Source: a virus
Lineage: Duplodnaviria; Heunggongvirae; Uroviricota; Caudoviricetes
Reading direction: 5' to 3' (one strand)
IMG/VR virus record: IMGVR_UViG_2778261161_000002
DNA: 64,000 bases
Positions within the stretch are counted from its first letter, which is position 1; every line of letters starts with the position of its first letter. The notes beneath the pieces were generated by a model. It was given only the letters and a program-made list of their open reading frames with translations. It did not search any database and was not told where the DNA came from. Of this stretch, positions 1 to 64,000 are shown piece by piece. The position numbers and the translations under genes were made by a program.

Positions 1-451
1 TTTGCTGCCATGTTTCTTCTTGGTATTTAGGCCGACGCCCACCTATACGACCTTCTGCGCGAGCTGCATCAAGTCCAGCGCGTGTACGTTCAACGATAAG
101 CTCACGTTCCATTTCTGCCAGCGCCCCCATTACGTGAAAGAAAAAGCGCCCCATTGGTGTACTGGTGTCGATGGAGTCAGTGAGACTCCGGAAGTTAATG
201 CCTCTGTCACGCAGCTCTTCCACCAGCACAACTAAGTGACGCATGCTGCGCCCAAGACGATCTAACTTCCATACGACTAGGGTGTCACCTCTGGAAAGCA
301 TACGGAGAACCTTTTTTAACCCTGGGCGTTCAGCCTTTTTGCCGCTCGCCTTATCCTCAAAAATTAGCTCACATCCTGCGCTTTCAAGGGCGTTTCGTTG
401 TAAAGCGGTGTTTTGGTCATTAGTTGATACGCGAATGTATCCAATAAGCAT
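1..451 (-). CDS. Serine DNA invertase (Cin/Gin/Pin/Hin family), 3' end beyond window
   Basis: Reverse-strand translation from ATG at 451..449 gives MLIGYIRVSTNDQNTALQRNALESAGCELIFEDKASGKKAERPGLKKVLRMLSRGDTLVVWKLDRLGRSMRHLVVLVEELRDRGINFRSLTDSIDTSTPMGRFFFHVMGALAEMERELIVERTRAG, near-identical in pattern to Pin/Gin. Confidence 0.9.
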   Translation of the reverse strand, partial: MLIGYIRVSTNDQNTALQRNALESAGCELIFEDKASGKKAERPGLKKVLRMLSRGDTLVVWKLDRLGRSMRHLVVLVEELRDRGINFRSLTDSIDTSTPMGRFFFHVMGALAEMERELIVERTRAGLDAARAEGRIGGRRPKYQEETWQQ

Positions 452-556
452 ATGTCCCCCCTTGTATGTTAAGGGGGGAGATTTTAGAAGATGTCCTGTA
501 AGGAAATAACAAACTGACTAAGTTAGTGGCGCATTAGATGTTATTTCTGGAGGGGT

Positions 557-883
557 ATGTTTGCAGATTATGAAAATCTGGCTGTAGTAGTCATAACATC
601 CCTACTAAGTGGAACCGGCGTATTCCTTCTCGGAGTTAGAGACGGGCGCATTTCTGCGTCCCTGCTCAATCTTGCGAGTGAATTGTTTACTGCGGTAACA
701 GCCGGGCTTGCGGGGTATGGGGTGGCGGTTAGCCAAGAATGGCCTGAAGGTATCATTTTCTGCGTTGTTCTGATTGCCAGTAACAACGGTAGTGAAATTT
801 TACAGGGCTTGAAGTCCAGAGCTAGTAACGTCTTGAATCTCTTAAGCGTAATAGCGAATGGGGGAAAAGGTGGAGAGAAATAA
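557..883 (+). CDS. Putative holin (LydA-like by size and position), 108 aa, three hydrophobic segments
   Basis: ORF track; hydrophobic segments VVVITSLLSGTGVFLLGV, LFTAVTAGLAGYGVAV, IIFCVVLIASN; first gene of operon divergent from invertase. Confidence 0.4.
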   Translation: MFADYENLAVVVITSLLSGTGVFLLGVRDGRISASLLNLASELFTAVTAGLAGYGVAVSQEWPEGIIFCVVLIASNNGSEILQGLKSRASNVLNLLSVIANGGKGGEK

Positions 884-1329
884 TGGGTAACTTTGGAAAT
901 TATTTCATTTTTATCATGGCATTTGTTGCCATCATTGACCGTTTCATTTTTCGTCGCAAGAGTGTTGAGATTTTGAGTATTGGTGACGCTGTAGTGAAAG
1001 AATCCGCTATAGCATTTCCTGTTTCGCTACGTGTTAAGCGAAGCTGGGTCAGCAATGCTCAAATCGAATATTGGTTGCAAGACCTGAAAAATCCATCTGT
1101 GGTTATTTCAGGGAAAACGCGACCAGTTGACGCCTCAAAACGCGGTGAGAGAGAAGAGTATTTGCTCATCGATACGAAATATCTTGAGCCAACGAAGTGG
1201 GATCTGAAAGTCACATTGACTAACGGTAACTGCCGACTGAATCCGCTTTATCGCATTTTCCCTATCAATGACTGCATAGAGCGCCAGTTTACGATCGAAA
1301 AGCGTGAAGGAGACTGGGATGTCAAATAA
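883..1329 (+). CDS. Hypothetical protein (LydB-like position), 148 aa
   Basis: ORF track; start overlaps stop of upstream ORF (ATGA coupling). Confidence 0.35.
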   Translation: MGNFGNYFIFIMAFVAIIDRFIFRRKSVEILSIGDAVVKESAIAFPVSLRVKRSWVSNAQIEYWLQDLKNPSVVISGKTRPVDASKRGEREEYLLIDTKYLEPTKWDLKVTLTNGNCRLNPLYRIFPINDCIERQFTIEKREGDWDVK

Positions 1330-1939
1330 GAATAATTATGTTCTTCTTAATTATGCTGAATTAAACGAAAAGGGGCTGGCAAAACTCGTCAAAGAAATCA
1401 GCAAAGGTGGTTACAAGATAGCGAGGGTGATCCCTGCAAGTAATGGCAGGAAGAAAGATGGGATCATGACGCGCACGTTTACCCTTATTGGTATTGATGA
1501 ACAGACAATGGAAGTTCAGGTTAACGATACCGGCGATATATCTGGGATCAAACTGAATGGTAAAACAGTACCGTTCAAGCCAGTAAAAACAATGTCGGCT
1601 TTGGGGCAATCTCTTGCGGCTTTATTTAATCGCGGAGCAACTTCTTTCCAGAAGTCATTAGCTCGAAAACTTGCTCGTGCAGCAAAAAATATTGATGACG
1701 GAAATAAGAAGCGGCAGGGAGTTAAATCTAACGCTCAGAAATTAGCTGAAGCGAAAGAATCACGTGATGCACTCCGTGAAGATATCGCTAATGCTAACGA
1801 CAAACTGTCTAAACTCCAGAGCAAGTCAGACAAAGTAATGCAAGATACGGGTAACGTTAAAGCTGCCTTGTCTCAGGAAGTAGCTAAGACACGTGCTCTT
1901 AAAGAAGAAATCGCGCGTCTGGAGGATGAGCATGATTAA
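1319..1939 (+). CDS. Hypothetical coiled-coil protein of dar-like operon
   Basis: ORF track; start moved to ATG at 1319 preceded by AAGGAG; K/A/E-rich coiled-coil C-terminus. Confidence 0.5.
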   Translation: MSNKNNYVLLNYAELNEKGLAKLVKEISKGGYKIARVIPASNGRKKDGIMTRTFTLIGIDEQTMEVQVNDTGDISGIKLNGKTVPFKPVKTMSALGQSLAALFNRGATSFQKSLARKLARAAKNIDDGNKKRQGVKSNAQKLAEAKESRDALREDIANANDKLSKLQSKSDKVMQDTGNVKAALSQEVAKTRALKEEIARLEDEHD

Positions 1940-3875
1940 CAATCCTTTACGAATTAATATTCAGTCTACTTTTGCTGATACGATCCCCGGCTATATGCCA
2001 AGTCGCTGGTCTTCAGAAGAATTAAGCGAAGATGACCTGATTTTTGAGGCGGCGACCTTAGAAGATATTGAGCTTGCCTATATGGGCAATGAAATTCTGG
2101 TTGTGTCTGACGAAGCTATGTTTGAGTCCATAACTACAACCAGAATTCGGTTAGCTCAAACAATGCGAGCTTTCGTCCGTGCGCTGAATCGTGGCCTGAA
2201 TGGTACGAATATTATGGCAGGGACTGATGAAGCTGGGACCGATGAAAATGGACGTAATTGTATTGGTGGTGCGATTATCGGTCGTGTACGTCGGGTAGCT
2301 AATATCCCTGTTTTGACCGCGCAGATACCGCTTACTGACGGGCAGAGTACAAGCATAATTTTCCACTCTCCAACAGCTGACGGGGCAAAAATAAAGAGTA
2401 ACGACGAGCTTGTTGCATTTCAGTTTTTACTTAATAAGCGTAACGTAACTCACGTTGTCGCCCCGATTGGTGGGAGAGATGTTTCTTTAAGCCAGGTATG
2501 CCAGGCGCTATCTAATTTGATTGAGCGTAACAGCGAAAAATTTAAGAAAGCAAAAGAGCGCCAGGACAAAATGAAGGCAGATATTGAGAGTTATCTCAAT
2601 GAAGCAGATAAACTGGCAGAAGAACGGTCAATAATGATTGATCAGGTGGACGTTGCGCAACGTGGGCTGACTGAAAAGCGTGCTGCTCTTACGGAGATGC
2701 AAAAAAAACTTGATGCCCAGAAAGCTATCAATGAGGAATTACAAGCAAAACGCGATAAATTGTTGTCTGCTAAAGGTGAAAAAACGAAAGAACGAGCGTT
2801 TAGTGACCAGCTGCGACATGTAAAACATAATCTTGCCATTGACGGAAAAACAGTGCTTGATAATGGCGCTGAAGTTAATTATGTCACGTCCGGCAGTGAC
2901 AATTTCGTTACGATAGTAGCACCTGAAGGTAAATTCAGTATTGATGCCAGTGCTGTCAAAGGAGGCAGTTTGGCAGATGCTGCAACCAAATTACTTAAAG
3001 CCTACCGAGAGCATAACGCAGATAAATATAAAGTTGATGTGTTACCAGGCCAGTTGGAAGACTCCGAACCACCACAGACAGACCCCGAAACGAACCCAGT
3101 ATTACAACCAGAGAGCCAAGATGTAGGTGAATACCACTATGCACTTCAATCTCGCCCGGCTGGTGTTGGTGCTGTTCCGGATGGAAATAAAGCCGTGCTT
3201 GATCGTCCTGACCAGGCTGATCAGTATTACGAATATGCTCGTCACGGTATCATTACGTATGACCGTAAACTGACAGATGAAGAAGTCAGCCAGTACGAGT
3301 TGCTTTATCTTCCTGATGAAGATGAGCTGAAAGATTTTGCAGGCCAATTGGTTGCGTCCAGCATGTCGAAACATATTGATGGCTATGTGGACCTGTTTGG
3401 CAGTGACCTGAAAACATTCAAGGCGCAAGTGAAAATTCTTTTCCGCAAAGCGTTTCCAAACGTGGCGTATCCACTTAGTGATGGGGAGAACCTTTTCATT
3501 ATGGACGTGTATAACGCCCTTCAAAATCATTCAAGCGAAGTAAAAACAGAGCATGTGGTTGAGCCAGAATCACAACCACAACCACAACCACAACCACAAC
3601 CAGCACCAGAACAGGAGTCGGAGCCAGAAGAAGCGGGTGAATCAGCAAGTGAAGCTGATCAGGAAGCAGATAAAGCGCTGGAGTACCTGAAATCCGTGCC
3701 GGAGCAGTTTACATCCCGCGATCTGACGGTCATCAGTGCTGAACTTGATCATGTGCAGGAAGCAGCAAACGCTCTAATCAGTGCAGGTCGATACGACGAG
3801 AACGAAGCCACTGTGGGTGCAGCAGTTGACTACCTGATCAATATTCTGGCTGAAATTCAGCAGGGAGGTGTTTAA
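1932..3875 (+). CDS. Large acidic protein with (QP)n linker, DarA-like by size and synteny
   Basis: ORF track; GGAGG upstream of ATG 1932; internal ESQPQPQPQPQPAPEQESEPEE linker; about 650 aa. Confidence 0.4.
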   Translation: MINNPLRINIQSTFADTIPGYMPSRWSSEELSEDDLIFEAATLEDIELAYMGNEILVVSDEAMFESITTTRIRLAQTMRAFVRALNRGLNGTNIMAGTDEAGTDENGRNCIGGAIIGRVRRVANIPVLTAQIPLTDGQSTSIIFHSPTADGAKIKSNDELVAFQFLLNKRNVTHVVAPIGGRDVSLSQVCQALSNLIERNSEKFKKAKERQDKMKADIESYLNEADKLAEERSIMIDQVDVAQRGLTEKRAALTEMQKKLDAQKAINEELQAKRDKLLSAKGEKTKERAFSDQLRHVKHNLAIDGKTVLDNGAEVNYVTSGSDNFVTIVAPEGKFSIDASAVKGGSLADAATKLLKAYREHNADKYKVDVLPGQLEDSEPPQTDPETNPVLQPESQDVGEYHYALQSRPAGVGAVPDGNKAVLDRPDQADQYYEYARHGIITYDRKLTDEEVSQYELLYLPDEDELKDFAGQLVASSMSKHIDGYVDLFGSDLKTFKAQVKILFRKAFPNVAYPLSDGENLFIMDVYNALQNHSSEVKTEHVVEPESQPQPQPQPQPAPEQESEPEEAGESASEADQEADKALEYLKSVPEQFTSRDLTVISAELDHVQEAANALISAGRYDENEATVGAAVDYLINILAEIQQGGV

Positions 3876-4243
3876 TGACCATCTCTGTTTTAGACCGCCT
3901 GAAATTAGGTAAAGAGCTATCAGATCTAATGCAGGCGCAGAAAACTGCGCCAGTATTGCAACGCGTCACCATTGGTAAGCAGATTGTTGATGTGATGCTG
4001 AAATTGGGCCTGGGGACTGCCGCGCAACCGGCAGCGGAACCGCAACAACAGGCTGATCCTGTTGTAGATGAAGTCCCTAAGATAGTGACTGACTTCCTGG
4101 GCGGTGTGTTCACAAAGTCCACACAAATGGAATTTATTGATGCGCTGCGTGGGATCTCAAACTATGTTGGCGAGTTCCTTACGTTGGAGCAGGCTAAAGA
4201 GCAGACCATAAGCTGGGTGAAAGCTAACGGTTATGCCGGGTAA
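3875..4243 (+). CDS. Hypothetical protein, 122 aa (DdrA-like position)
   Basis: ORF track; ATGA overlap with upstream gene. Confidence 0.4.
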   Translation: MTISVLDRLKLGKELSDLMQAQKTAPVLQRVTIGKQIVDVMLKLGLGTAAQPAAEPQQQADPVVDEVPKIVTDFLGGVFTKSTQMEFIDALRGISNYVGEFLTLEQAKEQTISWVKANGYAG

Positions 4244-4249
4244 TCAAAA

Positions 4250-4268
4250 GGGGCTGAAATGCCCCTTT
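4250..4268 (+). terminator. Hairpin AGGGGC-tgaaat-GCCCCT after operon segment
   Basis: Inverted repeat read directly; weak T-run. Confidence 0.4.
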
Positions 4269-4325
4269 CACTTATCTGTTCTCACATAAATCACACACTT
4301 TTTACACTCACAGCTTTCTCTATAG

Positions 4326-5723
4326 TTGGAGTGTATTTTGAACAAATCAGTTACTTCTGCGCTTTCCGAGGCCGCAGATATTAACAGCGTCATTGCTCTG
4401 GTTTCTTCATTAGAGAGGAAAGAAACACACCTGGGGCGAAGTAGCTACGTAGTCACCAGCAAAGGTGCAGAGGTAAAGACGGCTTTTAAGGTCGTTGATG
4501 CCAGCAGTCTGATCATTTCGAACAACCTTGACGGTACGATTAACCCGGCCTTCCCGGAAGAACTCCAACCACGAGATCGTACCCGGCTATCCAGCAAACT
4601 CCAGGTTAACCGTATTGCCTCCAATTTACGCCCGGCACAATTAACGGATTCCGGTATGAGCAGCCACGGAGCGCCTATAGTTGGTCCGGACAACGTTGTT
4701 GAATCCGGCAACGGAAGGAGTATGGGTATCTGGCGTGCCTATGAGCAAGGACAGGCGGATGAGTATCGCCAGTACCTGATCGACCATGCGAAAGAGTTTG
4801 GTCTGAATCCTGACGAAATTTCGCAAATGTCTATGCCCGTACTGGTGCGAGAAAGACTCACAGATGTAGACCGCGCTCAATTTGCCCGCGATTCAAACAT
4901 TAGCGATCTGCAAGAGATGGCAGCAAGTGAAAAAGCGTATGCGGATGCGCAATTTCTCACTGAGAGCGTCATGGCGCTATTTAATCCTTCAGATGATGGA
5001 AATCTGCTGGCGCGGTCCAATGATGCGTTTATTCGTGCGTTTTTGCGCGAAATTGGCGATACAGCGACGGCAGGCTTGCTTACTGCCGATGGGCGTCCCA
5101 CGAAACAGCTTATCGATCGCATCCAGAATGCAATTTTTGCCAAAGCGTACAAGGATGAAAGGCTTGTTCGGCTGGTGTCGGAAGAGCCAGATCCGGAAAT
5201 GCGTAATATCCTGACCGCATTAAATACGGCAGCCAGCGATTTTGCGCAAATGCAGTCGCTGTCTGGCGACGCTCACCATGACGCAGTAACAGGCTTAGTG
5301 GACGGTATAGAGCAGGTTAATGGCCTGGATACACAGGCGATAGCAGCACTCCAGGAAGCAATTAATCTTGTACGTGAAGCCAAAGACAACGGTCAGGCCG
5401 TTGAAGAAGTGATCGCCCAAAGGGGGTTATTCGGCGACAGTACACCGGAAGCTGAGGCATTGGCGCTATTCATCGTAGCAAATAATCGCAGTGCGAAGCG
5501 TATGGGGGCAGCATTCAAAAAAATGGCGCAAAAAATCAACGACGAGCTGACTCATAAACAACAGGCATTGGGCGATATGTTCGGCGGTGGCGATGTTGAT
5601 CTGCGTCGTATTTTGTCTGCTGTATCTGATGAAATTGAGGGTGAATTTGGCGAAGGGAAAGGTCTGAACTTTGCTATGTTTGAAAATTCTACGGATCTAA
5701 ATAATTGCCGTACGGAAAACTAA
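4326..5723 (+). CDS. ParB/sulfiredoxin-like nuclease-domain protein, 465 aa
   Basis: N-terminal region ELQPRDRTRLSSKLQVNRIASNLRPAQL ... VVESGNGRSMGIWRAY resembles ParB N-terminal domain; non-ATG (TTG) start implied by ORF track. Confidence 0.45.
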   Translation: MECILNKSVTSALSEAADINSVIALVSSLERKETHLGRSSYVVTSKGAEVKTAFKVVDASSLIISNNLDGTINPAFPEELQPRDRTRLSSKLQVNRIASNLRPAQLTDSGMSSHGAPIVGPDNVVESGNGRSMGIWRAYEQGQADEYRQYLIDHAKEFGLNPDEISQMSMPVLVRERLTDVDRAQFARDSNISDLQEMAASEKAYADAQFLTESVMALFNPSDDGNLLARSNDAFIRAFLREIGDTATAGLLTADGRPTKQLIDRIQNAIFAKAYKDERLVRLVSEEPDPEMRNILTALNTAASDFAQMQSLSGDAHHDAVTGLVDGIEQVNGLDTQAIAALQEAINLVREAKDNGQAVEEVIAQRGLFGDSTPEAEALALFIVANNRSAKRMGAAFKKMAQKINDELTHKQQALGDMFGGGDVDLRRILSAVSDEIEGEFGEGKGLNFAMFENSTDLNNCRTEN

Positions 5724-5787
5724 ACCAACCGCTGAAATCACATACTGATTATGCTGCCGCAAAACTGGAAACGATTTGCGGTGATTC

Positions 5788-7470
5788 ATGGCAACGAAAG
5801 ACAAAAACAAAGGCTTTCTGTCAGCATTGAAGAAAGCCTTCAACGGTGGTGATGTTACGCCCGCCGATCCGGTCGTTTTTACGAGCGGACATAGTGTCGT
5901 TGCTCGTTCCGGCCTGTCTGCTTTACGTCCAGGCATCCTGGGGAGCAATAGCGATGGCATGACGAGTGAGGCAGATTCAATTTCTTTATCCGCTGAACTG
6001 CCCGGCGAGCGCCTGCAAAAGTACAACATCCTGGAAACGATGGCTAAAAGCCCGACTATCTCGACGGCTTTAAACATTCACATTGCACATGCGCTTGCGC
6101 CTTCAAAAAAAACCGGACAGGCATTCATCCTTTCGCCAAAGGATGGTTCCGATGCCGAGGCAGTAAGTAGATGTGAAGAGTTAACCGCTGATTTGGGGGC
6201 GATGATTAATGACGGACTTCCTTCATGGGCCATGATCATGGCGATCTTTGGGGTGTCTTATGTCCGACCTTATGCTGAACAGGGCAGGGGGATAACAGGC
6301 ATTGAGTCCAGTTATTACACTCTGCCACATTTCGTCCAGGAATTTTATCGCGGTAGCCAGCTGGTTGGATTCAGTGGTGATTACATCCTGGATACGCATA
6401 GTTTGCGCAGAGTAATAACCGAACCGTGGAATCTGGTTTCCATGAAAAATCCCTATTGGACGCCACAGCATAAAGTTATTCCGGTTAGCTACGGCACAAA
6501 AGGGTACTCACTGTTAAGTGAGCAGGCTGATAAGCCGTTAATGGAGACGCAGAATTACGGAACTTCATTCCTGGAATACAGCTATGAACCTTACCTTAAT
6601 TTATGTGCTTCGCTCGCCGCGCTGAAATCAACGCGAAATAATGCAGCCAAAATTGACCGCCTGATTGCTCTTACGACGAACACACTGGACCCGGTTAATG
6701 CGGCGAACTATACGCGTGGCGTCAGCCAGGCATTGAAGCGTCATAGTGACCTGGTGGCGCAAAGGTCGATTAATGCCAACGCTATTCCGACTGTGCTTAA
6801 CCATCTGATACCTGTTATGGGAGACGGGAAGAACGGCATCACCATTGATACGCAATCCATACCCGCAGATATCAGTGGTATCGAAGACGTTATGTTTCAC
6901 CTCCGGCAGCTTGCTGCAAGCCTCGGCATTGACGCAACAATGCTTGGCTGGGCTGATCAGATGAGCGGAGGGCTTGGAGAAGGCGGCTGGCAGCAAACTG
7001 CTATCCAGGCTGCATTGCGTGCGAACTGGATCAGACAGGCCGCCCAGCGAACTATTTATCGGCTTCTGGACATTCACCTCGCTTATAAATACGGCAAGGT
7101 TTACACCGAAACAAACCGCCCTTATGACGTGCAATTCAACTCAATGAACACTGCTATCCAGGAAGAGGAAAACCGGGAACTGGATGCACGCGCCAACTTT
7201 GTTGCTGTCATCTCCCAAATTATGGACCAGATCCAGAACAACCCGAAACTGGCTGGTAGTGACGCGTTTATGCGTTATCTGTTCACTGAGCAGTTGCACA
7301 TCGACGATGACACTCTCAACACCATGATCAAAGAGTTTAAGGCGAATGAATCAGAGCAAAACAACGAGCATGGTATGTACGAATCCGCGCCGTTGTCGTC
7401 CGGTGACGATCCGGAAAACTGGACGCCAGAACAGTTAATAAACTTTGCAAAATTTGTGATGAGCAATTAA
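5788..7470 (+). CDS. Hypothetical large protein, 560 aa (possible virion/morphogenesis-associated)
   Basis: ORF track; no motif I can name with certainty. Confidence 0.45.
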   Translation: MATKDKNKGFLSALKKAFNGGDVTPADPVVFTSGHSVVARSGLSALRPGILGSNSDGMTSEADSISLSAELPGERLQKYNILETMAKSPTISTALNIHIAHALAPSKKTGQAFILSPKDGSDAEAVSRCEELTADLGAMINDGLPSWAMIMAIFGVSYVRPYAEQGRGITGIESSYYTLPHFVQEFYRGSQLVGFSGDYILDTHSLRRVITEPWNLVSMKNPYWTPQHKVIPVSYGTKGYSLLSEQADKPLMETQNYGTSFLEYSYEPYLNLCASLAALKSTRNNAAKIDRLIALTTNTLDPVNAANYTRGVSQALKRHSDLVAQRSINANAIPTVLNHLIPVMGDGKNGITIDTQSIPADISGIEDVMFHLRQLAASLGIDATMLGWADQMSGGLGEGGWQQTAIQAALRANWIRQAAQRTIYRLLDIHLAYKYGKVYTETNRPYDVQFNSMNTAIQEEENRELDARANFVAVISQIMDQIQNNPKLAGSDAFMRYLFTEQLHIDDDTLNTMIKEFKANESEQNNEHGMYESAPLSSGDDPENWTPEQLINFAKFVMSN

Positions 7471-7483
7471 CCGGAGGGAAATA

Positions 7484-8482
7484 ATGCAATCACTGAATAC
7501 TGTTACGGATCGCTTCTCCCTGGTAGAGAAAATCCGCAAACACACACCGCAGAACAACCGAAATTATGTCATTCAGTCGGTACGAGACACATTCAACTCG
7601 CCAGAAACAAAAGAGCGTATCGCGCTGGGTGAGATGTATGGTTATTACGGTCATGGTCGCCGGGCGATGCACTATAACAAAACGAAAAGCCTGAACTTGC
7701 CGGAAGTCTCTGTTGTGATGGTAGATGGGAAGCCTGTTGTATTGGAGAACGTGCCGTCAAACAGGACTATCGACATTTCGATTGACGACAACGGCATTGT
7801 TACGCATACGCAGGAAATACTGGATACAGACACCGGGCGTATTGTTCAGGGCATGATTAATTCTGGTGCTGGTGGTTGGTCGTGGGCTACATCTGGTCCA
7901 GATTCATCGGTATCCCTGGTAAAGTCTTTCCACGGCTTTGATTACGTAACTGTGCCTAACTATATCAGCCTCGACAAGAAAAGCCTGATGCTTGAATCAG
8001 CAGAAGAGCGCGATGCGGCTATTCATGCAGCACTTATCGAACAAGGTTTTACCGATAACGCTGCTACGGATCTGGTTCACCACTTTTCAGCAATGAAAAA
8101 TCAGCAAGCCATGCTCGAATCTGCACATCGTGAAGCCCTGGAATCAGAATTGATGCTCCTTGAAGTGGAAAACATACAGCTTCGAGATAAGCTGCGCGCT
8201 CAAACAGCGATGATGGAAAGCCAGGGGGAAAATGCAAAGCAATGCCGCCGGATTTTGCGTGACGCTATCCAGGAAATGCCTGTTTTTATCAGCGCAGAAC
8301 AGCGCCGGGCGCTCTGCCGTATGCAGTCTGAAGATGATGCCCGCATAGTGGCTGCGATGCTTGAATCTCTTGGGGCAAATGCTACTTATGGCTTACCGGT
8401 ATCAGGCAAGAAAGAACCAGAGTTATCACCGAAGGAGAACAAAAACACCACCCCGTTACTCTTCGTTTCTAGAAGGGGGTAA
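7484..8482 (+). CDS. Hypothetical protein, 332 aa
   Basis: ORF track; RBS GGAGGG upstream; coiled-coil C-terminal half. Confidence 0.45.
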   Translation: MQSLNTVTDRFSLVEKIRKHTPQNNRNYVIQSVRDTFNSPETKERIALGEMYGYYGHGRRAMHYNKTKSLNLPEVSVVMVDGKPVVLENVPSNRTIDISIDDNGIVTHTQEILDTDTGRIVQGMINSGAGGWSWATSGPDSSVSLVKSFHGFDYVTVPNYISLDKKSLMLESAEERDAAIHAALIEQGFTDNAATDLVHHFSAMKNQQAMLESAHREALESELMLLEVENIQLRDKLRAQTAMMESQGENAKQCRRILRDAIQEMPVFISAEQRRALCRMQSEDDARIVAAMLESLGANATYGLPVSGKKEPELSPKENKNTTPLLFVSRRG

Positions 8483-8500
8483 TCGCCTTGTTAAGTTAAA

Positions 8501-8509
8501 TTTCTAACA
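8501..8509 (+). promoter_or_regulatory. Operator-like motif TTTCTAACA (copy 1)
   Basis: aaaTTTCTAACAtagtg upstream of ORF 8683. Confidence 0.5.
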
Positions 8510-8599
8510 TAGTGTATTTATATACACTGTTGATCCTGGTGGATGGGATCGAGTAGGATCGCGGTCACTGCTCCGGTAGCGACTGCCAAAAAAGCAAAA

Positions 8600-8620
8600 G
8601 CCGCTGAGAAGCGGCTTTTT
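8600..8620 (+). terminator. Rho-independent terminator GCCGC-tgagaa-GCGGC + T5
   Basis: Hairpin plus T-run read directly. Confidence 0.7.
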
Positions 8621-8682
8621 GGGTGTATAAATCCACTGCCATAGATTTATACGGTAGATAGATTTTTTCACGGAACTATCTG

Positions 8683-9645
8683 GTGAGTATTTTAAATTCA
8701 GTTTCAGTAACTTTCAACACTTCTGAGTATAAAAACAACACTGAATACCACAAAAAAATCAAAGGTCATCAGTTGAGTTTTTTTGCTCGTCATAGCGGTC
8801 TTCTTTCCCCTTCACATAGCGCCATTATTGCCGAGTTCGCCAACCTGGCAGGGTCTACCGATGAATACATGATCCGTCGCTCATATGCTGATATGTCCGA
8901 GATTACAGGACGCAGCATTTCTACTGTGCGCCGGGCATTTGCTGAAGCGACGAAGTGCGGAATGCTTGTTAAGCAACATCAGGTAGCGAATAACAATGCC
9001 CAGGTGTGTAACGTATATCGGTTTACGACACAATTTCTCCACTTCATTCATGTAGCAATGGAGATAGGGGGTAAGCAGGGCATCAAATTTGCCAACGCCA
9101 CAAAGCTGGTTAAGCAATTGATTTCAAAGGTACGTTATTTTTTTGAAACTGGGAACCCCCTGTTCAAATTGAACAAGTCCCCCCATGTTCAAAATGAACA
9201 GCCAATAGAAAATAAGAGTCACTCTATAGCCAAAAGAAGAGAAAGATCATGCGCGGTTCAGCCAAAGGCTTCACCAGCAGATAGTACTCAAGCGGATAAT
9301 GGGGGACTGGATAAAAAAACAGTAATCAGGGAAGAACATACCAACCACTGCCTGGCGGCGGCAAAAGCGAGAGCTGCAAAGCGTCGTTCAGACGAGGGGC
9401 ACGCAAAACGGCAGGCTCTGTATCGTACCGCTGAAAAGCTGGCAAAAAAATTTGCATGGATACGTAGTGCCGCTACCGCAGTGAATAAGCCTAAACAATC
9501 CAGTGCCCTGGATTTCTCAATGGATTATTCTGGCTCCCAGGGGTGTGTAACCATTGGTGAAGCCTTTGACCTGATGAAACAACGTGGCTATCGGTCTGAA
9601 TTTGACCGGGAGGATTGGTCAATCCCTGCGGGATTTAGGGGATGA
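8683..9645 (+). CDS. HTH DNA-binding protein, possible replication initiator (RepL-like position)
   Basis: HTH-like segment MSEITGRSISTVRRAFAEATKCGMLVKQ; operator-like motif upstream; palindromic repeats inside ORF. Confidence 0.35.
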   Translation: MSILNSVSVTFNTSEYKNNTEYHKKIKGHQLSFFARHSGLLSPSHSAIIAEFANLAGSTDEYMIRRSYADMSEITGRSISTVRRAFAEATKCGMLVKQHQVANNNAQVCNVYRFTTQFLHFIHVAMEIGGKQGIKFANATKLVKQLISKVRYFFETGNPLFKLNKSPHVQNEQPIENKSHSIAKRRERSCAVQPKASPADSTQADNGGLDKKTVIREEHTNHCLAAAKARAAKRRSDEGHAKRQALYRTAEKLAKKFAWIRSAATAVNKPKQSSALDFSMDYSGSQGCVTIGEAFDLMKQRGYRSEFDREDWSIPAGFRG

Positions 9646-9699
9646 CCTGTGTGTCTACAAAGCATCCCAATGATCGGAAAATGCTCGCTCGATGATTTG

Positions 9700-9708
9700 T
9701 GTTAGAAA
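9700..9708 (-). promoter_or_regulatory. Operator-like motif (copy 2, reverse orientation)
   Basis: ttgTGTTAGAAAAtt upstream of first immI-like module. Confidence 0.5.
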
Positions 9709-9929
9709 ATTAATTTGCTGTTTCTAAATCGGAATGTATGATCTGCATCATCGACTGAAGTCATCCATTGCTGAAATTTTTAGTTGATCTTCCATGTTTT
9801 CAGGCTTATATTCATGCCGTCGTAGCAAATTCTGCGACCAGGTTTGACAGCCTGAATGTTAGTGCGGACAACCGCAGATTTCCGATATTGCGGTATTTTT
9901 GTGTCCGTAAACCGCGTTACGCCCGAATT

Positions 9930-10030
9930 ATGGTGGGGCGTGATGGGGAGGCTTCGGCCTGCTGGTCTCACTAACGCCAGTCTGTCAACCCTGTCACGTC
10001 CTGCCACCTGTTTGACAGCGGGTAGCAGGT
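9930..10030 (+). ncRNA. Candidate c4-like antisense RNA region of immI module 1
   Basis: Direct repeats GTTTGACAGC at 9842 and 10010 flank a complementary CTGTCAAC at 9982, upstream of icd-like ORF; architecture as in P1 c4. Confidence 0.3.
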
Positions 10031-10058
10031 TGTTAAACCTGTTAGTGAGGCCGTAACT

Positions 10059-10283
10059 ATGGTTAATGCCAATCCTTGCTCACGTCCAGAATTCATCTGG
10101 CGTTTCCACTCCCTGCAAAAACACTGCGATCACTTCGCAATTGCCGCAACCGAAAAAGAAGCCCGTTCTCTGATCCCTGATCAGCATGGTGTTCTTACTG
10201 GTCGTTTCTCTACTTCCCCACAACCAAACACTAATCCCTGGTATCGCAATATTACCAATCCCGGCATTGCGGAGGCACACTGA
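10059..10283 (+). CDS. icd: Icd-like cell-division inhibitor, 74 aa
   Basis: Small ORF with EFIWRFHSLQKHCDHFAIAATEKEARS immediately upstream of and overlapping ant-like gene; paralog at 50053. Confidence 0.55.
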   Translation: MVNANPCSRPEFIWRFHSLQKHCDHFAIAATEKEARSLIPDQHGVLTGRFSTSPQPNTNPWYRNITNPGIAEAH

Positions 10284-10990
10284 TGGATATCTGCATTCTT
10301 GAAAAGCCATCAATGACCAGCATTGAGATCGCGGAGCTGGTGGGAAAACGTCATGACAATGTGAAGCGTACCATTGAAACATTAGCCGAATCCGGCGTTA
10401 TTGTTCGTCCTCAAATTGAGGATGAACCAAAAATAGATGTAATGGGGCGTTCTCGATTAATTCAGGTGTTCCGATTTAGCGACGAGCAAGGCAAACGAGA
10501 CAGTATCATTGTAGTCGCACAGCTTTGTCCTGAGTTTACTGCCCGGCTGGTGGACCGCTGGCGCGAACTGGAAGAACAAGTACGCCAGCCGTTGACCGAA
10601 ATAGAGATGATCGCCGCAATGGCTGCAAATGCAGTTCAGCAGCAAAAGCGGCTTCATGCTGTTGAGTCAAAGGTTAGCCAGGTCGCTGAAACCGTCGAGC
10701 AAATCAAGAAGGGCAATATGCCAGATGGTTACATTGGCTACCGCCAGCTGGCGGCGAAATGCGGCCTGACTGAAGCCAAATGTCGCAACCTTGTCAACGC
10801 TTACCGGATTCCCACCGATACACATGAGTTTTTAACTCCAGAGGGGGTATTGTCGCGTCGTTCCATCGTGGCCTTATCTCCCTTCATGAATGCTTTTAAC
10901 CGGATGATGTCGGAGGCTGAACACCGAGGAAAACGCTGGTATCACCCCAAAATGGGGCAATTCCAGGTGATCGGTTGGGGAGGTGAGTGA
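10283..10990 (+). CDS. ant: Antirepressor-like protein (Ant-like), 235 aa
   Basis: ATGA-coupled to icd-like ORF; shares conserved blocks GKRDSIIVVAQL.PEFTARLVDRWRELE and MP.GYIGYRQLAAKCGLTEAKCRNLVNAYRIPTDTHEFLTP with ORF 50268. Confidence 0.55.
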   Translation: MDICILEKPSMTSIEIAELVGKRHDNVKRTIETLAESGVIVRPQIEDEPKIDVMGRSRLIQVFRFSDEQGKRDSIIVVAQLCPEFTARLVDRWRELEEQVRQPLTEIEMIAAMAANAVQQQKRLHAVESKVSQVAETVEQIKKGNMPDGYIGYRQLAAKCGLTEAKCRNLVNAYRIPTDTHEFLTPEGVLSRRSIVALSPFMNAFNRMMSEAEHRGKRWYHPKMGQFQVIGWGGE

Positions 10991-11187
10991 TGGACATCAT
11001 GCAGGCGGTAAAAAAAATCAGGGAAGGACAGGCTGAAGTGTGCCGCCGTAAAGCATGGAGTGTTGGTGTATGGGCCTGGCCTGATAATTACTCTACTACC
11101 GGATGGTTTTGTATTAATGGACTCCAGATCCGGGAAGTTGATTTATCGACGGCTGATATAGTCGGTAATGATTGGATCGTGACTTGA
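10987..11187 (+). CDS. Small hypothetical protein, 66 aa
   Basis: ORF track; ATGA overlap with ant-like. Confidence 0.3.
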   Translation: MMDIMQAVKKIREGQAEVCRRKAWSVGVWAWPDNYSTTGWFCINGLQIREVDLSTADIVGNDWIVT

Positions 11188-11196
11188 AGCGTGATG

Positions 11197-11220
11197 CCCC
11201 GGCCTGGCCGGGGCTTTTTT
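11197..11220. terminator. Bidirectional terminator CCCCGGCC-tg-GCCGGGG + T6
   Basis: Hairpin and T-run between convergent genes. Confidence 0.75.
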
Positions 11221-11705
11221 CATGCCTCATTAGTTGAGGTTGCTGCGTCTCCGACTGGTAACAGAGCGGTATTGTGTGGTTCGCCAGCAGGCCAGCGATA
11301 GCCAGACACTCTTGATGTTGGGAATGCGCGAATATTAACCGCATCCCCCTGGTTCCCACCCAAGACAAGCAGATCGCCATTGGCGCGGCGTCCGACAACG
11401 AAGCCTACGTGCCCACCGCCTACGCGGGTAAATACAACGATACATCCGTATGCCGGTGTATCTAATTTCTCGCCCCAATCCAGATAGGATTTTGCCGACT
11501 CAAATCTTGTTGAGCGGATGCCTACACGTTCCAGCATTGCACCGACAAATGCTGCGCACCACGGCGTTTCATCGTCTTTAATTCCGCCGCGCTTGATGTC
11601 GCGCCAGAACTGAACGATTTCAGGGTTGTGTTTAGCGCCTTTTATTTCAGTCAGGCCAATGTGCTTACGGGCTTCAATTAGCCAGCGAGGTTCAATGTTT
11701 GCCAT
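11220..11705 (-). CDS. CHAP/NlpC-P60-like peptidase (TIGR02594-type phage protein), 161 aa
   Basis: Motif PWCAAFVGAML and downstream HVGFVVG typical of Cys-His amidase. Confidence 0.55.
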   Translation of the reverse strand: MANIEPRWLIEARKHIGLTEIKGAKHNPEIVQFWRDIKRGGIKDDETPWCAAFVGAMLERVGIRSTRFESAKSYLDWGEKLDTPAYGCIVVFTRVGGGHVGFVVGRRANGDLLVLGGNQGDAVNIRAFPTSRVSGYRWPAGEPHNTALLPVGDAATSTNEA

Positions 11706-11856
11706 ATTTTTCTCCCGGTCATGGGTTAATAAGTAGGCAAACTATGGGGAGTATGTGATTTTGACGGTAGTATCGTCCCCCTGAAAATAACATTCTCCAT
11801 ACCCTCTCAACCGTACCGCATAGCGGAATTTTTTACGGTTTAGAGGGGGAAATCCT

Positions 11857-14800
11857 TTGGACAAACTACTTCATTCAATCAGTGAAGCCTCCAGCTTAGG
11901 CGAACTGATTGAAATTGTTAGTCGGTTGCATAAATTACGTGCTGTTGCGACCTTTGGCGTCAGGAAAGCCGATGGCGTCAGTATTCAGAAAACACGCCGG
12001 GCAGCAAACAATGCCGCAGTAAATCTTCTTAATTCCCTTCCGCCCGGCTTCGATGGGGCGAAATTAACTGACGAACAACGTCAGATTCTTGCTGGGTATA
12101 CCGGTGAAGGCGGCCTGACAGATGGTGAGGGCAGCCAATACGAATACTACACGCCACAGTTTATGGCTGAAGGTATATGGGATCTGTTTGCTGACTACGG
12201 TATTGATGGCGGGCACGTACTGGAACCATCAGCGGGCACAGGTATTTTCCAGGAGACAAAACGGCAGGGCATGATAATGACCAGCGCCGAACTGTCTCCG
12301 ATTTCTGGTCGAATAAACCAGCTTTTGCACCCGGAAGACGATGTGAATATCGGGGCGTTTGAGGCGCTGGCGGCGAAAGATGCAATGTATGACCACGCTG
12401 TTGGTAACGTACCGTTTGGTGAAGGGCGTTCCGGCGTTGCCGGGCTTGATCCGGCATATGCAAACGAGAAGAACGTTGGCAATTACTTTGTGCTGCGCAC
12501 GATCGACAAGGTTAAGCCTGGTGGGCTTATCGTATTGGTGGTGCCAAATGGCATGACCGATGGTACGAAATATAAAAAATTGCGCGATAAAGTCAGCCGT
12601 AAAGCGGAATTTTTGGGCGCGCATCGTATGCCTTCCGGTACGTTCAGTGAATCAGGTACAGATACCGTGGTGGACGTATGGGTATTGCGTAAACACCCGG
12701 AAGCCTTCCTGGAGATGATCCCCGATACGGATGATTCGACGCTCAAATCGGCAAACGTCCTTTGGGATACCTTCCTCAAAGGAAAATGGTTTACAACCGA
12801 AGGGAAGCGATTTGTTTACGGCGACATGGAACGTACCAGCTTCCGCAATACCCTGGTGGTGAAAAAAGACGGTCGTGTATCCAATGAGTCGATGAAAACC
12901 GCGCTATCTCGTCGCTTTGATAGTCGCATCAATTGGGATTTGCTCGGCGTAACTACTCAGGCATGGCAGGGCGCGAAAGTGGGCGATAAACGCCTTGTAG
13001 GCGGTATCTGGCATGAGTTTGATGGTCTGAAATGGGTTAAGGACACGACAACCAAATCCTCCGCGCTTGATGTAAGTCGATATGGTGTTTCGACGTTTGG
13101 CGATCTGCAGATCGCGTTCCAGTCAACAAACGGGATTCTGGCTTTGTCATGGGACCAGATATCGGCGATCGCGTCCGACTATCCATCGGTTGTCAGTGAT
13201 GAAGTGGCAGCAATGATTCGCTTTGCTGGCAAGCAGCGAGAAAAAGACAGGGAGCGCGTTATGCGCGGTGCACTGATAGGTCAGTTGATCAACAAGGCAC
13301 TTGATTTGCGTAACCTGGGGGTGAACGTTGATGACAAACTGGCAGATGCATCCCGCCTGGCGGCAGCAGAAGTTGCGAAGTATGGACCACCGCACGCGAT
13401 TAAGCTGAATGGGCTTGCTGAAGCTGGCGCTAAAAACTGGATGACGTTCACTGGCAATGTGAAACAGGATGGTTCCACTTCTGACCTTCTGGCAGGGCGA
13501 CTTGATGTAACGGATGGTGCTGCCGGTATTGACTTTACGCGTCCTGAACAAGTGATAGCACATCTTTTTAGTGATGTAGCCCTTAATCCTATAACGCTGG
13601 GCGACTTTCGTGAGGCGTTTGCTGGTGAACTGCCAGAGGACGACGACGCGGCCCTTGAATACCTGGCGAAATTTGATGATATCGCTATTGATGGGTATGG
13701 CTGTCTGCTGCCGATGGACCGCGCCACCAGCGGCGATGTTGCAACCAAAACAGCACTGCTGGTGGGTTGGCGTGATGCGTCAACAGGTGAGCAGAAAGCG
13801 AACTTTGAGCGTCAGTTGGCGAAAATCGAAGAGAAACGCATTTTCACGCCACTAAATAAAGTCACCGTTAATCTGAACGCCCGCTGGCTGGATCGCCGCT
13901 TGATAAAAGAGTTCCTGGCAGAGCAGGGCTATGACGAGTTTAAGTACACTGAACCTGATCTGAAGGTCGTCGATGGCATTCTGGTATCTCCGGACGATTA
14001 CGAAGGTAAGGACGGGGTATTTACCGGCTATCAGCTACGAACCGTAAACGGCAAAAACGGGAATGAGTTCAAGAAGGCCAACAATAAAGACGGCTTCCTG
14101 AACCAGTTAGAAAACTACCTGAACGGTGTTAAACCGCGTGGGCAGAACGCTAACGAGTACCTGGATAAAATTGCTCAACTGGAAGTTAGCTTTAACGACT
14201 GGTTACGCACTCACCCGCAGGCTGATCAGATAGCCCGCGAGTATAACGACGCATTCAATGGTTTCATTCCGTTCACGCATTCTGACGCACCGCTTGGCCT
14301 GGAAGGGATTAGTGGAAAGCGCATTCCTCTGACTTATCAGAATGAAGAAGTTCGGCGCTTGTCAGAAGATGGGCGCGGCATCATGGGATTTGGTACCGGG
14401 CTGGGTAAAACCACGACCGCGCTTGCGCTTGAGGCGTATAACTTCGAAACAGGTCGCACTAAACGCACGTGTATTGTTGTTCCGAAGGCGGTTTATCAGA
14501 ACTGGTATCACGAGGCACAGAGTTTCTACAGTGCTGATGCCTTCGCCAATATGATGTTTATCGGTTTGGATGAAGTTCGTGATGACAGCGGAAATATTCT
14601 GACCGCGCCGGTGCTTGATGAAAATGGCGAACCACGCCTCGACAGTAACGGGCAGCCTCTTACCAGAAATGTTGTGAAAGAGTCCGCCAGCGCCGTTATC
14701 GTTCAGCGCATGAACATGATCCCGTCGTCAAATTGGCGAACGGTCATCATGACAAAAGAACAATTCGCGTCTATCCCGCTACGAGAAAAAACCATCGAGG

Positions 14801-17800
14801 AGAACTCACAGCAAGCTGTCTTTAATGCTGTGGAAATGGGGCGTCTTGACCTGGCGTCTGGCAAACACCGTGATGCACAGAAGAAGAACAAGATTAAGGA
14901 TCAGGCCGCGAATACCGGTACAACGAAGAAGCAGAATATCCCGTACTTTGAGGATATGAACTTCGATAGCGTGATTGCCGACGAGGGGCATAACTACCGC
15001 AACTCCTTTAATGCCGGGCGTGAAGCGGGACAACTGGCATATTTGCCTAACCCGGCAGTATCCAAGATGGCCCGCGACATGGCTGTAAAAGCTGCGTACA
15101 TGATGAAACGCAACAACGGACGTGGTGTAGTCATGCTGACGGCAACTCCGCTGGTGAACAGTCCGATTGATGCCTTCAACATGCTGTCTACTGTCATTCC
15201 GCAGGAAGAGTGGATGCGCATGGGCATCATTACGCCTGATGATTTCGTTCGTGTGTTTGGCAAAACAGCCACAGTTCAGGTCCAGAAAATTTCCGGGGAA
15301 GTGGAAGAGAAGCAGGGGCTGGTGGGCTTCCAGAACCTTGATGGCCTGCGTGGTATTTTCCATCGTTGGACCACTCTGAAGACTGCCGCAGATGTCGGAG
15401 CGACGGTTAAAATTCCCGACATCATCGAGAACACCTTGCAGATCCCGATGACAGGGGAGCAGGAGTCTGCTTATGAAGAACTTCGTAAGCGTGCTCAGGA
15501 GTTAAGTCGCAATGATGAGCTGACAGTCGATGAAAACGGGCATATCACTAACGACAAACCGGATGATTTCATCTTCTCCATCATCCGTGACATGGACAAG
15601 GTTGCTATAGACCCGGATCTGTATGCCAGTGCGATTACATTCCAGTTCCCCGTTGAGCTTGCAGACCAGGTAAAAGCTATTGCTGATGCCTTGCCAAAAG
15701 TAGCTGGTGGTAAAGTGGCAGATGATGTTGATGAGGCCGAGGAAGACGGCGCTGGCGGGCTGGTCAGTACGCGTACCAGCAAGGTAGTGAAGACCGCTTT
15801 TAGTGAACATCCGACGCATGTTGAAATACGTGCCAGCATTGAACTGGAAGCTGAAATACTGAAGGCCATTGCGGCTGCCGGTATTGATATGCAGCAGGTA
15901 TCGCACCCCATCCCGCCGAAGTATGCCGCGCTGATCGAAAATCTTCGTGAAGGTCTGAAGAACGGTAAGCAGATCGTCTTTATTGATGAAAAAGCCCAGC
16001 ACCAGAAGCTGCGCCGTATTATCGCCAGTGCACTGCAAATGCCGGAGCAGGAGATTGGCATTATCAATGCGACGACAGTTAGCCAGGCTGGCGGCATCAA
16101 GCTGAAGAAGGTGAATAAGCCGACCGAACCTACTCCAAACAAAAACGGTGAATACAAAGAAGGGGCATGGGAAACCTACTACAGCAAACTTGCCCAATAT
16201 GAGGATTATCTCTCAGCTAAAAATGATGCTGGCCTTGAGGGCATGGAAGGTATTGCCGCCGACTATAACGAAGGTCGCACGCGCATCATAATCTGTAACA
16301 AGAAGGCTGAAGTAGGTATTAACCTGCACATCGGGACAACCGATATCCACCACCTGACACTACCCTGGACACCAGCCAGTATCGACCAACGAAATGGGCG
16401 CGGTGCGCGCATAGGTTCACCGCAAGAGAAGGTCAATGTTCACTACTATTGTGGCAAAGGCACATTCGACGACTTCCGTCTGGATACGCTGAAACGTAAG
16501 AAAGACTGGATCAAGATGGTGATGACCTCCGACATGTCAGAGATCGCCAATGGTGATGTGGATGATGCTGATGAACGCGCCATTATGCTGGCGGCAAACC
16601 CGGAAGAACGCCGCGCAATCATGGCTCGCCAGGCGCAAGAGCGTGAAGAACGTCTGAAACTGAAAGCACAGCGCGAGGCCAACAATGCTCTCGATATCTA
16701 CCTGAAAGCGGCAAACGCCGCCGGAAAAGATATCGGCATGATGGAGACAGAACTGAAAAGCGCGATGGAACAGATAGAGTATTACCAGCGCAATCTTGAC
16801 GACCTGATAAAAGCGGGTACGAACAGGAATGGGCAAAAATACGCGCTTGAGCAGTTGAGTAGCTACAGAAAACGTGCGCGGGTGCTGCGGTTTGCGATCA
16901 CCAGGGCAAAAGACGCGGATACCATAATGAAACGCTCTCGTGGTGATGTGGAGCGCGCTATTAAGTCTGGTGTGCTGGATATCAGTATCGATGTTATTCA
17001 GAACCCACAGGAATATATGCGCACTGACAAGAATATCCTGTTGCATAAAGGTAGTTATTACCGTGCAGTCATTGATGATCGCGAAACAACAGCGATTGTC
17101 CGGGTGGAAAAAATTGACGGTGAAAAAGCACAATACATCTGTCGTATCGCCTGGCTGGATAGAGCAAGTCGTTACGCTCGATCACCGGGGTCAATCGTTA
17201 CATTGCCGTTTGACTCTGTGATTGAAGCGGTAACTTTTGAAGAGGGGGTTGCTGAATCGCGCGCAACGGCTGCGCGTGGTGTTCAGTGCCACCAGCTATC
17301 AACAATACTTACTCGCGATCAGTTCTATGATGCTATTCGCAATGGGGTAATGAATGTTATTGCTGGTAAACCTGGTAATGCATGGGGCGGTGGATCAGCT
17401 ATTAAATACTGGGCATATCGCACAGAAGATGGTCAGATCGCGCTGTCATCGGCCTATGATGGCGTGATAGGCCAAAAAATCGGGCGAGCATCGGATATAG
17501 CACCTGAACGATGGATATATCCTGATGGCAACGACGAGGCGCTGAAGCGTGAAGTGGCAAAAATACAAGCCAGTGATAACCCGCTGAATATCGTGGACGG
17601 AGAGGGATTCCTCCAGGCATTGTATGGGTATGATTACATCCAGGGAATGCAGGCATGGGGCGCACAGGCAACGATGGATGATGTTGCCAAGGAGTTCGAA
17701 AACTGGATGGCTGGGCGTGGTCTGTCAGGTCGTTCGCTTAATAAAGTCACTTCTGAAGATATTCTTAGCTTGTTCCGTAAACCGTCCGGAGAAGGTCTGG

Positions 17801-18693
17801 AATCATTCTGGAGGACCGTGCTGGCATACCGTTTATTCCAGGGCAGGATGAAAGCCTTTAGCAATATCGATGATATTGAACGGATGTTTAATCAGGTCAA
17901 GATCGCGAAAATTAAGGCGAAGATCGAAAAAACACGTTCTGCGCTGGTGGCCTGGCGCGATGCATTGTTTGAGCAATATAAATCACTCAGTGATGCAGAT
18001 GGATGGGCGGCGCTGGAACAGTTGGCGAATAATGGGGTAGATGGGGCGAAACTCGCCATTGTCCAGGCTGATAACCCCCTGGAATCACCGGCAGCACAGT
18101 GGATTAAGGTGGGGGCTGTCATCAATGCATTTGATGAAAAACACATTAGTAAGGACGATTTTGCTGATGCTGTTTCTGTTAATCGCCTGGTAGAAATGGC
18201 TACCCGCCGCGCCCGTGAGTTGAAAGATGGCGACTATGTGAATGAGTTGCCGGATACGCTCAAATCGGCAACGTGGCAGGACTATGTATCGCTGAAAAAC
18301 GGCGGGGCCACTGAATCAGAGATCGCGGAAAGGCTTGAGCAGGCTGAAAGCAAAAGAGAAGAGCAGGCGGCAGTGGCTGAAGCCAGAGCTGATGAAGCGG
18401 CAAATGATGACTATATCATTGTGGTTAATGATAAGCCTATTCGCGCTAAGGCGCGTGTTCGCGGGCGCTGGTGGAGCGTCAGCGAGGACGTTGGCGCGGT
18501 TTATCTCATTGCCGACCAACCAGGTTCCTCGACAATACGGAACGCCAAAGACGCGATTAAGAAGATTGGCGGGCGTTTCTGGAATTTTGAAGTGAATCCG
18601 GTCGCGGATGTGGACTTTGACCGTCCGGCGTGGATGGTATCTACGCGTTACTCGGTAGATGAACTGCGTAAAATAATCGCCGATGCGGCTTAA
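11857..18693 (+). CDS. darB: Giant 2278-aa DarB-like protein: N-terminal N6-adenine MTase domain + SNF2/DExH helicase domain
   Basis: LEPSAGTGIF (motif I) and GNVPFGEG (motif IV-like); GFGTGLGKTTT Walker A; VIADEGHNYRN box II; DQRNGRGARIG motif VI; size matches P1 DarB. Confidence 0.7.
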   Translation: MDKLLHSISEASSLGELIEIVSRLHKLRAVATFGVRKADGVSIQKTRRAANNAAVNLLNSLPPGFDGAKLTDEQRQILAGYTGEGGLTDGEGSQYEYYTPQFMAEGIWDLFADYGIDGGHVLEPSAGTGIFQETKRQGMIMTSAELSPISGRINQLLHPEDDVNIGAFEALAAKDAMYDHAVGNVPFGEGRSGVAGLDPAYANEKNVGNYFVLRTIDKVKPGGLIVLVVPNGMTDGTKYKKLRDKVSRKAEFLGAHRMPSGTFSESGTDTVVDVWVLRKHPEAFLEMIPDTDDSTLKSANVLWDTFLKGKWFTTEGKRFVYGDMERTSFRNTLVVKKDGRVSNESMKTALSRRFDSRINWDLLGVTTQAWQGAKVGDKRLVGGIWHEFDGLKWVKDTTTKSSALDVSRYGVSTFGDLQIAFQSTNGILALSWDQISAIASDYPSVVSDEVAAMIRFAGKQREKDRERVMRGALIGQLINKALDLRNLGVNVDDKLADASRLAAAEVAKYGPPHAIKLNGLAEAGAKNWMTFTGNVKQDGSTSDLLAGRLDVTDGAAGIDFTRPEQVIAHLFSDVALNPITLGDFREAFAGELPEDDDAALEYLAKFDDIAIDGYGCLLPMDRATSGDVATKTALLVGWRDASTGEQKANFERQLAKIEEKRIFTPLNKVTVNLNARWLDRRLIKEFLAEQGYDEFKYTEPDLKVVDGILVSPDDYEGKDGVFTGYQLRTVNGKNGNEFKKANNKDGFLNQLENYLNGVKPRGQNANEYLDKIAQLEVSFNDWLRTHPQADQIAREYNDAFNGFIPFTHSDAPLGLEGISGKRIPLTYQNEEVRRLSEDGRGIMGFGTGLGKTTTALALEAYNFETGRTKRTCIVVPKAVYQNWYHEAQSFYSADAFANMMFIGLDEVRDDSGNILTAPVLDENGEPRLDSNGQPLTRNVVKESASAVIVQRMNMIPSSNWRTVIMTKEQFASIPLREKTIEENSQQAVFNAVEMGRLDLASGKHRDAQKKNKIKDQAANTGTTKKQNIPYFEDMNFDSVIADEGHNYRNSFNAGREAGQLAYLPNPAVSKMARDMAVKAAYMMKRNNGRGVVMLTATPLVNSPIDAFNMLSTVIPQEEWMRMGIITPDDFVRVFGKTATVQVQKISGEVEEKQGLVGFQNLDGLRGIFHRWTTLKTAADVGATVKIPDIIENTLQIPMTGEQESAYEELRKRAQELSRNDELTVDENGHITNDKPDDFIFSIIRDMDKVAIDPDLYASAITFQFPVELADQVKAIADALPKVAGGKVADDVDEAEEDGAGGLVSTRTSKVVKTAFSEHPTHVEIRASIELEAEILKAIAAAGIDMQQVSHPIPPKYAALIENLREGLKNGKQIVFIDEKAQHQKLRRIIASALQMPEQEIGIINATTVSQAGGIKLKKVNKPTEPTPNKNGEYKEGAWETYYSKLAQYEDYLSAKNDAGLEGMEGIAADYNEGRTRIIICNKKAEVGINLHIGTTDIHHLTLPWTPASIDQRNGRGARIGSPQEKVNVHYYCGKGTFDDFRLDTLKRKKDWIKMVMTSDMSEIANGDVDDADERAIMLAANPEERRAIMARQAQEREERLKLKAQREANNALDIYLKAANAAGKDIGMMETELKSAMEQIEYYQRNLDDLIKAGTNRNGQKYALEQLSSYRKRARVLRFAITRAKDADTIMKRSRGDVERAIKSGVLDISIDVIQNPQEYMRTDKNILLHKGSYYRAVIDDRETTAIVRVEKIDGEKAQYICRIAWLDRASRYARSPGSIVTLPFDSVIEAVTFEEGVAESRATAARGVQCHQLSTILTRDQFYDAIRNGVMNVIAGKPGNAWGGGSAIKYWAYRTEDGQIALSSAYDGVIGQKIGRASDIAPERWIYPDGNDEALKREVAKIQASDNPLNIVDGEGFLQALYGYDYIQGMQAWGAQATMDDVAKEFENWMAGRGLSGRSLNKVTSEDILSLFRKPSGEGLESFWRTVLAYRLFQGRMKAFSNIDDIERMFNQVKIAKIKAKIEKTRSALVAWRDALFEQYKSLSDADGWAALEQLANNGVDGAKLAIVQADNPLESPAAQWIKVGAVINAFDEKHISKDDFADAVSVNRLVEMATRRARELKDGDYVNELPDTLKSATWQDYVSLKNGGATESEIAERLEQAESKREEQAAVAEARADEAANDDYIIVVNDKPIRAKARVRGRWWSVSEDVGAVYLIADQPGSSTIRNAKDAIKKIGGRFWNFEVNPVADVDFDRPAWMVSTRYSVDELRKIIADAA

Positions 18694-18729
18694 CAGATAA
18701 GGAGCGGCCCCAACCGGGGCCGAATTTGA

Positions 18730-19164
18730 ATGACGACACTAATTGACACTGTAAAACCGACGGAATCCTACCTTGAGGACATTTTGCCGCAGGCGCTCAA
18801 TGGCAGGAGTGAAGAGGCGTTTCTGGATGCATATCTGAATGGCATGGTGGAAAGGCTGAAACGAGATCCACAGCTTTATCACCTTTATGGGCCGTGGTGG
18901 CCTGCGCTTAAAACGTTATTGCTGGAGCGCGGCGACATATCATTTGGACAAGTTGTAGATAGTGATGTGGCAGAGATCTACAAAATGAGTCGCCCGGCGC
19001 TTACGGTTTTGGCTGGGCATCTGTATTCGAGCGATCGCCTGGAAAATGACGCGGTATACAATCCTGTTCATGCTCTGGAAGTCGCACCTTATGCCGATGA
19101 TACAGAGCCATACGTGTACACAAGTTACGACGAGTCTATAGAGAAATATCGAATCATGGGGTAG
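18730..19164 (+). CDS. Hypothetical protein, 144 aa
   Basis: ORF track. Confidence 0.45.
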   Translation: MTTLIDTVKPTESYLEDILPQALNGRSEEAFLDAYLNGMVERLKRDPQLYHLYGPWWPALKTLLLERGDISFGQVVDSDVAEIYKMSRPALTVLAGHLYSSDRLENDAVYNPVHALEVAPYADDTEPYVYTSYDESIEKYRIMG

Positions 19165-19166
19165 CC

Positions 19167-19427
19167 ATGCGAAAGAATCGTAGGTTTACGGTCGAAGACC
19201 TAAAGGAATATTCCATATCGAAGGGGTATGTCCTTGAGTTCCACCGATACAAGAAGGTTTTTACGCTGCGAAAAGCAGAAAACCCCGCGAACTGGAGCTG
19301 GGTATACTTTCCTCACACCGATGATAAGTTGGTAGAACTTGTTGATGATTTAACCTATGAAGGTTGGTTGATCGCAATCGACAAGACAATCAAAGAATTA
19401 TCCGAACAGGATAAAATAACCCTTTAA
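19167..19427 (+). CDS. Hypothetical protein, 86 aa
   Basis: ORF track. Confidence 0.4.
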   Translation: MRKNRRFTVEDLKEYSISKGYVLEFHRYKKVFTLRKAENPANWSWVYFPHTDDKLVELVDDLTYEGWLIAIDKTIKELSEQDKITL

Positions 19428-19563
19428 AAATAACAGGTTGGGTAAATGCCATGCGATTTACCCTCCTTGTTGATTAAGGTCACTCTTTACTCTAAAAGCA
19501 AATCCGACCTGTTGCATATAGACCATCCTTGAGTAGTATCTCTCTTGTTTTATAAATCTAACG

Positions 19564-20058
19564 TTGTTGTTATTATTTCGCATATTTACTATCAATAGGT
19601 GTGTTAGAAAAATAGCGCGAAAGAGAAGGCGTCGCAGTGAATATTCTGAAACATCCCCACATGCCGCAGCTCTTAGAGAACTGGAGAAAAACCCAGATCT
19701 AATCAAAAGGAACCATGAGCATTACGAGCAGGTTCGCGTCCTGGACTGGTTGTATCGCAATATGCGTTATGTGTATGAGCATACTCACGCCACTCCAAAC
19801 GGTGGCCTGCGAGGCATAAGGACGGCAATAAAAATGGTGGCAGAGGGCCAAAAGAAGGGATATCCCGATCTTTCTATAGACCTTGCTTGTGGGGGATACC
19901 ACGGAATGCGCATTGAGATGAAACATGGGAGAAATCGCCTGACTCCCGAACAACTCGTCTGGATGACCCGCCTCACTGAAGCCGGTTACTACTGCTTTGA
20001 GGCGCGCAGTGCCGCTGAAGCCATAAAAGCTATCACGGAGTATGTTTGTCTTGATTAA
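19564..20058 (+). CDS. VRR-NUC domain nuclease-like protein (5' end uncertain)
   Basis: HATPNGG ... KGYPDLSIDL ... RIEMKHGRNRLTPEQ pattern of VRR-NUC. Confidence 0.55.
   Translation: MLLLFRIFTINRCVRKIARKRRRRSEYSETSPHAAALRELEKNPDLIKRNHEHYEQVRVLDWLYRNMRYVYEHTHATPNGGLRGIRTAIKMVAEGQKKGYPDLSIDLACGGYHGMRIEMKHGRNRLTPEQLVWMTRLTEAGYYCFEARSAAEAIKAITEYVCLD
19602..19610 (-). promoter_or_regulatory. Operator-like motif (copy 3)
   Basis: ggtgTGTTAGAAAAatag; lies inside 5' part of annotated ORF 19564, suggesting the true start is downstream. Confidence 0.5.
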
Positions 20059-20072
20059 ACGGAGAAATCGTT

Positions 20073-20273
20073 TTGCGTTTACTTAACGTGGCAGAACTTA
20101 TCCCTGCAGGAACTAATGCTATCGCTCGTCGTCGCTCATGGCAGCAGGCTCTATGTATTGAGATCTCGAAACGTATCAATGGAAGTTTTGAAGCTCGCAA
20201 TATTGTTACTGGCGATAAGGTTCACATAACCCCGGAAAGTGCAAGCGCTGATGATTGGGAGTTTGTGCATTGA
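20073..20273 (+). CDS. Small hypothetical protein
   Basis: ORF track. Confidence 0.35.
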   Translation: MRLLNVAELIPAGTNAIARRRSWQQALCIEISKRINGSFEARNIVTGDKVHITPESASADDWEFVH

Positions 20274-20569
20274 GCAAAAAATATCATGTGAGTCTGGCGT
20301 TCGCTGACGATGCGGGGAGGACGCGGAGTATCACGTTGAGCACGCCGGTTAAGGCTGTGACAGCGCCGTTAATCCGTGAAGCTCTCAGAGAGCTGGAATT
20401 GGGGGAAAACTCGGCACTGTTGTCGGTTAGTTGGTTAGGGAAAATGTCAGAGAAACAATACGTGGATGGAGTTACCCCAATAACAGTAATGAGGCTACTT
20501 TCATTGCTGCAATGGGCCATCGTACCTGTATTTATCGCGTATCTTATTTATCAGGCTGCAACACAGTAA
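20255..20569 (+). CDS. Small hypothetical protein with C-terminal TM helix
   Basis: ORF track; LLSLLQWAIVPVFIAYLIYQ. Confidence 0.4.
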   Translation: MGVCALSKKYHVSLAFADDAGRTRSITLSTPVKAVTAPLIREALRELELGENSALLSVSWLGKMSEKQYVDGVTPITVMRLLSLLQWAIVPVFIAYLIYQAATQ

Positions 20570-20575
20570 TTGCAT

Positions 20576-20603
20576 AAAAACCCGCCAATTAGCGGGTTTT
20601 TTG
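20576..20603 (+). terminator. Rho-independent terminator CCCGC-caatta-GCGGG + T6
   Basis: Read directly. Confidence 0.75.
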
Positions 20604-20644
20604 TTTATTGCATCTTCCGATACCGTCATCAAACTAATAAAATA

Positions 20645-20653
20645 TGTTAGAAA
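20645..20653 (-). promoter_or_regulatory. Operator-like motif (copy 4)
   Basis: atatGTTAGAAAAct upstream of ORF 20668. Confidence 0.5.
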
Positions 20654-20667
20654 ACTAATTTAACAAA

Positions 20668-21795
20668 GTGACGGGAACAGCAATGAGTCAACACACTGAT
20701 ACTTCTAATCTGGAAATTATCTCGACAGCAATTGAAACGCTGCGCACACAAATCGCTCTTATACAGAAACGGAATCCGGGTGATGACCTGTCAAAGCGAC
20801 TGCACGAGAGTGTCATTGCCACTACAGATAACCTGGTGGCGGAAATCAACAAGCTGCTTGATGATGGGGCAGTTGATTACAATAAGCTGGTGGATCAGTT
20901 TGAGGAATACCAACAAGCTGTTAATGATGGCTTGATCCGTTTTTCACAAGTCACAGGCGTATCAGCGACAGTTGAAAGCCTGGGTGATGCAGTTAATCAA
21001 TTTGCCGCGAATATGCGTAATGAGATCGGCAATCTGGAAGCGCGTCTTGAACAGGCAAATACACTGCGTAAATCTGCCGAAGCCGATTTGAACCGTTACA
21101 AAAAAGACTATCCGCCCAGCCTGACAAAGCGGCTGGATGTTGCGGAGAAGGATAACCGCGCGCTGAAAAGAGAGCGCCGGGAACTAAAAGAGCGTTTAAC
21201 CAAGCTCAATCAGCAATGCATTGATTATCAAGGCGAAGGCGTCACACTGCGTAAAAAGTTAGCTACAGCGCAGAGCATTATCGAAACATTAAAGCGAGAG
21301 TGCTCACAGCTTGGTCACGATCTGAACCGTGCTTGTGGCATGGGACAAAGACCAGAGACATTTCCACTCATGTATGATGGGCGGGATGCCATTGCCTACA
21401 TCCATGAGTATCCGCACGGCCTGGTTGCGGAAACTGGGCAGCGTGGCGAAGCACTGCTGACGGCTAATTACCATCAACAAATCAGAACCAATCGCCTGTT
21501 AACGATGGATGTGATCCCATCGGTATGGGGAACGCCGCTTTACTATCGCCTGCCGGGCTTCGAAAAGGACTGGAATACCGACATAGACGAATGTCTCGCA
21601 GATAAAATTATGGCGTACCTGGAGACGGATTTTCCGCGCTTATATCGCCGGATTATGGACTCTAAGGATGCGCCAATCGATGAATTAAAAATGCGTCCGG
21701 AGACGCTGGAGGCAATCAAGCAGACGGAGTTTGATACTGTATTCAGTGTGGCCTGCATTCCAAGCTGTTTCCATGAAAGCATCCCGTTCATGTAA
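20668..21795 (+). CDS. Hypothetical coiled-coil protein, 375 aa
   Basis: ORF track. Confidence 0.5.
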   Translation: MTGTAMSQHTDTSNLEIISTAIETLRTQIALIQKRNPGDDLSKRLHESVIATTDNLVAEINKLLDDGAVDYNKLVDQFEEYQQAVNDGLIRFSQVTGVSATVESLGDAVNQFAANMRNEIGNLEARLEQANTLRKSAEADLNRYKKDYPPSLTKRLDVAEKDNRALKRERRELKERLTKLNQQCIDYQGEGVTLRKKLATAQSIIETLKRECSQLGHDLNRACGMGQRPETFPLMYDGRDAIAYIHEYPHGLVAETGQRGEALLTANYHQQIRTNRLLTMDVIPSVWGTPLYYRLPGFEKDWNTDIDECLADKIMAYLETDFPRLYRRIMDSKDAPIDELKMRPETLEAIKQTEFDTVFSVACIPSCFHESIPFM

Positions 21796-21893
21796 GGAGA
21801 TCGTCGTCAGGAAATCATTGACGCTTGCCGGGTATGGGCGAACGAATGGGATAAGAAGAATGGGGGGGTAGAAGATCTTTATGGGAAATAATG

Positions 21894-21902
21894 TGTTAGA
21901 AA
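21894..21902 (-). promoter_or_regulatory. Operator-like motif (copy 5)
   Basis: aatgTGTTAGAAAtcta. Confidence 0.45.
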
Positions 21903-22049
21903 TCTAAAATCACAATTCGAATGTATTGATTGTGAAGATAACTTAACATAGAATTTTCCTTGCTGGTGGGCGGTACCCACGTTTCGCTTGCTGGGCTTGA
22001 TAGTCACTTATTGGTTATTGTTCTCCCACCAGCATTTAACAAATTAAAG

Positions 22050-22058
22050 TGTTAGAAA
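22050..22058 (-). promoter_or_regulatory. Operator-like motif (copy 6)
   Basis: aagTGTTAGAAAAata. Confidence 0.45.
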
Positions 22059-23125
22059 AATATGGTAATACAAGAGCACGCTTTGGCACCGTGCAGGCCA
22101 AAGTTCAGCAGGTTTAGTGCGGAAAGTGGTTTCAGAGAGAGCACTTTGCGGAGTAAACGACAATACATGTTGAGCCACGGAAGGTCTTTTTAAGGTGTTC
22201 ATTGATGATGGTCCGGCAGAGAGTAACGGTACATGCTGTATCTAATCATCAATGCACATCTTCAACATTAAGGAGGCATAGGGATTTTTGTGGCGGTTAC
22301 CTTTTGCCCTGAGTCTCCTTAATGTTGCGGTAATGCACCTATGCGGATGTGGCCTTGCATTGTGTCTTGAAAGAATGGGGTAAGGCCGGGGATATCCCCA
22401 GGGGGAGGCACCCCCGCTGCAACGAACAGCCACAGACGGCAGTCGAGTGATGGAAACGTGTAAAGACTTTAAACCTCGTTACGGCTGGCGTGGCAAACGC
22501 GACAACCGAGACAGAGCGGTGACGGGCGGAGAGAGTGCCGCATCAAGAAAGAAGCCGACTTGTGATCCCTTTCTGCGGGCATTTGAAAGTGAATCCAGCT
22601 CAGGCAGTCGGCTTCTTTCTTGTGTGAGATGTAGCGTATTTGCCCATCTTCGGGTGGGCTTTTTTAGGGTTTTCGTCATGGTTAGCGACTTTGCGGCGGT
22701 TTAGAAACCGACCATTAAAGTAAATGCAAACGATGATCTGATGATGGTAGCGGCCTAAGAAGCCTGACGCCACGGGGTATGAGTCGTCCCCCGTCAAAAA
22801 ATCGACCGCAGAGTGTCCCCGTCTGTGTATTAGGGAACGGGGAGGCATAACAGGCAAGGGCGCTGGTGTGATTAACCAGATGAATGAGAAGGGTCAGGTC
22901 TTTCTGGTCAGCGCCCTTACCTGTTACGTCCCTCCAGCGTAACAGCCATTGCTTGATGGCACCCTGGGAGAATTTCTTGTAACGGGTAAATCCCGTCATG
23001 CTGAAGGCGCTAATCACGCTGGAAGCCAGGGTTATGCATCCCCTGTTACCGAATTGCAGCCAGGGCGCGATGCGCCGAAAAGCATACGGAGGTGGAAGCC
23101 CTCGCCGGAGACGTACCCGGCAAGT

Positions 23126-23202
23126 GATGGTGTAGCTCAGTAGGATAGAGCAGCAGCCTTCTAAGCTGTCGGTCGGTGGTTCGAATCCATCCACCATCGC
23201 CA
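23126..23202 (+). tRNA. tRNA-Arg (anticodon TCT, reads AGA)
   Basis: Manual fold: acceptor GATGGTG/CACCATC, D-arm GCTC..GAGC, anticodon loop CTTCTAA, T-arm GGTGG-TTCGAAT-CCATC, CCA encoded. Confidence 0.8.
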
Positions 23203-23204
23203 AT

Positions 23205-23279
23205 GCCGGTTTAGCTCAGTTGGTAGAGCGCCTGCCTTGTAAGCAGGATGTCAGCGGTTCGAGTCCGTTAACCGGCACC
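23205..23279 (+). tRNA. tRNA-Thr (anticodon TGT)
   Basis: Acceptor GCCGGTT/AACCGGC, anticodon loop CTTGTAA, T-loop TTCGAGT. Confidence 0.8.
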
Positions 23280-23734
23280 GACACAACAGGTAAGGGTATT
23301 TTGCGACGTCGGAGATCGCCGTGCTTGGCAGAGGGTTCGAATCCCTACGAAGTACCCTTACCGTTGTGATGAAGTGCAGCTCTTTGAAGCAACCAGAAGA
23401 TAAGCATCTGGCTTCACAACATAAACCGCATGAACGACCAATAAACGGTAGTCCGTATGGAGAACACCCCGTTGAGGAAGAGGCCTGGCCGGAACCGTAA
23501 CCGGCACTACAACGTTGAGAACACTGGCGTAACGGGGTCATATCCCAATCTATGAATAAATGTTGCGTTGCAGCGTGACAACCAGTGTTCTCAACATTGT
23601 GGTGAATGCGCAGGCTGATGCGCGAAAGACATTGCAGCTATTGCGGAAAAGAGCTGTTCGGCGGGGCAATTAAACGCCCGTGAGAGTCTGAAATAACCGC
23701 AAGCCGGAGATCAGCACCGGTCGCCACAATCAGC

Positions 23735-23821
23735 GGAGAGTAGGGGGCATGGTGCTCAAGCGGTCTTGAAAACCGTCCCATTGCGCAAGCGATGATGGTT
23801 CGATTCCATTACTCTCCGCCA
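23735..23821 (+). tRNA. Probable class II tRNA, anticodon TGA (Ser-like), long variable arm
   Basis: Acceptor GGAGAGT/ACTCTCC, anticodon arm GCGGT-CTTGAAA-ACCGT identical in loop to E. coli tRNA-Ser(UGA), T-arm GATGG-TTCGATT-CCATT, CCA; D-arm atypical. Confidence 0.55.
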
Positions 23822-24442
23822 TCGCAACGTTAAGAGTATTTGGCTAATTAAGCGAATGCCGGAAGCAGAACCGGATCATCAAATGCGTACAGGCGTCATC
23901 GCCGCCCAGCCAGCCAAGTGCTCTTACCATTGCGGTGAATGCGGCTAAGCGCACGCGGAACAGTTAAAACAATCCTCCTTAGTGGTTAAGTCAAACATCC
24001 CGGCGTTAATTGTTAACTGGTTAACGTCACCTGGAGGCACCAGGCACCGCAATCTAATAAAGTTTCAAGCAATGGGGTTTTTGTTGTCAGACTTCAGATA
24101 TAGATGGTTGTGGAAGGAGAGCCTGTACATAGTGCAGTTATTTCTTCCGCTATTTGTCTGCTTTGTCATGCTTCCTGAGCTGAAATACGCAATTTCAGAC
24201 ACTTTAAGCACTATCGTTACTTTTGTGTTTTATCTTTACTTTGATTACTTATTGAGCACTAAAATCAATGAATTATCCGAGGAAATGCAAGGTGGCTGTA
24301 AGTGATGGATTTTTGGGCGTTTGCCGATAAGAACCCTGGTTGGACATTTTTATTTTTGCTGGTGGTTGCATATGGGGTCGAGCAAGCGGCTAAAGCCTTA
24401 CGCGGTTCTGGCAAAAAGCGTAAGCGGAATTAACAGTAATCT

Positions 24443-24518
24443 GGCCCTTTAGCTCAGTGGTTAGAGCAGGCGACTCATAATCGCACGGTCACCGGTTCAA
24501 ATCCGGTAGGGGCCACCA
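24443..24518 (+). tRNA. tRNA-Ile2-like (anticodon CAT, AUA decoder) or tRNA-Met
   Basis: GGCCCTTTAGCTCAGTGGTTAGAGCAGGCGACTCATAATCGC... near-identical to E. coli ileX from memory; T-arm ACCGG-TTCAAAT-CCGGT; CCA. Confidence 0.8.
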
Positions 24519-24972
24519 TATTTGGTTGTAACACGGCGTATGGCACATGCGTCGTTAGCGGTCTGGTGTAGCTGTTAGGTACCTTACTAACACTGCATGG
24601 GCACATCAGGTAGCCGGAATGTGCAAGTCACCGCTGGAGGGATAGCGGACTCAGGGACTCACCATCCTGGCGATTCGGTGTGACAGCCGGAATAGCACGG
24701 CGCACAACAGGAAAAGGCGTTTAATTAACGCGAGCGCCGTTTCCGTTGTGGTAATTGCGGCTATGCGCTCGTGACGAAGCCATTTTCATTCACTACGTTC
24801 TGATAAGTGACGTCGCCGGGAGTGGCTAACCTGGCAGGTGGAGGCACCACCGCCACAACTCCTCTCAATTCATCATATAGCCGCTCAGGCTGTACCTCTT
24901 AATTAATACGAAGTTACGACATCACTACCGGTACTTCCGGGGGATAGTCGCGCGTGTAAAAAAGGAGACGTT

Positions 24973-25548
24973 ATGTTAATGGCGAACGATAACGCATATG
25001 CAGAAGAAGATCTCATTTTGAGTGACTTCATAGGGAAGCGGGAACGCTGGACCCAAAAGCGAGAGGAACTTTACGCCTCATTAGTTCGCAAAGGCGTCAA
25101 TATCGAAACCGCACAGAGCGGCGATATGACAGTGGTAAGCGTTGGATTGCACGGTGTAAGCGTGTCAGCAATCAATCATGAGCCATACGTTGCGTTATCC
25201 GAGTCAATGGTAAGGTTAGTTAAGTTCCTGAAGTACACAGAAGCGAATAATGTAATCATTGGCAAAAAGAATATCCCTTTTTCCTCGGCTTTTTACTGGA
25301 TGATGAAAGGGCTTGATGCCCGGCGGACATCATGGCCTAAAGGGAGCTATATATCGATGTTCCGTGGCAGCATTGGCAGCAAAGAAAAGCTCTTCGAATT
25401 CTTGCCGGAAGAGGCATTCGATATTGTGGAAGGGTGCGATGTGATGGTGATGCCTCGCCTGGTAATGATGAATGGGGATTTACAGGCGCAGACAGACTGG
25501 TTTGCAACTGGTGTGGATATTATCGCGACTGACTGGGAGGCTTTCTGA
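24973..25548 (+). CDS. DUF2829 (Tad2-like) domain protein with N-terminal extension, 191 aa
   Basis: C-terminal half FYWMMKGLDARRTSWPKGSYIS ... WFATGVDIIATDWEAF matches DUF2829 pattern. Confidence 0.5.
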   Translation: MLMANDNAYAEEDLILSDFIGKRERWTQKREELYASLVRKGVNIETAQSGDMTVVSVGLHGVSVSAINHEPYVALSESMVRLVKFLKYTEANNVIIGKKNIPFSSAFYWMMKGLDARRTSWPKGSYISMFRGSIGSKEKLFEFLPEEAFDIVEGCDVMVMPRLVMMNGDLQAQTDWFATGVDIIATDWEAF

Positions 25549-25940
25549 TGTACGGGACTACCAAATTAAGCACTCAACAGGCCACCAATATGGAGTGGTC
25601 TATCGCTAACTGTAAGATCGTGTCATGCAATGTCACGCGTACTGATGTGGGCCATAAAAGCACTATAACAGGCTATCTAGTAATGACCACCAGGGGGATG
25701 AGGGTTAGATTTCGCTGGAAAGCAGAGCAAGTAACGCCATTCAGAGAGCCATCAATGCCGCTGCAGGTTGAGCAGGATTATCTATGTTTACCAGAAATAG
25801 ATGGAGGAATGCTGGTGGAGTCTGATGGTAGTAAGGCTGATTTTGAAGCCAATTTGAAGCTGGCACAGGCCGTAATCAATAGTTATCGCGGAAAGTGGAT
25901 CGCAAAAGTGAAACATGTTGTTCGTTTGTCTCGCTGGTAG
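25548..25940 (+). CDS. Hypothetical protein, 130 aa
   Basis: ORF track; ATGA coupling. Confidence 0.45.
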   Translation: MYGTTKLSTQQATNMEWSIANCKIVSCNVTRTDVGHKSTITGYLVMTTRGMRVRFRWKAEQVTPFREPSMPLQVEQDYLCLPEIDGGMLVESDGSKADFEANLKLAQAVINSYRGKWIAKVKHVVRLSRW

Positions 25941-25961
25941 CGTTAGATATTTAATATTAAT

Positions 25962-25970
25962 TTTCTAATA
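25962..25970 (+). promoter_or_regulatory. Operator-like motif variant TTTCTAATA (copy 7)
   Basis: aatTTTCTAATAtaatc with partial inverted partner cGTTAGATA at 25941. Confidence 0.4.
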
Positions 25971-26048
25971 TAATCATCTTTTTACCAGTCTATACAGTTT
26001 TAACATTCTCATTATCATCCCCTCGGTCATTTCCTGCCCGGGGGATTA

Positions 26049-26441
26049 ATGGAACAAATCAGCAGCGCAGAAATTGCGGATATCATGATCAGGGCTGACT
26101 GCTATCTGACAGTCACTGAAATTACCACTCTCGCCAAAGAAAAATACCCTCATCTCCATGTTTCACGAGTAAGTGTAACTAACATCATTCGTCATTTTGT
26201 TCGTTCAAGCAGGGCAATCTGTGAGCTGGATGATCGTGTGTATCCACGAAAATACTGGCTACATGGTCTGAACGGATATCAGTTCAAGGTGCGCGGGCGC
26301 ACGCCTGAATACGGTAGCTTACTGGTTAAAAACTGTAGCAGGAAATCAGTCGAACAGGCGCGAAAAGAGCAACGAGAGCTGGTGGACATGGCGAATAAGC
26401 TGTGGAATGCCGCCGTTAAAAAGCGTGGTGTTGCTTTATGA
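26049..26441 (+). CDS. Hypothetical protein upstream of pacA (Lpa-like position), 130 aa
   Basis: ORF track; position immediately upstream of terminase genes. Confidence 0.4.
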   Translation: MEQISSAEIADIMIRADCYLTVTEITTLAKEKYPHLHVSRVSVTNIIRHFVRSSRAICELDDRVYPRKYWLHGLNGYQFKVRGRTPEYGSLLVKNCSRKSVEQARKEQRELVDMANKLWNAAVKKRGVAL

Positions 26442-27802
26442 GTCTGGTTAATTGGGAGGAGCACCGCGCCCGCTTTATAGCGTTGCGTGAAGAAAAAGGG
26501 ATCACTGTAAAGGAATACTGTGAGGAGCATGGCCTTAGCTTCAATACAGCCAGAAAGCATCTCAATATGAAAAAAAATGAGGTGCGGTCGCAGGTAAAGA
26601 CAACAAAAAAAAGCACCAAATCACCTGAAAAAAAACGGGCGGGAAGAGCAACAAAAAAGCTGGAAGAGGGCGCAGAAAAAACAAAATTTACAGAAATTGA
26701 CAATTCGCAGGGTGCAGGTTCTTTCCGAAGTATGCCAAGAAAGAAAACTCCGGATCATGAAAGTAATACCAATAATAACAATGAGATAAAAGAATCTGTC
26801 AGGAGATCATTGCGCGAAAAAATGGCGAAAATGATCCCCGAAGAAGATAAAAGCGCCCCAAAAATTGAGGGATCTTCAGCAATGATCCCTGGCGGTGCTG
26901 TGCAACGTGCCACATTGCCCACTACGAATGTGGCTCGCGACATGATGAAGAACGGCGCAGAAGAACACCTGCGGTTAGCAATTCAAATGGCGCAAGAGCG
27001 CGCACTTCAGTATCAAAGCATTGTTGATCAGGAGGCCGAACGTCTACAGGCGGAAATAGACGCCTTGGGCGATAAAGAGCCAGAAGGAATGCACCCTGGG
27101 CAGCGCCTTCTCGGTCTAATCAGTGACGCGGCCTACTACATGAATGATTTTATCAGTAGGTTGGCAGCTATATATCAGTCCGAACAAAAGCTGCGACAGG
27201 GGGATGAAAAGCTTCGTCAGAGCGCTCGCCAGCAAGCATTCAAAGAGGCTGAGGCCAGAGAAAAACTCGAATTAGCACGCCTACAGGCCGAACAGCGTGG
27301 CAAAGAGATTGAATATCGCATTGGCGCTGACGCACGCGCAGCCAGAGTTATCGCCGCCGCTATACGTATGCGTGAGCGCGAGGAACTGGATGATATCGGT
27401 GTTGCTGAATACATCGAGCGCCAGGGGGTCAGCGTCCCGGCTATCCTCGCGGCGCGCGCGGCGAAAGCTATCACTCTTCTCGAACCACCTGTTTCTGACG
27501 TCAATGATGTTGATGATGAACAGCTGGACAAAGAGGCAAGGGAGTTTGCGACGCTTCAGGCTAACCATCCGCAATGGCTGGCAGAGCGCCGGGCGGATGT
27601 GGCAACCATTGTTGAAGAATTGGGGTGCGGAGATTACGACCGCAATGGCGAGCGTAAAGCTGGAGAATTCGAGGCCAACGACGAAGAGCTGGATATTGAC
27701 CCTTCGGCAACGGCTGAAATTTACGGTGATTATGATGCATCTGATGCAGGGTATGACGCCGGAGATGATGATATCGCGATAGAACCGCCGGAGGATGATT
27801 AA
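26438..27802 (+). CDS. pacA: Terminase small subunit PacA-like, 454 aa, acidic C-terminus
   Basis: Position upstream of and coupled to PacB-like ATPase; basic N-terminus, acidic tail DASDAGYDAGDDDIAIEPPEDD; contains GATC cluster. Confidence 0.55.
   Translation: MSLVNWEEHRARFIALREEKGITVKEYCEEHGLSFNTARKHLNMKKNEVRSQVKTTKKSTKSPEKKRAGRATKKLEEGAEKTKFTEIDNSQGAGSFRSMPRKKTPDHESNTNNNNEIKESVRRSLREKMAKMIPEEDKSAPKIEGSSAMIPGGAVQRATLPTTNVARDMMKNGAEEHLRLAIQMAQERALQYQSIVDQEAERLQAEIDALGDKEPEGMHPGQRLLGLISDAAYYMNDFISRLAAIYQSEQKLRQGDEKLRQSARQQAFKEAEAREKLELARLQAEQRGKEIEYRIGADARAARVIAAAIRMREREELDDIGVAEYIERQGVSVPAILAARAAKAITLLEPPVSDVNDVDDEQLDKEAREFATLQANHPQWLAERRADVATIVEELGCGDYDRNGERKAGEFEANDEELDIDPSATAEIYGDYDASDAGYDAGDDDIAIEPPEDD
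26750..26890. other. Candidate pac (packaging cleavage) site: 5 GATC sites in about 135 bp
   Basis: GATC at 26753, 26805, 26833, 26871, 26884 in contexts GGATCA, AGATCA, TGATCC, GGATCT, TGATCC. Confidence 0.45.
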
Positions 27803-29310
27803 TGGCTGGAGGGCGCAAGATTAAATGCGTCACCAGCGATCCACGCTGGCGCGATATGGTAATCAAATACCGCTACAACTTTACCCAGGCTGTTGTCGAT
27901 ATTTTTGGGATGTTCCCCTCCCACCAGCAGCAGCAGATCATTCAGTCCGTGCAGGAAACGGGGAGTAGGACGACCGTCACGTCCGGACACGGAACGGGGA
28001 AGTCGTCCCTTACCGCGATGTTGCTGTTGATTTTCATGATCCTGTTCCCCGATGCCCGTGTCATCATTGTTGCTAACAAGATAGGCCAGGTAAAAACAGG
28101 CGTATTCAAATACGTTAAACAGTATTGGGCGAATGCAGTTAAGCGTCATGGGTGGTTGCAGACCTATTTTGTCCTCTCTGACACCATGTTTTATGAGCGC
28201 TCCCGTAAGGGGATTTGGGAAGTTCTCTGCAAAGGTTATCGACTCGGCAACGAAGAAGCGCTGGCGGGGGAACACGCGGCACATTTGCTTCTAATTCTGG
28301 ATGAAGCATCTGGTATATCTGATAAGGCGATCGGCGTAATGACCGGTGCTCTTACTGAAGAAGATAACCGGATGTTGATGCTATCCCAGCCAACAAGGCC
28401 AAGTGGTTATTTTTACGATTCGCACCATTCTCAAGCAAAAACCCCAGACAACCCGAAAGGGATCTGGACAGCAATTGTTCTTAACTCGGAAGAATCACCG
28501 TTCGTCACACCACAATTCATCAAGCAGAAGCTTCTGGAATATGGGGGGCGCGATTCTATTGAGTACATGGTCAAGGTGCTTGGTCAGTTCCCACGAGAAA
28601 TTAACGGCTATTTGCTTGGTCGTGATGAATGCGATCGCGCTGCTCGCCGCAAGGTGCTGTTGGAGAAAAACTGGGGATGGGTGGCAACGGCTGACGTTGG
28701 TAATGGGCGAGATAAGTCGGTCCTCAACATCTGCAAGGTATCTGGTCACAGGGATAAGCGGCGCGTTGTTAACTTTAAGGTAATGGAGATGCCTGGCACT
28801 ATGGACCCATTGGCCTTTGCTGACTTCATATATAACGAATGTACGCCGGAAAAATACCCGAATATAACAATCGCGGTTGATGCTGATGGTTTTGGTTCTG
28901 ATACGTGTGCGCAGTTGGTGCGTCGTGGTGCGAACCCGGTACGTATTCGGTGGGGAAAACCCATGTTTGCGAACAAAGACAGGGAGCGATTTGTTAATCA
29001 GCGTGCCTACGCAAATATTATGGCGCGAGATGCCATAAAGTCAGGGCGTATGCGGATAGACAGTGACCCTAAAACGGCAGAGCAAGCGTCAAAAATCCCC
29101 TTTTTACTGAATGAAGAAGGGAAAATGGCGATGATGCGCAAAGAGCACATGCGGCAAAAGCTAAACATCAAATCGCCTGACCGATGGGATACCTACTGCT
29201 TCACTATGCTGGTGGACTATGTGCCTGCTAATGAAGATATTGGTGCCGAAATGGCAACTTTCCGAGATCAGGTTCTGGCGGATATCGAAATGCCGGATCT
29301 GGATATATAA
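27802..29310 (+). CDS. pacB: Terminase large subunit PacB-like, 502 aa
   Basis: Walker A TSGHGTGKSS, Walker B LLLILDEASGI, C-terminal acidic nuclease-like region. Confidence 0.75.
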   Translation: MAGGRKIKCVTSDPRWRDMVIKYRYNFTQAVVDIFGMFPSHQQQQIIQSVQETGSRTTVTSGHGTGKSSLTAMLLLIFMILFPDARVIIVANKIGQVKTGVFKYVKQYWANAVKRHGWLQTYFVLSDTMFYERSRKGIWEVLCKGYRLGNEEALAGEHAAHLLLILDEASGISDKAIGVMTGALTEEDNRMLMLSQPTRPSGYFYDSHHSQAKTPDNPKGIWTAIVLNSEESPFVTPQFIKQKLLEYGGRDSIEYMVKVLGQFPREINGYLLGRDECDRAARRKVLLEKNWGWVATADVGNGRDKSVLNICKVSGHRDKRRVVNFKVMEMPGTMDPLAFADFIYNECTPEKYPNITIAVDADGFGSDTCAQLVRRGANPVRIRWGKPMFANKDRERFVNQRAYANIMARDAIKSGRMRIDSDPKTAEQASKIPFLLNEEGKMAMMRKEHMRQKLNIKSPDRWDTYCFTMLVDYVPANEDIGAEMATFRDQVLADIEMPDLDI

Positions 29311-29311
29311 A

Positions 29312-29328
29312 GCCCCGCGATGCGGGGC
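29312..29328. terminator. Hairpin GCCCCGC-ga-TGCGGGGC between convergent pacB and repressor-like gene
   Basis: Read directly; weak U-run. Confidence 0.45.
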
Positions 29329-29337
29329 CGGTTGTGA

Positions 29338-30375
29338 TTACCAGAGCTTCGCGGCGTACTGCGTTTGGGGGAATGTGTATCCGTAACGTTCTTCGATTGC
29401 TTTGCCGTATTTTTTACGAGCTTCATTCAGTTTAATGCCGGTCAGGTCGTCTCCAGAGGCCATCATTACGTCTAACAATTCCAGATCCATTTTATCCAGC
29501 CTTGCCATTGCTTCACGTGATGTACGTATCTTACGTTCAATGATATGGCGAATAGCCGGATCGGCATCCTCCAGCATCTTAGCGGATTTCTGCTTAAGGC
29601 TTTCATTGCGAATATCGATGTTCCTTAAGATGTACGACTTCGCAACGTAGCTTGGCTGGTGTTTTTCCAGGTCACGAACACGATATAAGTTAAAATCGCC
29701 GAGAAGGCTGCAAGGTACCGATTCGACGCCAGAATAAATTGTAATGCTCCGGCGTTCACCAACATTATTGACAACGGGGATCGTTGTCTTCGGTAGTCTT
29801 GCGAAAACCAATGCGCCATGTGCGCCAACTCTAAAGCGAGAAAGGGCATTGCTGCCTTCGATGTTTGTTGTCAGCACAACATCTGTATATGCCTCTTTAC
29901 GCGCCCGGTAGATCTCGCCTTCAGGCTCAGCTTCAAAGAAGCGCTGTTCTTCTTCAAGAGCACCTACGATTTGAGAAAAAACCCTATTTTTCAGGCTTTT
30001 CTTTATGATTTTGTCGTATTTTTTTAGCAATTGTTCACGTGTAAATGTACGTGTTGTTGTAGCGCTTTGCACAACGACATGCGTGCTTTGATTGGTGTCC
30101 TCAATGATGAATGGGATCGGAGAATATACAGACTCAACAATGTTCGACGCTTTGCCGTCGGCATCGCGGCACATGTCAACGAAGGCTTTCCATTCAGCAA
30201 GACATTTTTCAGCTTCTTCTAATATGTTTTGGTCATGCGTTAATGCAACATGGCGGAATTCCTCGCCAGCATAACTGGTATCATGGAAAACAGAGTTTGC
30301 GACCACCAGCTCTTTCCACCGTTCAGCGGTTTGCAGGAACCGTTTGTACTCTTTCTCGATCGACTTCTTACTCAT
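29338..30375 (-). CDS. Putative C1-like immunity repressor, 345 aa
   Basis: Position between pacB and lox/cre as in P1; operator-like motif 20 bp upstream of its start; no family motif verified. Confidence 0.4.
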   Translation of the reverse strand: MSKKSIEKEYKRFLQTAERWKELVVANSVFHDTSYAGEEFRHVALTHDQNILEEAEKCLAEWKAFVDMCRDADGKASNIVESVYSPIPFIIEDTNQSTHVVVQSATTTRTFTREQLLKKYDKIIKKSLKNRVFSQIVGALEEEQRFFEAEPEGEIYRARKEAYTDVVLTTNIEGSNALSRFRVGAHGALVFARLPKTTIPVVNNVGERRSITIYSGVESVPCSLLGDFNLYRVRDLEKHQPSYVAKSYILRNIDIRNESLKQKSAKMLEDADPAIRHIIERKIRTSREAMARLDKMDLELLDVMMASGDDLTGIKLNEARKKYGKAIEERYGYTFPQTQYAAKLW

Positions 30376-30394
30376 TATTCCTACTCGATTTAGT

Positions 30395-30403
30395 TTTCTA
30401 ACA
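30395..30403 (+). promoter_or_regulatory. Operator-like motif (copy 8) at promoter of repressor-like gene
   Basis: agtTTTCTAACAtaaaatt; partial second copy TTTTAGAAAA at 30477..30488. Confidence 0.5.
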
Positions 30404-30584
30404 TAAAATTACTATGACAAATTTATGTCGAATAACAGAGTGAGTAAAGGATCGAACTGTGATTTTTTGTCATCAATTTTAGAAAACCAACCGTAGAAAC
30501 CACACTTCGCAAATTAAAGACCATGAAGGCAACGTGTTACTGGTCATCATCAATCTATGATGGATTTAAAAAAATCGGCATTTT

Positions 30585-30618
30585 ATAACTTTAAATAATT
30601 GGCATTATTTAAAGTTAG
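30585..30618 (+). other. lox-like recombination site: ATAACTTTAAATA-ATTGGCAT-TATTTAAAGTTAG
   Basis: 13-bp inverted arms (12 of 13 complementary) around an 8-bp asymmetric spacer; outer arm ATAACTT identical to loxP; about 150 bp upstream of Cre homolog. Confidence 0.7.
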
Positions 30619-30626
30619 GCTATAAT
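30599..30626 (+). promoter_or_regulatory. Sigma70-like promoter TTGGCA-N16-TATAAT overlapping the lox-like site
   Basis: -35 TTGGCA 30599..30604 lies in the lox spacer; -10 TATAAT 30621..30626; reads toward cre homolog. Confidence 0.45.
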
Positions 30627-30769
30627 CATGTGTAGATGAACAGTGTTGACATCACTGAAAATACGTGCCTCGAATCAAAGGCTTGTATTTTGAAAATTAA
30701 CTTATAGCTACCCTGTCATTTTTATATTTTTCGCGTAGCGTCATCTGTATATAGAGGTGTAATAGTTTC

Positions 30770-31798
30770 ATGAGTGAATTAATTATCTCTGGCAGTTCCG
30801 GTGGTTTTCTGCGCAACATTGGCAAAGAGTACCAGGAAGCCGCAGAAAACTTTATGCGGTTCATGAATGACCAGGGGGCTTATGCGCCGAATACTCTGCG
30901 CGACCTCCGGTTGGTGTTTCATTCCTGGGCGCGCTGGTGTCACGCTCGCCAGCTTGCCTGGTTTCCGATCTCACCAGAAATGGCCCGCGAGTATTTTCTT
31001 CAGCTGCATGATGCCGATCTGGCTTCGACCACCATTGATAAGCACTACGCCATGCTGAACATGCTGCTTTCGCATTGTGGCCTTCCGCCACTTTCGGATG
31101 ATAAAAGTGTTTCTCTGGCTATGCGGCGCATCCGGCGCGAAGCGGCAACTGAAAAAGGCGAACGAACAGGCCAGGCTATACCGCTTCGGTGGGACGATCT
31201 GAAACTGCTCGACGTCCTGTTGTCCAGGTCAGAACGGCTGGTGGACCTGCGCAACCTGGCTTTTCTCTTTGTTGCATACAATACGCTGATGCGTATGTCG
31301 GAAATATCGCGTATTCGTGTAGGTGATCTGGACCAAACAGGTGACACTGTCACGCTACATATTTCACACACGAAGACAATAACGACCGCCGCCGGGCTTG
31401 ATAAGGTGCTTTCCCGTCGCACTACCGCTGTGCTGAATGACTGGCTGGATGTTTCCGGGCTTCGCGAGCATCCTGACGCTGTGCTGTTCCCGCCGATACA
31501 CCGTAGCAATAAGGCCAGGATCACGATAACGCCCCTTACTGCACCTGCAATGGAGAAAATATTCAGCGACGCCTGGGTGTTGCTGAATAAAAGAGATGCT
31601 ACGCCAAACAAAGGAAGATACCGGACGTGGACCGGGCATAGTGCACGCGTCGGGGCCGCTATTGATATGGCTGAAAAGCAGGTGTCTATGGTGGAGATCA
31701 TGCAGGAAGGAACCTGGAAGAAACCGGAAACACTTATGCGGTATCTTCGCCGTGGCGGCGTGTCTGTGGGGGCTAATAGCCGCCTGATGGATTTGTAA
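30770..31798 (+). CDS. cre: Cre-like tyrosine recombinase, 342 aa
   Basis: Blocks WFPISPEMAREYFLQL, NMLLSHCGLPPLSDDKSVSLAMRRIRRE, IRNLAFLFVAYNTLMRMSEISRIRVGDL, WTGHSARVGAAIDMA, LMRYLRR align with P1 Cre including catalytic R, H, R, W, Y. Confidence 0.85.
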   Translation: MSELIISGSSGGFLRNIGKEYQEAAENFMRFMNDQGAYAPNTLRDLRLVFHSWARWCHARQLAWFPISPEMAREYFLQLHDADLASTTIDKHYAMLNMLLSHCGLPPLSDDKSVSLAMRRIRREAATEKGERTGQAIPLRWDDLKLLDVLLSRSERLVDLRNLAFLFVAYNTLMRMSEISRIRVGDLDQTGDTVTLHISHTKTITTAAGLDKVLSRRTTAVLNDWLDVSGLREHPDAVLFPPIHRSNKARITITPLTAPAMEKIFSDAWVLLNKRDATPNKGRYRTWTGHSARVGAAIDMAEKQVSMVEIMQEGTWKKPETLMRYLRRGGVSVGANSRLMDL

Positions 31799-31804
31799 AT
31801 TAAA

Positions 31805-31813
31805 TTTCTAACA
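31805..31813 (+). promoter_or_regulatory. Operator-like motif (copy 9)
   Basis: aaaTTTCTAACAcatct just after cre stop. Confidence 0.45.
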
Positions 31814-31871
31814 CATCTTTTTAGATTAACATCTTTGCTGTAAAGTACCCTCGCCTATTTAGGAGGGTGCT

Positions 31872-32216
31872 TTGCAGAGTCAAATCACGGAATCAAGACG
31901 CTTCAAGGTGGATGGTTACACCGTAACCTTCGCCGCTGGTGTTAAGAACAGTCATGCTGTCGTTGTGTTCGGCATCATGACCGGGCTTGAGGCCGTCCCT
32001 GTGTTTACCCTCGAAAAAAACTGGCGAAATCTGGAGGAAGCAGAAAGCTACGTCCGGAAAGTAACCATCATTGCCGCCGAAAAACTCCTGGCCCACTATC
32101 AGGAAAATTATCGCACTATGGTCGAGAAGATTAATCTCGCTTTCACTCGCCCCACTACCGGCTTTATTGCACCGGATACTAATGCAGGTCGATATCCTGC
32201 AAGGGGGCGTCGGTGA
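31872..32216 (+). CDS. Hypothetical protein, 114 aa (cra-like position)
   Basis: ORF track; RBS GGAGGG. Confidence 0.45.
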   Translation: MQSQITESRRFKVDGYTVTFAAGVKNSHAVVVFGIMTGLEAVPVFTLEKNWRNLEEAESYVRKVTIIAAEKLLAHYQENYRTMVEKINLAFTRPTTGFIAPDTNAGRYPARGRR

Positions 32217-32689
32217 AAACTTATTACCCATCTCTGAATTGTTACCCGTCTTCCTATCCAGAATTATCCGGGAAGCTGTTAGCTCTATTAGCTAAAGCAC
32301 CTACGGAATGGTTTAAGCCAGTCGTTATCAATCCACACTTCCTGGATTACGGAACTGTTCGCACTCGTAACGAACTCAAAAACCTACTGGCGCATGGATT
32401 CATTCGACACCGTGCCGGGAAAGGCTATCAGTTAGCGATTGCGCCAGAAGAGGCCGTGCGGCTATTCGCATATCGTGACAGCCAGACAAAAGCTCGGGTA
32501 ATAGCTCAAATACTTCATAACGGCAGCACCTATGCCCGCCAGTTTGGCGGCGACACGTCGCAGTTCTTGCGGGCGGTGCGATCGCTGGAGGAGCAAGGAG
32601 TTATTGAAAGTTCCTGTCTTCCTGTTCCTACCGTTCCACATATCAAACGTCGGGTTTACACCTTCACGCAGAGAGCTAAAAAACAATGA
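32213..32689 (+). CDS. Hypothetical protein, 158 aa
   Basis: ORF track. Confidence 0.45.
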   Translation: MKTYYPSLNCYPSSYPELSGKLLALLAKAPTEWFKPVVINPHFLDYGTVRTRNELKNLLAHGFIRHRAGKGYQLAIAPEEAVRLFAYRDSQTKARVIAQILHNGSTYARQFGGDTSQFLRAVRSLEEQGVIESSCLPVPTVPHIKRRVYTFTQRAKKQ

Positions 32690-33180
32690 TTTACGTAAAA
32701 GTGAAACGCCTACATCCGGCAGCAAAACTTCCAGCTTATGCCACCTCCGGATCGGCGGCGATGGATTTTGAGGCTGTTGAAATAAAACCATGCGTCGATA
32801 GCAATGGTGCAATTTCCTCAAGCTGGTGGGTGTACACCGGACTGGCTATGGAGATCCCGCCCGGCTGGTGTCTGAAACTCTATCCGCGCTCCGGATTGGG
32901 CTGCAAAAAACATACTCGCCTGGCTAACTGCGTAGGAATTATCGACTCCGATTATCGCGGTGAAATCATGGCAAAACTGATTACTGATCCCGGCGGGGAA
33001 GGCGTTTGTCTCAAGCCTGGAATGGCTGTCATGCAAGGCATTTTTGAGCGTGTTGAACAAGTCTCACTAGTCGAGGTTGAGGAACTCAACGAAACGGAAC
33101 GTGGTGCTGGTGGCTTTGGTAGCACATCGGAAGACCACTTTGAAATCAAGCGCACACCGCTTCAGTACGCAAAGTTTTAA
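32686..33180 (+). CDS. dut: dUTP diphosphatase (dUTPase)
   Basis: Motifs SGSAAMDF, PRSGLG, GIIDSDYRGEI, ERGAGGFGSTSE. Confidence 0.85.
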   Translation: MIYVKVKRLHPAAKLPAYATSGSAAMDFEAVEIKPCVDSNGAISSSWWVYTGLAMEIPPGWCLKLYPRSGLGCKKHTRLANCVGIIDSDYRGEIMAKLITDPGGEGVCLKPGMAVMQGIFERVEQVSLVEVEELNETERGAGGFGSTSEDHFEIKRTPLQYAKF

Positions 33181-33194
33181 GCAGAGGAAAGGCT

Positions 33195-33896
33195 ATGAAT
33201 TACATGACAACGAAAGAGCTTTTTAAGTTCCTTCCCAAATACAAAGCTCACAAAAACGTTAGTGCATCGAAAATCAAAAATGTTGTTATTTTCGGAGTAA
33301 CTGCTTCCCCACTTTGGGGCTGCATCGAACTCGTTGAACCAAAAGGGGCAACAGTTTGTGTTGACGCAATTTTTTTACAAAAACACCGACCAAAAACTGG
33401 CGGGTATCTGATCGTTTATGAAAACGGTTATCTGTTCTATGCCCCGGAGAAACCATTTGAGCAATGCTATGGCCTGGTTAACGACGCCTCCGAAAATGGG
33501 GTATCGCTCAGCATTGAAGGTCACAATGGGGTGACATTCATTACAGCCAGGGACGTAACTATTTCTGCTGGCGGTATCGCTACTCTACAAGAAGAAATCG
33601 ACCTTGAAGCAGCCGACTTTTCTGACGCGCTGATGTGGCTGAAGGATGGCAAGAAAGTTGCTCGACGCGGGTGGAACGGCGAAAACCAATTCTGCTGGCT
33701 GGTTCCTGACAAACAGGGTGCTTCAAGACTAACCCCTATAAAACATGCCGCAAACGGAGAGCTTGAAATCAATTTCGACTCTCCTCTTGCTCCTTATGGT
33801 GCGCATTTCGTTTTGAAAAATGCACAAGGTGTAGTTGTTCCATGGATGCCTTCTGTAGGTGACCTGCTGGCATGTGACTGGTTTGTAGTGGAGTGA
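33195..33896 (+). CDS. DUF2829 (Tad2-like) domain protein with N-terminal extension, 233 aa
   Basis: C-terminal LMWLKDGKKVARRGWNGENQFCWL ... VVVPWMPSVGDLLACDWFVVE matches DUF2829. Confidence 0.6.
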   Translation: MNYMTTKELFKFLPKYKAHKNVSASKIKNVVIFGVTASPLWGCIELVEPKGATVCVDAIFLQKHRPKTGGYLIVYENGYLFYAPEKPFEQCYGLVNDASENGVSLSIEGHNGVTFITARDVTISAGGIATLQEEIDLEAADFSDALMWLKDGKKVARRGWNGENQFCWLVPDKQGASRLTPIKHAANGELEINFDSPLAPYGAHFVLKNAQGVVVPWMPSVGDLLACDWFVVE

Positions 33897-33902
33897 TTTA
33901 AC

Positions 33903-34709
33903 GTGGAAAATACTAAAGCAATTCAATACCGCTTGCGTAATGGCCTGCTGGTGGCTGTTAACGCCGACATGTCACTGCCGTTTGACACGATTGAACGCAC
34001 CATAATGACGTATCTCGGCTTTAATGAAGAACTGAATGAAGAGCATGGCGTAGCTATATGGAGTGATGCAGACAGCGGCGTTCGTCGTTACATCACCGCC
34101 AGGGGCAAAGACTACTCTCTGGAAGAACTGTTTGCCCTTGCGCAGTCTTTCGAATGTGTAGCATTAGACCTGTTTAATGATCCTGCTATAGCGCAACGAC
34201 TTATACGCGAGCTTGGGCTATCCGTTACACCAATTATCTTTAAAAATGGCAGCCTGACTGGCACATGGCGCGTAGAACGCATATCAAACTACCTTCCATA
34301 TAACCGACAGTTAAATGGAGTAATCTCCGGCGTTAATCAGCCCGTAGCATGTGAAAATGTAAACCTGGTTGTCGCTGTTTTGGCAACCGCATGTCGTGTT
34401 ATCGGTTTGGCTAAACAGGCATTTATTCATTTCCCAAATGGTGCAGAAGGTAGCGCAGAGATTATCGCGTGTGATTTCGAATTTACCTGGATGCTACGCG
34501 AATATCTGGACCAAACAGTATTCCGTGCCGAAGAACTGGATATGTATATCACGTCAACGATTCCAGACGATGTGCGAGCTGAAGCAATCGCTACAGCCAG
34601 GGCGAAATGCCGTGCGGCGATTGCAGAACAGGCCAAAGAAGAACAGTCCGATGAAGTCGCGGCAGATGTGGAGGCAGAGGTAGCGGAGGATGCTGATGCT
34701 GACGCCTAA
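33903..34709 (+). CDS. Hypothetical protein with acidic C-terminal tail (PacA-like position in paralogous module)
   Basis: Ends EEQSDEVAADVEAEVAEDADADA; overlaps downstream ATPase-like ORF. Confidence 0.45.
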   Translation: MENTKAIQYRLRNGLLVAVNADMSLPFDTIERTIMTYLGFNEELNEEHGVAIWSDADSGVRRYITARGKDYSLEELFALAQSFECVALDLFNDPAIAQRLIRELGLSVTPIIFKNGSLTGTWRVERISNYLPYNRQLNGVISGVNQPVACENVNLVVAVLATACRVIGLAKQAFIHFPNGAEGSAEIIACDFEFTWMLREYLDQTVFRAEELDMYITSTIPDDVRAEAIATARAKCRAAIAEQAKEEQSDEVAADVEAEVAEDADADA

Positions 34710-35796
34710 AAACATCACCGAATTACCAGAGTGGAGAGAGCTGGTAAGCAAATATAGCCATGACTGGGCATTAGCAGCAGAAGAGTTGATGGGTGTTAAG
34801 TTAACCCACCAGCAAAAGCTAATTGTTGAGGCGATTCAACAAAAAGGTTCAGCAGTCAGCGTCACCACTCCTGAAGGGATAGGCCAAAAGACGGTTATCG
34901 CTATAATTAGTATTCTTTATACAATCCTGATGCCTGAGTCTAAAACGGTTATTGTTTCCCCAAAGTTCTATAATTGTCGCAGGCAAGTTATCCAATACAT
35001 AAGTACGTATTGGGATAGAGTCAGTAACAGAATCCCATTGCTGGGAGAATATTTTAAAGTCGATGGAAACGGCATCAATCATCGTTACCGGGAATATTGG
35101 GGCTGCGAAATTAAGCCATATCACCGAAATTATGAGGAAGGTTTCGGTGGATATTATGCTGAACATCTTTTAATCATTGTTACGGAGGCGGCTCTTGCTG
35201 GCGATCGGCTATTCAGCATGTTAAGAGCATCGTTAGTAAGTGACGATTCACGTATACTTTTAATGTCCGCTCCTTCAGAGGAGGAGCATGGACACTTTTA
35301 CGATTCCCATCATGGTCGTGCTAAATCAGAAGAAAATCCATGTGGTATTTATACAGCCATCAAGCTGAACGCAGAAGATACCCCCATTATTTCTCAAGGT
35401 TATCTTGATAACATTGCAGAAATATATGGTGGTAAAAACAGCGATTACTACCGTCGTATGATTCTTGGTGAGTTTCCTGGTATTAGGGAGGCTGTTCTTG
35501 AATCAGATATGCCGAAGACAATGCGCTTTTCGATGCCTGATGGTAGTGAATGGATAATGCCATTACGAGTGATAGCCCGGCATCATGCACAGCACCACGC
35601 CAAAAAACATGGCGTTACAACATTGGAGTGGTTGAAATCGCACACCATTCCACTCTTCACTGCAGATCACAATGCTATCGTTGAGTGGGCAAAAACAATT
35701 CCGTGGGAGAATGTTGCTGAATACGCCCACATGCTAAAACCGCCGAAAGACAGGCAAGAAATTAGCTGGCTGACAGCAGAAAAAATCATTGAGTGA
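34690..35796 (+). CDS. Terminase-ATPase-like paralog of PacB N-terminal domain, 368 aa, degenerate Walker A
   Basis: HQQKLIVEAIQQKGSAVSVTTPEGIGQKT vs PacB HQQQQIIQSVQETGSRTTVTSGHGTGKSS; GHFYDSHHGRAKS vs GYFYDSHHSQAKT; no C-terminal nuclease region. Confidence 0.55.
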   Translation: MLMLTPKNITELPEWRELVSKYSHDWALAAEELMGVKLTHQQKLIVEAIQQKGSAVSVTTPEGIGQKTVIAIISILYTILMPESKTVIVSPKFYNCRRQVIQYISTYWDRVSNRIPLLGEYFKVDGNGINHRYREYWGCEIKPYHRNYEEGFGGYYAEHLLIIVTEAALAGDRLFSMLRASLVSDDSRILLMSAPSEEEHGHFYDSHHGRAKSEENPCGIYTAIKLNAEDTPIISQGYLDNIAEIYGGKNSDYYRRMILGEFPGIREAVLESDMPKTMRFSMPDGSEWIMPLRVIARHHAQHHAKKHGVTTLEWLKSHTIPLFTADHNAIVEWAKTIPWENVAEYAHMLKPPKDRQEISWLTAEKIIE

Positions 35797-35803
35797 TAGT
35801 AGG

Positions 35804-35829
35804 AAGCCCGCCTGGTTGAGCGGGCTTCT
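35804..35829. terminator. Bidirectional terminator GAAGCCCGC-ctggttga-GCGGGCTTC
   Basis: Hairpin with T-run; between convergent genes. Confidence 0.7.
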
Positions 35830-35831
35830 TT

Positions 35832-36212
35832 TCAAATATTGGAACCATATAGTTCACGTAGTTTTTCCGCTACTGAAGATACGGGGATTTCACCAGTTGC
35901 AGCCCCCACCGCAAGTTCCACCAGCACGGGAGAATCATATACCTGTATACCGTTACGGCGTAGAAATAGCAGCGCACTGTTTAGCGCGGTACGCTTATTG
36001 GCATCATTGAATATATGCCCTCTCGCAGTAGCCACCAGGTAGGTTGCGGAGACTTCGAAAAGGTCGGTGATCTCTTCGTAGGCAACTCTGGCCTGAACTC
36101 TCCCGATAATGGCCTCTGCCCTACCCGGATCTGACATTCCCGGCAGGCCGCCGTAGCGGCTTATATTCGCATCATGAAGCGCAATAAGTTCTTCCGGTGA
36201 TATATGCCTCAT
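35832..36212 (-). CDS. doc: Doc toxin (death on curing, Fic/Doc family)
   Basis: [88 protein letters not shown], near-identical to P1 Doc from memory. Confidence 0.9.
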
Positions 36213-36433
36213 TATCGGTTAACCAGTTCCTTGTTGGTGGAGTCCAGGGTGTCAAACAGGGATGCAAATTCAGCATCCAGCGCCGCCTTTTTGTAGGCTT
36301 CGAAAGTAGCCTTGCTGACAATTACTGCTGGTTCACGGCCTCTGCGGGTGATTTCAACCTCTTCCCCGGCTTCAACATTGTTGAGCAATTCAGAAAGGTT
36401 GCCGCGCGCGGTACGGAAGTTAATGGACTGCAT
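36212..36433 (-). CDS. phd: Phd antitoxin (prevents host death)
   Basis: [73 protein letters not shown]; start taken at second Met; overlaps doc start. Confidence 0.9.
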
Positions 36434-36505
36434 AAACACCTCGTGTACTCGTTATGTGTACACAATCATAAACTTCACAGGCATAAAGCACCAGCACTTT
36501 GCAGC

Positions 36506-36895
36506 TTAAATGACCGGACAATCATCAAACTCCCCACTTCGGGCATCATTGATGACATGAGTGATCACACCAAAAACAGCATTACTACCCGTGTAACCAT
36601 CGTCATCTACTGGTAACGCCTCTTTCTTCCCGGTGCTTAAATCCTCCAGGTGCTGGCGCGGATACTTTCGGTATCTCTTTATGCGATATTCACCCTCCAT
36701 AGCGCACACAAGCAGCGAACCATCAACTGGAGTAAGCGAAGAATCAACCACCAGCAAAGCACCCTGCAATATTCCCTCACGGTGATGGCTGTCTGCCGCC
36801 CGCATGAAGTATGTCGCTGATGGATGCCTGATTAGTTGCTGATCAAGAGAAATTCTGCTTTCAACATAGTCCGCCGCAGGAGAAGGGAAGCCCAT
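36506..36895 (-). CDS. humD: UmuD'-like S24 peptidase (HumD)
   Basis: [29 protein letters not shown] aligns with UmuD [30 protein letters not shown]; lacks UmuD N-terminal arm. Confidence 0.85.
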   Translation of the reverse strand: [129 protein letters not shown]

Positions 36896-37250
36896 AGCGT
36901 TTTCACCTCAATAATACTGTTCATTTATACAGTATACATTAAAGAGACACCTTTGGTGCAAACGCGTTATCGCCGGTCATCATTAACTCCTACATTCAGG
37001 GCAAGAGTTCCCTTCCGCAAAATAGGGGAAACTGCTATCAAGCTCATCACACCATCTGCGATGGTCGTAGCACCAAAACGCCTCCCACGGTGCACGGAAA
37101 TACTTCATCCACCAGGACACTCGATCAGGTATATCTGCTGGTGGCAGCTCTTCTGGCAATAATTTGCCTGATAATTCCCTTTCCGCCCGCGCCAGCATTC
37201 CTTTTAGACTCGCATTCTCTTTTTCAAGAATCTCTATGCGCGCCTGTAAC

Positions 37251-38000
37251 TCAGCTTTCGTTGGCATGGTCCGCCTCATGTTTATCAGCCACCAGCGGCA
37301 ATAAAGCCTTCGCCATTTCATGAACCAACATGGCATCAATGACGCCTAGCGTATGGCCCGGCTTAATCTTTAATGCGGCCTCAAGATAGCCTCTTTCCAG
37401 AGTGGTTTTTACGCTTTTCCTGGGCGCTTGTTGGGAACTATCCGGAAAATCCGGATGGTTCCCAGCCTCATAAGCTACCCGCAACCAGTGCATGAATGTT
37501 TCCGCAGACACACAACCGCAGTCCACATCGATTTTCCCGCGTTGCTGTTCCAGCCATTGCTCAAAATCTAACTTGTAAGCCTTACTTTCAGACTTAACTT
37601 TCTGAGACGCTATGCGAGCTGCTTCATACTGTTCACGAGTGACAACCGATGTAAACGCACTGCGATCAAGGTCACTGATATCGCAAATAATGCCATCAAT
37701 GGAATAATTCTTTGATGATTGGTAATTTTTATGGCGCGTACCAAAAAGAACCGTAGCGCGACTACTACCTGGCATCGTAATGGATAGATGGCAAAAATCT
37801 TTTCCATCAGGCCATCCACGCCCCTTAGATAATTCCTTCACTAACAAGTCAATCAGTGTCATAGCTTTACCATCCTTGCAAGGCGCTAAAGCTATTTTGG
37901 CAAGCTCCAATACTTCATCTGCTGTGTATCCAGCACCGTGACCATACATTTCGATACGGGAAATAATATCTGAAATACGCTCTTTAGTGATTCTTGTCAT
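37251..38000 (-). CDS. Hypothetical protein; N-terminus paralogous to ORF 39067..39987
   Basis: MTRITKERISDIISRIEMYGHGAGYTADEVLELAKIALA vs MTTITKERLLTIKQWRETYGPGSNVVLPAEEAEELARIALA. Confidence 0.5.
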   Translation of the reverse strand: MTRITKERISDIISRIEMYGHGAGYTADEVLELAKIALAPCKDGKAMTLIDLLVKELSKGRGWPDGKDFCHLSITMPGSSRATVLFGTRHKNYQSSKNYSIDGIICDISDLDRSAFTSVVTREQYEAARIASQKVKSESKAYKLDFEQWLEQQRGKIDVDCGCVSAETFMHWLRVAYEAGNHPDFPDSSQQAPRKSVKTTLERGYLEAALKIKPGHTLGVIDAMLVHEMAKALLPLVADKHEADHANES

Positions 38001-38206
38001 AGTTTTATTTCCTTGCATGGTTCGCCTTTACGGCAAACAGCTACACGGTCATTTCTTACATTAACCACAGTCACCGTTCCGTCATCGCATTGAATAACGA
38101 TGAAAGGGTGTTCATTCTCTTTTGTGCAATGTTGCTGTTCCCCTGCTGTAACAGTGAGGGGAATTAATAAAATAATAATTACTGCGAATTTACTAAATGT
38201 TGCCAT
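37997..38206 (-). CDS. Small secreted protein with signal peptide, 69 aa
   Basis: MATFSKFAVIIILLIPLTVTAGEQ; four Cys in mature part. Confidence 0.45.
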   Translation of the reverse strand: MATFSKFAVIIILLIPLTVTAGEQQHCTKENEHPFIVIQCDDGTVTVVNVRNDRVAVCRKGEPCKEIKL

Positions 38207-38230
38207 AGCAATCTTTCTTTCTGTTTTTCA

Positions 38231-38524
38231 TTATGGTTGAATCCAGTTATCTTCAATAGCAATGCTCAATCTTTGTAACCATTCTGCTAATTTCAGCATT
38301 GCTTCTCTTTCGCTTAAACCACGAGGAAAATCATCAAGCGATATTGTTGGCTTGAAGTTTCCCAAATTATCCATTTCAACGGTCAGATTTTGCTCCAGCA
38401 CGGTATTCCTTACGCGGCTATTGTGCCGAAGCAAATATACTGAACGTGATTTATTGGTTTTGTGGTCGAACGTATATTCGGTAAGTATCATCTGGCTTCC
38501 GCCATGATTATTACCGCGCCACAT
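38231..38524 (-). CDS. Hypothetical protein, 97 aa
   Basis: ORF track. Confidence 0.4.
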   Translation of the reverse strand: MWRGNNHGGSQMILTEYTFDHKTNKSRSVYLLRHNSRVRNTVLEQNLTVEMDNLGNFKPTISLDDFPRGLSEREAMLKLAEWLQRLSIAIEDNWIQP

Positions 38525-38831
38525 AATTACTCCGTGTTAATTTTACCTTTATCGCGAACACCTTTACCGGTTTATCGCCGAAGTGCGGGTGTGTGATTAT
38601 CTTGATTTCATAGCCGTCATACGGAACATCAATTCTGCGGCTGGAATCGTCGCGCTTCGGATATCCCTTTGTGATAATCAGGCGGTCATACTTACGGTTA
38701 ACGAGGCGCTTATTCCAGTAGTCATTACACAGGCGATACTCTTCCGTTTTCTCCCCGCGAATCATGGCATCGAAGTATTCACCTTTAACGGCAAGTTGCA
38801 GGTTAGCCATTACCTCACCTCCAGTCTCCAT
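38511..38831 (-). CDS. ASCH/PUA-like domain protein
   Basis: ANLQLAVKGEYFDAMIRGEKTEEYR pattern. Confidence 0.4.
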   Translation of the reverse strand: METGGEVMANLQLAVKGEYFDAMIRGEKTEEYRLCNDYWNKRLVNRKYDRLIITKGYPKRDDSSRRIDVPYDGYEIKIITHPHFGDKPVKVFAIKVKLTRSNYVAR

Positions 38832-39070
38832 ACCGCCTGACCAATCCGGCTGGCATGGGTATCTTTGGATACTGTTCCGTCTTTAGCCAGCTCCATAAGA
38901 ATTTTGCGCAAATCTGCCGAACGCCATTCTTCATCAGGAAATTCCTTCTCCATTGCCAACCGCAGATTCCAGGTTGCCATCCTGAATGGATATTCCCCGC
39001 CGAGAGCTTTATCTTGCAGGGCAGCCCGGGAACGCATCACCTGCAAAACCTTCTCTTTTACATCCATCAT
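38810..39070 (-). CDS. Hypothetical protein, 86 aa
   Basis: ORF track. Confidence 0.4.
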   Translation of the reverse strand: MMDVKEKVLQVMRSRAALQDKALGGEYPFRMATWNLRLAMEKEFPDEEWRSADLRKILMELAKDGTVSKDTHASRIGQAVWRLEVR

Positions 39071-39987
39071 TCCGCCTCCTGCGGCGGTTCTGGTAGCGGC
39101 ATCCAGTGAGTTACTTTCGATGCCGGTTCTTCCCCATCGTCAGTAACTGCCCACCATTTGTTTCTCGACCAATCGTAATACCCTTCGAAGGTATTGCACT
39201 CAGTCCAGCCGTAAGACTTACCCCAACACCAAACATACTGTTTATCGTTCGGCATTCGCTCACTACAGCTTATCCAACTATCCGGAGTTCCCGGAGAGTT
39301 GCCATTTACATCGAAGTTTGGCTCTGCGTCCTGAACCAGGAGGATGTAACCATTCTTGGCCGTATCAAGTTCTAACGCCTCGGTGACGGTGCCGAAATAG
39401 CGATTACCTAAATCAGCATCACAAGTGCTTACATCAATGGAAACTTCCATGCCTTCGATTAATTCTGGCAAGTTGTAAGTTTGGCTTACAGGTTGGCTAC
39501 CCTGAAGCATGGCAGCGTGGCAGGCTTCATCAACCATAGCTTCTACGTTTTCGAGAAGTACGTAACTGTACTGCTGCCCACTAACCCATTCTTTTCTGCG
39601 AGGTAATGCGCGTGGGTCCGCTACAATGGTTCGCAAACGTTCCAGAACAGCAGGCACTACCGGCTCTACTGCCAACTGACTGGCATATTTGTTAATGGTA
39701 ACGATAAGCTCTTGCTCGGCCTCATCCAGACAATCACCGATACCTCGCCTGTCACCGTCAAAATCATCGAAATCGGCACGAATCCTGGCAACCTCCCGGA
39801 TTGCGGACAACACTTCACCAGGAATAAGCGGAGAGTTGCCCGATAGTACATTCTGCTCCAGTGATGCCAGAGCAATTCGTGCCAGTTCTTCCGCTTCTTC
39901 TGCTGGCAGTACAACGTTGCTACCAGGTCCGTATGTTTCGCGCCACTGCTTGATTGTCAGCAGTCGCTCTTTGGTAATAGTGGTCAT
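39067..39987 (-). CDS. Hypothetical protein, 306 aa
   Basis: ORF track; N-terminal paralogy with 37251..38000. Confidence 0.5.
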   Translation of the reverse strand: MTTITKERLLTIKQWRETYGPGSNVVLPAEEAEELARIALASLEQNVLSGNSPLIPGEVLSAIREVARIRADFDDFDGDRRGIGDCLDEAEQELIVTINKYASQLAVEPVVPAVLERLRTIVADPRALPRRKEWVSGQQYSYVLLENVEAMVDEACHAAMLQGSQPVSQTYNLPELIEGMEVSIDVSTCDADLGNRYFGTVTEALELDTAKNGYILLVQDAEPNFDVNGNSPGTPDSWISCSERMPNDKQYVWCWGKSYGWTECNTFEGYYDWSRNKWWAVTDDGEEPASKVTHWMPLPEPPQEAE

Positions 39988-40428
39988 AGTTAGTTACTCT
40001 CCATAGTCTAATTTAACAAGTCGGCATTTGAGATATCCAAAATTCTCTGGCTTGGCATCTCTTAAATAAAATTCTTCAGGGAGTTTCCCCCTTATTTTTA
40101 ATCTGCATAATTCTGTAAAAAACAACCCCCTATGATTTACAGGCTCACAACGCGGCATTATCACAAACAACCCAATCCTGCTACCTGATATCACAGGACA
40201 TAACGCGGCATCGTTAATTGTCGACATTTGGCGCTCCTGCAAGTTAGCCAGCAAACCATGTAAAAATAGTTTCCATGATTTAAATGTTGGAATTTTTATC
40301 ACGTAATGTCGCAAAACTATTACTACACGCGTTGCACCACGCCGGTTAATATAAGCTCGCCTGAAGTTTGTCACGGTCTAATCTCCACCCTCTGAATCTG
40401 ACAGAGTTCGCGGTGTGTTAACGCCATA

Positions 40429-40926
40429 TCACTCTCCTTTGATGCGAATGCCAGTGGTACTCATTCTCCTGATTTCCCAGAGCACACGAGGAACACCACC
40501 GTTTCCGACCGGATCGCGTTTACTCCGCAGGGCGACGCTTGATTCCGCCCAGCTTTTTCTTGGAGGAAGCTCTTTCACACGAACAAAACCAGCTGCGCGA
40601 AGAGATGCTCCTGATTCATCTGCCTGGGTGTACGTAATACAACGTTGATAACCCATAGCTTTTGCTGCCCGCCAGATAGCACCATAAAGCGCGCTGTTAG
40701 CGTTGCGTTCTCCTGTGGTACATGTGCGATTTACTTCAAGCGTTAATCCATCGTCCAAATGTCGTGCAACAGGTCTACCGGCTGTCGCCACACCTATCAA
40801 TTCTCCGGCATCATTTCTCAGACCAATGCTGAATTTATGCCCCACCGGGGGTTTATTGTGTCGGTGATGTCTGGATATAAACGCCTTCGCAACACGAAGA
40901 GTAACCGGTGAAATCTGCACTCTCAC
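40429..40926 (-). CDS. Hypothetical protein, 165 aa, ends GIRIKGE
   Basis: ORF track; 3' end shares 25-bp direct repeat with next gene. Confidence 0.45.
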   Translation of the reverse strand: MRVQISPVTLRVAKAFISRHHRHNKPPVGHKFSIGLRNDAGELIGVATAGRPVARHLDDGLTLEVNRTCTTGERNANSALYGAIWRAAKAMGYQRCITYTQADESGASLRAAGFVRVKELPPRKSWAESSVALRSKRDPVGNGGVPRVLWEIRRMSTTGIRIKGE

Positions 40927-41399
40927 TCTCCTTTGATGCGAATGCCAGCGGCGCGTGGCACATTAACTTCCACGATGCGCACTGTTGGTTTGTACATCTC
41001 AATTGCTGTCAGCCAGTCAGTTCCTGTCATGCGCTTTTCTGCATCGCCATTAGTCCACTGAACTGGTACACCAATAGCCTTCATCGCGATTTCTATTTCC
41101 CCGGCAATGGCGCTTTTTCCGCAACCAGTAAAACCAGATACAACGACAAGAACTTCGCCTTTTGCTGGTTTTATTTCCCGCGCCTCCACCTCTGCAATTC
41201 GGCACATAGCATCGATATTTGTGTCTTCCTGGCGTTTAACTTCATCCAATAATGCCAACGCGATATCTGGCGAAAAGTGCTTCATAAAATCGTTAAGCGC
41301 ATTAATTCGCTGATCGAAAGGCATTACAGGCGCTTCACCAGCAATTTTTGTTTTTTCAGCAATTTCACGAAGCTTTTGATAGTCAATTTTGTTTGTCAT
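40923..41399 (-). CDS. Hypothetical P-loop-like protein, 158 aa, ends GIRIKGE
   Basis: GFTGCGKS; ORF track. Confidence 0.45.
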   Translation of the reverse strand: MTNKIDYQKLREIAEKTKIAGEAPVMPFDQRINALNDFMKHFSPDIALALLDEVKRQEDTNIDAMCRIAEVEAREIKPAKGEVLVVVSGFTGCGKSAIAGEIEIAMKAIGVPVQWTNGDAEKRMTGTDWLTAIEMYKPTVRIVEVNVPRAAGIRIKGE

Positions 41400-42274
41400 G
41401 CCACTACCTCTTCGAATTTCAACTCCAATTGGTCACCCCAGATTTCACATGATTCGGAACACGAACCAGTATCAAACCGCTTGGCCTGCACCATCGCCTG
41501 ATACAAATTTCTGTAGTCGCTGTCGGCATACATTCTGGCAATCCCGTCAAGCGTCAGGTGACCACGGTACATAACGTCTTTACCTGTTCTGCGATGACCA
41601 TCCCTGACGTGTTTGCCTGTAACCAGTTCATTAAAAACCCGCATCAGACCTGGTTCGTCTTTACATGCAAGCCCCAGCTTTTGCGTTGACTTTTTGATGC
41701 AAAAAACACAGTTCCCGAGGTGCTCCGGGATTTGCAAATCAAAAGGTTGTTTTCGCCACCACCGGATAACATCCGACTTATCAAAATCTGACAGCTCGGC
41801 AAGATACCGGACGCCCGGTTTCGGTTTCAGCCTACGGGGTTCGTCCGCACGAATACCCAGCCATGTGATGTAATTCCCTCGCCCAAAATGGTCATCGCAA
41901 TATTTCGTGAAAGGGGTGAGTTTTAGCCTGTCAGTACAGAACGCGCCGCCGATGTATGGCGTACCGTACTTTTTAACCATGTCCATAAACGGTTTAAGCA
42001 CCGGCATTCGCGTCTGAATATCCTTTGGTTCCCATTCCGTATAACCATTTGGCTGCCCAAGTTCTGGATTTATATCGACCTGCAACACCGTTAGCGGTAC
42101 ATTCCAGAACTTCACAACCTCACGAATAAAGCGATACGTCAGAGGATGTTCACAGCCGGTATCCATAAAAATGAAATGGACGCTAGCGCCAGCTTTTCGC
42201 TGTGCTTCCATCAGATGAACGAGATAAGCCGATGTTCGTCCACCTGAAAAGCTGACGACTTGATGCATACTCAC
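41396..42274 (-). CDS. PAPS reductase-like (PP-loop ATP pyrophosphatase family) protein
   Basis: PP-loop SFSGGRTS near N-terminus; Cys-rich C-terminus. Confidence 0.6.
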   Translation of the reverse strand: MSMHQVVSFSGGRTSAYLVHLMEAQRKAGASVHFIFMDTGCEHPLTYRFIREVVKFWNVPLTVLQVDINPELGQPNGYTEWEPKDIQTRMPVLKPFMDMVKKYGTPYIGGAFCTDRLKLTPFTKYCDDHFGRGNYITWLGIRADEPRRLKPKPGVRYLAELSDFDKSDVIRWWRKQPFDLQIPEHLGNCVFCIKKSTQKLGLACKDEPGLMRVFNELVTGKHVRDGHRRTGKDVMYRGHLTLDGIARMYADSDYRNLYQAMVQAKRFDTGSCSESCEIWGDQLELKFEEVVA

Positions 42275-42277
42275 GGT

Positions 42278-42970
42278 TTATTCCTGAACGCGCTTAAACT
42301 CGATTACCCATACCCACGGGTTAGATAGCCAGTTATCCTGCCCGTAAATACTGCGCCAGATATCACCAAAACCAACGCGATAAACAGCTTCCGGCGGCGT
42401 AATTTTGTACATCGCCGGAGATGCGCCTTCTGCTTTAGCATCTGCCTCGCTCATATCACGCAGCCGTTCCACACGCACGTCGGTAATTTCCAGCAAAATG
42501 CGCGATGCCCAGCGCGGCATGTGAATTGATGGACGCCACCCGCCATCAAATTTTTCATTCACAGTGTGAGGTTTCCAGTCGGCATCATCGGGTATCGACC
42601 ACAAGCCGTAATCACCCGGCTTTTGCTCACAACTGGCCCGATAAATCCTTGCTGCGTTCTTCTCATCGCCACGACAAAGGTTGTCGTTCCAGTCCACACT
42701 GCAACCATCCTCATTGCCTAATATCGCCCACGCCTCACGGACCCATATGCGATCACCAACGTTACCGAACGGGCATAAACCATGTTCAGGTGCATCCATA
42801 ACGTGGGTATAGACACCATTGCGTTTCTTGGTCGGTTTACGGATAACCAGGCAGTTATCGGCCCTGACATTTTTTACAGGTCGGCGAGTCTGCGTCTTCC
42901 TTCCTTCGAGGATGGCCCTGACCATCTCATCGTTAAAAATCATCCCGCGTTCTTTCATTTTTTGATCCAC
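42278..42970 (-). CDS. ASCH-like domain protein, 230 aa
   Basis: MIFNDEMVRAILEGRKTQTRRP. Confidence 0.4.
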   Translation of the reverse strand: MDQKMKERGMIFNDEMVRAILEGRKTQTRRPVKNVRADNCLVIRKPTKKRNGVYTHVMDAPEHGLCPFGNVGDRIWVREAWAILGNEDGCSVDWNDNLCRGDEKNAARIYRASCEQKPGDYGLWSIPDDADWKPHTVNEKFDGGWRPSIHMPRWASRILLEITDVRVERLRDMSEADAKAEGASPAMYKITPPEAVYRVGFGDIWRSIYGQDNWLSNPWVWVIEFKRVQE

Positions 42971-42974
42971 CTCA

Positions 42975-43970
42975 TCAGTTATTGAACGTGATCACTCCGC
43001 GCTCGATGGCGAAGTCGAAAAGCTGGTTAGCTGCTACGTAAAGGCGTATGCCATGTGCTTTTTCCCATGCCCGGACATCGTTTTCTGCGCTTCTGGCGCA
43101 GTCATCGCAAAGAGGAACAGCCCAGCGGTCGTGTTCGTTTAACGAGCGGGCGCGGTACATGAATGGGTGATTAACCTTGCCGCCGCAGCCTACACACGGG
43201 CGAGACACCACAAACCGGAGATAAGCCGGGCTTTTTCCGAGTAAGGTTTTTGGACGGCGCATATATAGGAGGCCAGAATCTTCATCGACGGACAGATTGA
43301 CGATCTGCTCTGCGGAAATATCCACCAGCTCGCGGGTACTATGCTCCCAGGTAATATCCGACTCTTTCAGAGTGCCGGTAGGGATTTCAGTTTTTGGCTG
43401 ACAAAATGCAATGCGACCAGCTTCATCAGGCAGTTCGTCTTTAAGATTCCGGCGAATGGCCCAAAAGGTGAGTTCAACCATGCTCAGATCGCGATCTGGC
43501 GGAAGTTTTAACTCGCTGGCAGCCCAGTTCATAATCCAGTTGGCGCGATTCAGTGACAGTTGGTCTTCCAGCTTGCCGTATCCCTTCATCATGTATTCCG
43601 CATCATGCTTCCAGCACAGGCGAACGGCAGAACCGTTATAGAAATGGGTGGTTAACTGGTGGCTGCAATCGCGCTTATCATGCGCCTGGCAATCGTGAAT
43701 GTTGGTGCTAACCCAGTGAACGAGAGAATCCTCACCACCTAACGCGTTAAATACGCGCTCACTTTGAAAAAAGGGTGCCAGTGACTGGTTGGTAACCAGT
43801 GAATAATTCAGGTCAACGACACCATCAGGGGTGTTTTCAGCCTGTTCACGCGGCAATGGGGATATAAGAAAACGACGTCCTGCGCCGATGTAATTGCTGG
43901 TGGGCTTATCTACAGGAAAGACAGCCACACCAGTTTCATTTACGACATATGGGGTGATTATTGCACTCAT
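42975..43970 (-). CDS. Hypothetical protein with C-terminal Cys cluster, 331 aa
   Basis: CVGCGGKVNHP ... CDDCARS. Confidence 0.45.
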   Translation of the reverse strand: MSAIITPYVVNETGVAVFPVDKPTSNYIGAGRRFLISPLPREQAENTPDGVVDLNYSLVTNQSLAPFFQSERVFNALGGEDSLVHWVSTNIHDCQAHDKRDCSHQLTTHFYNGSAVRLCWKHDAEYMMKGYGKLEDQLSLNRANWIMNWAASELKLPPDRDLSMVELTFWAIRRNLKDELPDEAGRIAFCQPKTEIPTGTLKESDITWEHSTRELVDISAEQIVNLSVDEDSGLLYMRRPKTLLGKSPAYLRFVVSRPCVGCGGKVNHPFMYRARSLNEHDRWAVPLCDDCARSAENDVRAWEKAHGIRLYVAANQLFDFAIERGVITFNN

Positions 43971-44012
43971 AATGCATACCGACTCTGTTTTGTTCCGAGC
44001 GGTAAAATAATA

Positions 44013-44021
44013 TGTTAGAAA
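44013..44021 (-). promoter_or_regulatory. Operator-like motif (copy 10) with inverted partner TTCTAAC at 44034..44041
   Basis: atatGTTAGAAAActaaaatcaatGTTCTAACg. Confidence 0.5.
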
Positions 44022-44068
44022 ACTAAAATCAATGTTCTAACGCATTTTTGAGTGCGTAAGTGATTTGA

Positions 44069-44761
44069 TCAGACTTTAAGCTGCCCTCCCTTCACCTGCA
44101 TTAGCGTCAGATTTCCGCAAAAAACCGCGCCCGTGTCTATGTAGTGCTGATTCCAGTATGCTTTTGGTCTTCGTACCGGTGTGTGCCCAAAGATAAAGCG
44201 ATCTGCGCCTGTAATTTCTCCACCAATGCCATCTATCGAATCACCGACGCGACTGCGCGACCAGACAACATCAAAAAGCGACACATCCTTACCGAACTGG
44301 TACTCTCCACCTGGATAGTCGGCATGGGCTATAACGATAGTTTCATGCCCGGTGTTCAACTCAATGATATATGGCAGACGCTTTACCAGCTCCACCAGCG
44401 CCCTGGCTAATATTTCCTGATCAGCGTCCAGCATGAAGAACCATTGTCCGCCATTCATTAGCCAGTTATTCACGTTGCCATCAGGACTTAACGCATCGAT
44501 CATTAATCGCTCGTGGTTTCCCATAACCGACCGAAACCAGGGCATCTGCAATAGCTCCAGGCATTCAACATTTTCGGTGCCGCGATCGATAAGGTCGCCA
44601 ACCGATATCAGTAAATCCTGCGCCGGGTCAAAATCCACACGATGGAGTTCGGACATCAGTCTGGTGTAGCAACCATGCAGATCACCAACAACCCATATGT
44701 TTCTGTAGCCAGAACCATCAATACGGCTATATAAATTCACTTCATGCATAGCCTGTGTCAT
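44069..44761 (-). CDS. Ser/Thr protein phosphatase (lambda PPase-like metallophosphatase)
   Basis: GDLHGC, GDLIDRG, GNHE motifs. Confidence 0.8.
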
Positions 44762-45069
44762 GCGGCAACCTTCTCACGCAGCCAGATACAAACCGGACCA
44801 TCTTCAGTGTCATGAATAGAGCCAACAAACCAGCCTTCACCCTCTGGTCGCTCCGGTTCCCAGGCGGCAATATCGGGACCAGCTGCGTCCAGATCAAAAT
44901 CATCTTCATCCATACTGCGAATAGTCCACTGAAGATTATTTCCCTTCATCCAGGCGTCAAATTCCTCAGTGGAAATATATTCACGGCCTGCGCAAAACTT
45001 TTCATACTCCGGATGTGTCCAGCAGCCATATTCATCACGTTCTACCGGCATTTCTTTAATTGTGCTCAC
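44758..45069 (-). CDS. Hypothetical protein, 103 aa
   Basis: ORF track; overlapping stops and starts in operon. Confidence 0.4.
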
Positions 45070-45290
45070 TCTTCATCCTCCAAATCGGCAACGGCCTCCA
45101 TCACATCAGAACCGCGAATAAACTCAAAAGCACGGCAAGCCATTTCAAACACCTGTTGTTCTTGCGGATGCGGTGACTCCCAATACTTAAAACCAGGTCG
45201 ATGCTCGTAACCCATCATGGAATAAAAATCGCCAGCAAGTTCAATCGCGGCATCAACAAGTTCGCGATTTGTCATCGTCTGTTCTGTCAT
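45066..45290 (-). CDS. Hypothetical protein, 74 aa
   Basis: ORF track. Confidence 0.4.
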   Translation of the reverse strand: MTEQTMTNRELVDAAIELAGDFYSMMGYEHRPGFKYWESPHPQEQQVFEMACRAFEFIRGSDVMEAVADLEDEE

Positions 45291-45562
45291 TTTGTTTTCT
45301 CCTGTCTGAACATCACTATCATCAGGTCGCCTTTTGTCGCTATCCTGGCTGTTGTGCCTGGTTCTATGCGGCTAAGTTCAAATGCGTCATAGAACGCTTC
45401 TAATGCCTTCTGGCGTAGTTCCTGTTTGCGCCGTTTTTTCCACTGTTTTAGGAAAATGGAACCCAGCCATCGCCATGTACTGGACATGATGTAAAGCCAA
45501 CCGAGAAGTGCCAGTCCGGTATTTAGGGCCGTATCGATCGTTATCGTGGTGTCGATATTCAC
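45287..45562 (-). CDS. Small membrane protein, 91 aa
   Basis: LALLGWLYIMSSTWRWLGSIF. Confidence 0.4.
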   Translation of the reverse strand: MNIDTTITIDTALNTGLALLGWLYIMSSTWRWLGSIFLKQWKKRRKQELRQKALEAFYDAFELSRIEPGTTARIATKGDLMIVMFRQEKTK

Positions 45563-45807
45563 TGTGGAGGCTCCTGCTTTTCTGCCTTCAATACCATGCG
45601 AGAACCATCATCCAGCTCCCAATTAATTTCACCGCCTTCAGCCATGACTAGATGCCAAACGAGTTGTGCGGCCTCGTTGGTTACATCGCGACCGCGATCA
45701 TTGCCGACACGACGTTTTGTTCCATCCCCTAAGTCACGCATTTTTGCCAACACGATTGTTTTTGATAGCGGTGAAAAACCAAGCTGTAGTCGTGCTGAAT
45801 TGCTCAC
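45559..45807 (-). CDS. Hypothetical protein, 82 aa
   Basis: ORF track. Confidence 0.4.
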   Translation of the reverse strand: MSNSARLQLGFSPLSKTIVLAKMRDLGDGTKRRVGNDRGRDVTNEAAQLVWHLVMAEGGEINWELDDGSRMVLKAEKQEPPQ

Positions 45808-46568
45808 TGTTTGCCTCCTTTTCCAAGCTGGGCGGCGATATCTTCGAGAACGCCATCAGAGAATGAGCGGTCAAAATCACCTTCCGGCGCATTAGCCATA
45901 AACTCAGTAGAGGTAAGAATCATCCGGGCAATATCCGCGGCGTTCTTCGCAGTATCATCAATAAAACCAGCTTCCCAGGCAGCCAGCATTCTGTTCGCCA
46001 CAAAGTAAGCGCCCTCCTTGCGTGCTTCAGTCTTCACTTCAGCCAGAAAAGCATCGGTGGCTGGTGTTTGCGGCATCCCTCCATCTGTTGCGCAGATATA
46101 CGCATCAGATATTTCATCCTGCTCGCCATCAAACACGTAGCAACTCTGTGCGATAAATTTATTCAGCCCTGCATTCTCCGCCGCCAGCGCCGCGCGATTA
46201 CCCTCCAGCTCTGCAATGCGCTGTTTTGCGGCATCAAGTTCAATCGATAATTTTTCCAACTGCTCTTTATGCTTCTTGTATTCCTGATATGCGTGCCAGG
46301 ACTGACCTTTGCGCACACTATCAGTAATATCAGTAATCTGTTCTGGTGTTAGCGTGGTCAGTGGCTGTGCTGGGAAAATCAGCACTTTCCCGGAATCCCA
46401 ATCAAAACCAGCGTGAATTGACTGAACCTCAACTGAGGGTGTTGAACCAATGCTGCCAGGCGAATGAACAACGATCGTTACATCCATATCGCGACGATGG
46501 CTGTGGTTATTGGACAAAATACGATTCACCAACTCAGAAAATTTGGAGAATTTCATGCGGAGCCTCAA
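45804..46568 (-). CDS. Ead/Ea22-like protein, 254 aa
   Basis: C-terminal TDAFLAEVKTEARKEGAYFVANRMLAAWEAGFID paralogous to ORF 46972. Confidence 0.5.
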   Translation of the reverse strand: MRLRMKFSKFSELVNRILSNNHSHRRDMDVTIVVHSPGSIGSTPSVEVQSIHAGFDWDSGKVLIFPAQPLTTLTPEQITDITDSVRKGQSWHAYQEYKKHKEQLEKLSIELDAAKQRIAELEGNRAALAAENAGLNKFIAQSCYVFDGEQDEISDAYICATDGGMPQTPATDAFLAEVKTEARKEGAYFVANRMLAAWEAGFIDDTAKNAADIARMILTSTEFMANAPEGDFDRSFSDGVLEDIAAQLGKGGKQ

Positions 46569-46975
46569 TATGCAAAATAGACAGTTGCCACACCGTTATA
46601 GTGATCAAACGATACGGCGTTTACTTCATAGCTGGCAGGAAGCTTCGAGCCGAGAACGTATCCGGGCCACGTTTTCCATGGAATTTCTCTACTCTCACTA
46701 TCCCCATATACCGTACATCCAAGTGAACCTACAGCCTCGTCATAACGTTTGCCGCATGTTATGAAACCTATATTTTTCTTGCCGGTCTTAATGGCGATTG
46801 GGTGAACACTAGCTGATGCATTGGCAGCACGCTGTGACTGTTGGTTTGCGATATTCGCAGAGTTCGCAGCAGCTACAGCAGCCGTGGTCGCGGCGGTAGA
46901 TGCCACAATAACTGCTGAAGCCTGCGCCTGTTGGGTAATGGTCAGCAATGCCGCCACAAAAATCATCCTCTTCAC
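46565..46975 (-). CDS. Secreted protein with signal peptide, 136 aa
   Basis: MKRMIFVAALLTITQQAQA. Confidence 0.45.
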   Translation of the reverse strand: MKRMIFVAALLTITQQAQASAVIVASTAATTAAVAAANSANIANQQSQRAANASASVHPIAIKTGKKNIGFITCGKRYDEAVGSLGCTVYGDSESREIPWKTWPGYVLGSKLPASYEVNAVSFDHYNGVATVYFAY

Positions 46976-47475
46976 TTGTCAGCTCCTTTGCGAATCTGTT
47001 CCGCCCATTCTTCAAGGGATTTCTCCGCATATTCACCGGACAGGCCATCAATCGGGTGCGGTTCATTAGCCAACTCTTCTTTCGCTGACAGAATCATGCG
47101 CGTAACGTCGAAAACTTCACGTAAAGACTTATTGATAAATCCGTGGTTGAAAGCAGCAGCAAGACGGCTTGCGGTATAGTTAATCCCCTCGTTGCGAGCC
47201 TCCGCACGAATTTCAGCCAGGAAAGCATCGGTGACTGGCATATTTCCTGTTGCCTTCATGGCCTCCAAAATAACCAGAACGCCATCTCTCCCTGCCACCT
47301 CGCAGATAACCTCGGTGTTGTCGCCAACAACATCGCAGAATGCCTGAACTGCTTTACGAGCAAGTGCATTCTCCGCCGCCAGCGCAGCACACGCTTTCTC
47401 AAGTCGGGAAATTTCCGTTACATACTCAGCGTTACGCTCTGCCAGTTGTGCGGGCGTTAAACCTTCAGACTTCAT
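46972..47475 (-). CDS. Ead/Ea22-like protein, 167 aa
   Basis: TDAFLAEIRAEARNEGINYTASRLAAAFNHGFIN. Confidence 0.5.
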   Translation of the reverse strand: MKSEGLTPAQLAERNAEYVTEISRLEKACAALAAENALARKAVQAFCDVVGDNTEVICEVAGRDGVLVILEAMKATGNMPVTDAFLAEIRAEARNEGINYTASRLAAAFNHGFINKSLREVFDVTRMILSAKEELANEPHPIDGLSGEYAEKSLEEWAEQIRKGADK

Positions 47476-47782
47476 ACACTCTCCTTTCGAAATAAACGTA
47501 CTGATTAATCATGCCCAGGGGCATTTCGAGTTTTTCCGCGATCTCACGGCGGGGAACACCACACTGATGAAGCTGCCGTGCCAGTTCTATATCGCTCTGC
47601 CGGTATTTGGCTGACGGATGAAAGTCTCCTTTCAGAATCATGCTGATCCCCAACTCCCGCGCTTTAGTCCTGACGGCATCACCGGTACGACCGATCAGCT
47701 TCCCAATACTCTCGACCGTCATAGTTCCGGCGCACTGGCGGAGTATCATGATTTCTGCCCTTCCCCATCCCCGCCAGCTCAC
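47465..47782 (-). CDS. Putative HTH DNA-binding protein, 105 aa
   Basis: ORF track; two helix-rich basic segments. Confidence 0.4.
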   Translation of the reverse strand: MSWRGWGRAEIMILRQCAGTMTVESIGKLIGRTGDAVRTKARELGISMILKGDFHPSAKYRQSDIELARQLHQCGVPRREIAEKLEMPLGMINQYVYFERRVYEV

Positions 47783-48417
47783 GCAGAACTCCTTCTAACC
47801 AAAAGAACGCCATCTTCAGAAACAACGTTGCAGGACTTCAGGTAATTCATTGCCTCTTTCGGTAATGGATTCTTTGGATCGGCGTTTGCCAGGGATTTCG
47901 ATAACCTCATGATAAATTTGATCATTACCTTCTGGCGGAGCTTGTGCTCATGAGATAAAGAAAGGTAATAGGAAATGGTATGGGCTAAACGCTCACGAAG
48001 CTGTTCTGTGCCGTGATATACAGCAGCGATATCACGCAGTGCATTGACCAGTTCCCGGTAAATATGCGGAGCAACCTGGCATTCAATGTTGGTTGGTGAC
48101 TCATAAATTACAGTCAGCCCCAGCTTTTCAGCCAGCGCGTGCTCTGCACGAGCACCAACCGATTCTTCCCATCGATTGAGCAAATAAATCGCATCAGCAG
48201 AACGCACCATTGCCAGGCAAATATCCATGTATTCACTCTGGCAAAGGCCACCAGGTAACACCGCTGGATTCAGAACGATATGCCCTTCAGCCATCAGCTC
48301 GCTCGCTTTCGCATTAAACGCCGCACGGTTGTAATCTGGATAACCAGTCATCGGCCCCGCGATGTAAATTTTCAAAACACGTTTCACCATCAAAATTTCC
48401 CCAAAATCGTGACGCAA
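47779..48417 (-). CDS. DUF4406-like (nucleoside 2-deoxyribosyltransferase-like) domain protein
   Basis: KIYIAGPMTGYPDYN ... HIVLNP. Confidence 0.45.
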   Translation of the reverse strand: MRHDFGEILMVKRVLKIYIAGPMTGYPDYNRAAFNAKASELMAEGHIVLNPAVLPGGLCQSEYMDICLAMVRSADAIYLLNRWEESVGARAEHALAEKLGLTVIYESPTNIECQVAPHIYRELVNALRDIAAVYHGTEQLRERLAHTISYYLSLSHEHKLRQKVMIKFIMRLSKSLANADPKNPLPKEAMNYLKSCNVVSEDGVLLVRRSSA

Positions 48418-48584
48418 AACATAAGCACTGCGAAAAGCTCAATACCAAGTTCAAGTAGCGCCAACGCCCCGAAAAACAACACATAGAACAGGCCAATCTC
48501 ATTCACAGATGGCTGGTGGATCGCACTTAAAGCTATAAGCATCATGTCCTCCAAACAGTTATCAGGAATGATATTAATGTTTTG

Positions 48585-48593
48585 TGTTAGAAA
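48585..48593 (-). promoter_or_regulatory. Operator-like motif (copy 11), promoter region of leftward operon
   Basis: tttgTGTTAGAAAAtcaa. Confidence 0.5.
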
Positions 48594-48662
48594 ATCAATT
48601 TTGAATATCTAACTGTTTTGATCAATCATAGAAAAATAGCTGAAAAGTAAGAGGCAGCCATC

Positions 48663-49241
48663 ATGCAGAAACAGAGCTATTGGGAGAAACAGAGACAAAA
48701 AGCCATGCAAAAATTGGCTGACCCAGCCTGGCGAGAGGAACAAAGGGCAAAGCGCCTTCAACAAGCTCAACGCCAGCAGCAGCGAGCGAGAGAAAAAGCC
48801 GCATCGCCTGAATATCGGCAAAAGAAAATTGAAAAAGCAAAGCAATATGAACAGCGGAGAAAAGATAAAGCTGTATCCGCTCCGCCCAAAAAAACACGCA
48901 CGTCACGCGGCCTGAAGGGCAGATCACTCACAGCCGATGAACGCCGGATACAGACCGCTATCGGTACTCTCCCCTGCATTGCCTGCCATATTCACGGGCA
49001 ACATAGCCCAGTGGTATCCCTGCACCATATCTTCGGGAGAACGGCAGAGAACGCACATAAATATGTCCTCCCTTTGTGTAAATGGCACCACCAGTACGCA
49101 GCGCCAGCCGAGGTCCGAGAACAATATCCCTGGCTGGTCCCTGTTCATGCTGATGGAAAAATAGGCGGAAAAGCAGATTTCATACGGCACAATGCCGATG
49201 AAATGGCGTTGTATCAGATGGCGATTGAATTAATAAATTAG
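48663..49241 (+). CDS. Ref-like HNH endonuclease with basic disordered N-terminus
   Basis: K/R/Q-rich N-terminal 90 aa then CIACHIHG ... HHIFG ... CKWHH metal-binding pattern. Confidence 0.5.
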   Translation: MQKQSYWEKQRQKAMQKLADPAWREEQRAKRLQQAQRQQQRAREKAASPEYRQKKIEKAKQYEQRRKDKAVSAPPKKTRTSRGLKGRSLTADERRIQTAIGTLPCIACHIHGQHSPVVSLHHIFGRTAENAHKYVLPLCKWHHQYAAPAEVREQYPWLVPVHADGKIGGKADFIRHNADEMALYQMAIELIN

Positions 49242-49242
49242 T

Positions 49243-49251
49243 TTTCTAACA
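49243..49251 (+). promoter_or_regulatory. Operator-like motif (copy 12)
   Basis: agtTTTCTAACAtttta. Confidence 0.45.
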
Positions 49252-49879
49252 TTTTAAGTTGAATTGTAAATTTCTCCGATGTACATTCACTACCGATTGG
49301 CACACCGGTCAACTTTTTGAGACAAACTGTTTAGTTTTTCGTATTATTGCCCCCGCCATACCTATGGCGGTGCAATATAGGTGGCTGAAAAGCCCCCGTT
49401 GACTCACGGTGTTCCAGCCTTTATTGCGCCGCCACCAGACCGTGGAACAGTCGATGGCGGCTCCGAAAGCAAGGAGTCACTACACTATGAACAACTACAG
49501 TCTTTTCCCATCACTCGTCGTCCACCACTCACGCGATAATCTGCATTCTTTATTCGCGCTGGGGGAGTCAAAATGACTGTTCGCTACCTCAACTTTCAAA
49601 TCAAGAACATTACTGGCGGTTGCTATGACTGGTTTGTCACTCTCGGAAAAGAAGTGATTACCGGGAAGCTGGATGAAGTGAAAGCTAAAGCAATGGCCTA
49701 CGCCTGCAAGCAAGCCCGGAAGAAATCCGCCAAAGCATAAAATACTGACTGTTGCGCCCTGGCATTATCGTGGGGTATATTTCTACGGCACCTTAGAAAA
49801 ACGGGTGCCGGGATTGGAACCCCGGATAATGCAAAAGGCGACACAGACGCCGAAAGCGTCTTTTCTTGTGTCATGCCAT

Positions 49880-50030
49880 CGCACAGCCATACGTAGCGTT
49901 TAGCTCAGAGATCAATGGTAGTGCTGGCTGGGCTGCCGAAAGGCAGGCCGGTTCCCTTTTGCGCCGGTAGTTCCAACCCAGTCAGTGCTACCGCCATTGA
50001 GATTGGAACCTCACGCGGTAGCTCCTTAAA
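49880..50030 (+). ncRNA. Candidate c4-like antisense RNA region of immI module 2
   Basis: GATTGGAACC at 49812 and 50001 with partially complementary GTTCCAACC at 49970; tRNA-like TAGCTCAG segment. Confidence 0.3.
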
Positions 50031-50052
50031 TTAGCAAAAGGAGGCTGCCAAT

Positions 50053-50268
50053 ATGGCTACTATCCCTACCCCAACTCATTCTGAATTTATCTGGCGTTTC
50101 TATTCCTGCCAAAAACACCTGTATATCTGCGTCATGGCTGCAACCGAAGCAGAAGCTCGTTCATACCTTCCTGAAGAACCCTGCATTTTTGCCGCACGCT
50201 TCACTCTTGATGCGATGGAGATCCTCAATTACTGGAATCTGCCAATGAACTGCGTGGAGGTGCACTGA
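50053..50268 (+). CDS. icd: Icd-like protein, 71 aa (second copy)
   Basis: EFIWRFYSCQKHLYICVMAATEAEARS; paralog of 10059. Confidence 0.55.
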   Translation: MATIPTPTHSEFIWRFYSCQKHLYICVMAATEAEARSYLPEEPCIFAARFTLDAMEILNYWNLPMNCVEVH

Positions 50269-51209
50269 TGAATCTGTCCATCTCTCAAAAAGCGACAATG
50301 ACCAGCATTGAGATCGCGGAACTGGTAGGAAGTCGCCAAGATAGTGTGAAGAGAACTATCGAAACACTGGCTAAAAAGAGTGTGATCCAATTTCCACAAT
50401 CTGTGGAAATTGAAAATAAACAATCAGTTGGCCCTCGTCGATTTTCCAAGGCTTACATCTTTGAAGGCGAACAAGGCAAGCGCGATAGTATCATTGTCGT
50501 CGCACAGCTCTCTCCGGAATTCACCGCCCGGCTGGTGGACCGCTGGCGCGAACTGGAGAATGCCAGGGGACCGTTAAAATCAAAAGCCGAAATCCTGGCT
50601 GAAATGGCGCAAATGCATCTTGAGCATGAACGCCGGATCAACGCCGTAAATGCCCAGGTAGCCGAGGTATCAGCACAAGTATCGATGGTCGCTGAAACAC
50701 TCGAGCAAATAAAGAAAGGCAATATGCCGGAAGGCTACATTGGCTACCGCCAGCTGGCGGCGAAATGCGGCCTGACTGAAGCCAAATGTCGCAACCTGGT
50801 TAACGCTTACCGGATACCCACTGATACGCATGAGTTTTTGACTCCCGACGGTTTGCTTGCGCGACGCTCAATTGTGGCCCTGGCCCCCTTCCGGAAAGCC
50901 TTTAAGCAGGTTATGTCGGAGGCAGAACCACGCAACAAACGCTGGTATCATCCAAAGATGGGGATGTTTCAGGCAATCCACCATCCTGTGCCTGAAAGTC
51001 CAAAGGCAAACCTGTCGTTGCATACCGCCAGAGAGAGGATTAAAACAGGGTATGCAATCGTATGCCGTCGAGCATCTTGGCCTGAAGGTGTATGGGTATG
51101 GCCCGAAGGTGGATCACGAAAGCACTGGCGCACTATCCGGGATGGGAAAATCCATGCGATTGATTTAGCTCCAGAGGATGTTGTTGCTACGGACTGGATT
51201 GTTAGTTAA
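50268..51209 (+). CDS. ant: Antirepressor-like protein (second copy), 313 aa
   Basis: Shares conserved blocks with ORF 10283 including a 56-bp identical DNA stretch. Confidence 0.55.
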   Translation: MNLSISQKATMTSIEIAELVGSRQDSVKRTIETLAKKSVIQFPQSVEIENKQSVGPRRFSKAYIFEGEQGKRDSIIVVAQLSPEFTARLVDRWRELENARGPLKSKAEILAEMAQMHLEHERRINAVNAQVAEVSAQVSMVAETLEQIKKGNMPEGYIGYRQLAAKCGLTEAKCRNLVNAYRIPTDTHEFLTPDGLLARRSIVALAPFRKAFKQVMSEAEPRNKRWYHPKMGMFQAIHHPVPESPKANLSLHTARERIKTGYAIVCRRASWPEGVWVWPEGGSRKHWRTIRDGKIHAIDLAPEDVVATDWIVS

Positions 51210-51217
51210 TTACTGTT

Positions 51218-51236
51218 GCCCCGGCCTGTCCGGGGC
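51218..51236 (+). terminator. Hairpin GCCCCGG-cctgt-CCGGGGC
   Basis: Read directly; short T-run. Confidence 0.5.
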
Positions 51237-51268
51237 TTTAACTACTAAATAACCGGATTCTCCGCACG

Positions 51269-51553
51269 ATGAAGAAAATAGATTTCACTTACTCTGCTGC
51301 CACAATCCAGCGACGTTTCAGTCTCATAAGGGAAGTGGAACTATCAAAAAACTGGTATCAAATTCTACTGGATGAAGAGTTTTCACTGATGGTTATAGCA
51401 GAAAAATTGGCTATGCCGAATGACCGGCACAAGGTCATAGCCAGCCTGGATCTGGTGACAAACAGATACTGGGAATCCGAGGAACTACTTGAAGTTGGCT
51501 TGATACGCGAGATGATAGAACAGGCTGTTCCCCTCCACTTACAGCAACCATAA
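51269..51553 (+). CDS. Hypothetical protein, 94 aa
   Basis: ORF track. Confidence 0.4.
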   Translation: MKKIDFTYSAATIQRRFSLIREVELSKNWYQILLDEEFSLMVIAEKLAMPNDRHKVIASLDLVTNRYWESEELLEVGLIREMIEQAVPLHLQQP

Positions 51554-51689
51554 TTGAAAGGTCTTAACGATAGTCTGCCACGAATAGTTACTTTCACTGC
51601 CTAAAGTTATTTAATTGCATTACAAAGTGTAAATTAGTAACATTAGAATCTCACACAGCACTATAACTATATGTTTTTTATGTAAAAGG

Positions 51690-52049
51690 ATGATAATCGT
51701 GGCTACTAAAATTAAACTTGAAAACCCTCAAACTGGCGAATCAATCACCGGTTTTTATGGTTTTTCCTGGACTACATTCTTGTTTGGTGCTTTTCCAGCT
51801 TTGTTCAGGAAAGACTTTATAACTTTTATTGGGGTATTCGTAGTGATGCTGATACTGGCATTCCTCACAGCCGGAATTGGCCCGTGGATTGCCTCATTTA
51901 TCTGGGCGTTCATGTATAATAAATATTTCACCGTAAATAAGATAAAACAAGGCTTCATTTTTGCTGGTTCTCACACAGAAAATGAGTTGGCTGCTAGCAA
52001 GCTAGGATTGTCATTAAATCAAAACAACTGCAAAACTATTACCGAGTAA
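51690..52049 (+). CDS. Small membrane protein, 119 aa
   Basis: Two TM segments WTTFLFGAFPALF and FIGVFVVMLILAFLTAGIGPWIASFIWAF; AT-rich. Confidence 0.5.
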   Translation: MIIVATKIKLENPQTGESITGFYGFSWTTFLFGAFPALFRKDFITFIGVFVVMLILAFLTAGIGPWIASFIWAFMYNKYFTVNKIKQGFIFAGSHTENELAASKLGLSLNQNNCKTITE

Positions 52050-52089
52050 TAGCCAAAAAGCAGGCTTAATAGTAAGCCTGCTATGTCAA

Positions 52090-52974
52090 TCACGAATCTC
52101 TCTGACAATTCAGAAACATAAACGCCCGCTTGTCTGTTAAATCCGTAACATAATACTCTCTCATGCCTGTAGGTTTTATTCTACGAGCATATACAAACTT
52201 ATGAACTGGTTGTTTTTCCCCATAACTTACATCAGTCCTAAATTCATCAACCACGCTACCATCTTTTTCGACTTCCTTCCTCACCAGCTTATTTTCTAAT
52301 GCTGGCTTTAATTCGTCCATGCCACTAAAAGCATCCTGGCCTGTACTATTGCCTCGATTTCCGCGCGGCAAATCCCAGGAGAAATAAGTGCCATAGTCAG
52401 TAATCACACGATCCCAGACTCCGGTATCCCCCATATAGTTAGAGCGCTTTCCATTGTAGGTTACAGCCACTTTACAGGAGTACGTTTCTTCATTCCCTCC
52501 AGCCTTACTCGCTGTGGTTGCAGGGATATTTTGGATAGATGCGCTTACGTCATCTTGCGTTAATTCCTCAACTGGAGCAAATTCATATATGGGTGTGCCG
52601 AGGCTATTTAAATATAACTTATATCTAACCCTAAGCGCACTTCCATCTGAGAATTCATACGTTCCCAGGCATTGGAGCTTATTTTTTTCTCTTATCTCAT
52701 TGATCTGATTATAAGCATCAATTACAGAGATTGCTTCCTGATCGTCCTTCAGCAGTTCATTATAATCATCAATTAACATCTGTCTGGTTTTAGGGGCATT
52801 GCAGTCAATTTTGCTAAAATCATAAGCAAAGGCAAATGTGGGAACAGAGAGAGCAACAACAGTAGCAAGTATTGTTGAGGAACATCTTTTTCCATTTTTT
52901 ATAAAAAACATTTCATTAACTCCATACTTTACCATCTTAGCCGCGAGCGCGGTCCCTAAAACCATTAACTTCAC
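52090..52974 (-). CDS. Secreted protein of unknown function
   Basis: Signal peptide ILATVVALSVPTFAFA after internal Met; AT-rich. Confidence 0.5.
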   Translation of the reverse strand: MKLMVLGTALAAKMVKYGVNEMFFIKNGKRCSSTILATVVALSVPTFAFAYDFSKIDCNAPKTRQMLIDDYNELLKDDQEAISVIDAYNQINEIREKNKLQCLGTYEFSDGSALRVRYKLYLNSLGTPIYEFAPVEELTQDDVSASIQNIPATTASKAGGNEETYSCKVAVTYNGKRSNYMGDTGVWDRVITDYGTYFSWDLPRGNRGNSTGQDAFSGMDELKPALENKLVRKEVEKDGSVVDEFRTDVSYGEKQPVHKFVYARRIKPTGMREYYVTDLTDKRAFMFLNCQRDS

Positions 52975-53206
52975 TGCACCGTTCCTTCATGCAATCAAAA
53001 TGACTTTTATGTTATAAAAATAATCAGCCAAATCAACATGATTTAGGCCAAATTTCTGTCAAAAAATAAAATCCACAAAAAGTGGTTGACACTATTTTGG
53101 AAATCACAAACTGCACATAATCCATCGCGCTAACGGCTCCCGTTGAAGGTTCTTTTGACGATTAACTTTCAGCCGAAGCGCGGTAGGGAGTCATAACGCC
53201 AAAGCA

Positions 53207-53230
53207 GGCCGCCATGTGCGGCCTTTTTTT
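53207..53230 (+). terminator. Rho-independent terminator GGCCGC-catgt-GCGGCC + T7
   Basis: Read directly; no obvious + strand gene upstream. Confidence 0.6.
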
Positions 53231-53257
53231 GTATCCGTCATCCGTGGAGGAAGGACA

Positions 53258-53911
53258 ATGGAAAAGATCGCAATATTCAGCCTGACCACCAGCAAGCCTC
53301 AAATGCTCACTGCAATACTGAAAGACGGTGCTCTCATTATTAACGAAGTAAAACCCCTTCCCGCGTCAGCATTGGAGCAAAAGCAAAAAATTCCTCCAGC
53401 TATAGCAGCCCTGCGGAAAAGCAAATTTAAGGTACTGGTAGACGAAATTACGCCAACGATCTCCGCTGGCACCGGAGCAAGCCAGGTGACTCTCAAGACC
53501 CGTCATGCCGATGGCAGAGCAGCAATCATCGTCGGGATGGAGAGATACAGAGAGTTAAAACTCCAGAAGCTATTATCCCTGCCGCAAAATAACAAAGGTG
53601 CTTTCGAAATCCCCGACTCCATCGTTGACACCGAATACAACGGTAACGGAGAAGAAGTCTACCGGGTGAACTGGCAGGATATCAGGCCGGAACATATTCT
53701 GATGATCCTGTGTTGCTACGCGACCGTATACCACAACGTTGCCAGTGCAGATTACGTAGAGCAGATGACCGGTACAGTCGAGAAAGAGCAAAAAACAGGC
53801 ATACTCGCTTCGTTCCTTTCCATTATTGGGCATGAAAAAGTTAAAGCAGGCACCTCCCAGCCAAAGTCACTGGCCGGGAAAGAAGTTGATGAAGATACCG
53901 TGATACTTTGA
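53258..53911 (+). CDS. Hypothetical protein, 217 aa
   Basis: Start at MEKIAIF preceded by GGAGGAAGG. Confidence 0.5.
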   Translation: MEKIAIFSLTTSKPQMLTAILKDGALIINEVKPLPASALEQKQKIPPAIAALRKSKFKVLVDEITPTISAGTGASQVTLKTRHADGRAAIIVGMERYRELKLQKLLSLPQNNKGAFEIPDSIVDTEYNGNGEEVYRVNWQDIRPEHILMILCCYATVYHNVASADYVEQMTGTVEKEQKTGILASFLSIIGHEKVKAGTSQPKSLAGKEVDEDTVIL

Positions 53912-54224
53912 TCACATTAGTAGCTTTGTTAACTCCCTCAATACCAGGTAGAAGAGTAACAAAAATATTGACGCAAGTATTTGCGTGGTCAATGAGGCGT
54001 TCATAAACAGATCAATAAGCTTTAACAATTCTAGAATAACATCCATGTCATTCACTCCGTTTAATTTTTAATCTAATGCCAGCAAATGAAGCTGGCCCCC
54101 GCATAAAGATTAATGAAAGTCACTTGTCACCAGTGAGGGGATCCCTGAACTGGTGGCCTGTCTGTTTCTCGCATTTCACACCCTGCATACAGTTTCCCCC
54201 AGGTTATGACTGAGAGGCTTTGTT

Positions 54225-54554
54225 ATGGGCTATAGCAGACTCGACGATAGGTACATTGAAGACGATATTTTTCGTGCGCTGTTTCACCAGGAAATGATTA
54301 AGCGGGTATCGGAGTATCACTCTGATAATTTCCAGTACACGATAAAGATTGATGAAGTATATCGTTCAGACCTTGCAGCCTACAGGGCGTATGGCAATGC
54401 AGATTTGCGCTGGGTATTCCGGGTGCTGGTGGGCCATGAGTCAGAAATGGAAGAAATGCCCGCAGGGACCACGTTAACTCTTCCTGATGTGGCATGGCTG
54501 AGGAACAAGATCCGTGATTACGCAAGCGCGGAACCGGAGATAGAAAATGCCTGA
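54225..54554 (+). CDS. Tail protein X-like (LysM-like) protein
   Basis: YTIKIDEVYRSDLAAYRAYGN ... MPAGTTLTLPDV resembles P2 gpX. Confidence 0.4.
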   Translation: MGYSRLDDRYIEDDIFRALFHQEMIKRVSEYHSDNFQYTIKIDEVYRSDLAAYRAYGNADLRWVFRVLVGHESEMEEMPAGTTLTLPDVAWLRNKIRDYASAEPEIENA

Positions 54555-55740
54555 TTTCCTGAAAAACCAGGACGGGCGCTATATCACTGACGGCCTGTCC
54601 TCTAAGGACTTCACGCGTTTATTCGACCTTATCAGGAAAGAACAAACCCGTAAGCGCCGACAAGCTCACCGGACGCTGACGCCAGGTAGACTGAGGAACA
54701 AATCCGCCGAAGATATTCTCAAGTTAGGGAAGAAAAAAGGCGGCACGTTCTTCACGCGAGACGACCTGAAAGGTTTCGAAAAGCTACGGAGTAAAACGCG
54801 CGAAAAATATGACAGCAAGACGGCTGGCATCACATACGCCCAGCTGGTGGCATCCAGCCAGGCAATCGATATTAAGCGTGCAAATAACGCCGTGGATGAC
54901 GGATCTGGTATCAAAAGAGCTACACCCGTATCTCTTCGCCACAATGTGATTAATATCCGCGTAGAAGCATCGGATATATCCGTCCACCAGCACCATATCG
55001 TCCGGATACGCTTTGAAGAATGGGAGCAGATGGTTGATGACATCGCAGAAGACGATAAATCAGCTCTCAAAATCACTAAATCACTGTGCGCCGGGCGAGT
55101 GTCTTTCGATTGTGACTGTGGTCGTCATCAATACTGGTATCGTTACATCGCCACTGCGGGTAACTTTGCCCTGGCACCGCCAAAAGAATACGCCTATCCA
55201 AAAGTTCGCAACCCGAAGCTGCAAGGCGTCGCCTGTAAACACGTGATCCACTCAATGACGCGGTTACAGTCCGCCAGTTGGCAAATGAGTATTGCTCGTG
55301 CGCTACAAAAGGCTGCAACGCAAATTGCATTTGGTGACGATCGCCGCCGTACAACCAAACACTTCTCAAAAGAAGACGAGAAGGAGTTTAATCGCAATCG
55401 TAGCAGTAAAACGAACGTTGAAGCCGCCAAACGCGAATGGAGGCTCTATCAGAAGCGCCAGGCAGCTTTAAGTACAAAACTGGCAAAGGACAACGGCAAG
55501 ATCGACAAACTACGTGACCAATTGACCAAGGCCAGAAAGTTGTCAGATGCACAGAAAAAACGGGCGGCAGCAAAAGAAGCGGCCTTGCAACGTGAGAAAC
55601 AGAAAAACAAGGAGCTTCAGCAACGCCTTGCCGATCAGTTCGCACTGAAGAAGCAGGCGTTCATTGATGCGCTTGTCATGGCTGGAACACCACCAGCACA
55701 AGCTGAAAAAATGTTCATGGAGTATGTAAAAAAAGCATAA
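54547..55740 (+). CDS. Hypothetical protein with SWIM-type zinc-finger-like motif and K-rich coiled-coil tail
   Basis: FDCDCGRHQYWYRYIATAGNFALAPPKEYAYPKVRNPKLQGVACKHVIH. Confidence 0.45.
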   Translation: MPDFLKNQDGRYITDGLSSKDFTRLFDLIRKEQTRKRRQAHRTLTPGRLRNKSAEDILKLGKKKGGTFFTRDDLKGFEKLRSKTREKYDSKTAGITYAQLVASSQAIDIKRANNAVDDGSGIKRATPVSLRHNVINIRVEASDISVHQHHIVRIRFEEWEQMVDDIAEDDKSALKITKSLCAGRVSFDCDCGRHQYWYRYIATAGNFALAPPKEYAYPKVRNPKLQGVACKHVIHSMTRLQSASWQMSIARALQKAATQIAFGDDRRRTTKHFSKEDEKEFNRNRSSKTNVEAAKREWRLYQKRQAALSTKLAKDNGKIDKLRDQLTKARKLSDAQKKRAAAKEAALQREKQKNKELQQRLADQFALKKQAFIDALVMAGTPPAQAEKMFMEYVKKA

Positions 55741-55773
55741 ACCACACATAGCCTAGCTGCCTAGGCTAGGCTT

Positions 55774-56502
55774 TCATCTTTTTGAAAAATCAATTTCCGT
55801 TTTATCAAATAAATTTGAAATATCAGCAACCAATTTATTAAAATCATGATCGCCATTATAAAGCGAAGTCTTCTTTATTGCCATTACAAAATCATATAAC
55901 TTTTCTGGGGAGTCAATACCAACCCCTCTACTTTTAAAAAGCTCAATGATAACTCCAACATCATCATATAATAACTTTATTGCCGCCATAATCTCTTTTT
56001 GCTGCCTAAGCAATCTCTCAAGTTCATTTTTATTTTCATCCATAATTCTTTTGTTGAATTGTGTATCATTAATACTTTTTATTATTTCAGTCTCTTTTAT
56101 TTGCAACGCCTTTCTTTTATTTTGATCCATGTCGGCATCCAAATACCTTATCTCTGTATATATTTTACTTGTTAGCTTTGATACGCAAAGAGTGACAATC
56201 GGAGCTGCAATTGATGCAATAATTCCAAAAATAAATGGCAAGCAAAAATGATAAAGCCAAGGAGACAAAACGCCTTCATAAACTAGAGGAATCTTACCTC
56301 CAACAAATGTTACAGATAAAGTATATAGGATATCATCCTTTGACTTCATCAATATTAGTATATCTTTCCAATTAATAATTAGAAAAGAAATTAATATATA
56401 TGCAAACACTTTATTAAAAAGCTTGTCTTTTATGGCATCTCCAAAAGATACTTTTATTAGATCATTTTCAGTCAATTTTTCTGTTGATGAATCTGTATTC
56501 AT
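55774..56502 (-). CDS. AT-rich membrane protein (candidate abortive-infection/exclusion effector), 242 aa
   Basis: TM segments then coiled-coil; low GC relative to flanks. Confidence 0.5.
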   Translation of the reverse strand: MNTDSSTEKLTENDLIKVSFGDAIKDKLFNKVFAYILISFLIINWKDILILMKSKDDILYTLSVTFVGGKIPLVYEGVLSPWLYHFCLPFIFGIIASIAAPIVTLCVSKLTSKIYTEIRYLDADMDQNKRKALQIKETEIIKSINDTQFNKRIMDENKNELERLLRQQKEIMAAIKLLYDDVGVIIELFKSRGVGIDSPEKLYDFVMAIKKTSLYNGDHDFNKLVADISNLFDKTEIDFSKR

Positions 56503-56564
56503 ATAAACTACCGTGATTTCTAATATCTATTTTATGAAAATAGCGGTCATCCAGACCGCCAAAC

Positions 56565-56924
56565 TCAAATACCAACCAAGCTTTCAAGAGGAATGCCAAA
56601 CTGGGAATGTAAACGGCGAATCATAGGTAACGTCAAATTTCGTGTCCCATTTAGCACTTCGTAAACACGATTTGACTTACCAATCGCCGGTTCCAGATCC
56701 TTCACGGTCAGCCCTTGCTGTTCCATACGGAATTTAATGGCCTCAATAGGTGATGGTGGCTCAATTGGGTAATGTTTTTTCTCGTACTCCTCAATGAGAA
56801 GACTCATAACCTCAAAGAAATCACCTTCCGGAGTATTCATTTCCGGTTCGTTATCGAACATCGGTTCGACCGCACGCAGTGCGGCCTCATAATCTTGTTC
56901 TGTACGGATAGGTTTAATGTTCAT
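56565..56924 (-). CDS. HigA-like HTH antitoxin/regulator (E. coli YgjM type)
   Basis: C-terminal GLTVKDLEPAIGKSNRVYEVLNGTRNLTLPMIRRLHSQFGIP resembles HigA HTH. Confidence 0.6.
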   Translation of the reverse strand: MNIKPIRTEQDYEAALRAVEPMFDNEPEMNTPEGDFFEVMSLLIEEYEKKHYPIEPPSPIEAIKFRMEQQGLTVKDLEPAIGKSNRVYEVLNGTRNLTLPMIRRLHSQFGIPLESLVGI

Positions 56925-56936
56925 TAATTACAAAGG

Positions 56937-56962
56937 AAAGCCCACTTGCTAAGTGGGCTTTT
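56937..56962. terminator. Hairpin AAGCCCAC-ttgctaa-GTGGGCTT + T-run
   Basis: Between higA and HigA-like gene. Confidence 0.55.
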
Positions 56963-56980
56963 TGTATGTGTTTTACTATA

Positions 56981-57319
56981 TCAGGCTGCTTTTTTATTCA
57001 GGTTCCGCTGAGAAATAAATTTTTCAGCAGTATTGATACGACTTAACTCTTCCTGAACGCGCATATCATTTTCGACTTCCCACAGATCTACTGCGGTCTG
57101 AAGATTAATCCAAAAATCTACAGAAGTATCGAATGCTTTTGCCAGGCGATATGCCATATCCATCGTTAGCTTACGATTATTATTAACAAGAGCACTTACG
57201 GTGTTACGATGAACATGAAGTATTTCTGCTAACTCGTTGATCTTCAGCTCTAACGGCTCCAGGTATTCGTACAGCAGGATATCACCTACGGTCGTCGGTT
57301 TTCTGGTTGCCTGTTTCAT
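56981..57319 (-). CDS. higA: HigA antitoxin (XRE-type HTH)
   Basis: TVGDILLYEYLEPLELKINELAEILHVHRNTVSALVNNNRKLTMDMAYRLAKAFDTSVDFWINLQ. Confidence 0.8.
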   Translation of the reverse strand: MKQATRKPTTVGDILLYEYLEPLELKINELAEILHVHRNTVSALVNNNRKLTMDMAYRLAKAFDTSVDFWINLQTAVDLWEVENDMRVQEELSRINTAEKFISQRNLNKKAA

Positions 57320-57389
57320 TTTTTGCCCTTACTAGCGTGCGTATTAAGTGGACTCTGGTCAGAACCCGGTCCGTAACCGGGTATCTGTT

Positions 57390-57692
57390 TTAGTATTTGT
57401 GAGGGTCGAGATACAAGTCCTCGGCCTTTCCGTTAACCCACTTAAAAATTAACCTATATTGCTTATTCACCCTTACTGATGAATAGCCATTTAGCTTCCC
57501 TGACAGTTCCTCATACCGATTACCTGGTGGTGATCTTAAATCCTTACAGGTAGTTGCGGCATTGATAATGTCCAACTTCCGTGACAATGTCATATGAATA
57601 TCAGGAGGTATCTTTCTATGTGGTGTTGAAAATTCAAAAAAATCATCAAGCCACGCATCCCTGAAATCCTTTATGTTAATTTTTTTGGTCAT
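57390..57692 (-). CDS. higB: HigB toxin (RelE/ParE superfamily)
   Basis: YRLIFKWVNGKAEDLYLDPHKY C-terminus; upstream of higA. Confidence 0.75.
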   Translation of the reverse strand: MTKKINIKDFRDAWLDDFFEFSTPHRKIPPDIHMTLSRKLDIINAATTCKDLRSPPGNRYEELSGKLNGYSSVRVNKQYRLIFKWVNGKAEDLYLDPHKY

Positions 57693-57842
57693 TAGTCATT
57701 TGATCCTCCGTGATGATTACCGAATGCCATAACTATAGCGCACCGTTGCACTGTGCGCAAGTGCATTTTATGAATTCCCCCTCCTTCATCCAAAATCACA
57801 ATCTCCCGAAAATCTTCCTTTCGATACCTGACAGATCGACCT

Positions 57843-58646
57843 TTGAGGATGCTTATGGGCCGTTTTGACGAATGGTTTGCTGACGATGTAAACCTGGCAA
57901 GTAAGGAGTCAGAACATGACTGCACGCAGAGAGAAACGCCAGCGCCGATTGAAGCGAATGCAGGAGGCGCGCCGGAACATGGCAATACCAGTTCGGATTC
58001 ATTCAGCATTCTGGAAGAGCAACCCGCCGCCAAAGCTGATAGCCATGATAATTTTGCTGATAGCAACGGTGGCCTTACTCCGGACGCTGGCGAATCAAAT
58101 ATAGCCACACTTCCACCTTCCCTGGCTGGCAGAGAACCGACTCCACAGCTAAAAGCACGCTATAACGGGCATAAAGCCTTTAACGACCAAATCCGCGCAG
58201 ACTGGATGCTGATTATTGAATCCAGCCCAGACGCGTTTCAGGCTCTCTTATATCGACCAGATGTTGGCACATATGGGGTAGTCAGCGACGAAACAGGAGA
58301 AGAGTCATTCACTGAACTGGATAACAACCAGCGCGAACTGACTTACCAGGAACCTGAAATCGTTTATGTGCTGGATAACCCGGACGGGCGTGACTCTCTC
58401 CATGCGATTGACGCAGACGGTGAGCAGGATGGCTTAACCGATGATGTTCTGATTCTGCGTATTGCAGCAAATAACGTCCCCGTCGGATCAATTCTTGAAT
58501 GGAATGAAGAGATGGTAAACGGCGTAGCCCGCCGCTGGTGGTACGTGCACCGTATTTTTAGCTACGGCACACAGCATGTTGGTTCGCTTTACTACTGCAT
58601 ACCGGCCAGGAATTTTGATACGACTCAAAACGGAGTGATCGAATGA
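57843..58646 (+). CDS. Hypothetical acidic protein (start uncertain)
   Basis: ORF track; N-terminal low-complexity region. Confidence 0.35.
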   Translation: MRMLMGRFDEWFADDVNLASKESEHDCTQRETPAPIEANAGGAPEHGNTSSDSFSILEEQPAAKADSHDNFADSNGGLTPDAGESNIATLPPSLAGREPTPQLKARYNGHKAFNDQIRADWMLIIESSPDAFQALLYRPDVGTYGVVSDETGEESFTELDNNQRELTYQEPEIVYVLDNPDGRDSLHAIDADGEQDGLTDDVLILRIAANNVPVGSILEWNEEMVNGVARRWWYVHRIFSYGTQHVGSLYYCIPARNFDTTQNGVIE

Positions 58647-59410
58647 CTTCAAATAAAACCCTCCTGGCGCGAACAGGTGAATGGCAAACCTCACGCACAG
58701 GAAAATTCCAGACCACGGGCTTTGAAAGCGTGGATAACGCGTTTGCTACGCTAATCAGCAATATCTTTTCTGATATCTTACTGGTGGCCCCCGCGCCGGA
58801 AGAAAAACGCTTTGCGTCATTCCTGAATCGTCCACCAGCAGAGCGTGTCTATGTGGCCCGTTTCGACAATGCGATCGAGTTTCTTAAAGCAGTTCGTCGC
58901 GCAAATGCCGGGCAAGGGAGAAAACCTGAAAACCAGAACATTAACCGGGATGCTCTCCCCCTGGTCAATATCTCACGCACTATGGATATCAATTATATCA
59001 ACGATGATCAGCAGATTGACCGCAAAAAAGTAGCCAGTTTTTGCGAACCGGATACCGGAATGCCTTTAGCAGAACTGGAATACACCCAGGCCATTCTGAC
59101 GTATGACGTTACGTTAATGGCAACTGATAAAGCGACCATGAGTCTGATGTGTAATTCGCTGGGCGCACGGCTTCGCCTGATGACAGGTACACAATTTGAA
59201 GCAACCACTCACCTTGTTCGTGTCCCGGTCCCGCTGATTTGCTCGATACAGGATGCCAAAGAAGTCGGATTTACGGATGTTTCGGCACCAATTGGAGAAG
59301 AGCGTATTTATGCCACACAAGCGCCGATAAGTGTGATTGCAGACGTGATCACAGCATGGGAGTTGGACGCAAAACGTATTATTACCGAAACCTCGATATC
59401 TATGGGGTGA
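58643..59410 (+). CDS. Hypothetical protein (possible virion structural), 255 aa
   Basis: ORF track; ATGA coupling. Confidence 0.45.
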   Translation: MTSNKTLLARTGEWQTSRTGKFQTTGFESVDNAFATLISNIFSDILLVAPAPEEKRFASFLNRPPAERVYVARFDNAIEFLKAVRRANAGQGRKPENQNINRDALPLVNISRTMDINYINDDQQIDRKKVASFCEPDTGMPLAELEYTQAILTYDVTLMATDKATMSLMCNSLGARLRLMTGTQFEATTHLVRVPVPLICSIQDAKEVGFTDVSAPIGEERIYATQAPISVIADVITAWELDAKRIITETSISMG

Positions 59411-59413
59411 TAA

Positions 59414-60394
59414 GTGGCCCAGGAGTTACAACAATATTTTCTACAGTCAGTGCTCATTAACGATAACAAAGTGCCACGAGACTGGATTTTTACCGCAGTA
59501 TATGTAGAAAAAACCAGCCTCAAAGCCCCTTTGCTAAAACTGGAAATTCATGACGCTACCGGCACCGTAATTGATGACTGGAAAGCCAAATACGGTGCAT
59601 CGCTGGTGGCTGAAATGGGCGATCCAAACGGTAATGTAGGCACTTTTAAAACAGATTTCTTTGTTACGTCTGCAATGCTGGCTGGTGATGTTGTTACCGT
59701 TATTGCTGTCAGTGAAGACGTGCGCAGGTTTAAGATCCCCTCCCCGCGCACAAATTTACATACCAACAAAACACCAGACGCTATATTCAAGGCATATTCC
59801 GGCAAGCTTAAAATTACCAGCAGCGTGCTAAAACGCGCAGTTACATATCATCTGAATGCTGGTGACAAACCGTCAAAAATGCTTTCGGAGATAGCGCGAG
59901 ACAAAGGTGCATTGTGTTGGGTATGTCGGGGGGAATTTAACTTTTACACCCTGGCTGATCTGATGAAGCAAACGCCATCATTTACCTACGAGGGGAATAA
60001 CCCTAAAGCAGAATACACTTTGTCAAAAATGCGCCTACTCCAACAGGAACATGCGTCAACAGCAAAGAATCAATATCGTTTTGTTGGGTATTCCATGACC
60101 GATGGCTACGTCGAATATGGCGATAGCTCACTCCCAGTGCGTTATATATCCGACTCTGATATGGAAACTCTTCGCAATATGCAGCTGTCTCTCGTCCCCA
60201 AAATGGATATAGAAGTCGCAGGCAATCCTGATATAAAACCGGGGATGGTAATAGAGATTATCGTATACCGCTATGACCAGGAAAACCGCATTGATGAATC
60301 AATGCCCCGTAAGCTGATAGTAAAAAATGTTGCGCACTTTGAGGACCGCGTAGGCTACACAACACGAATGATATTGGGAGTGCCGAACAAATGA
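59414..60394 (+). CDS. Hypothetical protein (possible baseplate component), 326 aa
   Basis: ORF track; coupled to spike-like gene. Confidence 0.45.
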   Translation: MAQELQQYFLQSVLINDNKVPRDWIFTAVYVEKTSLKAPLLKLEIHDATGTVIDDWKAKYGASLVAEMGDPNGNVGTFKTDFFVTSAMLAGDVVTVIAVSEDVRRFKIPSPRTNLHTNKTPDAIFKAYSGKLKITSSVLKRAVTYHLNAGDKPSKMLSEIARDKGALCWVCRGEFNFYTLADLMKQTPSFTYEGNNPKAEYTLSKMRLLQQEHASTAKNQYRFVGYSMTDGYVEYGDSSLPVRYISDSDMETLRNMQLSLVPKMDIEVAGNPDIKPGMVIEIIVYRYDQENRIDESMPRKLIVKNVAHFEDRVGYTTRMILGVPNK

Positions 60395-61044
60395 AGCGTA
60401 GAGCGCAAATTGTTGGAACTGTGCACCCGGCAGGGCTTATGCGTGCTCAAGTCCGTGTTTTACCTGACTGGAATGGCGTTCCTGATGACGATCTACCCTG
60501 GGCGGAATACCAGTTACCCATCGGGAACGCTTTTGTACCTACAGTCAAAGGTGACCTGGTCTGGGTAGAGTTTCCTTATTTAGATGTTAACGGTCGAATA
60601 GACACCAGACGCCCAATGATAGTTGGTGCCGCTCAGGATGCACCGGGAGGAATTCCAAACGTTGCACCAGAAGCATCTGGCAAAGGCAACGGCTGGACGC
60701 CGCCGGAAGTAGATGGAGCACCTCCCCGCCCCCAAATCTCAGCAACGAAAGACTTCGTTATTCACCGCAACAATATTCTTGAAGTACGAACTGCTGGTGG
60801 CGGCTATGAAATTGCCAATACGGCAGCTGGCTCAAGGATTGGCATGAATGAGTCCGGGCAGATATATATCATTGGTCCGGCTGATGTAATCGTGAATGCA
60901 GGAGGGAGTGTTAACGTCAAATCAGCCAACAACATCAATGTTAATGGGGAAAATATAGCTGTCACCGCTAACGGGGACATAGCTTTCAAGGCAGGAGGAA
61001 CCTTTCAGGCCACTGCTGGCAACTTCGATTTCAAGAAAGGATAG
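60391..61044 (+). CDS. Baseplate spike/gpV-like protein
   Basis: N-terminal OB-like GDLVWVEFPYLDVNGRIDTRRPMIVG and C-terminal beta-helix-like repeats VNAGGSVNVKSANNINVNGENIAVTANG. Confidence 0.55.
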   Translation: MKRRAQIVGTVHPAGLMRAQVRVLPDWNGVPDDDLPWAEYQLPIGNAFVPTVKGDLVWVEFPYLDVNGRIDTRRPMIVGAAQDAPGGIPNVAPEASGKGNGWTPPEVDGAPPRPQISATKDFVIHRNNILEVRTAGGGYEIANTAAGSRIGMNESGQIYIIGPADVIVNAGGSVNVKSANNINVNGENIAVTANGDIAFKAGGTFQATAGNFDFKKG

Positions 61045-61081
61045 AAAATGCACCCATTTATGTTAGATAATTAACATGCAT

Positions 61082-61090
61082 TTTCTAACA
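61082..61090 (+). promoter_or_regulatory. Operator-like motif (copy 13) with inverted partner TGTTAGATA at 61061..61069
   Basis: tttaTGTTAGATAattaacatgcaTTTTCTAACAtaaat immediately upstream of rdgC. Confidence 0.5.
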
Positions 61091-61103
61091 TAAATGGTGA
61101 GAC

Positions 61104-62009
61104 ATGAGATCAGTCGCTTTCAAAAATATCTTCATCTATCGTCTTTCACGCGAAGTTAACTGGGATACCGCAGAAGTAAATGCTGCCCTTAGCAAGTTTG
61201 TGTTTACCCCATGCGGTTCTCAGGATATTGCTAAAGCTGGTTGGACCCCCGTCCTTGGCGACAACCTCACCCATGAATACAAGGGTTTTCTTCTGATACA
61301 GCATAAACGAGAGGAAAAAATCCTACCTTCTCAAGTGCTCAAAGAAGAGCTACAGAAAAAAATCCTGAAACTTGAAGAAGAACAAGACAGAAAGCTGAAG
61401 AAGACCGAAAAAGATTCGCTGAAGGATGAAGTGCTTCACTCTCTTCTTCCTCGTGCTTTCACGAGAAAATCAGTCGCTAAAATCCTGATAGACCGAAGCA
61501 ATCATCTGGTTTTTGTCGAGGCGAGCAGTGCTAAAAAAGCAGAGGATCAGCTGGCTTTGTTACGGAAATCTCTTGGCAGCTTGCCCGTTGTCCCCTTCTC
61601 TCCGAAAGACCCATTAGAACTGACCATCACTGGCTGGATTAAAAATGGCTTCCCGAACGGTTTCCGTGCCGGTGAGGAAGCGACCTTAAAAGCATTGCTT
61701 GATGATGGCGGCGCGGTCCGCTGCAAAAAAGTGGACCTGCTATCCGACGAGATCATGAGTCATATAGAAGCTGGTAAGGTTGCAACCACAGTTGCGGTTA
61801 ACTGGCAAGACCGTGCATTTTTCAGACTGAATGACGATATGAGTATCAAGGCTTTGTCGTTCAGCGACGAATTGTACGACCAGAACGACGATATTGATCG
61901 AGGGGATGTTGCTCAACGATTTGACGCTGACTTTATCCTGTTTACTGCTGAATTATCAGCGATGTTCACTTCGCTGGTGGAGGCCGTTGGTGGTGAAGCA
62001 GAACGTTAA
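61104..62009 (+). CDS. rdgC: Recombination-associated protein RdgC
   Basis: [69 protein letters not shown] blocks match E. coli RdgC. Confidence 0.9.
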
Positions 62010-62022
62010 CAATAGACCTCTT

Positions 62023-62673
62023 ATGGTGAGTCTTTGTGATTTCACGGGGAAAATGGTCGCCCCCTGGCTGGAGCATGGTATAGATGCTGTTATCGTCGAT
62101 CCACAACACGCAAAGACCACAGATGAGCTGATGCAATCAGGCGCAGTTCTGACACGTATCAGTGCGATTATCGATAGTGATGAAGTTTATGCTTTTCTCC
62201 GAAATAATTTACAACGTATTGTGTTTTTAGCTGGTTTTCCGCCGTGCACGGACCTTGCTGTTTCCGGTGCGCGCTGGTTTGCACATAAGGCTGACAAAGA
62301 TCCGGTTTTCCAGTTCAAAGCGATGCAAGTCGTCTGGCAGTGTTACGACATTGCAAAGATGATTGGTTTCCCGTACATGATTGAAAACCCGGTCAGCCAA
62401 ATATCGACATTCTGGCGTAAACCTGATCACATCTTCCATCCTTACCACTTCACTGCATATTGCAAGGAAGACAATTACACCAAAAAAACATGCCTCTGGA
62501 GCGGGCAGGGCTTTGTCATGCCTGATGCCCTAATGGACGAATCATTAGGCAAGCCAGATAACAGAATCCATACCGCGCCACCTGGGCCTGAAAGGGCTAA
62601 TTTTCGAAGTGCTACTCCGAATGGATTCGCAAAAGCAGTTTTCGAAGCAAATAAGGGGGTGCTCTATGAGTAA
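62023..62673 (+). CDS. Short C5-cytosine-methyltransferase-like protein (atypical, about 216 aa)
   Basis: GFPPCTDLAVSG (PC motif IV-like) and MIENPV (ENV-like) in correct order and spacing; no TRD; stop overlaps dam start. Confidence 0.4.
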   Translation: MVSLCDFTGKMVAPWLEHGIDAVIVDPQHAKTTDELMQSGAVLTRISAIIDSDEVYAFLRNNLQRIVFLAGFPPCTDLAVSGARWFAHKADKDPVFQFKAMQVVWQCYDIAKMIGFPYMIENPVSQISTFWRKPDHIFHPYHFTAYCKEDNYTKKTCLWSGQGFVMPDALMDESLGKPDNRIHTAPPGPERANFRSATPNGFAKAVFEANKGVLYE

Positions 62674-63571
62674 ATCTCTAGTAAGCACAGCCATAGAAAG
62701 ACATGATTCGATGGCGGAAATTAGCTATATGCGCACCATTCGGACTCCGGATGAATACGAGCGTCCGATCTTCAAATGGGTAGGCGGTAAATTTTCAGAG
62801 TTGCCTATAGTGCTTGAGCATCTACCACACGGTAAGCGGTTAATAGAACCATTCGTTGGTGGCGGTTCCGTATTTACGAATGCAGGATTTCGCCACAACC
62901 TGCTTAATGATATTAACGGTGACTTGATTAACTTCTATCAGACATTGCAGCGAGAAAGACATTCTCTAGTCACGCTGTCATATAGTTTTTTCCAAAATTA
63001 CAACAACGCTGACGCTTACCTCGAAGTGCGTGAGGCATTTAACAGAGGAAAGTATGACCAACTACATCATGCTGCTGCCTTTTTGTACCTTAATCGGCAC
63101 TGTTTTAATGGCGTAACACGGTACAACCAAAATGGCGAGTTCAACGTAGGGTATGGTAAATACAAAGCGCCCTACTTCCCACATGCAGAGATGGAGGCAT
63201 TTTTGGCTGATGACGTACTCAAAAACACTTCCTTTGTATCAGGTGACTTTGCTGGCGTCATCGAGGCGGCTGGTGAAGGCGATGTGATTTTTTGCGATCC
63301 GCCGTATGAACCGCTGCCGGATACAGAAGGGTTTACCAGTTATTCAGGAAATAGCTTCCGTTTCGACGAACAGAAACGGCTGGTATCTCTATTGGTGGAA
63401 GCCCACCAGCGCGGCGCTAAGGTAGTGATTACAAATAGTGGTGCGCCAAACATCCGTGAACTATATGAAGGAAACGGGTTTAAAGTACATCATATGGCAG
63501 CCAGACGGTCGGTTTCCTGCAAGGCGTCAACACGTGTAGTTGCTAACGATATAATTGCAATAATGAAGTAA
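62666..63571 (+). CDS. dam: Dam-family N6-adenine DNA methyltransferase (GATC)
   Basis: FKWVGGK, EPFVGGGSVF, FLYLNRHCFNGVTRYN, GEFNV, CDPPY align with E. coli Dam. Confidence 0.85.
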   Translation: MSKSLVSTAIERHDSMAEISYMRTIRTPDEYERPIFKWVGGKFSELPIVLEHLPHGKRLIEPFVGGGSVFTNAGFRHNLLNDINGDLINFYQTLQRERHSLVTLSYSFFQNYNNADAYLEVREAFNRGKYDQLHHAAAFLYLNRHCFNGVTRYNQNGEFNVGYGKYKAPYFPHAEMEAFLADDVLKNTSFVSGDFAGVIEAAGEGDVIFCDPPYEPLPDTEGFTSYSGNSFRFDEQKRLVSLLVEAHQRGAKVVITNSGAPNIRELYEGNGFKVHHMAARRSVSCKASTRVVANDIIAIMK

Positions 63572-63573
63572 AA

Positions 63574-63600
63574 AACGCCGCAGTAGCGGCGTTTACTTTT
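63574..63600. terminator. Bidirectional terminator AACGCCGC-agta-GCGGCGTT; strong T-run on minus strand (glnS terminator)
   Basis: Read directly. Confidence 0.7.
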
Positions 63601-63619
63601 TCATGTGGCGAAATACCTA

Positions 63620-64000
63620 TTAACCTAACTTCGCCCAGGTATCACGCAGCCCAACGGTGCGGTTAAATACCGGTTTTTCCGCCGTAGAATGGCGGCTGTC
63701 GAGGCAGAAATAACCTTCACGCTCAAACTGGAATGCTTTACCCGCTACCGCTTCTTTCAGCGACGGTTCAGCAAAGCCTTGTTTGATCACCAGCGATTCC
63801 GGGTTAATCACCGACAGGAAATCATCCGCAGCACCTGGGTTCGGCACGTTGAACAGACGATCGTACAGGCGGATTTCAACCGGCAGCGCATGTTCCGCGC
63901 TCACCCAGTGAATAACGCCTTTCACTTTACGACCATCTGCCGGATCTTTGCTTAAGGTGTCGGCGTCATAAGTACAGAAGATGGTGGTGATATTGCCTTC
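63620..64000 (-). CDS. glnS: Glutaminyl-tRNA synthetase, 3' end (host gene, 5' part beyond window)
   Basis: [100 protein letters not shown] matches E. coli GlnRS C-terminus. Confidence 0.9.

What the first reader, a model, noticed from the sequence alone, without database searches (positions are those of the whole stretch)
55774..57692. AT-rich defence-like islet: higBA plus an extra HigA-like regulator paired with a membrane protein
On the minus strand the order is higB (57692..57390), higA (57319..56981), a terminator, then a second HigA-like HTH gene (E. coli YgjM type) with no cognate toxin, followed 62 bp later by an AT-rich 242-aa membrane protein. The HTH-membrane pair resembles a regulator-effector abortive-infection or exclusion module and may be a separate, uncharacterised system.
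Basis: partly seen in the sequence, partly recalled or inferred. Interest (0 to 1): 0.6.

Follow-up and report, generated by a model that had tools for sequence, protein, structure and literature searches.

The report
Toxin-antitoxin swap relic plus prophage membrane gene
In a D6-type phage-plasmid of E. coli, the "extra regulator" is an antitoxin left behind when one toxin-antitoxin cassette replaced another. The membrane protein next to it is a separate, highly variable prophage accessory gene of unknown function (possibly phage exclusion) that does not need the regulator.

Summary
In detail: all four minus-strand genes, the terminator, the 62-bp gap and the AT-rich 242-aa two-TM protein are at the stated coordinates. 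The window is a D6-like P1-family phage-plasmid (99.7% identical to phage D6 orf70-73). The islet lies between the homologs of P1 tail genes 7 and 25.

Related D6-like elements carry, at the same site, a PF09907 HigB followed 3 nt later by a 119-aa protein 97-98% identical to the "extra" HTH, then a membrane-gene allele. In the window an 861-bp higB-higA-terminator cassette has replaced that toxin together with its promoter, its paired TCCCA-N3-TGGGA palindromes and the antitoxin's ribosome-binding site.

The orphan antitoxin is decaying. It shows relaxed constraint and three independent inactivations, all in toxin-less elements, and the membrane gene stays intact in each case.

The membrane protein belongs to a small uncharacterised family confined to mobile elements. 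It usually stands alone (P2-like and Mu-like prophages, a distant P1-like element), with no HTH beside it. It has no Pfam, PADLOC, NCBIfam or structural match.

A phage exclusion or abortive-infection role is inferred, not shown. A recurring higB-higA-membrane trio leaves some room for functional coupling. Interest is moderate to low.

The parts
57390..57692 (-). higB1: RelE-fold HigB/GraT-type toxin (100 aa)
   Evidence: PF05015 at 4e-35; phrog_3066 'toxin of TA system'; PDB 6f8s_B 'Putative Killer protein' at 2.8e-14; D6 orf70.
56981..57319 (-). higA1: cognate antitoxin with an N-terminal HTH (112 aa)
   Evidence: HTH_3 at residues 16-70; TIGR02607 antidote_HigA 102.5 bits, cut-off 47.7; PDB 2eby (E. 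coli YbaQ) at 1e-53 and antitoxin chain 6f8s_A.
56932..57792 (-). Replacement cassette of 861 bp: its own promoter region, higB1, higA1 and terminator. It substitutes for the 383 bp (promoter/operators plus PF09907 higB2) found in related elements.
   Evidence: blastn breakpoints against L004-L006: homology covers 59000..57793 and resumes at 56931.
57747..57765 (.). Imperfect palindrome TGCACT-N7-AGTGCA upstream of higB1, overlapping a TTGCGC-17-TATAGT promoter-like site. Candidate HigA1 operator (inferred).
   Evidence: Sequence read directly; hairpin listed. Function inferred.
56937..56961 (-). Intrinsic terminator hairpin ending the higB1A1 cassette, 12 nt before the higA2 ATG
   Evidence: 11-13 bp stem; dG -17.9 kcal/mol, z = -5.5, 0 of 200 shuffles fold as well.
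56565..56924 (-). higA2: orphaned YgjM-type HigA antitoxin (119 aa), a relic of a displaced higB2-higA2 operon
   Evidence: - Similarity: 5ycl/5ifg E. coli HigA at 8e-8; PADLOC PD-Lambda-2_B N-terminal 119 of 402 positions at 4e-43.
- Partner elsewhere: 97-98% identical to the protein that follows PF09907 HigB by 3 nt in L004-L007 and others.
- Lost signals: the GGAG ribosome-binding site and the operators are absent here.
- Constraint: pN/pS 0.08 as an orphan against 0.01 when paired; three independent inactivations in other elements.
56541..56561 (-). Conserved GC hairpin plus T-run between higA2 and the membrane gene (terminator or attenuator)
   Evidence: dG -16.6 kcal/mol, z = -4.7; conserved across membrane-gene alleles of both locus layouts.
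55774..56502 (-). Mem (D6 orf73): 242-aa protein with two hydrophobic segments and a long helical/coiled-coil C-terminal part. Member of an uncharacterised mobile-element accessory-gene (moron) family.
   Evidence: - Family: phrog_8191, unknown function; no Pfam, PADLOC or NCBIfam hit. 56 representatives among 1.84 billion proteins.
- Composition and structure: hydropathy and 29.2% GC. AF2 model pLDDT 77 with a helix at 81-192; no significant fold match.
- Variation: alleles 34-60% identical between flanks that are 96-100% identical.
55749..55768 (-). Terminator-like hairpin after the membrane gene (weak)
   Evidence: dG -15.5 kcal/mol but z only -1.7.
54547..55740 (+). Flank: tail protein, homolog of P1 gene 25 (one border of the hot spot)
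   Evidence: phrog_1722 at 1e-196; D6 orf74 'similar to P1 gene 25'.
57843..58646 (+). Flank: tail protein, homolog of P1 gene 7 (the other border of the hot spot)
   Evidence: phrog_1906 at 2.5e-114; D6 orf69 'similar to P1 gene 7'.

Best explanation
The islet is not one system. It is three separately exchangeable pieces stacked in the accessory-gene hot spot between tail genes 7 and 25 of D6-like phage-plasmids.

1. higB1-higA1 is a complete GraTA/HigBA-type type II toxin-antitoxin operon with its own promoter and terminator. It most likely acts in plasmid addiction (post-segregational killing) of the phage-plasmid. This function is inferred from the family and from the D6 literature.

2. 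The second HTH gene (higA2) is the antitoxin of a different, E. coli YgjN/YgjM-type higBA operon that used to occupy the site. An 861-bp cassette replaced its toxin, its promoter, its two TCCCA-N3-TGGGA operator-like palindromes and its ribosome-binding site, ending 7 nt before the higA2 start codon. What remains is an orphan. It is probably poorly expressed, lying behind a strong terminator without a Shine-Dalgarno sequence. It is under relaxed constraint and is lost in most sister plasmids.

3. The membrane gene is an autonomous accessory gene. Its family has a conserved N-terminal membrane domain (two hydrophobic helices around an invariant N-W motif). Its cytoplasmic coiled-coil C-terminal half diverges fast, and alleles are swapped as single-gene cassettes.

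The most likely role of the membrane protein is an oligomeric inner-membrane protein made by the lysogen that interferes with incoming phages, by superinfection exclusion or membrane-acting abortive infection. That role is inferred from context and architecture only.
For: Shown:
- Identity of the element and site.
- The same site in L004-7, L012, L028-30, L032 and L034 holds PF09907 HigB, then the 119-aa protein (97-98% identical to higA2), then a Mem allele.
- Exact DNA breakpoints lie at 57792/56932.
- The identical Mem allele P0013 occurs with either toxin cassette.
- The palindrome pair is present in 10 of 10 loci that keep higB2, 0 of 41 other loci, and has 0 exact copies in the 64-kb window.
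- The GGAG site before higA2 lies inside higB2 and is lost here.
- higA2 pN/pS is 0.01 when paired and 0.08 when orphaned. Amino-acid changes beyond the A107S polymorphism shared by both layouts, and all three inactivations (deletion, frameshift in L031, Q69* in L027), occur only in toxin-less elements, and Mem stays intact there.
- Of 95 E. coli plasmids with higA2 sequence, 44 are full length, 19 of these have higB2, and 51 are truncated.
- Mem relatives stand alone in P2-like prophages (Klebsiella, Rahnella), a Mu-like Pantoea prophage, and a distant P1/D6-like element at the same gene-7/gene-25 junction. Others sit beside a STAND/KAP NTPase or a CdiA-like toxin with Imm74.
- Mem is under purifying selection within allele classes (dN/dS 0.1-0.25). 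Median identity is 55% for the N-terminal part and 25% for the C-terminal part.
- L051 and L033 share 96-98% identical flanking DNA and 97-100% identical HigB/HigA proteins but only 49% identical Mem.

From the literature: D6 higBA is regarded as a post-segregational killing system (PMC6799933).
Against: - No functional data exist for any of the four genes.
- A defence or exclusion role for Mem rests on guilt by association: no PADLOC, Pfam or structural match.
- Orphan higA2 is still intact in about 25 E. coli plasmids and pN/pS is still below 1. Some retained use, such as neutralising HigB2 of competing plasmids, is not excluded.
- The trio higB-higA-Mem recurs with three different YgjN/M-type cassettes. 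It also moved as a unit into Klebsiella IncFIB plasmids. That could mean coupling rather than mere co-residence.
- Mem's own promoter could not be identified with confidence in the 62-bp spacer.
Confidence: 0.7

Rival explanations
1. One reading: the second HTH protein is the dedicated transcriptional regulator (or antitoxin-like neutraliser) of the membrane protein, and the two form a self-contained abortive-infection or exclusion module.
For: The two genes are adjacent and co-oriented, 62 bp apart. The pair higA2+Mem is kept together in 21 of the sampled D6-like loci.
Against: - higA2 is 3 nt downstream of, and translationally coupled to, a PF09907 toxin wherever that toxin is present.
- A conserved terminator-like hairpin separates higA2 from Mem.
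- The operator-like palindromes occur only upstream of higB2 and none lies near Mem.
- Mem is intact where higA2 is deleted (51 E. coli plasmids), frameshifted (L031) or stopped (L027).
- Mem relatives usually have no HTH neighbour.
Confidence: 0.07
2. A three-gene system. YgjN/YgjM-type higB-higA plus Mem is a functional tripartite cassette, for example with the TA operon controlling or triggering a membrane effector. In the window it is a degraded version whose toxin was swapped.
For: - The trio occurs with three different HigBA versions: HigB2A2 in E. coli D6-likes; a K-12-like 103/139-aa pair in L033 and L051; a 54%-identical pair in the unrelated phage-plasmid L044, where Mem is only 25-30% identical.
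- In Klebsiella IncFIB plasmids the segment shared with L033 (96% DNA identity) spans exactly promoter, higB, higA and Mem.
- Precedents for three-component TA-derived defence exist: PD-lambda-2 and CmdTAC (PMC9519451).
Against: - Mem stands alone in most independent lineages sampled, including at the very same gene-7/gene-25 junction in L047 and L048.
- Mem and higBA are exchanged independently of each other.
- A terminator-like hairpin lies between higA2 and Mem.
- In the Klebsiella plasmid examined (L050) Mem is split by IS903B while higBA stays intact. All Klebsiella hits listed match only the N-terminal part of Mem.
- TA modules and accessory genes commonly share hot spots.
Confidence: 0.18
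3. Anti-addiction module. The orphan higA2 is retained because it neutralises HigB2 released when this plasmid displaces an incompatible D6-like plasmid carrying higB2A2. The orphan would then be a weapon in plasmid-plasmid competition rather than a relic.
For: - Both plasmid types co-circulate in E. coli: 19 with higB2 against about 76 without.
- Orphan HigA2 is 97-98% identical to the paired antitoxin, so cross-neutralisation is plausible.
- About 25 orphan copies are still intact, with pN/pS 0.08.
- The anti-addiction concept itself is from established TA literature (own knowledge: chromosomal ccd of Erwinia against F ccd).
Against: - There is no promoter or Shine-Dalgarno sequence, and a strong terminator sits immediately upstream.
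- Amino-acid changes accumulate and there are three independent knock-outs, the commonest variant being a deletion.
- Most of the synonymous divergence probably predates orphaning, so the low pN/pS is weak evidence of current constraint.
Confidence: 0.12
4. Mem is not a defence gene. It serves the phage's own cycle (for example lysis timing, membrane anchoring during tail or baseplate assembly, or DNA entry), or it is a host-directed lysogenic-conversion factor unrelated to phages.
For: It lies inside tail/baseplate gene clusters in P1/D6-like and P2-like elements. There is no match to any known defence protein.
Against: - It is transcribed opposite to the flanking late genes.
- It is AT-rich and foreign.
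- Among 50,697 sequenced phage genome records it is found only in the two D6 records.
- It is truncated in some elements (L026, L032).
- Some relatives are chromosomal, beside STAND NTPase or CdiA/immunity genes.
- Alleles are swapped between otherwise near-identical phages.

None of this fits a core morphogenetic role.
Confidence: 0.12

Closest known systems
HigBA / GraTA type II toxin-antitoxin systems (Proteus Rts1 HigBA; Pseudomonas putida GraTA, PDB 6f8s; E. coli YbaQ, PDB 2eby)
   Same: higB1 and higA1 show toxin-first gene order, a PF05015 toxin, and a TIGR02607 antitoxin with an N-terminal HTH. A palindrome overlaps the promoter. They sit on a plasmid-like replicon, where such pairs act in post-segregational killing.
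   Different: Nothing unusual was found. Activity was not tested. A 7-codon ORF with the better-placed Shine-Dalgarno sequence overlaps the toxin start, a detail not followed up.
E. coli K-12 HigB-HigA (YgjN-YgjM; PDB 5ycl, 5ifg)
   Same: higA2 aligns over its whole length with K-12 HigA, with the HTH at the C-terminus. In sister elements it follows a PF09907 HigB_toxin by 3 nt, like ygjN-ygjM. L033, L051 and L050 carry an even closer 103/139-aa pair.
   Different: In the window the toxin, promoter, operators and ribosome-binding site are gone. At 119 aa, higA2 is also shorter than the 138-aa K-12 protein, lacking about 20 N-terminal residues.
PD-lambda-2 (Vassallo et al. 2022, PMC9519451): HigB-like A, HigA-like-peptidase fusion B, and a third component C
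   Same: higA2 matches the N-terminal 119 positions of the PADLOC PD-Lambda-2_B profile at 4e-43. The ancestral locus is also a HigB, HigA-like, third-gene trio.
   Different: higA2 has no peptidase domain (119 aa against a 402-position profile). higB1 matches no PADLOC model. Mem does not match PD-Lambda-2_C or any PADLOC model. In PD-lambda-2 the toxic part is B and A is its neutraliser; nothing suggests that here.
Orphan or 'anti-addiction' antitoxins left by TA cassette turnover (own knowledge of the TA literature)
   Same: An intact antitoxin gene without its toxin sits next to a different, complete TA pair. Sister elements still hold the cognate toxin.
   Different: Here the replacement event can be mapped to the base pair, and the orphan can be seen decaying in three independent ways. 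Whether it still acts is unknown.
Prophage-encoded membrane exclusion or abortive-infection proteins (lambda RexB, lambda/P22 SieB, T4 Imm) and accessory-gene hot spots of P2-like phages (Rousset et al. 2022, PMC9122126)
   Same: Mem is a small inner-membrane protein encoded on the strand opposite the late genes, in a variable hot spot of a temperate phage. It is AT-rich, and alleles are swapped between near-identical phages. Relatives occupy accessory-gene sites of P2-like prophages.
   Different: There is no detectable sequence relationship: hhalign probability is below 1% against lambda SieB and RexB. There is no structural match. The architecture of two TM segments plus a roughly 135-residue coiled-coil tail is not that of those proteins. 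No phenotype is known.

Membership tests
HigB/RelE-fold toxin (PF05015) with HigA antitoxin: applies to higB1/higA1 | Toxin matches the HigB-like family above the curated threshold | tested here: met
   PF05015 at 120.5 bits, cut-off 27; PDB 6f8s_B at 2.8e-14.
HigB/RelE-fold toxin (PF05015) with HigA antitoxin: applies to higB1/higA1 | Toxin gene upstream of an HTH antitoxin gene in one operon (the reversed order typical of HigBA) | tested here: met
   higB1 at 57692..57390 is followed 70 nt later by higA1 at 57319..56981, then a terminator. higA1 matches TIGR02607 at 102.5 bits, cut-off 47.7.
HigB/RelE-fold toxin (PF05015) with HigA antitoxin: applies to higB1/higA1 | Ribosome-dependent mRNA cleavage neutralised by the antitoxin; autoregulation | not testable with these tools
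   Needs expression and toxicity assays and EMSA on the 57747-57765 palindrome.
E. coli K-12-type HigA (YgjM) antitoxin: applies to higA2 | Full-length similarity to YgjM-type HigA, with a C-terminal HTH | tested here: met
   5ycl_A and 5ifg_B at 8e-8, query 6-112 aligned to chain residues 21-129; HTH_3 at residues 63-115.
E. coli K-12-type HigA (YgjM) antitoxin: applies to higA2 | Cognate PF09907 HigB toxin immediately upstream | tested here: not met
   Absent from the window: a terminator lies 12 nt upstream. The toxin is present in the orthologous position in 10 of 10 sampled loci of the toxin-bearing layout and in 19 E. coli plasmids. The gene is therefore an orphan of this family, not part of a functioning pair here.
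E. coli K-12-type HigA (YgjM) antitoxin: applies to higA2 | Operator sites for autoregulation near the gene | tested here: not met
   The TCCCA-N3-TGGGA pair occurs only upstream of higB2 (10 loci). There are 0 exact copies in the window, and the two 1-mismatch hits are at chance level. Assigning these palindromes as the operator is itself an inference.
PD-lambda-2 defence system | B component is a HigA-like HTH fused to a C-terminal peptidase domain | tested here: not met
   higA2 covers only positions 1-119 of the 402-position PD-Lambda-2_B profile, and the ORF ends at 119 aa.
PD-lambda-2 defence system | A (HigB-like) and C components recognisable next to B | tested here: not met
   higB1 and Mem have no PADLOC hit at E <= 1. 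The 33 Mem-family members give only coiled-coil noise such as LmuB and JetC.
   Mem relatives have no HTH neighbour in P2-like prophages, Pantoea, Buttiauxella, Kosakonia and the P1-like elements L047 and L048.
   higA2 is truncated in 51 E. coli plasmids, frameshifted in L031 and carries a nonsense codon in L027. Mem is full length in every sampled locus of these three kinds.
Known prophage membrane exclusion proteins (lambda SieB, lambda RexB) | Detectable sequence or profile homology | tested here: not met
   hhalign of the 33-sequence Mem profile gives probability 0.2% against SieB and 0.35% against RexB.
Two-TM pore-loop cation channels (NaK/KcsA/MthK-like) | Significant structural similarity of the TM1, short helix, loop, TM2 unit, and a conserved filter motif | tested here: not met
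   These are the top Foldseek PDB hits, but with E >= 2.3, probability <= 0.11 and TM-score <= 0.28. The 'FVGG' stretch is not conserved in the wider family. This is a lead only.
Anti-phage defence / superinfection exclusion function for Mem | Protection against phage infection when expressed | not testable with these tools
   Only contextual support is available: a hot-spot accessory gene, allele turnover, and neighbours such as a STAND NTPase and CdiA/Imm74.

The most novel reading that the evidence does not exclude
YgjN/YgjM-type higB-higA plus the membrane gene is a mobile three-gene cassette in which the TA pair gates or triggers a hypervariable membrane effector. This would be a tripartite TA-derived defence system, as PD-lambda-2 and CmdTAC are. 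The window would show it mid-turnover: toxin replaced, antitoxin orphaned, effector retained. The cassette recurs with three HigBA versions, in an unrelated phage-plasmid, and as an exactly trio-sized transfer into Klebsiella IncFIB plasmids.
Probability: 0.15. Interest if true: 0.6.

Novelty: new member of a known kind. Interest (0 to 1): 0.33.

Why it matters
D6-like phage-plasmids are widespread in pathogenic E. coli, Shigella and Salmonella. Current tools report them as almost devoid of recognised defence systems (bioRxiv 10.1101/2025.09.12.675607).

This locus is a fixed hot spot where toxin-antitoxin cassettes and alleles of an uncharacterised membrane protein are exchanged independently. 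That gives a clean natural series for testing three questions:
- What the membrane family does.
- Whether orphan antitoxins matter in competition between incompatible plasmids.
- Whether TA modules and neighbouring accessory genes are functionally coupled.

The practical correction for annotation is also useful. The 'helix-turn-helix domain-containing protein' next to higBA in these plasmids is an orphan or pseudogenised HigA, not a regulator of the downstream gene.

Tried and rejected
1. Domain and profile searches of Mem against Pfam, PADLOC and NCBIfam found nothing. PHROGs matched only families of unknown function (phrog_8191, phrog_13369). Scanning all 33 family members gave only coiled-coil noise (LmuB, JetC, FlaC, and TraS at 0.03).

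2. The PDB sequence search for Mem gave no hit below E = 0.15.

4. A pore-loop channel resemblance was considered. It was rejected as evidence (E >= 2.3, motif not conserved).

5. hhalign against lambda SieB and RexB showed no relationship.

6. A genome-contig scan with the close-allele alignment found nothing. Alignments A4 and A6 were too diverse for the search for related loci.

7. The 1-mismatch operator-like site at 56594-56606 inside higA2 was considered as an internal operator for Mem. It was rejected because it is at chance level and not conserved in L004.

8. Sigma-70 promoter scanning of the islet gave 9 sites against 7.2 expected, so it is uninformative. No convincing Mem promoter was found in the 62-bp spacer.

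9. The D6 genome paper (Gilcrease & Casjens 2018) could not be read from the library.


Full report
**What is there**

- higB1 (57692..57390, 100 aa) matches PF05015 at 4e-35.
- higA1 (57319..56981, 112 aa) has an N-terminal HTH_3. It matches TIGR02607 antidote_HigA at 102.5 bits against a cut-off of 47.7.
- A 119-aa protein (56924..56565) has a C-terminal HTH_3.
- After a 62-bp gap comes a 242-aa protein (56502..55774) with no Pfam or NCBIfam family.

A strong hairpin at 56961..56937 (dG -17.9 kcal/mol, z = -5.5) sits between higA1 and the 119-aa gene. The 119-aa protein aligns over its whole length with the solved E. coli K-12 HigA/YgjM structures (5ycl, 5ifg; E = 8e-8).

The 242-aa protein has two hydrophobic segments (about residues 32-52 and 82-107) and a long helical C-terminal part. 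Its gene is 29.2% GC in a 47.5% GC window.

**Where it is**

The region is 99.7% identical to Escherichia phage D6, where the genes are annotated as orf70-73: a RelE-family toxin, two 'HigA family' antitoxins and a hypothetical protein. It lies between the homologs of P1 tail genes 7 and 25.

In complete E. coli genomes it is found on 102 plasmids and never on a chromosome. The window is thus a D6-like P1-family phage-plasmid. The islet is an opposite-strand insertion in the tail-gene cluster.

**The extra HTH gene is an orphaned antitoxin**

I looked up where diverged homologs of the membrane protein are encoded. This showed sister D6-like elements with a different layout at the same site. 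A 100-aa PF09907 HigB_toxin comes first. Three nucleotides later comes a 119-aa protein, and then a membrane-gene allele. That 119-aa protein is 97-98% identical to the window's second HTH protein.

DNA comparison places the difference precisely. Homology with these elements runs from the gene-7 side down to window 57793, breaks, and resumes at 56931, 7 nt before the higA2 start codon. So 861 bp have replaced 383 bp. The incoming piece holds its own promoter region, higB1, higA1 and the terminator. The lost piece held the promoter and higB2.

Three things went with the lost segment:
- Two palindromes, TCCCA-N3-TGGGA, that bracket the -35/-10 region upstream of higB2. They occur in all 10 sampled loci that keep higB2, in none of the other 41 loci, and have no exact copy anywhere in the 64-kb window.
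- The promoter itself.
- The GGAG ribosome-binding site of higA2, which lies inside the 3' end of higB2.

The identical membrane allele (P0013) is found with either toxin cassette. The swap therefore involved the toxin cassette alone.

**The orphan is decaying**

In the 10 sampled loci where higA2 still follows higB2, it is under very strong constraint: pN/pS 0.01 at pS 0.155, with one shared A107S polymorphism. In toxin-less loci pN/pS is 0.08, and further replacements appear (C41S, N2D, M29I, V117I, V119I).

All three inactivations I found are in toxin-less elements:
- a deletion/replacement of window 56742..56434, which removes the HTH domain;
- a frameshift in L031;
- Q69* plus five replacements in L027.

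Among complete E. coli genomes, 95 plasmids carry higA2 sequence. Of these, 44 are full length, 19 also have higB2, and 51 are the truncated form. The membrane gene is full length in every sampled locus with a damaged higA2.

A dedicated repressor or neutraliser of a toxic membrane effector would not be expected to be lost this freely while its target stays intact.

**The membrane protein is an autonomous, hypervariable accessory gene**

An exhaustive profile search of 1.84 billion representative proteins found only 56 family representatives. None of 33 members has a real Pfam or PADLOC match.

Within D6-like elements the gene is always between genes 7 and 25. Alleles are only 34-60% identical, while the flanking tail genes are 96-100% identical and higA2 is 97-98% identical. 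Median identity is 55% for the N-terminal membrane part, which carries an invariant N44-W45 motif, P89 and P101. It is 25% for the C-terminal part.

Within allele classes dN/dS is 0.1-0.25, so the gene is functional. One class reaches about 1.0-1.2 in the C-terminal half.

L051 and L033 share 96-98% identical flanking DNA and 97-100% identical HigB/HigA proteins, but Mem is only 49% identical. The breakpoints lie at the end of higA and the end of the membrane gene. Alleles are therefore exchanged as single-gene cassettes.

More distant relatives (17-30% identity) stand alone, on the strand opposite to late genes, in several settings:
- P2-like prophages of Klebsiella and Rahnella, between gpV and gpS; a further P2-like prophage carries one between ogr and gpD;
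- a Mu-like Pantoea prophage;
- beside a 985-aa STAND/KAP NTPase in Buttiauxella;
- beside a CdiA-like toxin and Imm74 in Kosakonia;
- most tellingly, alone at the same gene-7/gene-25 junction in a more distant P1/D6-like lineage (gp25 73% identical), with no toxin-antitoxin genes at all.

Among 50,697 sequenced phage genome records only the two D6 records carry the family.

**What the membrane protein might do**

The AlphaFold model (pLDDT 77, pTM 0.37) shows an N-terminal helix, a kinked first hydrophobic helix, a short helix and loop, and a second hydrophobic helix. The second helix continues as one helix of about 110 residues into the cytoplasm, followed by a small helical bundle.

There is no significant structural neighbour:
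- Foldseek against PDB gives E >= 2.3.
- Foldseek against BFVD gives E >= 0.78.

The top but non-significant PDB hits are all two-TM pore-loop channels. I record this as a lead only. Profile comparison with lambda SieB and RexB is negative.

Three lines of context point the same way: the position in accessory-gene hot spots, the foreign composition and allele turnover, and the conflict-system neighbours of some relatives. From these I infer an oligomeric inner-membrane protein made in the lysogen that acts against incoming phages, by exclusion or membrane-acting abortive infection. This is inference, and I put it at about 40-45%.

A higB-higA-membrane trio recurs.
- E. coli D6-likes have HigB2A2 plus Mem.
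- L033 and L051 have a K-12-like 103/139-aa HigBA plus Mem.
- The unrelated phage-plasmid L044 has a 54%-identical HigBA plus a 25-30%-identical Mem. It shares no other protein with the window.
- 55 Klebsiella plasmids match Mem, the listed ones only over its N-terminal part. The one examined (L050, IncFIB) carries a segment 96% identical to L033 that spans exactly promoter, higB, higA and Mem. There Mem is split by IS903B.

This could mean functional coupling, as in the three-component TA-derived systems PD-lambda-2 and CmdTAC (PMC9519451). It could also simply reflect co-residence in a hot spot.

Several points weigh against coupling. Stand-alone Mem genes are frequent. The two parts are exchanged independently. 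A conserved terminator-like hairpin lies between higA2 and Mem. I rate coupling at about 0.15-0.2.

The PADLOC match of higA2 to PD-Lambda-2_B (4e-43) covers only that protein's HigA-like N-terminal domain. The defining peptidase domain is absent, so this is not a PD-lambda-2 system.

**Verdict**

- higB1/higA1 is an ordinary GraTA/HigBA-type addiction module, already regarded as such in the D6 literature (PMC6799933).
- The second HTH gene is a mappable relic of toxin-antitoxin cassette replacement.
- The membrane gene is an uncharacterised but autonomous prophage accessory gene.

The finding is real and tidy, but it is mostly explained by known processes. The residual novelty lies in the unknown function of the membrane family and in the possible trio.

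Noticed in passing
window 57676-57709 (minus strand): The only good Shine-Dalgarno sequence upstream of higB1 (GGAGG, 57709-57705) is 5 nt from an ATG at 57699. That ATG opens a 7-codon ORF (MTNDQKN*) overlapping the annotated higB1 start at 57692, which is 12 nt from the SD. This may be a leader that damps toxin translation.
   Followed up: no
L011 5472-6043; also L024 and L031 (D6-like loci): Some D6-like elements carry a second, different PF05015 HigB-like (93 aa) plus HTH_3 (93 aa) pair between the gene-26 and mat homologs. The window has only small ORFs at the equivalent place (about 53912-54213). This is a second accessory-gene/TA hot spot in the same tail region.
   Followed up: partly
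L050 (K. pneumoniae plasmid pQDE2-C, NZ_MK773537.1) 3977-6767: The large Klebsiella IncFIB plasmid examined (L050) carries promoter, higB, higA and the membrane gene at 96% DNA identity to the D6-like element L033. It is flanked by IS66, IS5 and IS903B elements, and the membrane gene is split by IS903B. 55 Klebsiella plasmid records match the membrane protein in all. This looks like an exactly trio-sized transfer between a phage-plasmid and conventional plasmids.
   Followed up: partly
window 56541-56561 and the same position in L004-L034: A GC-rich hairpin plus T-run directly after the higA2 stop codon is conserved across otherwise diverged membrane-gene alleles. It is present even where higB2 and higA2 are intact, so the TA operon and the membrane gene look transcriptionally insulated.
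   Followed up: partly
Membrane-gene alleles in L006, L007, L010 and L027: In this allele group the C-terminal half has dN/dS of about 1.0-1.2 in three of the five pairs compared (0.67-0.68 in the other two), while the N-terminal half has 0.11-0.13. Other allele groups show 0.1-0.25 in both halves. This may be local diversifying or relaxed selection.
   Followed up: partly
L026 3859-4368 and L032 4001-4420: Two D6-like elements have truncated membrane genes (about 193 aa counted from the conserved start in L026, 147 aa in L032). The gene is therefore occasionally lost as well.
   Followed up: no
L045 4980-7937 (Buttiauxella) and L046 4923-8620 (Kosakonia): Chromosomal relatives of the membrane protein sit beside a 985-aa STAND/KAP-type NTPase with an HSDR_N-like N-terminus. 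In Kosakonia the neighbours are a 1151-aa CdiA-like protein and an Imm74 immunity gene. Both are conflict-system neighbourhoods.
   Followed up: partly
L036 6833-7576 (Klebsiella P2-like prophage): A 247-aa ORF with a faint HNH_5 match lies next to the stand-alone membrane-family gene, between gpV and gpS. It may be another accessory gene in the same P2 hot spot.
   Followed up: no

Follow-up and report, generated by a model that had tools for sequence, protein, structure and literature searches.

A putative repressor-operator pair upstream of the RdgC-family gene hrdC in a D6-like phage-plasmid

The hrdC gene of the plasmid prophages P1 and P7 was reportedly described, with a predicted C1 operator named Op(dam), in the P1 genome paper of Lobocka et al. 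from 2004, and phage D6 is said to have been the subject of a 2018 study by Gilcrease and Casjens. In the P7 record (AF503408), Op(dam) is annotated as 'predicted to control expression of upf64.0, hrdC and dam'. For P1 itself, hrdC/dmt transcripts have been grouped with those of replication and processing genes in P1vir lytic infection, and hrdC was dispensable for lytic growth in a CRISPRi screen. RdgC homologs are present in 301 phage records, and RdgC biochemistry has been summarised (PMC11077077, PMC2965237). The novelty implied by the original prediction, which was made from the sequence alone, is thus absent, as the gene is annotated in P1 and P7 with a predicted C1 operator and is annotated in D6 as well. 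With direct precedent in P1 and P7, hrdC with its operator pair is a well-supported but ordinary arrangement.

Here, we analysed a 64,000-nucleotide stretch of a Caudoviricetes record (IMGVR_UViG_2778261161_000002; hereafter, the window), which is a D6-like, P1-family plasmid prophage (phage-plasmid) with the same gene order as D6. Its nucleotide identity to D6 is 85.8%, and by this measure it is placed as a distinct lineage within the D6 group. The counterpart of hrdC in D6, orf65 (MF356679), has the same neighbours, palindrome, and operator pair as in the window, and the palindrome arms differ between the two elements at one position in both halves (ATA in the window, ACA in D6). As in P1 and P7, the RdgC-family gene is carried by a plasmid prophage and is directly followed by phage DNA methyltransferase gene(s), and as in P7 (54% protein identity) it is preceded by a member of a dispersed operator family assigned to the prophage repressor. 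The differences are those of layout and sequence: two head-to-head sites stand directly before hrdC in the window, whereas in P7 a small gene (upf64.0/uhr) separates hrdC from a single site; hrdC follows tail/baseplate genes here but lies beside the plasmid replication region in P7; the methylase is split into two genes, unlike in P1 and P7; and the repressor is a weak homolog of P7 C1, sharing only 20% identity with it across 241 residues (E 2e-8).

The hrdC operon and its product

The baseplate gene upstream of hrdC ends the tail-gene block (Table 1). Downstream, hrdC opens an operon of three genes that continues with a DNA methyltransferase gene and a Dam methyltransferase gene and is closed by a G+C-rich hairpin, a terminator common to this operon and the convergent glnS. 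A Pfam search with the methyltransferase-like product returned no family, and the Dam-type product matches the C-terminal half of P1 Dmt.

Table 1. Features of the hrdC locus and copies of the dispersed motif, in window positions
Feature	Coordinates	Strand	Basis or score
Upstream baseplate gene (P1 gene 5 homolog)	60391..61044	+	D6 annotation; PHROG 430
Predicted sigma-70-like promoter	61042..61071	+	-35 TAGAAA (61042-61047), 18-nt spacer, -10 GATAAT (61066-61071)
Palindrome, arms 61054-61071 and 61080-61097	61054..61097	.	Arms 18 nt, 94% complementary; spacer 8 nt
Left putative repressor (C1-type) operator	61056..61077	-	PWM 29.8 bits; overlaps -10 hexamer
Right putative repressor operator	61074..61095	+	PWM 27.3 bits; covers predicted transcription start, reaches ribosome-binding site
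Shine-Dalgarno-like GGTGAG	61096..61101	+	Read from sequence; 2 nt before ATG; first bases pair inside hairpin
hrdC, RdgC-family protein, 301 aa (D6 orf65; P1/P7 hrdC counterpart)	61104..62009	+	Pfam, PDB, and PHROG matches
DNA methyltransferase-like gene (D6 orf64), operon gene 2	62023..62673	+	PHROG 757, E 1.7e-76; D6 annotation
Dam-type N6-adenine methyltransferase (D6 orf63)	62663..63571	+	Pfam PF02086, E 2.5e-56; D6 annotation
G+C-rich hairpin terminator	63573..63594	.	Terminator scan, both strands: 9 pairs, 6 G-C
C1-type prophage repressor gene, presumed motif binder	29338..30375	-	D6 orf1 annotated 'prophage repressor, similar to P1 C1'
Motif copy upstream of c1 (analogue of P7 Op(c1))	30387..30408	+	29.9 bits; D6 counterpart 194-215
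Motif copy upstream of lpa (analogue of P7 Op(lpa))	25954..25975	+	28.8 bits
Motif copy upstream of repL (analogue of P7 Op(rep))	8493..8514	+	25.7 bits
Motif copy upstream of icd/antirepressor block (analogue of P7 Op(c4))	9695..9716	-	33.2 bits
Motif copy upstream of ref (analogue of P7 Op(ref))	48580..48601	-	30.4 bits
Motif copy at end of ref, upstream of second icd/antirepressor block	49235..49256	+	25.5 bits
Motif copy between simB and mat (analogue of P7 Op(mat))	53005..53026	-	24.5 bits
Second head-to-head operator pair, upstream of pdcB homolog	44008-44029, 44026-44047	-, +	29.6, 12.2 bits
Motif copy upstream of pmgS homolog	20640..20661	-	31.8 bits
Motif copy downstream of pmgS, tRNA-side intergenic region	21889..21910	-	24.8 bits
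Motif copy at end of cre, upstream of next gene block	31797..31818	+	22.9 bits

The product is an RdgC-family protein. It matches Pfam RdgC (PF04381) over the full length (residues 6-298 on profile positions 3-298 of 298; E 4.6e-101, 338.5 bits against a cut-off of 25), it is a full-length homolog of the solved E. coli RdgC structure 2OWL (E 2.1e-109), and it also matches PHROG 724. Amino-acid identity is 88% to the D6 protein and only 59.5-60% to E. coli RdgC, which makes the original description of the gene as highly similar to host RdgC an overstatement. Nine of ten functionally tested E. coli RdgC residues are kept (R97, K98, K100, K101, R118, F120, E218, H222, and K227); these include the basic residues of the fingertips (R96, K97, K99, and K100 in HrdC) and those of the gate interface (R117 and F119 in HrdC), whose roles are taken from work on the E. 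coli protein (PMC2965237). The tenth belongs to the hydrogen-bond network of the horseshoe interface (Q212, E218, H222, and K227), in which E, H, and K are kept and Q212 is replaced by V210. Valine is found at this position in HrdC and its close D6-like subclade, with glutamine in more distant D6-like proteins and in P7 HrdC, and Q212A in E. coli RdgC abolishes function in vivo (PMC2965237). RdgC-like activity of HrdC is therefore not guaranteed, although ~60% identity to 2OWL would predict a toroidal dimer, non-specific binding to duplex DNA, and RecA inhibition. Beyond this residue, hrdC differs from E. coli rdgC in residing on a mobile element, in being apparently repressor-controlled, and in belonging to a clade separate from the chromosomal genes.

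A dispersed motif family and the inverted pair before hrdC

A 22-nt motif, AAATTAATTTTCTAACATAAA, occurs in 13-14 copies in the window, in both orientations and always in intergenic positions when compared with the ORF lists. Scanning with a position weight matrix (PWM) gave 13 sites above 22 bits, compared with a maximum of 15.6 bits in Markov shuffles, and three of the high-scoring sites (those at the end of ref, downstream of pmgS, and at the end of cre) were absent from the seed set. The 9-nt core, TTTCTAACA, ranks third by frequency among the 9-mers of the window, with 12 occurrences against 0.58 expected and none of 100 shuffles reaching 12, and the motif is therefore not a product of chance. 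By comparison, the half-site 14-mer TCTAACATAAATGG showed no apparent repetition (8 matches with up to 3 mismatches against 5.8 expected); the part shared by the copies extends from the core in the opposite, 5' direction. Homologous positions in D6 carry the same sites, and so do those in a distant Enterobacter hormaechei relative (hrdC region ~66% identical in nucleotides), among them positions upstream of its rdgC and its repressor gene.

The genes that have annotated C1 operators in P7 and are flanked by the motif in the window are c1, lpa, repL, c4/icd/ant, ref, and mat; in addition, P7 Op(sht) lies upstream of the counterparts of pmgR/pmgS, by our own equivalence of the genes, and a window copy lies near pmgS. 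The operator sequence itself differs, being AAATTAATTTTCTAACATAAA in the window and ATTGCTCTAATAAATTT in P7; the latter P1/P7 consensus has no match in the window with up to 3 mismatches, and only a short TCTAA core is common to both. From this comparison, the window system appears to work like that of P1 but with a different operator specificity. Operators are absent from the published D6 annotations examined, and a literature search on phage D6 and the C1 repressor gave no match. The motif thus provides a candidate operator consensus and a candidate regulon map for D6-like phage-plasmids, which are widespread in E. coli, Shigella, Salmonella, and Enterobacter.

Two of the copies form the palindrome before hrdC, one in each arm, and this inverted repeat takes up most of the 59-bp gap upstream of the gene; a second 11-nt inverted pair (61042-61052 and 61077-61087) overlaps it. 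The TCTAAC cores of the two head-to-head sites are 22 bp apart (~two helical turns), and the pair upstream of the pdcB homolog has the same core spacing and is also found in D6. Two asymmetric inverted sites at one promoter are likewise a feature of the bivalent C1 operators of P1 and P7, e.g., Op(ban a/b), except that the P7 Op(ban) sites converge, with 3' ends overlapping by 6 bp, whereas the hrdC sites diverge, with their 5' ends facing. The left-operator core GTTAGATAAT is invariant in 18 variants, and the right-operator ATTTTCTAACA is invariant in 7 diverged relatives and kept down to ~63% protein identity. Across relatives, conservation holds for the right site and for the -10-like hexamer, whereas spacer and flanks vary; some relatives (Enterobacter, P0109, and P0115) have a degenerate left site or have lost it, so the operator pair is not essential to control. 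The predicted promoter has 9/12 consensus matches, and its GATAAT is invariant in the alignment of relatives, while the promoter scan as a whole found 4 promoter-like sites against 5.8 expected from shuffles, i.e., no excess. The inverted operator-like pair that the original prediction placed directly before the rdgC homolog is thus real and part of a dispersed family; its start had been set at 61061, which falls inside the left arm, and the true start is at about 61042-61054.

Proposed repressor control and competing explanations

Most probably, the motif serves as operator for the C1-type repressor encoded by the element itself, as suggested by analogy with P1 and P7 and by the c1-proximal copy. 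The presumed repressor gene is in a syntenic position, with pacB and cre as its neighbours, and a Pfam search with its product returned no family. Repressor control of hrdC, put forward in the original prediction as putative, is, we infer, well supported, with the motif family placed like the C1 operators of P1 and P7. We propose that the weak sigma-70 promoter in the 59-bp gap would drive the hrdC operon. With a C1-type operator over this promoter, the operon would be off in a lysogen, where the repressor would occupy both sites, and would come on early after infection or antirepressor-mediated induction, along with ref, repL, lpa, and other motif-flanked genes. HrdC, like E. coli RdgC, may then form a dimeric ring that closes around duplex DNA irrespective of sequence and holds back the strand exchange and co-protease activity of RecA, and both methylases would modify the replicating phage DNA. 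Such control would make HrdC an early lytic function and not a lysogenic-conversion function. The modulation of recombination or SOS during lysogeny that had been suggested for this gene clashes with the repressor control suggested alongside it, and the P1 transcripts noted above were reported in lytic infection. For the whole model (a C1-type operator pair repressing the hrdC operon, early lytic expression, and an RdgC-like HrdC), we estimate a probability of roughly 0.7.

An altogether different account would take the gene as host DNA, or as a recent capture of the host's own rdgC, as its orthology-level similarity to E. coli RdgC might suggest; we consider this extremely improbable and rejected a host-DNA origin given the chromosomal searches, the identities, and the tree. 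The window is 99.8% identical in nucleotides to E. coli plasmids of ~90 kb, and in a search of 5,426 E. coli genomes all 63 matches were on plasmids and none was chromosomal, bearing out the prediction that the gene is phage-encoded. HrdC is 59-61% identical to the chromosomal RdgC of many Enterobacterales genera, and in relatives with enough flanking sequence its gene is neighboured by P1-type tail genes and phage methylases, with the exception of one short contig that has a small ORF before hrdC. The phylogeny against host rdgC, which had been proposed as a check, places hrdC apart from the host genes: in the neighbour-joining (NJ) tree, the D6-like clade (100% bootstrap) falls outside the chromosomal Enterobacterales rdgC clade (88% bootstrap) and joins P7 HrdC and a Klebsiella phage RdgC (69% bootstrap), and the E. 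coli RdgC row in this tree is without about the first 47 residues, which leaves the D6-like and chromosomal clades unaffected. The alternative for the motif is that a different regulator binds it, or that it belongs to the promoters of a class of early genes, given that it is assigned to the C1 homolog by analogy, is unlike the P1 operator consensus, and contains -10-like words (TAACAT and ATAAAT). This we regard as very unlikely: the sites occur in both orientations relative to adjacent genes, like the asymmetric P1 operators and unlike a promoter element; a copy lies 12 nt upstream of the c1 start codon in the window and in D6, and another 17 nt before the Enterobacter repressor gene; the genes next to the sites correspond to the C1 regulon of P7; and the PWM scan of the window gave no match ahead of the blocks of holin, portal, or tail genes.

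Symmetry and co-variation of the palindrome arms

C1-type control of hrdC leaves one feature of the palindrome aside. Among 18 distinct variants, both partners have changed in the seven outer stem pairs, with a covariation score of 0.252 compared with 0.089 +/- 0.015 in shuffles (0/500 reaching 0.252) and at most 0.115 with the pairing slid; this arm variation is carried by only about four phylogenetic groups and hence by few independent events. In the other operator copies of the window, these outer-arm positions differ freely from copy to copy, and repressor recognition therefore does not explain the outer-arm symmetry. The outer-arm co-variation is left unexplained by operator function.

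As RNA, the segment 61035-61115 folds at -20 kcal/mol (z -3.9) with the GG(U)G of the Shine-Dalgarno sequence paired, and RNA from 61078 onward is unstructured (z +1.15). A reading of this hairpin as a terminator was rejected, as its A+T-rich stem is followed by UGAGACAUG with no U-tract and the terminator scan reported nothing at 61045-61103. A search of the hairpin region against Rfam 15 gave no match, the sole sub-threshold hit being a chance match elsewhere (NRON, 14.7 bits against a gathering score of 50).

Additionally or instead, then, the extended palindrome could act as a functional RNA hairpin in read-through transcripts of the tail genes, where a stem of 18-21 bp would bury the start of the Shine-Dalgarno sequence or serve as a processing or stabilising site, and transcripts under repressor control, starting in the spacer and without the left arm, would be freely translated. 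The stable fold and the unstructured downstream segment, the covariation of the outer pairs at positions that are free in other operator copies, and the terminator scan, which found none from the baseplate gene to hrdC, all fit this reading, as do the G.U pairs on the + strand (8 cells in the co-varying outer pairs, columns 7-13, and 11 in the whole helix), set against one mismatched cell that is A.C by our reading of the 18-variant alignment. It is nevertheless unlikely, as the few varying groups weaken the covariation and the strong hairpin is limited to subclades of E. coli, Shigella, and Salmonella (z -3.9 to -5.4), being weaker in the Shigella dysenteriae type (z -1.4) and absent from Klebsiella, Raoultella, and Enterobacter relatives (z -0.1 to -1.1), in which the right operator is retained. 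Moreover, all 18 variants share a fixed T.T mismatch within the stem, the stem is neither a canonical terminator nor a match to Rfam, and P1-type late promoters (AAGTGACTT-N4-TANNNT, from P7 annotations), from which such read-through would start, gave only scattered, unconvincing matches in the window. We give tentative weight, still short of an even chance, to the arms being operators only, with the extended symmetry a mutational by-product of quasi-palindrome template switching in replication, whereby one arm is copied onto the other and apparent compensatory changes arise without selection for a hairpin. Quasi-palindrome template-switch mutagenesis is established in E. coli, and the both-side changes are concentrated in just such a substrate, a long near-perfect inverted repeat; further in its favour, the operator pair upstream of the pdcB homolog has much less symmetry and distant relatives have no hairpin. 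Against this account, correction is incomplete, as seen from the T.T mismatch that is fixed in the stem and from the variability of the 8-nt spacer, and the excess of G.U over A.C on the + strand, albeit in small counts, is unexpected for a strand-neutral DNA process. A dual use, with the palindrome serving as head-to-head operators in DNA and, in read-through RNA, as a stem that hides the hrdC ribosome-binding site or directs processing, seems distinctly unlikely; if true, HrdC and methylase output would be set by the promoter in use, free early and gated late.

As a separate observation, the same element brings together a predicted RecA antagonist of RdgC type, a RecA-dependent nuclease of Ref type, and Chi sites in ~29-fold excess, a combination that makes it a sensible choice for studying what phage RdgC homologs do.

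The hrdC gene and the element that carries it

The original prediction of a phage-borne rdgC homolog is confirmed: hrdC belongs to the RdgC family and corresponds to P1/P7 hrdC and D6 orf65, and its product matches the RdgC Pfam family from end to end (E 4.6e-101), PHROG 724 ("exonuclease recombination-associated"), and 2OWL, the solved E. coli RdgC structure (E 2.1e-109). HrdC shares 59.5-60% identity with E. coli RdgC, 59-61% with RdgC proteins encoded on the chromosomes of Pantoea, Serratia, Yersinia, Photorhabdus, Citrobacter, Klebsiella, and other Enterobacterales, and 54% with P7 HrdC. Across ~100 clusters of 301-residue hrdC-like proteins, encoded on ~85-97-kb contigs of E. coli, Shigella, Salmonella, Klebsiella, Raoultella, and Enterobacter, identity to HrdC falls in a graded series between 98% and 60%. 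In the suggested phylogeny against host rdgC (neighbor-joining, with P. aeruginosa RdgC as root), a clade with 100% bootstrap support unites the D6-like proteins and lies outside that of the chromosomal Enterobacterales sequences (88%); P7 HrdC and a Klebsiella phage RdgC group with the D6-like proteins with modest support (69%). Given these identity levels, the graded series, and the tree position, we regard hrdC, on sequence comparison, as a long-standing resident of mobile elements with no recent capture. Homologs of RdgC are carried by 301 phage records (Vibrio, Pseudomonas, Klebsiella, Salmonella, and other phages), so RdgC on a phage is not in itself unusual.

Nucleotide identity of the region is 85.8% to Escherichia phage D6 and 99.8% to a set of ~90-kb E. 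coli plasmids, and in 63 matching E. coli genomes all matches were plasmid-borne and none chromosomal. A homolog of P1 baseplate gene 5 lies on one side of hrdC and two DNA methyltransferase genes on the other, with gene order unchanged in RefSeq plasmids, and the window holds homologs of P1 c1, lpa, pacAB, cre, ref, repL, icd, darB, and tail genes. The D6 identity, plasmid-only matches, and P1 homologs together show the window to be a D6-like plasmid prophage of the P1 family. A host origin by synteny, the alternative named with the original prediction, is ruled out by the exclusively plasmid matches in E. coli and the P1-type gene context.

The E. coli protein is a ring-shaped dimer that binds DNA non-specifically (PMC11077077, PMC2965237). 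Of ten residues that Briggs et al. tested (PMC2965237), the hrdC protein conserves nine: four fingertip basic residues, R118 and F120 of the gate, and E218, H222, and K227 of the horseshoe. At the tenth position, Q212 in E. coli, HrdC and its close D6-like relatives have valine (V210); the valine is restricted to an E. coli/Shigella/Salmonella D6-like subclade, and glutamine is retained in P7 HrdC and more distant D6-like proteins. Because Q212A abolishes the in vivo function of E. coli RdgC (PMC2965237), full RdgC-like activity of HrdC is likely, not certain. RdgC is also structurally similar to lambda RexA, and phage RdgC homologs have been suggested to act instead in exclusion or induction (PMC12315714).

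Putative repressor sites before hrdC

The gap between the preceding stop codon (61044) and the hrdC start is 59 bp and holds the predicted inverted pair as an 18-nt repeat (61054-61097); repeat and gene stand as described, but the start proposed for the feature, 61061, falls inside the left arm. The two sites (Table) face each other by their 5' ends with TCTAAC cores 22 bp apart. A second head-to-head pair of the same geometry, one strong and one weak site with cores 22 bp apart, lies upstream of the pdcB homolog (44008-44047), and D6 has both pairs.

Features of the hrdC control region and operon
Feature	Coordinates	Strand	Detail
Inverted repeat	61054-61071 / 61080-61097		18 nt, 94% complementary, 8 nt apart
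Left putative operator	61056-61077	-	22 nt
Right putative operator	61074-61095	+	22 nt; runs up to ribosome-binding site
Predicted promoter	-35 61042-61047; -10 61066-61071		TAGAAA; GATAAT; promoter-like match
Ribosome-binding site	61096-61101		GGTGAG
hrdC ORF	61104..62009	+	301 residues
Val codon for E. coli Gln212	61731-61733		codon 210 of hrdC
Methyltransferase-like gene	62023-62673		PHROG 757; 13 nt after hrdC
Dam-type gene	62663-63571		PF02086; overlaps preceding methyltransferase-like gene
G+C-rich hairpin closing operon	63573-63594		common to operon and convergent glnS

An exact-word search of the window, using the arm's outer part, seemed negative at first, and inspection of matches revealed that the shared motif extends across the TCTAAC core to its other side. 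A weight matrix from ten seed sites, with 20 Markov shuffles as control, yielded 13 sites above 22 bits in the window against a shuffle maximum of 15.6 bits; three of them (21889, 31797, and 49235) were absent from the seed set, and the weak partner site at 44026 was also found. Independently of the matrix, TTTCTAACA is the window's third most frequent 9-mer (12 copies versus 0.58 expected), and the motif consensus is AAATTAATTTTCTAACATAAA. All sites are intergenic when checked against ORF lists, with one copy 12 nt upstream of the c1 homolog, others upstream of lpa, repL, ref, mat, pmgS, the pdcB homolog, and both icd/antirepressor blocks, and a pair upstream of hrdC. D6 carries the same sites at homologous positions. 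In an Enterobacter hormaechei relative (~66% nucleotide identity in the hrdC region), the core precedes the repressor gene, lpa, ref, icd, the pmgS and pdcB homologs, and rdgC, and ATTTTCTAA is among the top-frequency 9-mers. Very probably, then, each arm is an operator for the C1-type repressor that the element itself encodes, presumably the c1 product.

GATAAT and ATTTTCTAACA show no change among relatives at 66-99% nucleotide identity, in which spacer and flanks vary; relatives as distant as ~63% protein identity still have the right site and a -10-like hexamer, and the left site decays in some lineages. On the promoter match, the -10 would fall within the left site and transcription would be expected to start where the right site begins, but the call is weak, promoter-like sites in the region being no commoner than in shuffles.

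The P1 operator consensus has no match in the window and shares the TCTAA core alone with our motif, a difference that fits the weak similarity between the window and P7 C1-type repressors (20%, E 2e-8). The motif-flanked genes nevertheless correspond to P7 genes with annotated C1 operators, the P7 record listing Op(c1a-d), Op(lpa), Op(rep), Op(c4), Op(ref), Op(mat), and Op(sht), as well as Op(dam), "predicted to control expression of upf64.0, hrdC and dam". By analogy, the hrdC control region probably works like a P1-type C1 operator, although the site sequence is different, the layout is bivalent and head-to-head, there is no intervening uhr-like gene, and hrdC lies beside tail genes and not, as in P7, beside the plasmid replicon. 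The D6 operator motif may already have been described in the literature.

Each icd/antirepressor block has its own upstream motif copy (9695-9716 and 49235-49256), so two putative repressor-controlled antirepressor modules appear to be present. The most distant hrdC relatives (60-62% identity; L020:1426-1506 and L019:336-416) lack the TTTTCTAACA site. The inverted repeat that precedes their hrdC is a different one, GTTAGATTT...AAATCTAA, and may reflect a repressor of other specificity. Among IMG/VR loci L022-L109, 62 of 88 matches to GTTAGATAATN{5,12}TTTCTAAC had no RdgC in the examined stretch, and these may be chance occurrences in A+T-rich DNA or truncated contigs.

The palindrome as a possible RNA hairpin

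The palindrome is longer than two operators need. Across 18 distinct control-region variants (plasmids, encoding contigs, and IMG/VR contigs), the operator cores are invariant and seven outer pairs change on both sides (e.g., AAATGG, AATTGG, ATTG.., AGTTTTG), with a covariation score of 0.252 that none of 500 shuffles attained (0.089 ± 0.015) and that exceeds the 0.115 maximum of slid pairings; at other operator copies in the window, these positions vary freely. Intermediates with a mismatch are predominantly G.U on the + strand (8 such cells among the outer pairs that co-vary and 11 in the whole helix, against one A.C cell, counted by hand in the alignment), hinting at RNA-level constraint in transcripts reading through from the tail genes. 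The region folds as RNA at -20 kcal/mol (z -3.9) with the first ribosome-binding-site bases paired, while a transcript from the predicted promoter would lack the left arm and be unstructured.

We nonetheless consider a functional hairpin in such read-through transcripts unlikely. The strong hairpin is confined to E. coli/Shigella/Salmonella subclades and missing in distant relatives that have the right operator, the outer-pair variation stems from about four lineages, and a T.T mismatch is fixed in all variants. A late-promoter search, bearing on whether tail-gene transcription runs into hrdC, gave scattered, unconvincing matches. Moreover, template switching within quasi-palindromes could produce the same covariation without selection. 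We give a dual DNA/RNA role of the palindrome a small chance.

Predicted operon, timing, and neighboring genes

The methylases that follow hrdC are split in the window and D6, but form a single fused PF00145+PF02086 gene, like P1 Dmt, in Klebsiella, Raoultella, and other relatives (L015, L016, and L020). Under repressor control, the hrdC operon would be silent in the lysogen and expressed early during lytic growth, the opposite of the role during lysogeny first proposed. The RdgC matches and the 18-nt repeat make both observed parts of the original prediction real, and its interpretation appears largely correct. In P1, hrdC and dmt were analyzed alongside replication/processing genes in a P1vir infection transcriptome, and a CRISPRi screen scored hrdC as non-essential for lytic growth.

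Several other genes caught our attention. A glnS gene (glutaminyl-tRNA synthetase, D6 orf62; 63620-63925, - strand) sits on this phage-plasmid and runs past the window end. Genes for a RelE/HigB-type toxin, a HigA antitoxin, and another HTH protein (56565-57692, - strand) form an insertion, opposite in strand to its surroundings, between tail genes 25 and 7. Two genes on the D6-like plasmid of E. hormaechei, one for a Shedu-family immune nuclease and the other ssb (L193:41708-42325), are absent from the D6 annotation. Finally, Chi (GCTGGTGG) occurs 45 times in 64 kb versus 1.57 expected (0 of 100 shuffles reach 45), with one copy inside hrdC (61973-61980); the commonest 9-mers of the Enterobacter relative are likewise Chi-containing words, and a homolog of the Ref-type RecA-dependent nuclease (48663..49241) shares the element with the RdgC-like HrdC and the Chi excess.

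Follow-up and report, generated by a model that had tools for sequence, protein, structure and literature searches.

In phage P1, a C5-cytosine methyltransferase domain and Dam are carried by one protein, Dmt (754 aa), with the C5 domain at the N-terminus and Dam at the C-terminus; the N-terminal half of Dmt is a canonical PF00145 domain. Smaller cytosine methylases have been described in the Drexlerviridae. Dcm of phage K42 raises 5mC in the msDNA of retron Ec86 as measured by LC-MS, is active in vivo when expressed alone and is inactive as the C82A/E128A/K175A/K176A mutant, while its CCWGG specificity was assumed from the name and is backed only by msDNA mutants (bioRxiv 10.1101/2023.08.16.553469). 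In phage AAS23, gp52 was matched by HHpred to the C5-methyltransferase 3ME5 (99.7%), and the phage DNA was described as 'Dcm-methylated' from a restriction panel including EcoRII, with host Dcm not excluded as the source (PMC8004638). In both KarlJaspers and AAS23, Dam is encoded about 7 kb away from the cytosine methylase and on the opposite strand.

We analysed a window of 64,000 nucleotides, by which we mean the whole stretch of DNA under study. It is a phage-plasmid of the D6 type, related to P1, and shares 90% identity with phage D6 and 99.7% with E. coli plasmids of ~90 kb. The middle gene of its rdgC-X-dam cassette encodes a compact, single-domain protein, most likely of 226 aa. We read this gene, with a probability of roughly 0.8, as an orphan SAM-dependent DNA cytosine-C5 methyltransferase of the phrog_757 family, encoded without a restriction partner. 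The finding is real but ordinary: the D6 counterpart, orf64, is already annotated as 'putative DNA-cytosine methylase' and a relative has been tested.

The rdgC-X-dam cassette and its gene boundaries

The cassette lies on the plus strand. Its first gene (61104..62009) encodes a 301-aa homologue of RdgC and P1 HrdC (PF04381, E 4.6e-101), annotated as RdgC in D6 and in the E. coli plasmids. The third (62666..63571) is dam and encodes a D12-class N6-adenine DNA methyltransferase of 301 aa, which matches PF02086 with E 2.5e-56 over positions 1-252 of the 253 in the profile and TIGR00571 with E 1e-73; the annotation of D6 supports this identity. In RefSeq, the compact gene is listed as a 'hypothetical protein', and dam next to it, although intact, is labelled a truncated pseudogene. 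The same gene order occurs in two further P1/D6-like contigs of ~85-88 kb.

The 216-aa reading frame described in the earlier note is genuine: the frame is open from 62023 to 62673 with its TAA at 62671-62673, and since dam begins with ATG at 62666 in a different frame, the two genes share the 8 nt ATGAGTAA, as had been stated. The ATG at 62023 is also the start chosen by PGAP. Comparison with homologues makes it more likely that translation begins at GTG 61993, which would extend the gene to 61993..62673 and the protein to 226 aa. This start is favoured by a Shine-Dalgarno sequence, GGAGG (61979..61983, plus strand), which lies 9 nt upstream of the GTG and is invariant in D6 and pWP8, by the conservation of the GTG itself in D6, where the position of the ATG is occupied by GTT, and by the N-termini of homologues, in which the upstream residues are translated (P0004 starts with MKLSVNNRPL and P0009 with MNERPL). 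The GTG start results in an overlap of 17 nt with the end of rdgC (stop codon 62007-62009). A Shine-Dalgarno sequence for dam, AAGGGGG, is located inside the compact gene at 62653..62659 on the plus strand, 6 nt before the ATG.

The interval from the baseplate gene to rdgC holds a perfect 13-bp inverted repeat, CCATTTATGTTAG ... CTAACATAAATGG, with an 18-nt spacer, at 61054..61097 (plus strand), and these are the only two perfect copies in the whole window. The RNA fold of the repeat is predicted at -20.3 kcal/mol (z -4.5), and in D6 one base pair has changed in a compensatory way (A>G / T>C), so that the pairing is kept. The repeat overlaps a weak promoter-like site, TAGAAA-18-GATAAT (61042-61071), and may serve the cassette operon as an operator or as a hairpin in its mRNA, although its membership of the methylase system is uncertain. 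A search of the window with the P1 C1 operator consensus gave no match, so that P1-style repressor control of the operon could not be shown. At the other end, between dam and the convergent glnS, a G+C-rich hairpin (63573..63594; 9 bp, 4-nt loop, T runs on both sides) is a bidirectional terminator for the two genes.

Natural variation was seen at the A7 tract of the compact gene (62482-62488), where A6 frameshift alleles are present in 3 samples. These alleles occur in nature, so that the compact gene is dispensable. Phase variation at this tract is not supported, as the A6 allele is found in 0 of the 37 carriers among complete E. coli genomes.

Family, catalytic motifs and predicted fold

Residues 2-214 of the compact protein match positions 18-222 of the 247 in the phrog_757 profile with E 1.7e-76. 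Together with 6,884 homologues at E <= 0.001 and 1,588 phage records containing the family, this rules out a chance reading frame. The length is typical of the family, with representative hits having a median of 226 aa and a 5th-95th percentile range of 166-289. The D6-type subfamily retains ~60% identity across E. coli, Pseudomonas and Agrobacterium, and nowhere else in the family are the recognition loops as short. Among the described enzymes, bas06_0055 of KarlJaspers, annotated as 'Dcm-like C5 cytosine methyltransferase', belongs to the same PHROG (E 6.2e-86 to the phrog_757 profile) and is 37% identical to the compact protein over its full length (E 6e-43), while AAS23 gp52 is 33% identical (E 4e-37).

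Curated models do not recognize this family. Scans of the compact reading frame with Pfam, NCBIfam and PADLOC gave no methyltransferase match, and neither the protein itself nor two family profiles retrieved anything relevant from PDB sequences. The DNA_methylase profile search proposed in the earlier note likewise finds no PF00145 match at E <= 1, a result that misleads if taken as refutation. PF00145 is the only Pfam family that recurs among the relatives, below threshold, in 7 of 47 (best E 0.0039).

The motifs themselves are readily located. The equivalent of motif IV is FPPCT (62236..62250, plus strand), and the PC motif noticed earlier is indeed present here as FPPC (codons 62236-62247, residues 72-75 of the 216-aa protein). 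Its catalytic cysteine (codon 62245-62247; C75 in the 216-aa and C85 in the 226-aa numbering) is invariant both in the alignment of close homologues and in that of 47 diverse relatives. The ENV-like motif proposed from the letters alone is found as ENPV, the equivalent of motif VI (62383..62394, plus strand; residues 121-124 of 216), in which the ENP residues are invariant or nearly so across the homologue alignments and the glutamate (E121 of 216, E131 of 226) is invariant. The Pro-Cys of motif IV is thus followed by the Glu-Asn-Val equivalent of motif VI in the order and spacing of PF00145. Further downstream, the strand YTKKTCLW (62476..62499, plus strand), which contains the A7 tract, is likely the equivalent of motif VIII; its K, T and W are invariant in the 47 diverse relatives. 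In the 226-aa numbering, K164 is invariant and K165 the majority residue in these relatives, and K165 is invariant in close homologues. The equivalent of motif X is RSATP (62605..62619, plus strand), followed by a GFAKAVF helix, with R, S, T and P each at 90% or more in the diverse alignment. Taken together, the Cys, E-N-P, KxT..W and RSxTP elements are invariant or nearly so across the 47 relatives, which are 33-50% identical.

Two of the motifs depart from the canonical form. Motif I is degenerate (LCDFTGKM, with one glycine kept as compared to FxGxG), whereas the T1-like relatives have LFDGSGK, nearer to the canonical form. In motif X, RSATP replaces GN(S/A)V, the canonical Asn is absent, and the sequence resembles more the GRSWSVP of DNMT3A, the C-terminal sequence of which was verified. 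The claim that the protein has no target-recognition domain is nearly right but too absolute, because ~30 residues (~173-204, 226-aa numbering) remain between YTKKTCLW and RSATP; the equivalent interval of M.HhaI has about 140 residues. Relatives carry short variable insertions in this interval, of up to 42 alignment columns.

Alignment of the family profile with hhalign to single canonical sequences gave probabilities of 3% (HhaI) and 0.1% (Dmt N-terminus), which are not significant, but the register is correct: FPPC and ENP fall on GFPCQ/ENV of HhaI and TPCQ/ENV of Dmt. Only single sequences stood on the canonical side, and the search for Dmt homologues gave only near-identical sequences; the M.HhaI sequence used for the motif comparison was verified. 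The AF2 model of the compact protein (pLDDT 87.5, pTM 0.86) has a predicted C5-methyltransferase fold. In Foldseek, the top ~45 matches are almost all DNMT3 (E ~1e-4), and DNMT3B, DNMT3A, a prophage C5-methyltransferase, CmoX, DNMT1, M.HhaI, M.MpeI and M.HaeIII stand at or near the top. The C5-methyltransferase-like character suggested in the earlier note is therefore borne out by the fold search, by the invariant Cys and Glu, and by a homologue of the same PHROG that makes 5mC in vivo. Essentially, the protein corresponds to the catalytic Rossmann domain of a C5-methyltransferase with the recognition region cut to about 30 residues.

Activity, recognition of DNA and alternative readings

On the strength of sequence conservation and analogy with its relatives, the compact protein is probably a working enzyme. 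In a pairwise alignment with the KarlJaspers protein, the K42 Dcm residues C82, E128, K175 and K176 correspond to C85, E131, K164 and K165 (226-aa numbering), all conserved. From family chemistry, the FPPC cysteine would attack C6 of a flipped-out cytosine while the glutamate of ENPV would protonate N3, the KK strand and the RS(A)TP loop would grip the base and the cofactor, and the methyl group would pass from SAM to C5 before beta-elimination frees the enzyme. The three genes would be carried on one transcript, with the 17-nt and 8-nt overlaps and the internal Shine-Dalgarno sites coupling their translation. The phage-plasmid would in this way mark its own and host DNA on adenine (GATC) and on cytosine, most likely for protection from restriction on entering new hosts, and Dam may additionally serve P1-type packaging control.

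A CCWGG target is suggested for the distant relatives only. The loops in which the window protein differs from them mean that the specificity proposed for T1-like phages is not transferable to it. One could imagine that the D6-type subfamily does not recognize CCWGG at all and reads DNA through a DNMT3-like dimer interface, through the co-translated Dam, or by a very short or relaxed motif; we regard this as doubtful. If true, no smaller C5 DNA methyltransferase that reads sequence would be known, and the enzyme could be of use as a compact tool.

The very short recognition region also raises the question whether the protein is an obligate partner of the co-translated Dam, as a two-polypeptide version of Dmt; Dam would then provide the binding to DNA, and the modified cytosines would lie in GATC or close to it. 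The 8-nt overlap and the internal Shine-Dalgarno sequence would couple translation, the compact gene and dam adjoin in the other P1/D6-like contigs as well, the orthologous Dam of P1 comes fused with a C5 domain, and one natural fusion of the compact protein to a D12 Dam exists (P0121, 563 aa). However, this fusion is on a single 2-kb contig where the upstream gene is not RdgC and is weak evidence, and overlapping genes are common in phage operons. Most family members, in Pseudomonas, Agrobacterium, Cronobacter and Kushneria prophages, have no Dam nearby, the Dam of KarlJaspers and AAS23 is distant, and K42 Dcm is active in vivo when expressed alone. We consider an obligate partnership improbable.

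Very unlikely, in our view, is an enzyme that transfers a group other than methyl, such as carboxymethyl from host Cx-SAM as in CmoX, or one that acts on RNA, single-stranded or hairpin DNA. Its starting point is that the family carries an invariant Arg in the motif X loop at the place of the canonical Gly-Asn: CmoX selects Cx-SAM, which E. coli produces, through an Arg that stands in for Asn304 of HhaI (PMC12783734). In addition, no substrate other than the retron msDNA stem-loop has been demonstrated for a relative. However, in a simple motif alignment G-R-S is also seen in DNMT3A and DNMT3B, which are genuine methyltransferases and match best in structure, so that the Arg is not diagnostic of Cx-SAM use. 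The product of the K42 relative was 5mC by LC-MS, AAS23 DNA behaved like Dcm-methylated duplex DNA, and no cmoA or ligase gene is found near the compact gene.

The degenerate motif I, the minimal recognition region and the silence of curated methyltransferase models could also point to a catalytically dead protein, kept for binding DNA or for regulation. This is highly improbable given that strict conservation of the catalytic Cys, the Glu, the Lys-Lys and the residues of the cofactor loop extends over ~2,500 clusters (50% identity), and that the active homologue depends on those residues. In the relative P0219 an intein is inserted directly before the catalytic Cys, where one would expect it if the active site is essential.

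The earlier note's idea of a split or rearranged Dmt, in which the compact gene would be the detached cytosine-methylase half, draws on its place, as in P1, after the hrdC/rdgC homologue and before the Dam module, and on Dam (residues 6-300) being 66% identical to Dmt residues ~460-754, an orthology that includes about 30 residues of the Dmt linker, but it is scarcely credible and already refuted at the sequence level by BLASTP and PF00145 domain mapping: only the Dam half is orthologous, no similarity in sequence is detected between the compact protein and Dmt residues 1-460 (BLASTP E 0.91; hhalign probability 0.1%), the Dmt N-terminus belongs to phrog_116/363 and PF00145 while the compact protein belongs to phrog_757 without a Pfam match, and the compact family stands alone in thousands of unrelated phages. 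The note also did not make clear in which order Dmt carries its two domains; the C5 domain comes first. The arrangement is better seen as a swap in which a non-orthologous cytosine module has taken the place of another within a conserved rdgC-X-dam cassette.

Significance and comparison with known systems

Read as an orphan cytosine methyltransferase, the compact gene would let D6-like phage-plasmids, which about 1.6% of complete E. coli genomes carry, add a second, cytosine, methylation layer to their hosts. The trigger of retron Ec86 is a relative of the compact enzyme, and D6-like phage-plasmids may accordingly be sensed by that defence. Pfam, NCBIfam and PADLOC overlook a family that some 1,600 sequenced phages and thousands of prophages possess; cytosine methylases are thus undercounted in inventories of phage and plasmid methylases.

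The enzymes of K42, KarlJaspers and AAS23 are closest in kind. They share PHROG 757, the size class (235-236 aa as compared to 226 aa here), the Cys of FPPC, the Glu of ENP, the Lys-Lys and RSxTP, and their phages likewise pair an orphan C5 enzyme with a separately encoded Dam. However, they form another subfamily: the tested relatives are 33-37% identical to the window protein and diverge most from it in the presumed DNA-reading loops, those after residues 157 and 187 being unlike and shortest in the window protein. The window gene is coupled to rdgC and dam in a temperate phage-plasmid, whereas the gene of the virulent Drexlerviridae is solitary, early and far from dam.

PF00145 enzymes (M.HhaI, E. 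coli Dcm, 3g7u) are about 100 residues longer and have a separate small or target-recognition domain, which the compact protein lacks; their FxGxG, PCQ and GN(S/A)V are replaced in the compact family by LCDxTG, PCT and RSxTP. CmoX (PDB 8yf3), a phage DNA cytosine C5-carboxymethyltransferase, is a full-size PF00145-type enzyme with a 333-residue chain and is linked to phage cmoA and a ligase, whereas the window has no such genes and the relative of the compact protein yields 5mC. The catalytic domain of mammalian DNMT3A and DNMT3B resembles the compact protein in structure (TM ~0.5) at ~10-13% sequence identity. DNMT3 enzymes are dimers or tetramers that read CpG across an interface and carry regulatory domains. 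P1 Dmt has its cytosine module in the same slot after an RdgC homologue, with cytosine and adenine modules expressed together, but as one polypeptide with a PF00145 module of ~460 aa, in contrast to the two overlapping genes and 226-aa module of the window. P1 and D6 have thus filled one slot, rdgC-X-dam, with two cytosine-methylase modules unrelated in sequence.

Gene order and translational start

Over the 2.7-3 kb around the compact ORF, identity is 90.4% with Escherichia phage D6 and 99.6-99.7% with plasmids of ~90 kb from many E. coli strains, which makes the window part of a P1-related phage-plasmid of the D6 type. At least 80% of the 3-kb stretch is present in 85 of 5,426 complete E. 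coli genomes. The local order on the plus strand is a P1 gene-5-like baseplate gene, rdgC (61104-62009, a homologue of P1 hrdC), the compact ORF and dam (62666-63571). A hairpin terminator (63573-63594) 3' of dam is common to dam and a convergent, full-length glnS for glutaminyl-tRNA synthetase (minus strand, 63620-64000, continuing past the window end), whose 3' end resembles host glnS so closely that this portion of the query finds a match in almost every one of the 5,426 genomes. Among the upstream tail genes, a RelE/HigA-type toxin-antitoxin cluster is present at ~56,700-58,700 (loci L001/L002, 1566-2693); plasmid pWP8-S17-ESBL-05_2 has one of the cluster's two HigA-like genes marked as a truncated pseudogene.

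The 59 bp separating the baseplate gene from rdgC contain a perfect inverted repeat (61054-61097; 13-bp arms, 18-nt spacer). Folded as RNA it reaches -20.3 kcal/mol (z -4.5), and its pairing is kept in phage D6 via compensatory A>G / T>C changes. The 3' arm adjoins the rdgC ribosome-binding site, and a weak promoter-like site overlaps with the repeat, which may act as an operator or as a translational hairpin.

The frame of the compact ORF is open to TAA 62671-62673 and overlaps dam by 8 nt (ATGAGTAA), both as described in the earlier note; an AAGGGGG ribosome-binding site lies 6 nt upstream of the dam ATG at 62666. The start assigned there, ATG 62023 (216 aa), should probably be corrected to GTG 61993 (226 aa). 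GGAGG is located 9 nt before this GTG, and both are conserved in D6, where the site of ATG 62023 reads GTT (Val). Residues upstream of ATG 62023 are clearly translated in close homologues, for example P0004 and P0009 (MNERPLVVSLCD). The 226-aa form is used by GenBank D6 orf64 and most gene calls, the 216-aa form by PGAP, as in the earlier note. In the longer form there is also a 17-nt overlap with the rdgC stop, and rdgC, the compact ORF and dam would then all be chained by overlaps.

Family, fold and motifs

In PHROGs the protein matches phrog_757 'DNA methyltransferase' (E 1.7e-76). The profile search for DNA_methylase proposed earlier gave no methyltransferase match in Pfam; NCBIfam and PADLOC returned no match of any kind, and the PDB sequence search, family profiles included, returned nothing. 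A large protein collection holds 6,884 homologues. Many are ~60% identical despite their origin in Pseudomonas, Agrobacterium, Cronobacter, Cedecea or Kushneria; all are ~215-255 aa and lack a Pfam domain. An exhaustive profile search yielded 2,509 clusters at 50% identity (median length 226 aa). By tblastn the family is present in 1,588 phage records, including T1-like Drexlerviridae, Dhillonvirus, Klebsiella siphoviruses, large myoviruses and T4-like Krischvirus, labelled variously as 'DNA methyltransferase', 'C-5 cytosine methylase', 'Dcm' or 'hypothetical protein'.

The AlphaFold2 model (33 homologues as input) is confident (pLDDT 87.5, pTM 0.86), except that the loop following the PC motif is less well defined, in keeping with a mobile catalytic loop. 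Foldseek retrieved DNMT3 chains almost exclusively (E ~1e-4, probability 1.00, TM ~0.5). The PC and ENV-like motifs noticed earlier are present as FPPC (72-75) and ENPV (121-124, 216-aa reading). Conservation was assessed in 47 relatives only 33-50% identical, seven of which match PF00145, the canonical C5-MTase family, weakly; no other Pfam family recurs there. The FPPC Cys, E-N-P, WRKPD, the Y-K-T-W of YTKKTCLW and R-S-x-T-P-x-G-F vary hardly or not at all. With the verified, exact HhaI sequence, hhalign placed FPPCTDLAVSG opposite GFPCQAFSISG and IENPV opposite FMENV, in correct register with poor statistics. Motif X is xRSxTP followed by a terminal helix, like DNMT3A GRSWSVPVIRHLF (verified) and unlike GN(S/A)V. 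On either side of the conserved YTKKTCLW strand the family has an insertion hot-spot (after residue 157 and after residue 187), and both loops are at their shortest in the window protein; we infer that they are the remnant of a target-recognition domain, here of ~30 residues.

Some homologues carry additional domains. P0219 has a Hint + LAGLIDADG intein directly before the FPPC catalytic Cys (GFPP/C...HN/CTNLSVSG), this Cys being the +1 extein residue, and P0166 (348 aa) is one of two natural fusions, with a C-terminal HNH_2 endonuclease domain.

Activity and role

We consider it probable (about 0.8) that the product is an active orphan DNA C5-cytosine methyltransferase; activity, target motif and role are what we infer for it. 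The phrog_757 match, the DNMT3-type predicted fold, the conserved catalytic motifs and tested relatives uphold the earlier C5-MTase-like assignment. KarlJaspers (MZ501090) bas06_0055 (711 bp), a 'Dcm-like C5 cytosine methyltransferase' by annotation, belongs to the same PHROG and aligns full-length at 37% identity (E 6e-43). Its phage K42 orthologue was identified as triggering retron Ec86: the dcm-like gene is disrupted in escape mutants, expression of the enzyme raises msDNA 5mC (LC-MS), and the combined C82A/E128A/K175A/K176A substitutions leave it inert (bioRxiv 10.1101/2023.08.16.553469). These residues align with C85, E131, K164 and K165 of the window protein. CCWGG specificity of the K42 enzyme was assumed by analogy with host Dcm, with msDNA stem mutations as sole support (bioRxiv 10.1101/2023.08.16.553469). 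For Pantoea phage AAS23 gp52 (33% identity, E 4e-37) the authors report no conserved domain by BLAST, an HHpred match of 99.7% to the C5-MTase 3ME5, and phage DNA that behaved as Dam/Dcm-methylated on restriction digestion (PMC8004638). These compact C5 methyltransferases are thus a known family, albeit one with little characterisation so far, and the D6 orthologue already bears the annotation of a putative cytosine methylase.

Dependence of the enzyme on Dam would accord with one natural fusion to a C-terminal D12 Dam (P0121, 563 aa; L013 218-1909), found on one 2-kb contig in a different context. Elsewhere, however, the compact gene is solitary in the early or nin regions of prophages that lack Dam, and in T1-like phages it lies a long way from dam, which argues against obligate dependence and leaves it unlikely. 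Use of another cofactor such as Cx-SAM has a precedent in CmoX (PMC12783734) and is likewise unlikely here. An inactive protein is unlikely as well. The conserved Lys-Lys of YTKKTCLW is encoded by an A7 run (62482-62488). Three independent sequencing samples contain an A6 allele, whose product (P0006) is cut short at 179 aa, so that inactivation of the gene does happen now and then. All 37 complete E. coli genomes with the gene lack the A6 allele, and there is no sign of phase variation.

The active enzyme would be made with RdgC and Dam from one operon, and its putative role is most likely to guard the phage-plasmid from restriction in new hosts. As a side effect, it could alert methylation-sensing defences, e.g. 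retron Ec86.

Comparison with Dmt of phage P1

In P1, hrdC is followed by dmt, encoding a 754-aa bifunctional C5-cytosine / N6-adenine methyltransferase with PF00145 at its N-terminus and a D12 Dam domain at 493-725. RefSeq/PGAP describes the window dam (L002 7754-8572) as 'incomplete, missing N-terminus' (pseudogene), with a start placed 88 nt too far downstream. The reading frame is intact and spans the D12 domain in full (profile 1-252 of 253), and the call looks like an artefact of comparison with longer Dmt fusion proteins. An RdgC gene is also located beside or near the compact gene in Kushneria and Agrobacterium prophages without Dam (L017 2569-4726; L010 1603-6708), so that the RdgC association may reach beyond P1/D6-like elements.

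The suggestion that the compact ORF is a split Dmt did not hold, and such an origin is unlikely: the protein has no similarity to Dmt 1-460, and the two cytosine modules belong to different PHROGs. The window Dam is 66% identical to the C-terminal half of Dmt, including ~30 residues before the D12 domain, and the order rdgC-compact MTase-dam recurs in two other ~85-88-kb P1/D6-like contigs. The shared gene order, the similar Dam and the dissimilar cytosine part thus point to a cassette conserved between P1 and D6-like elements in which the cytosine module has been exchanged.
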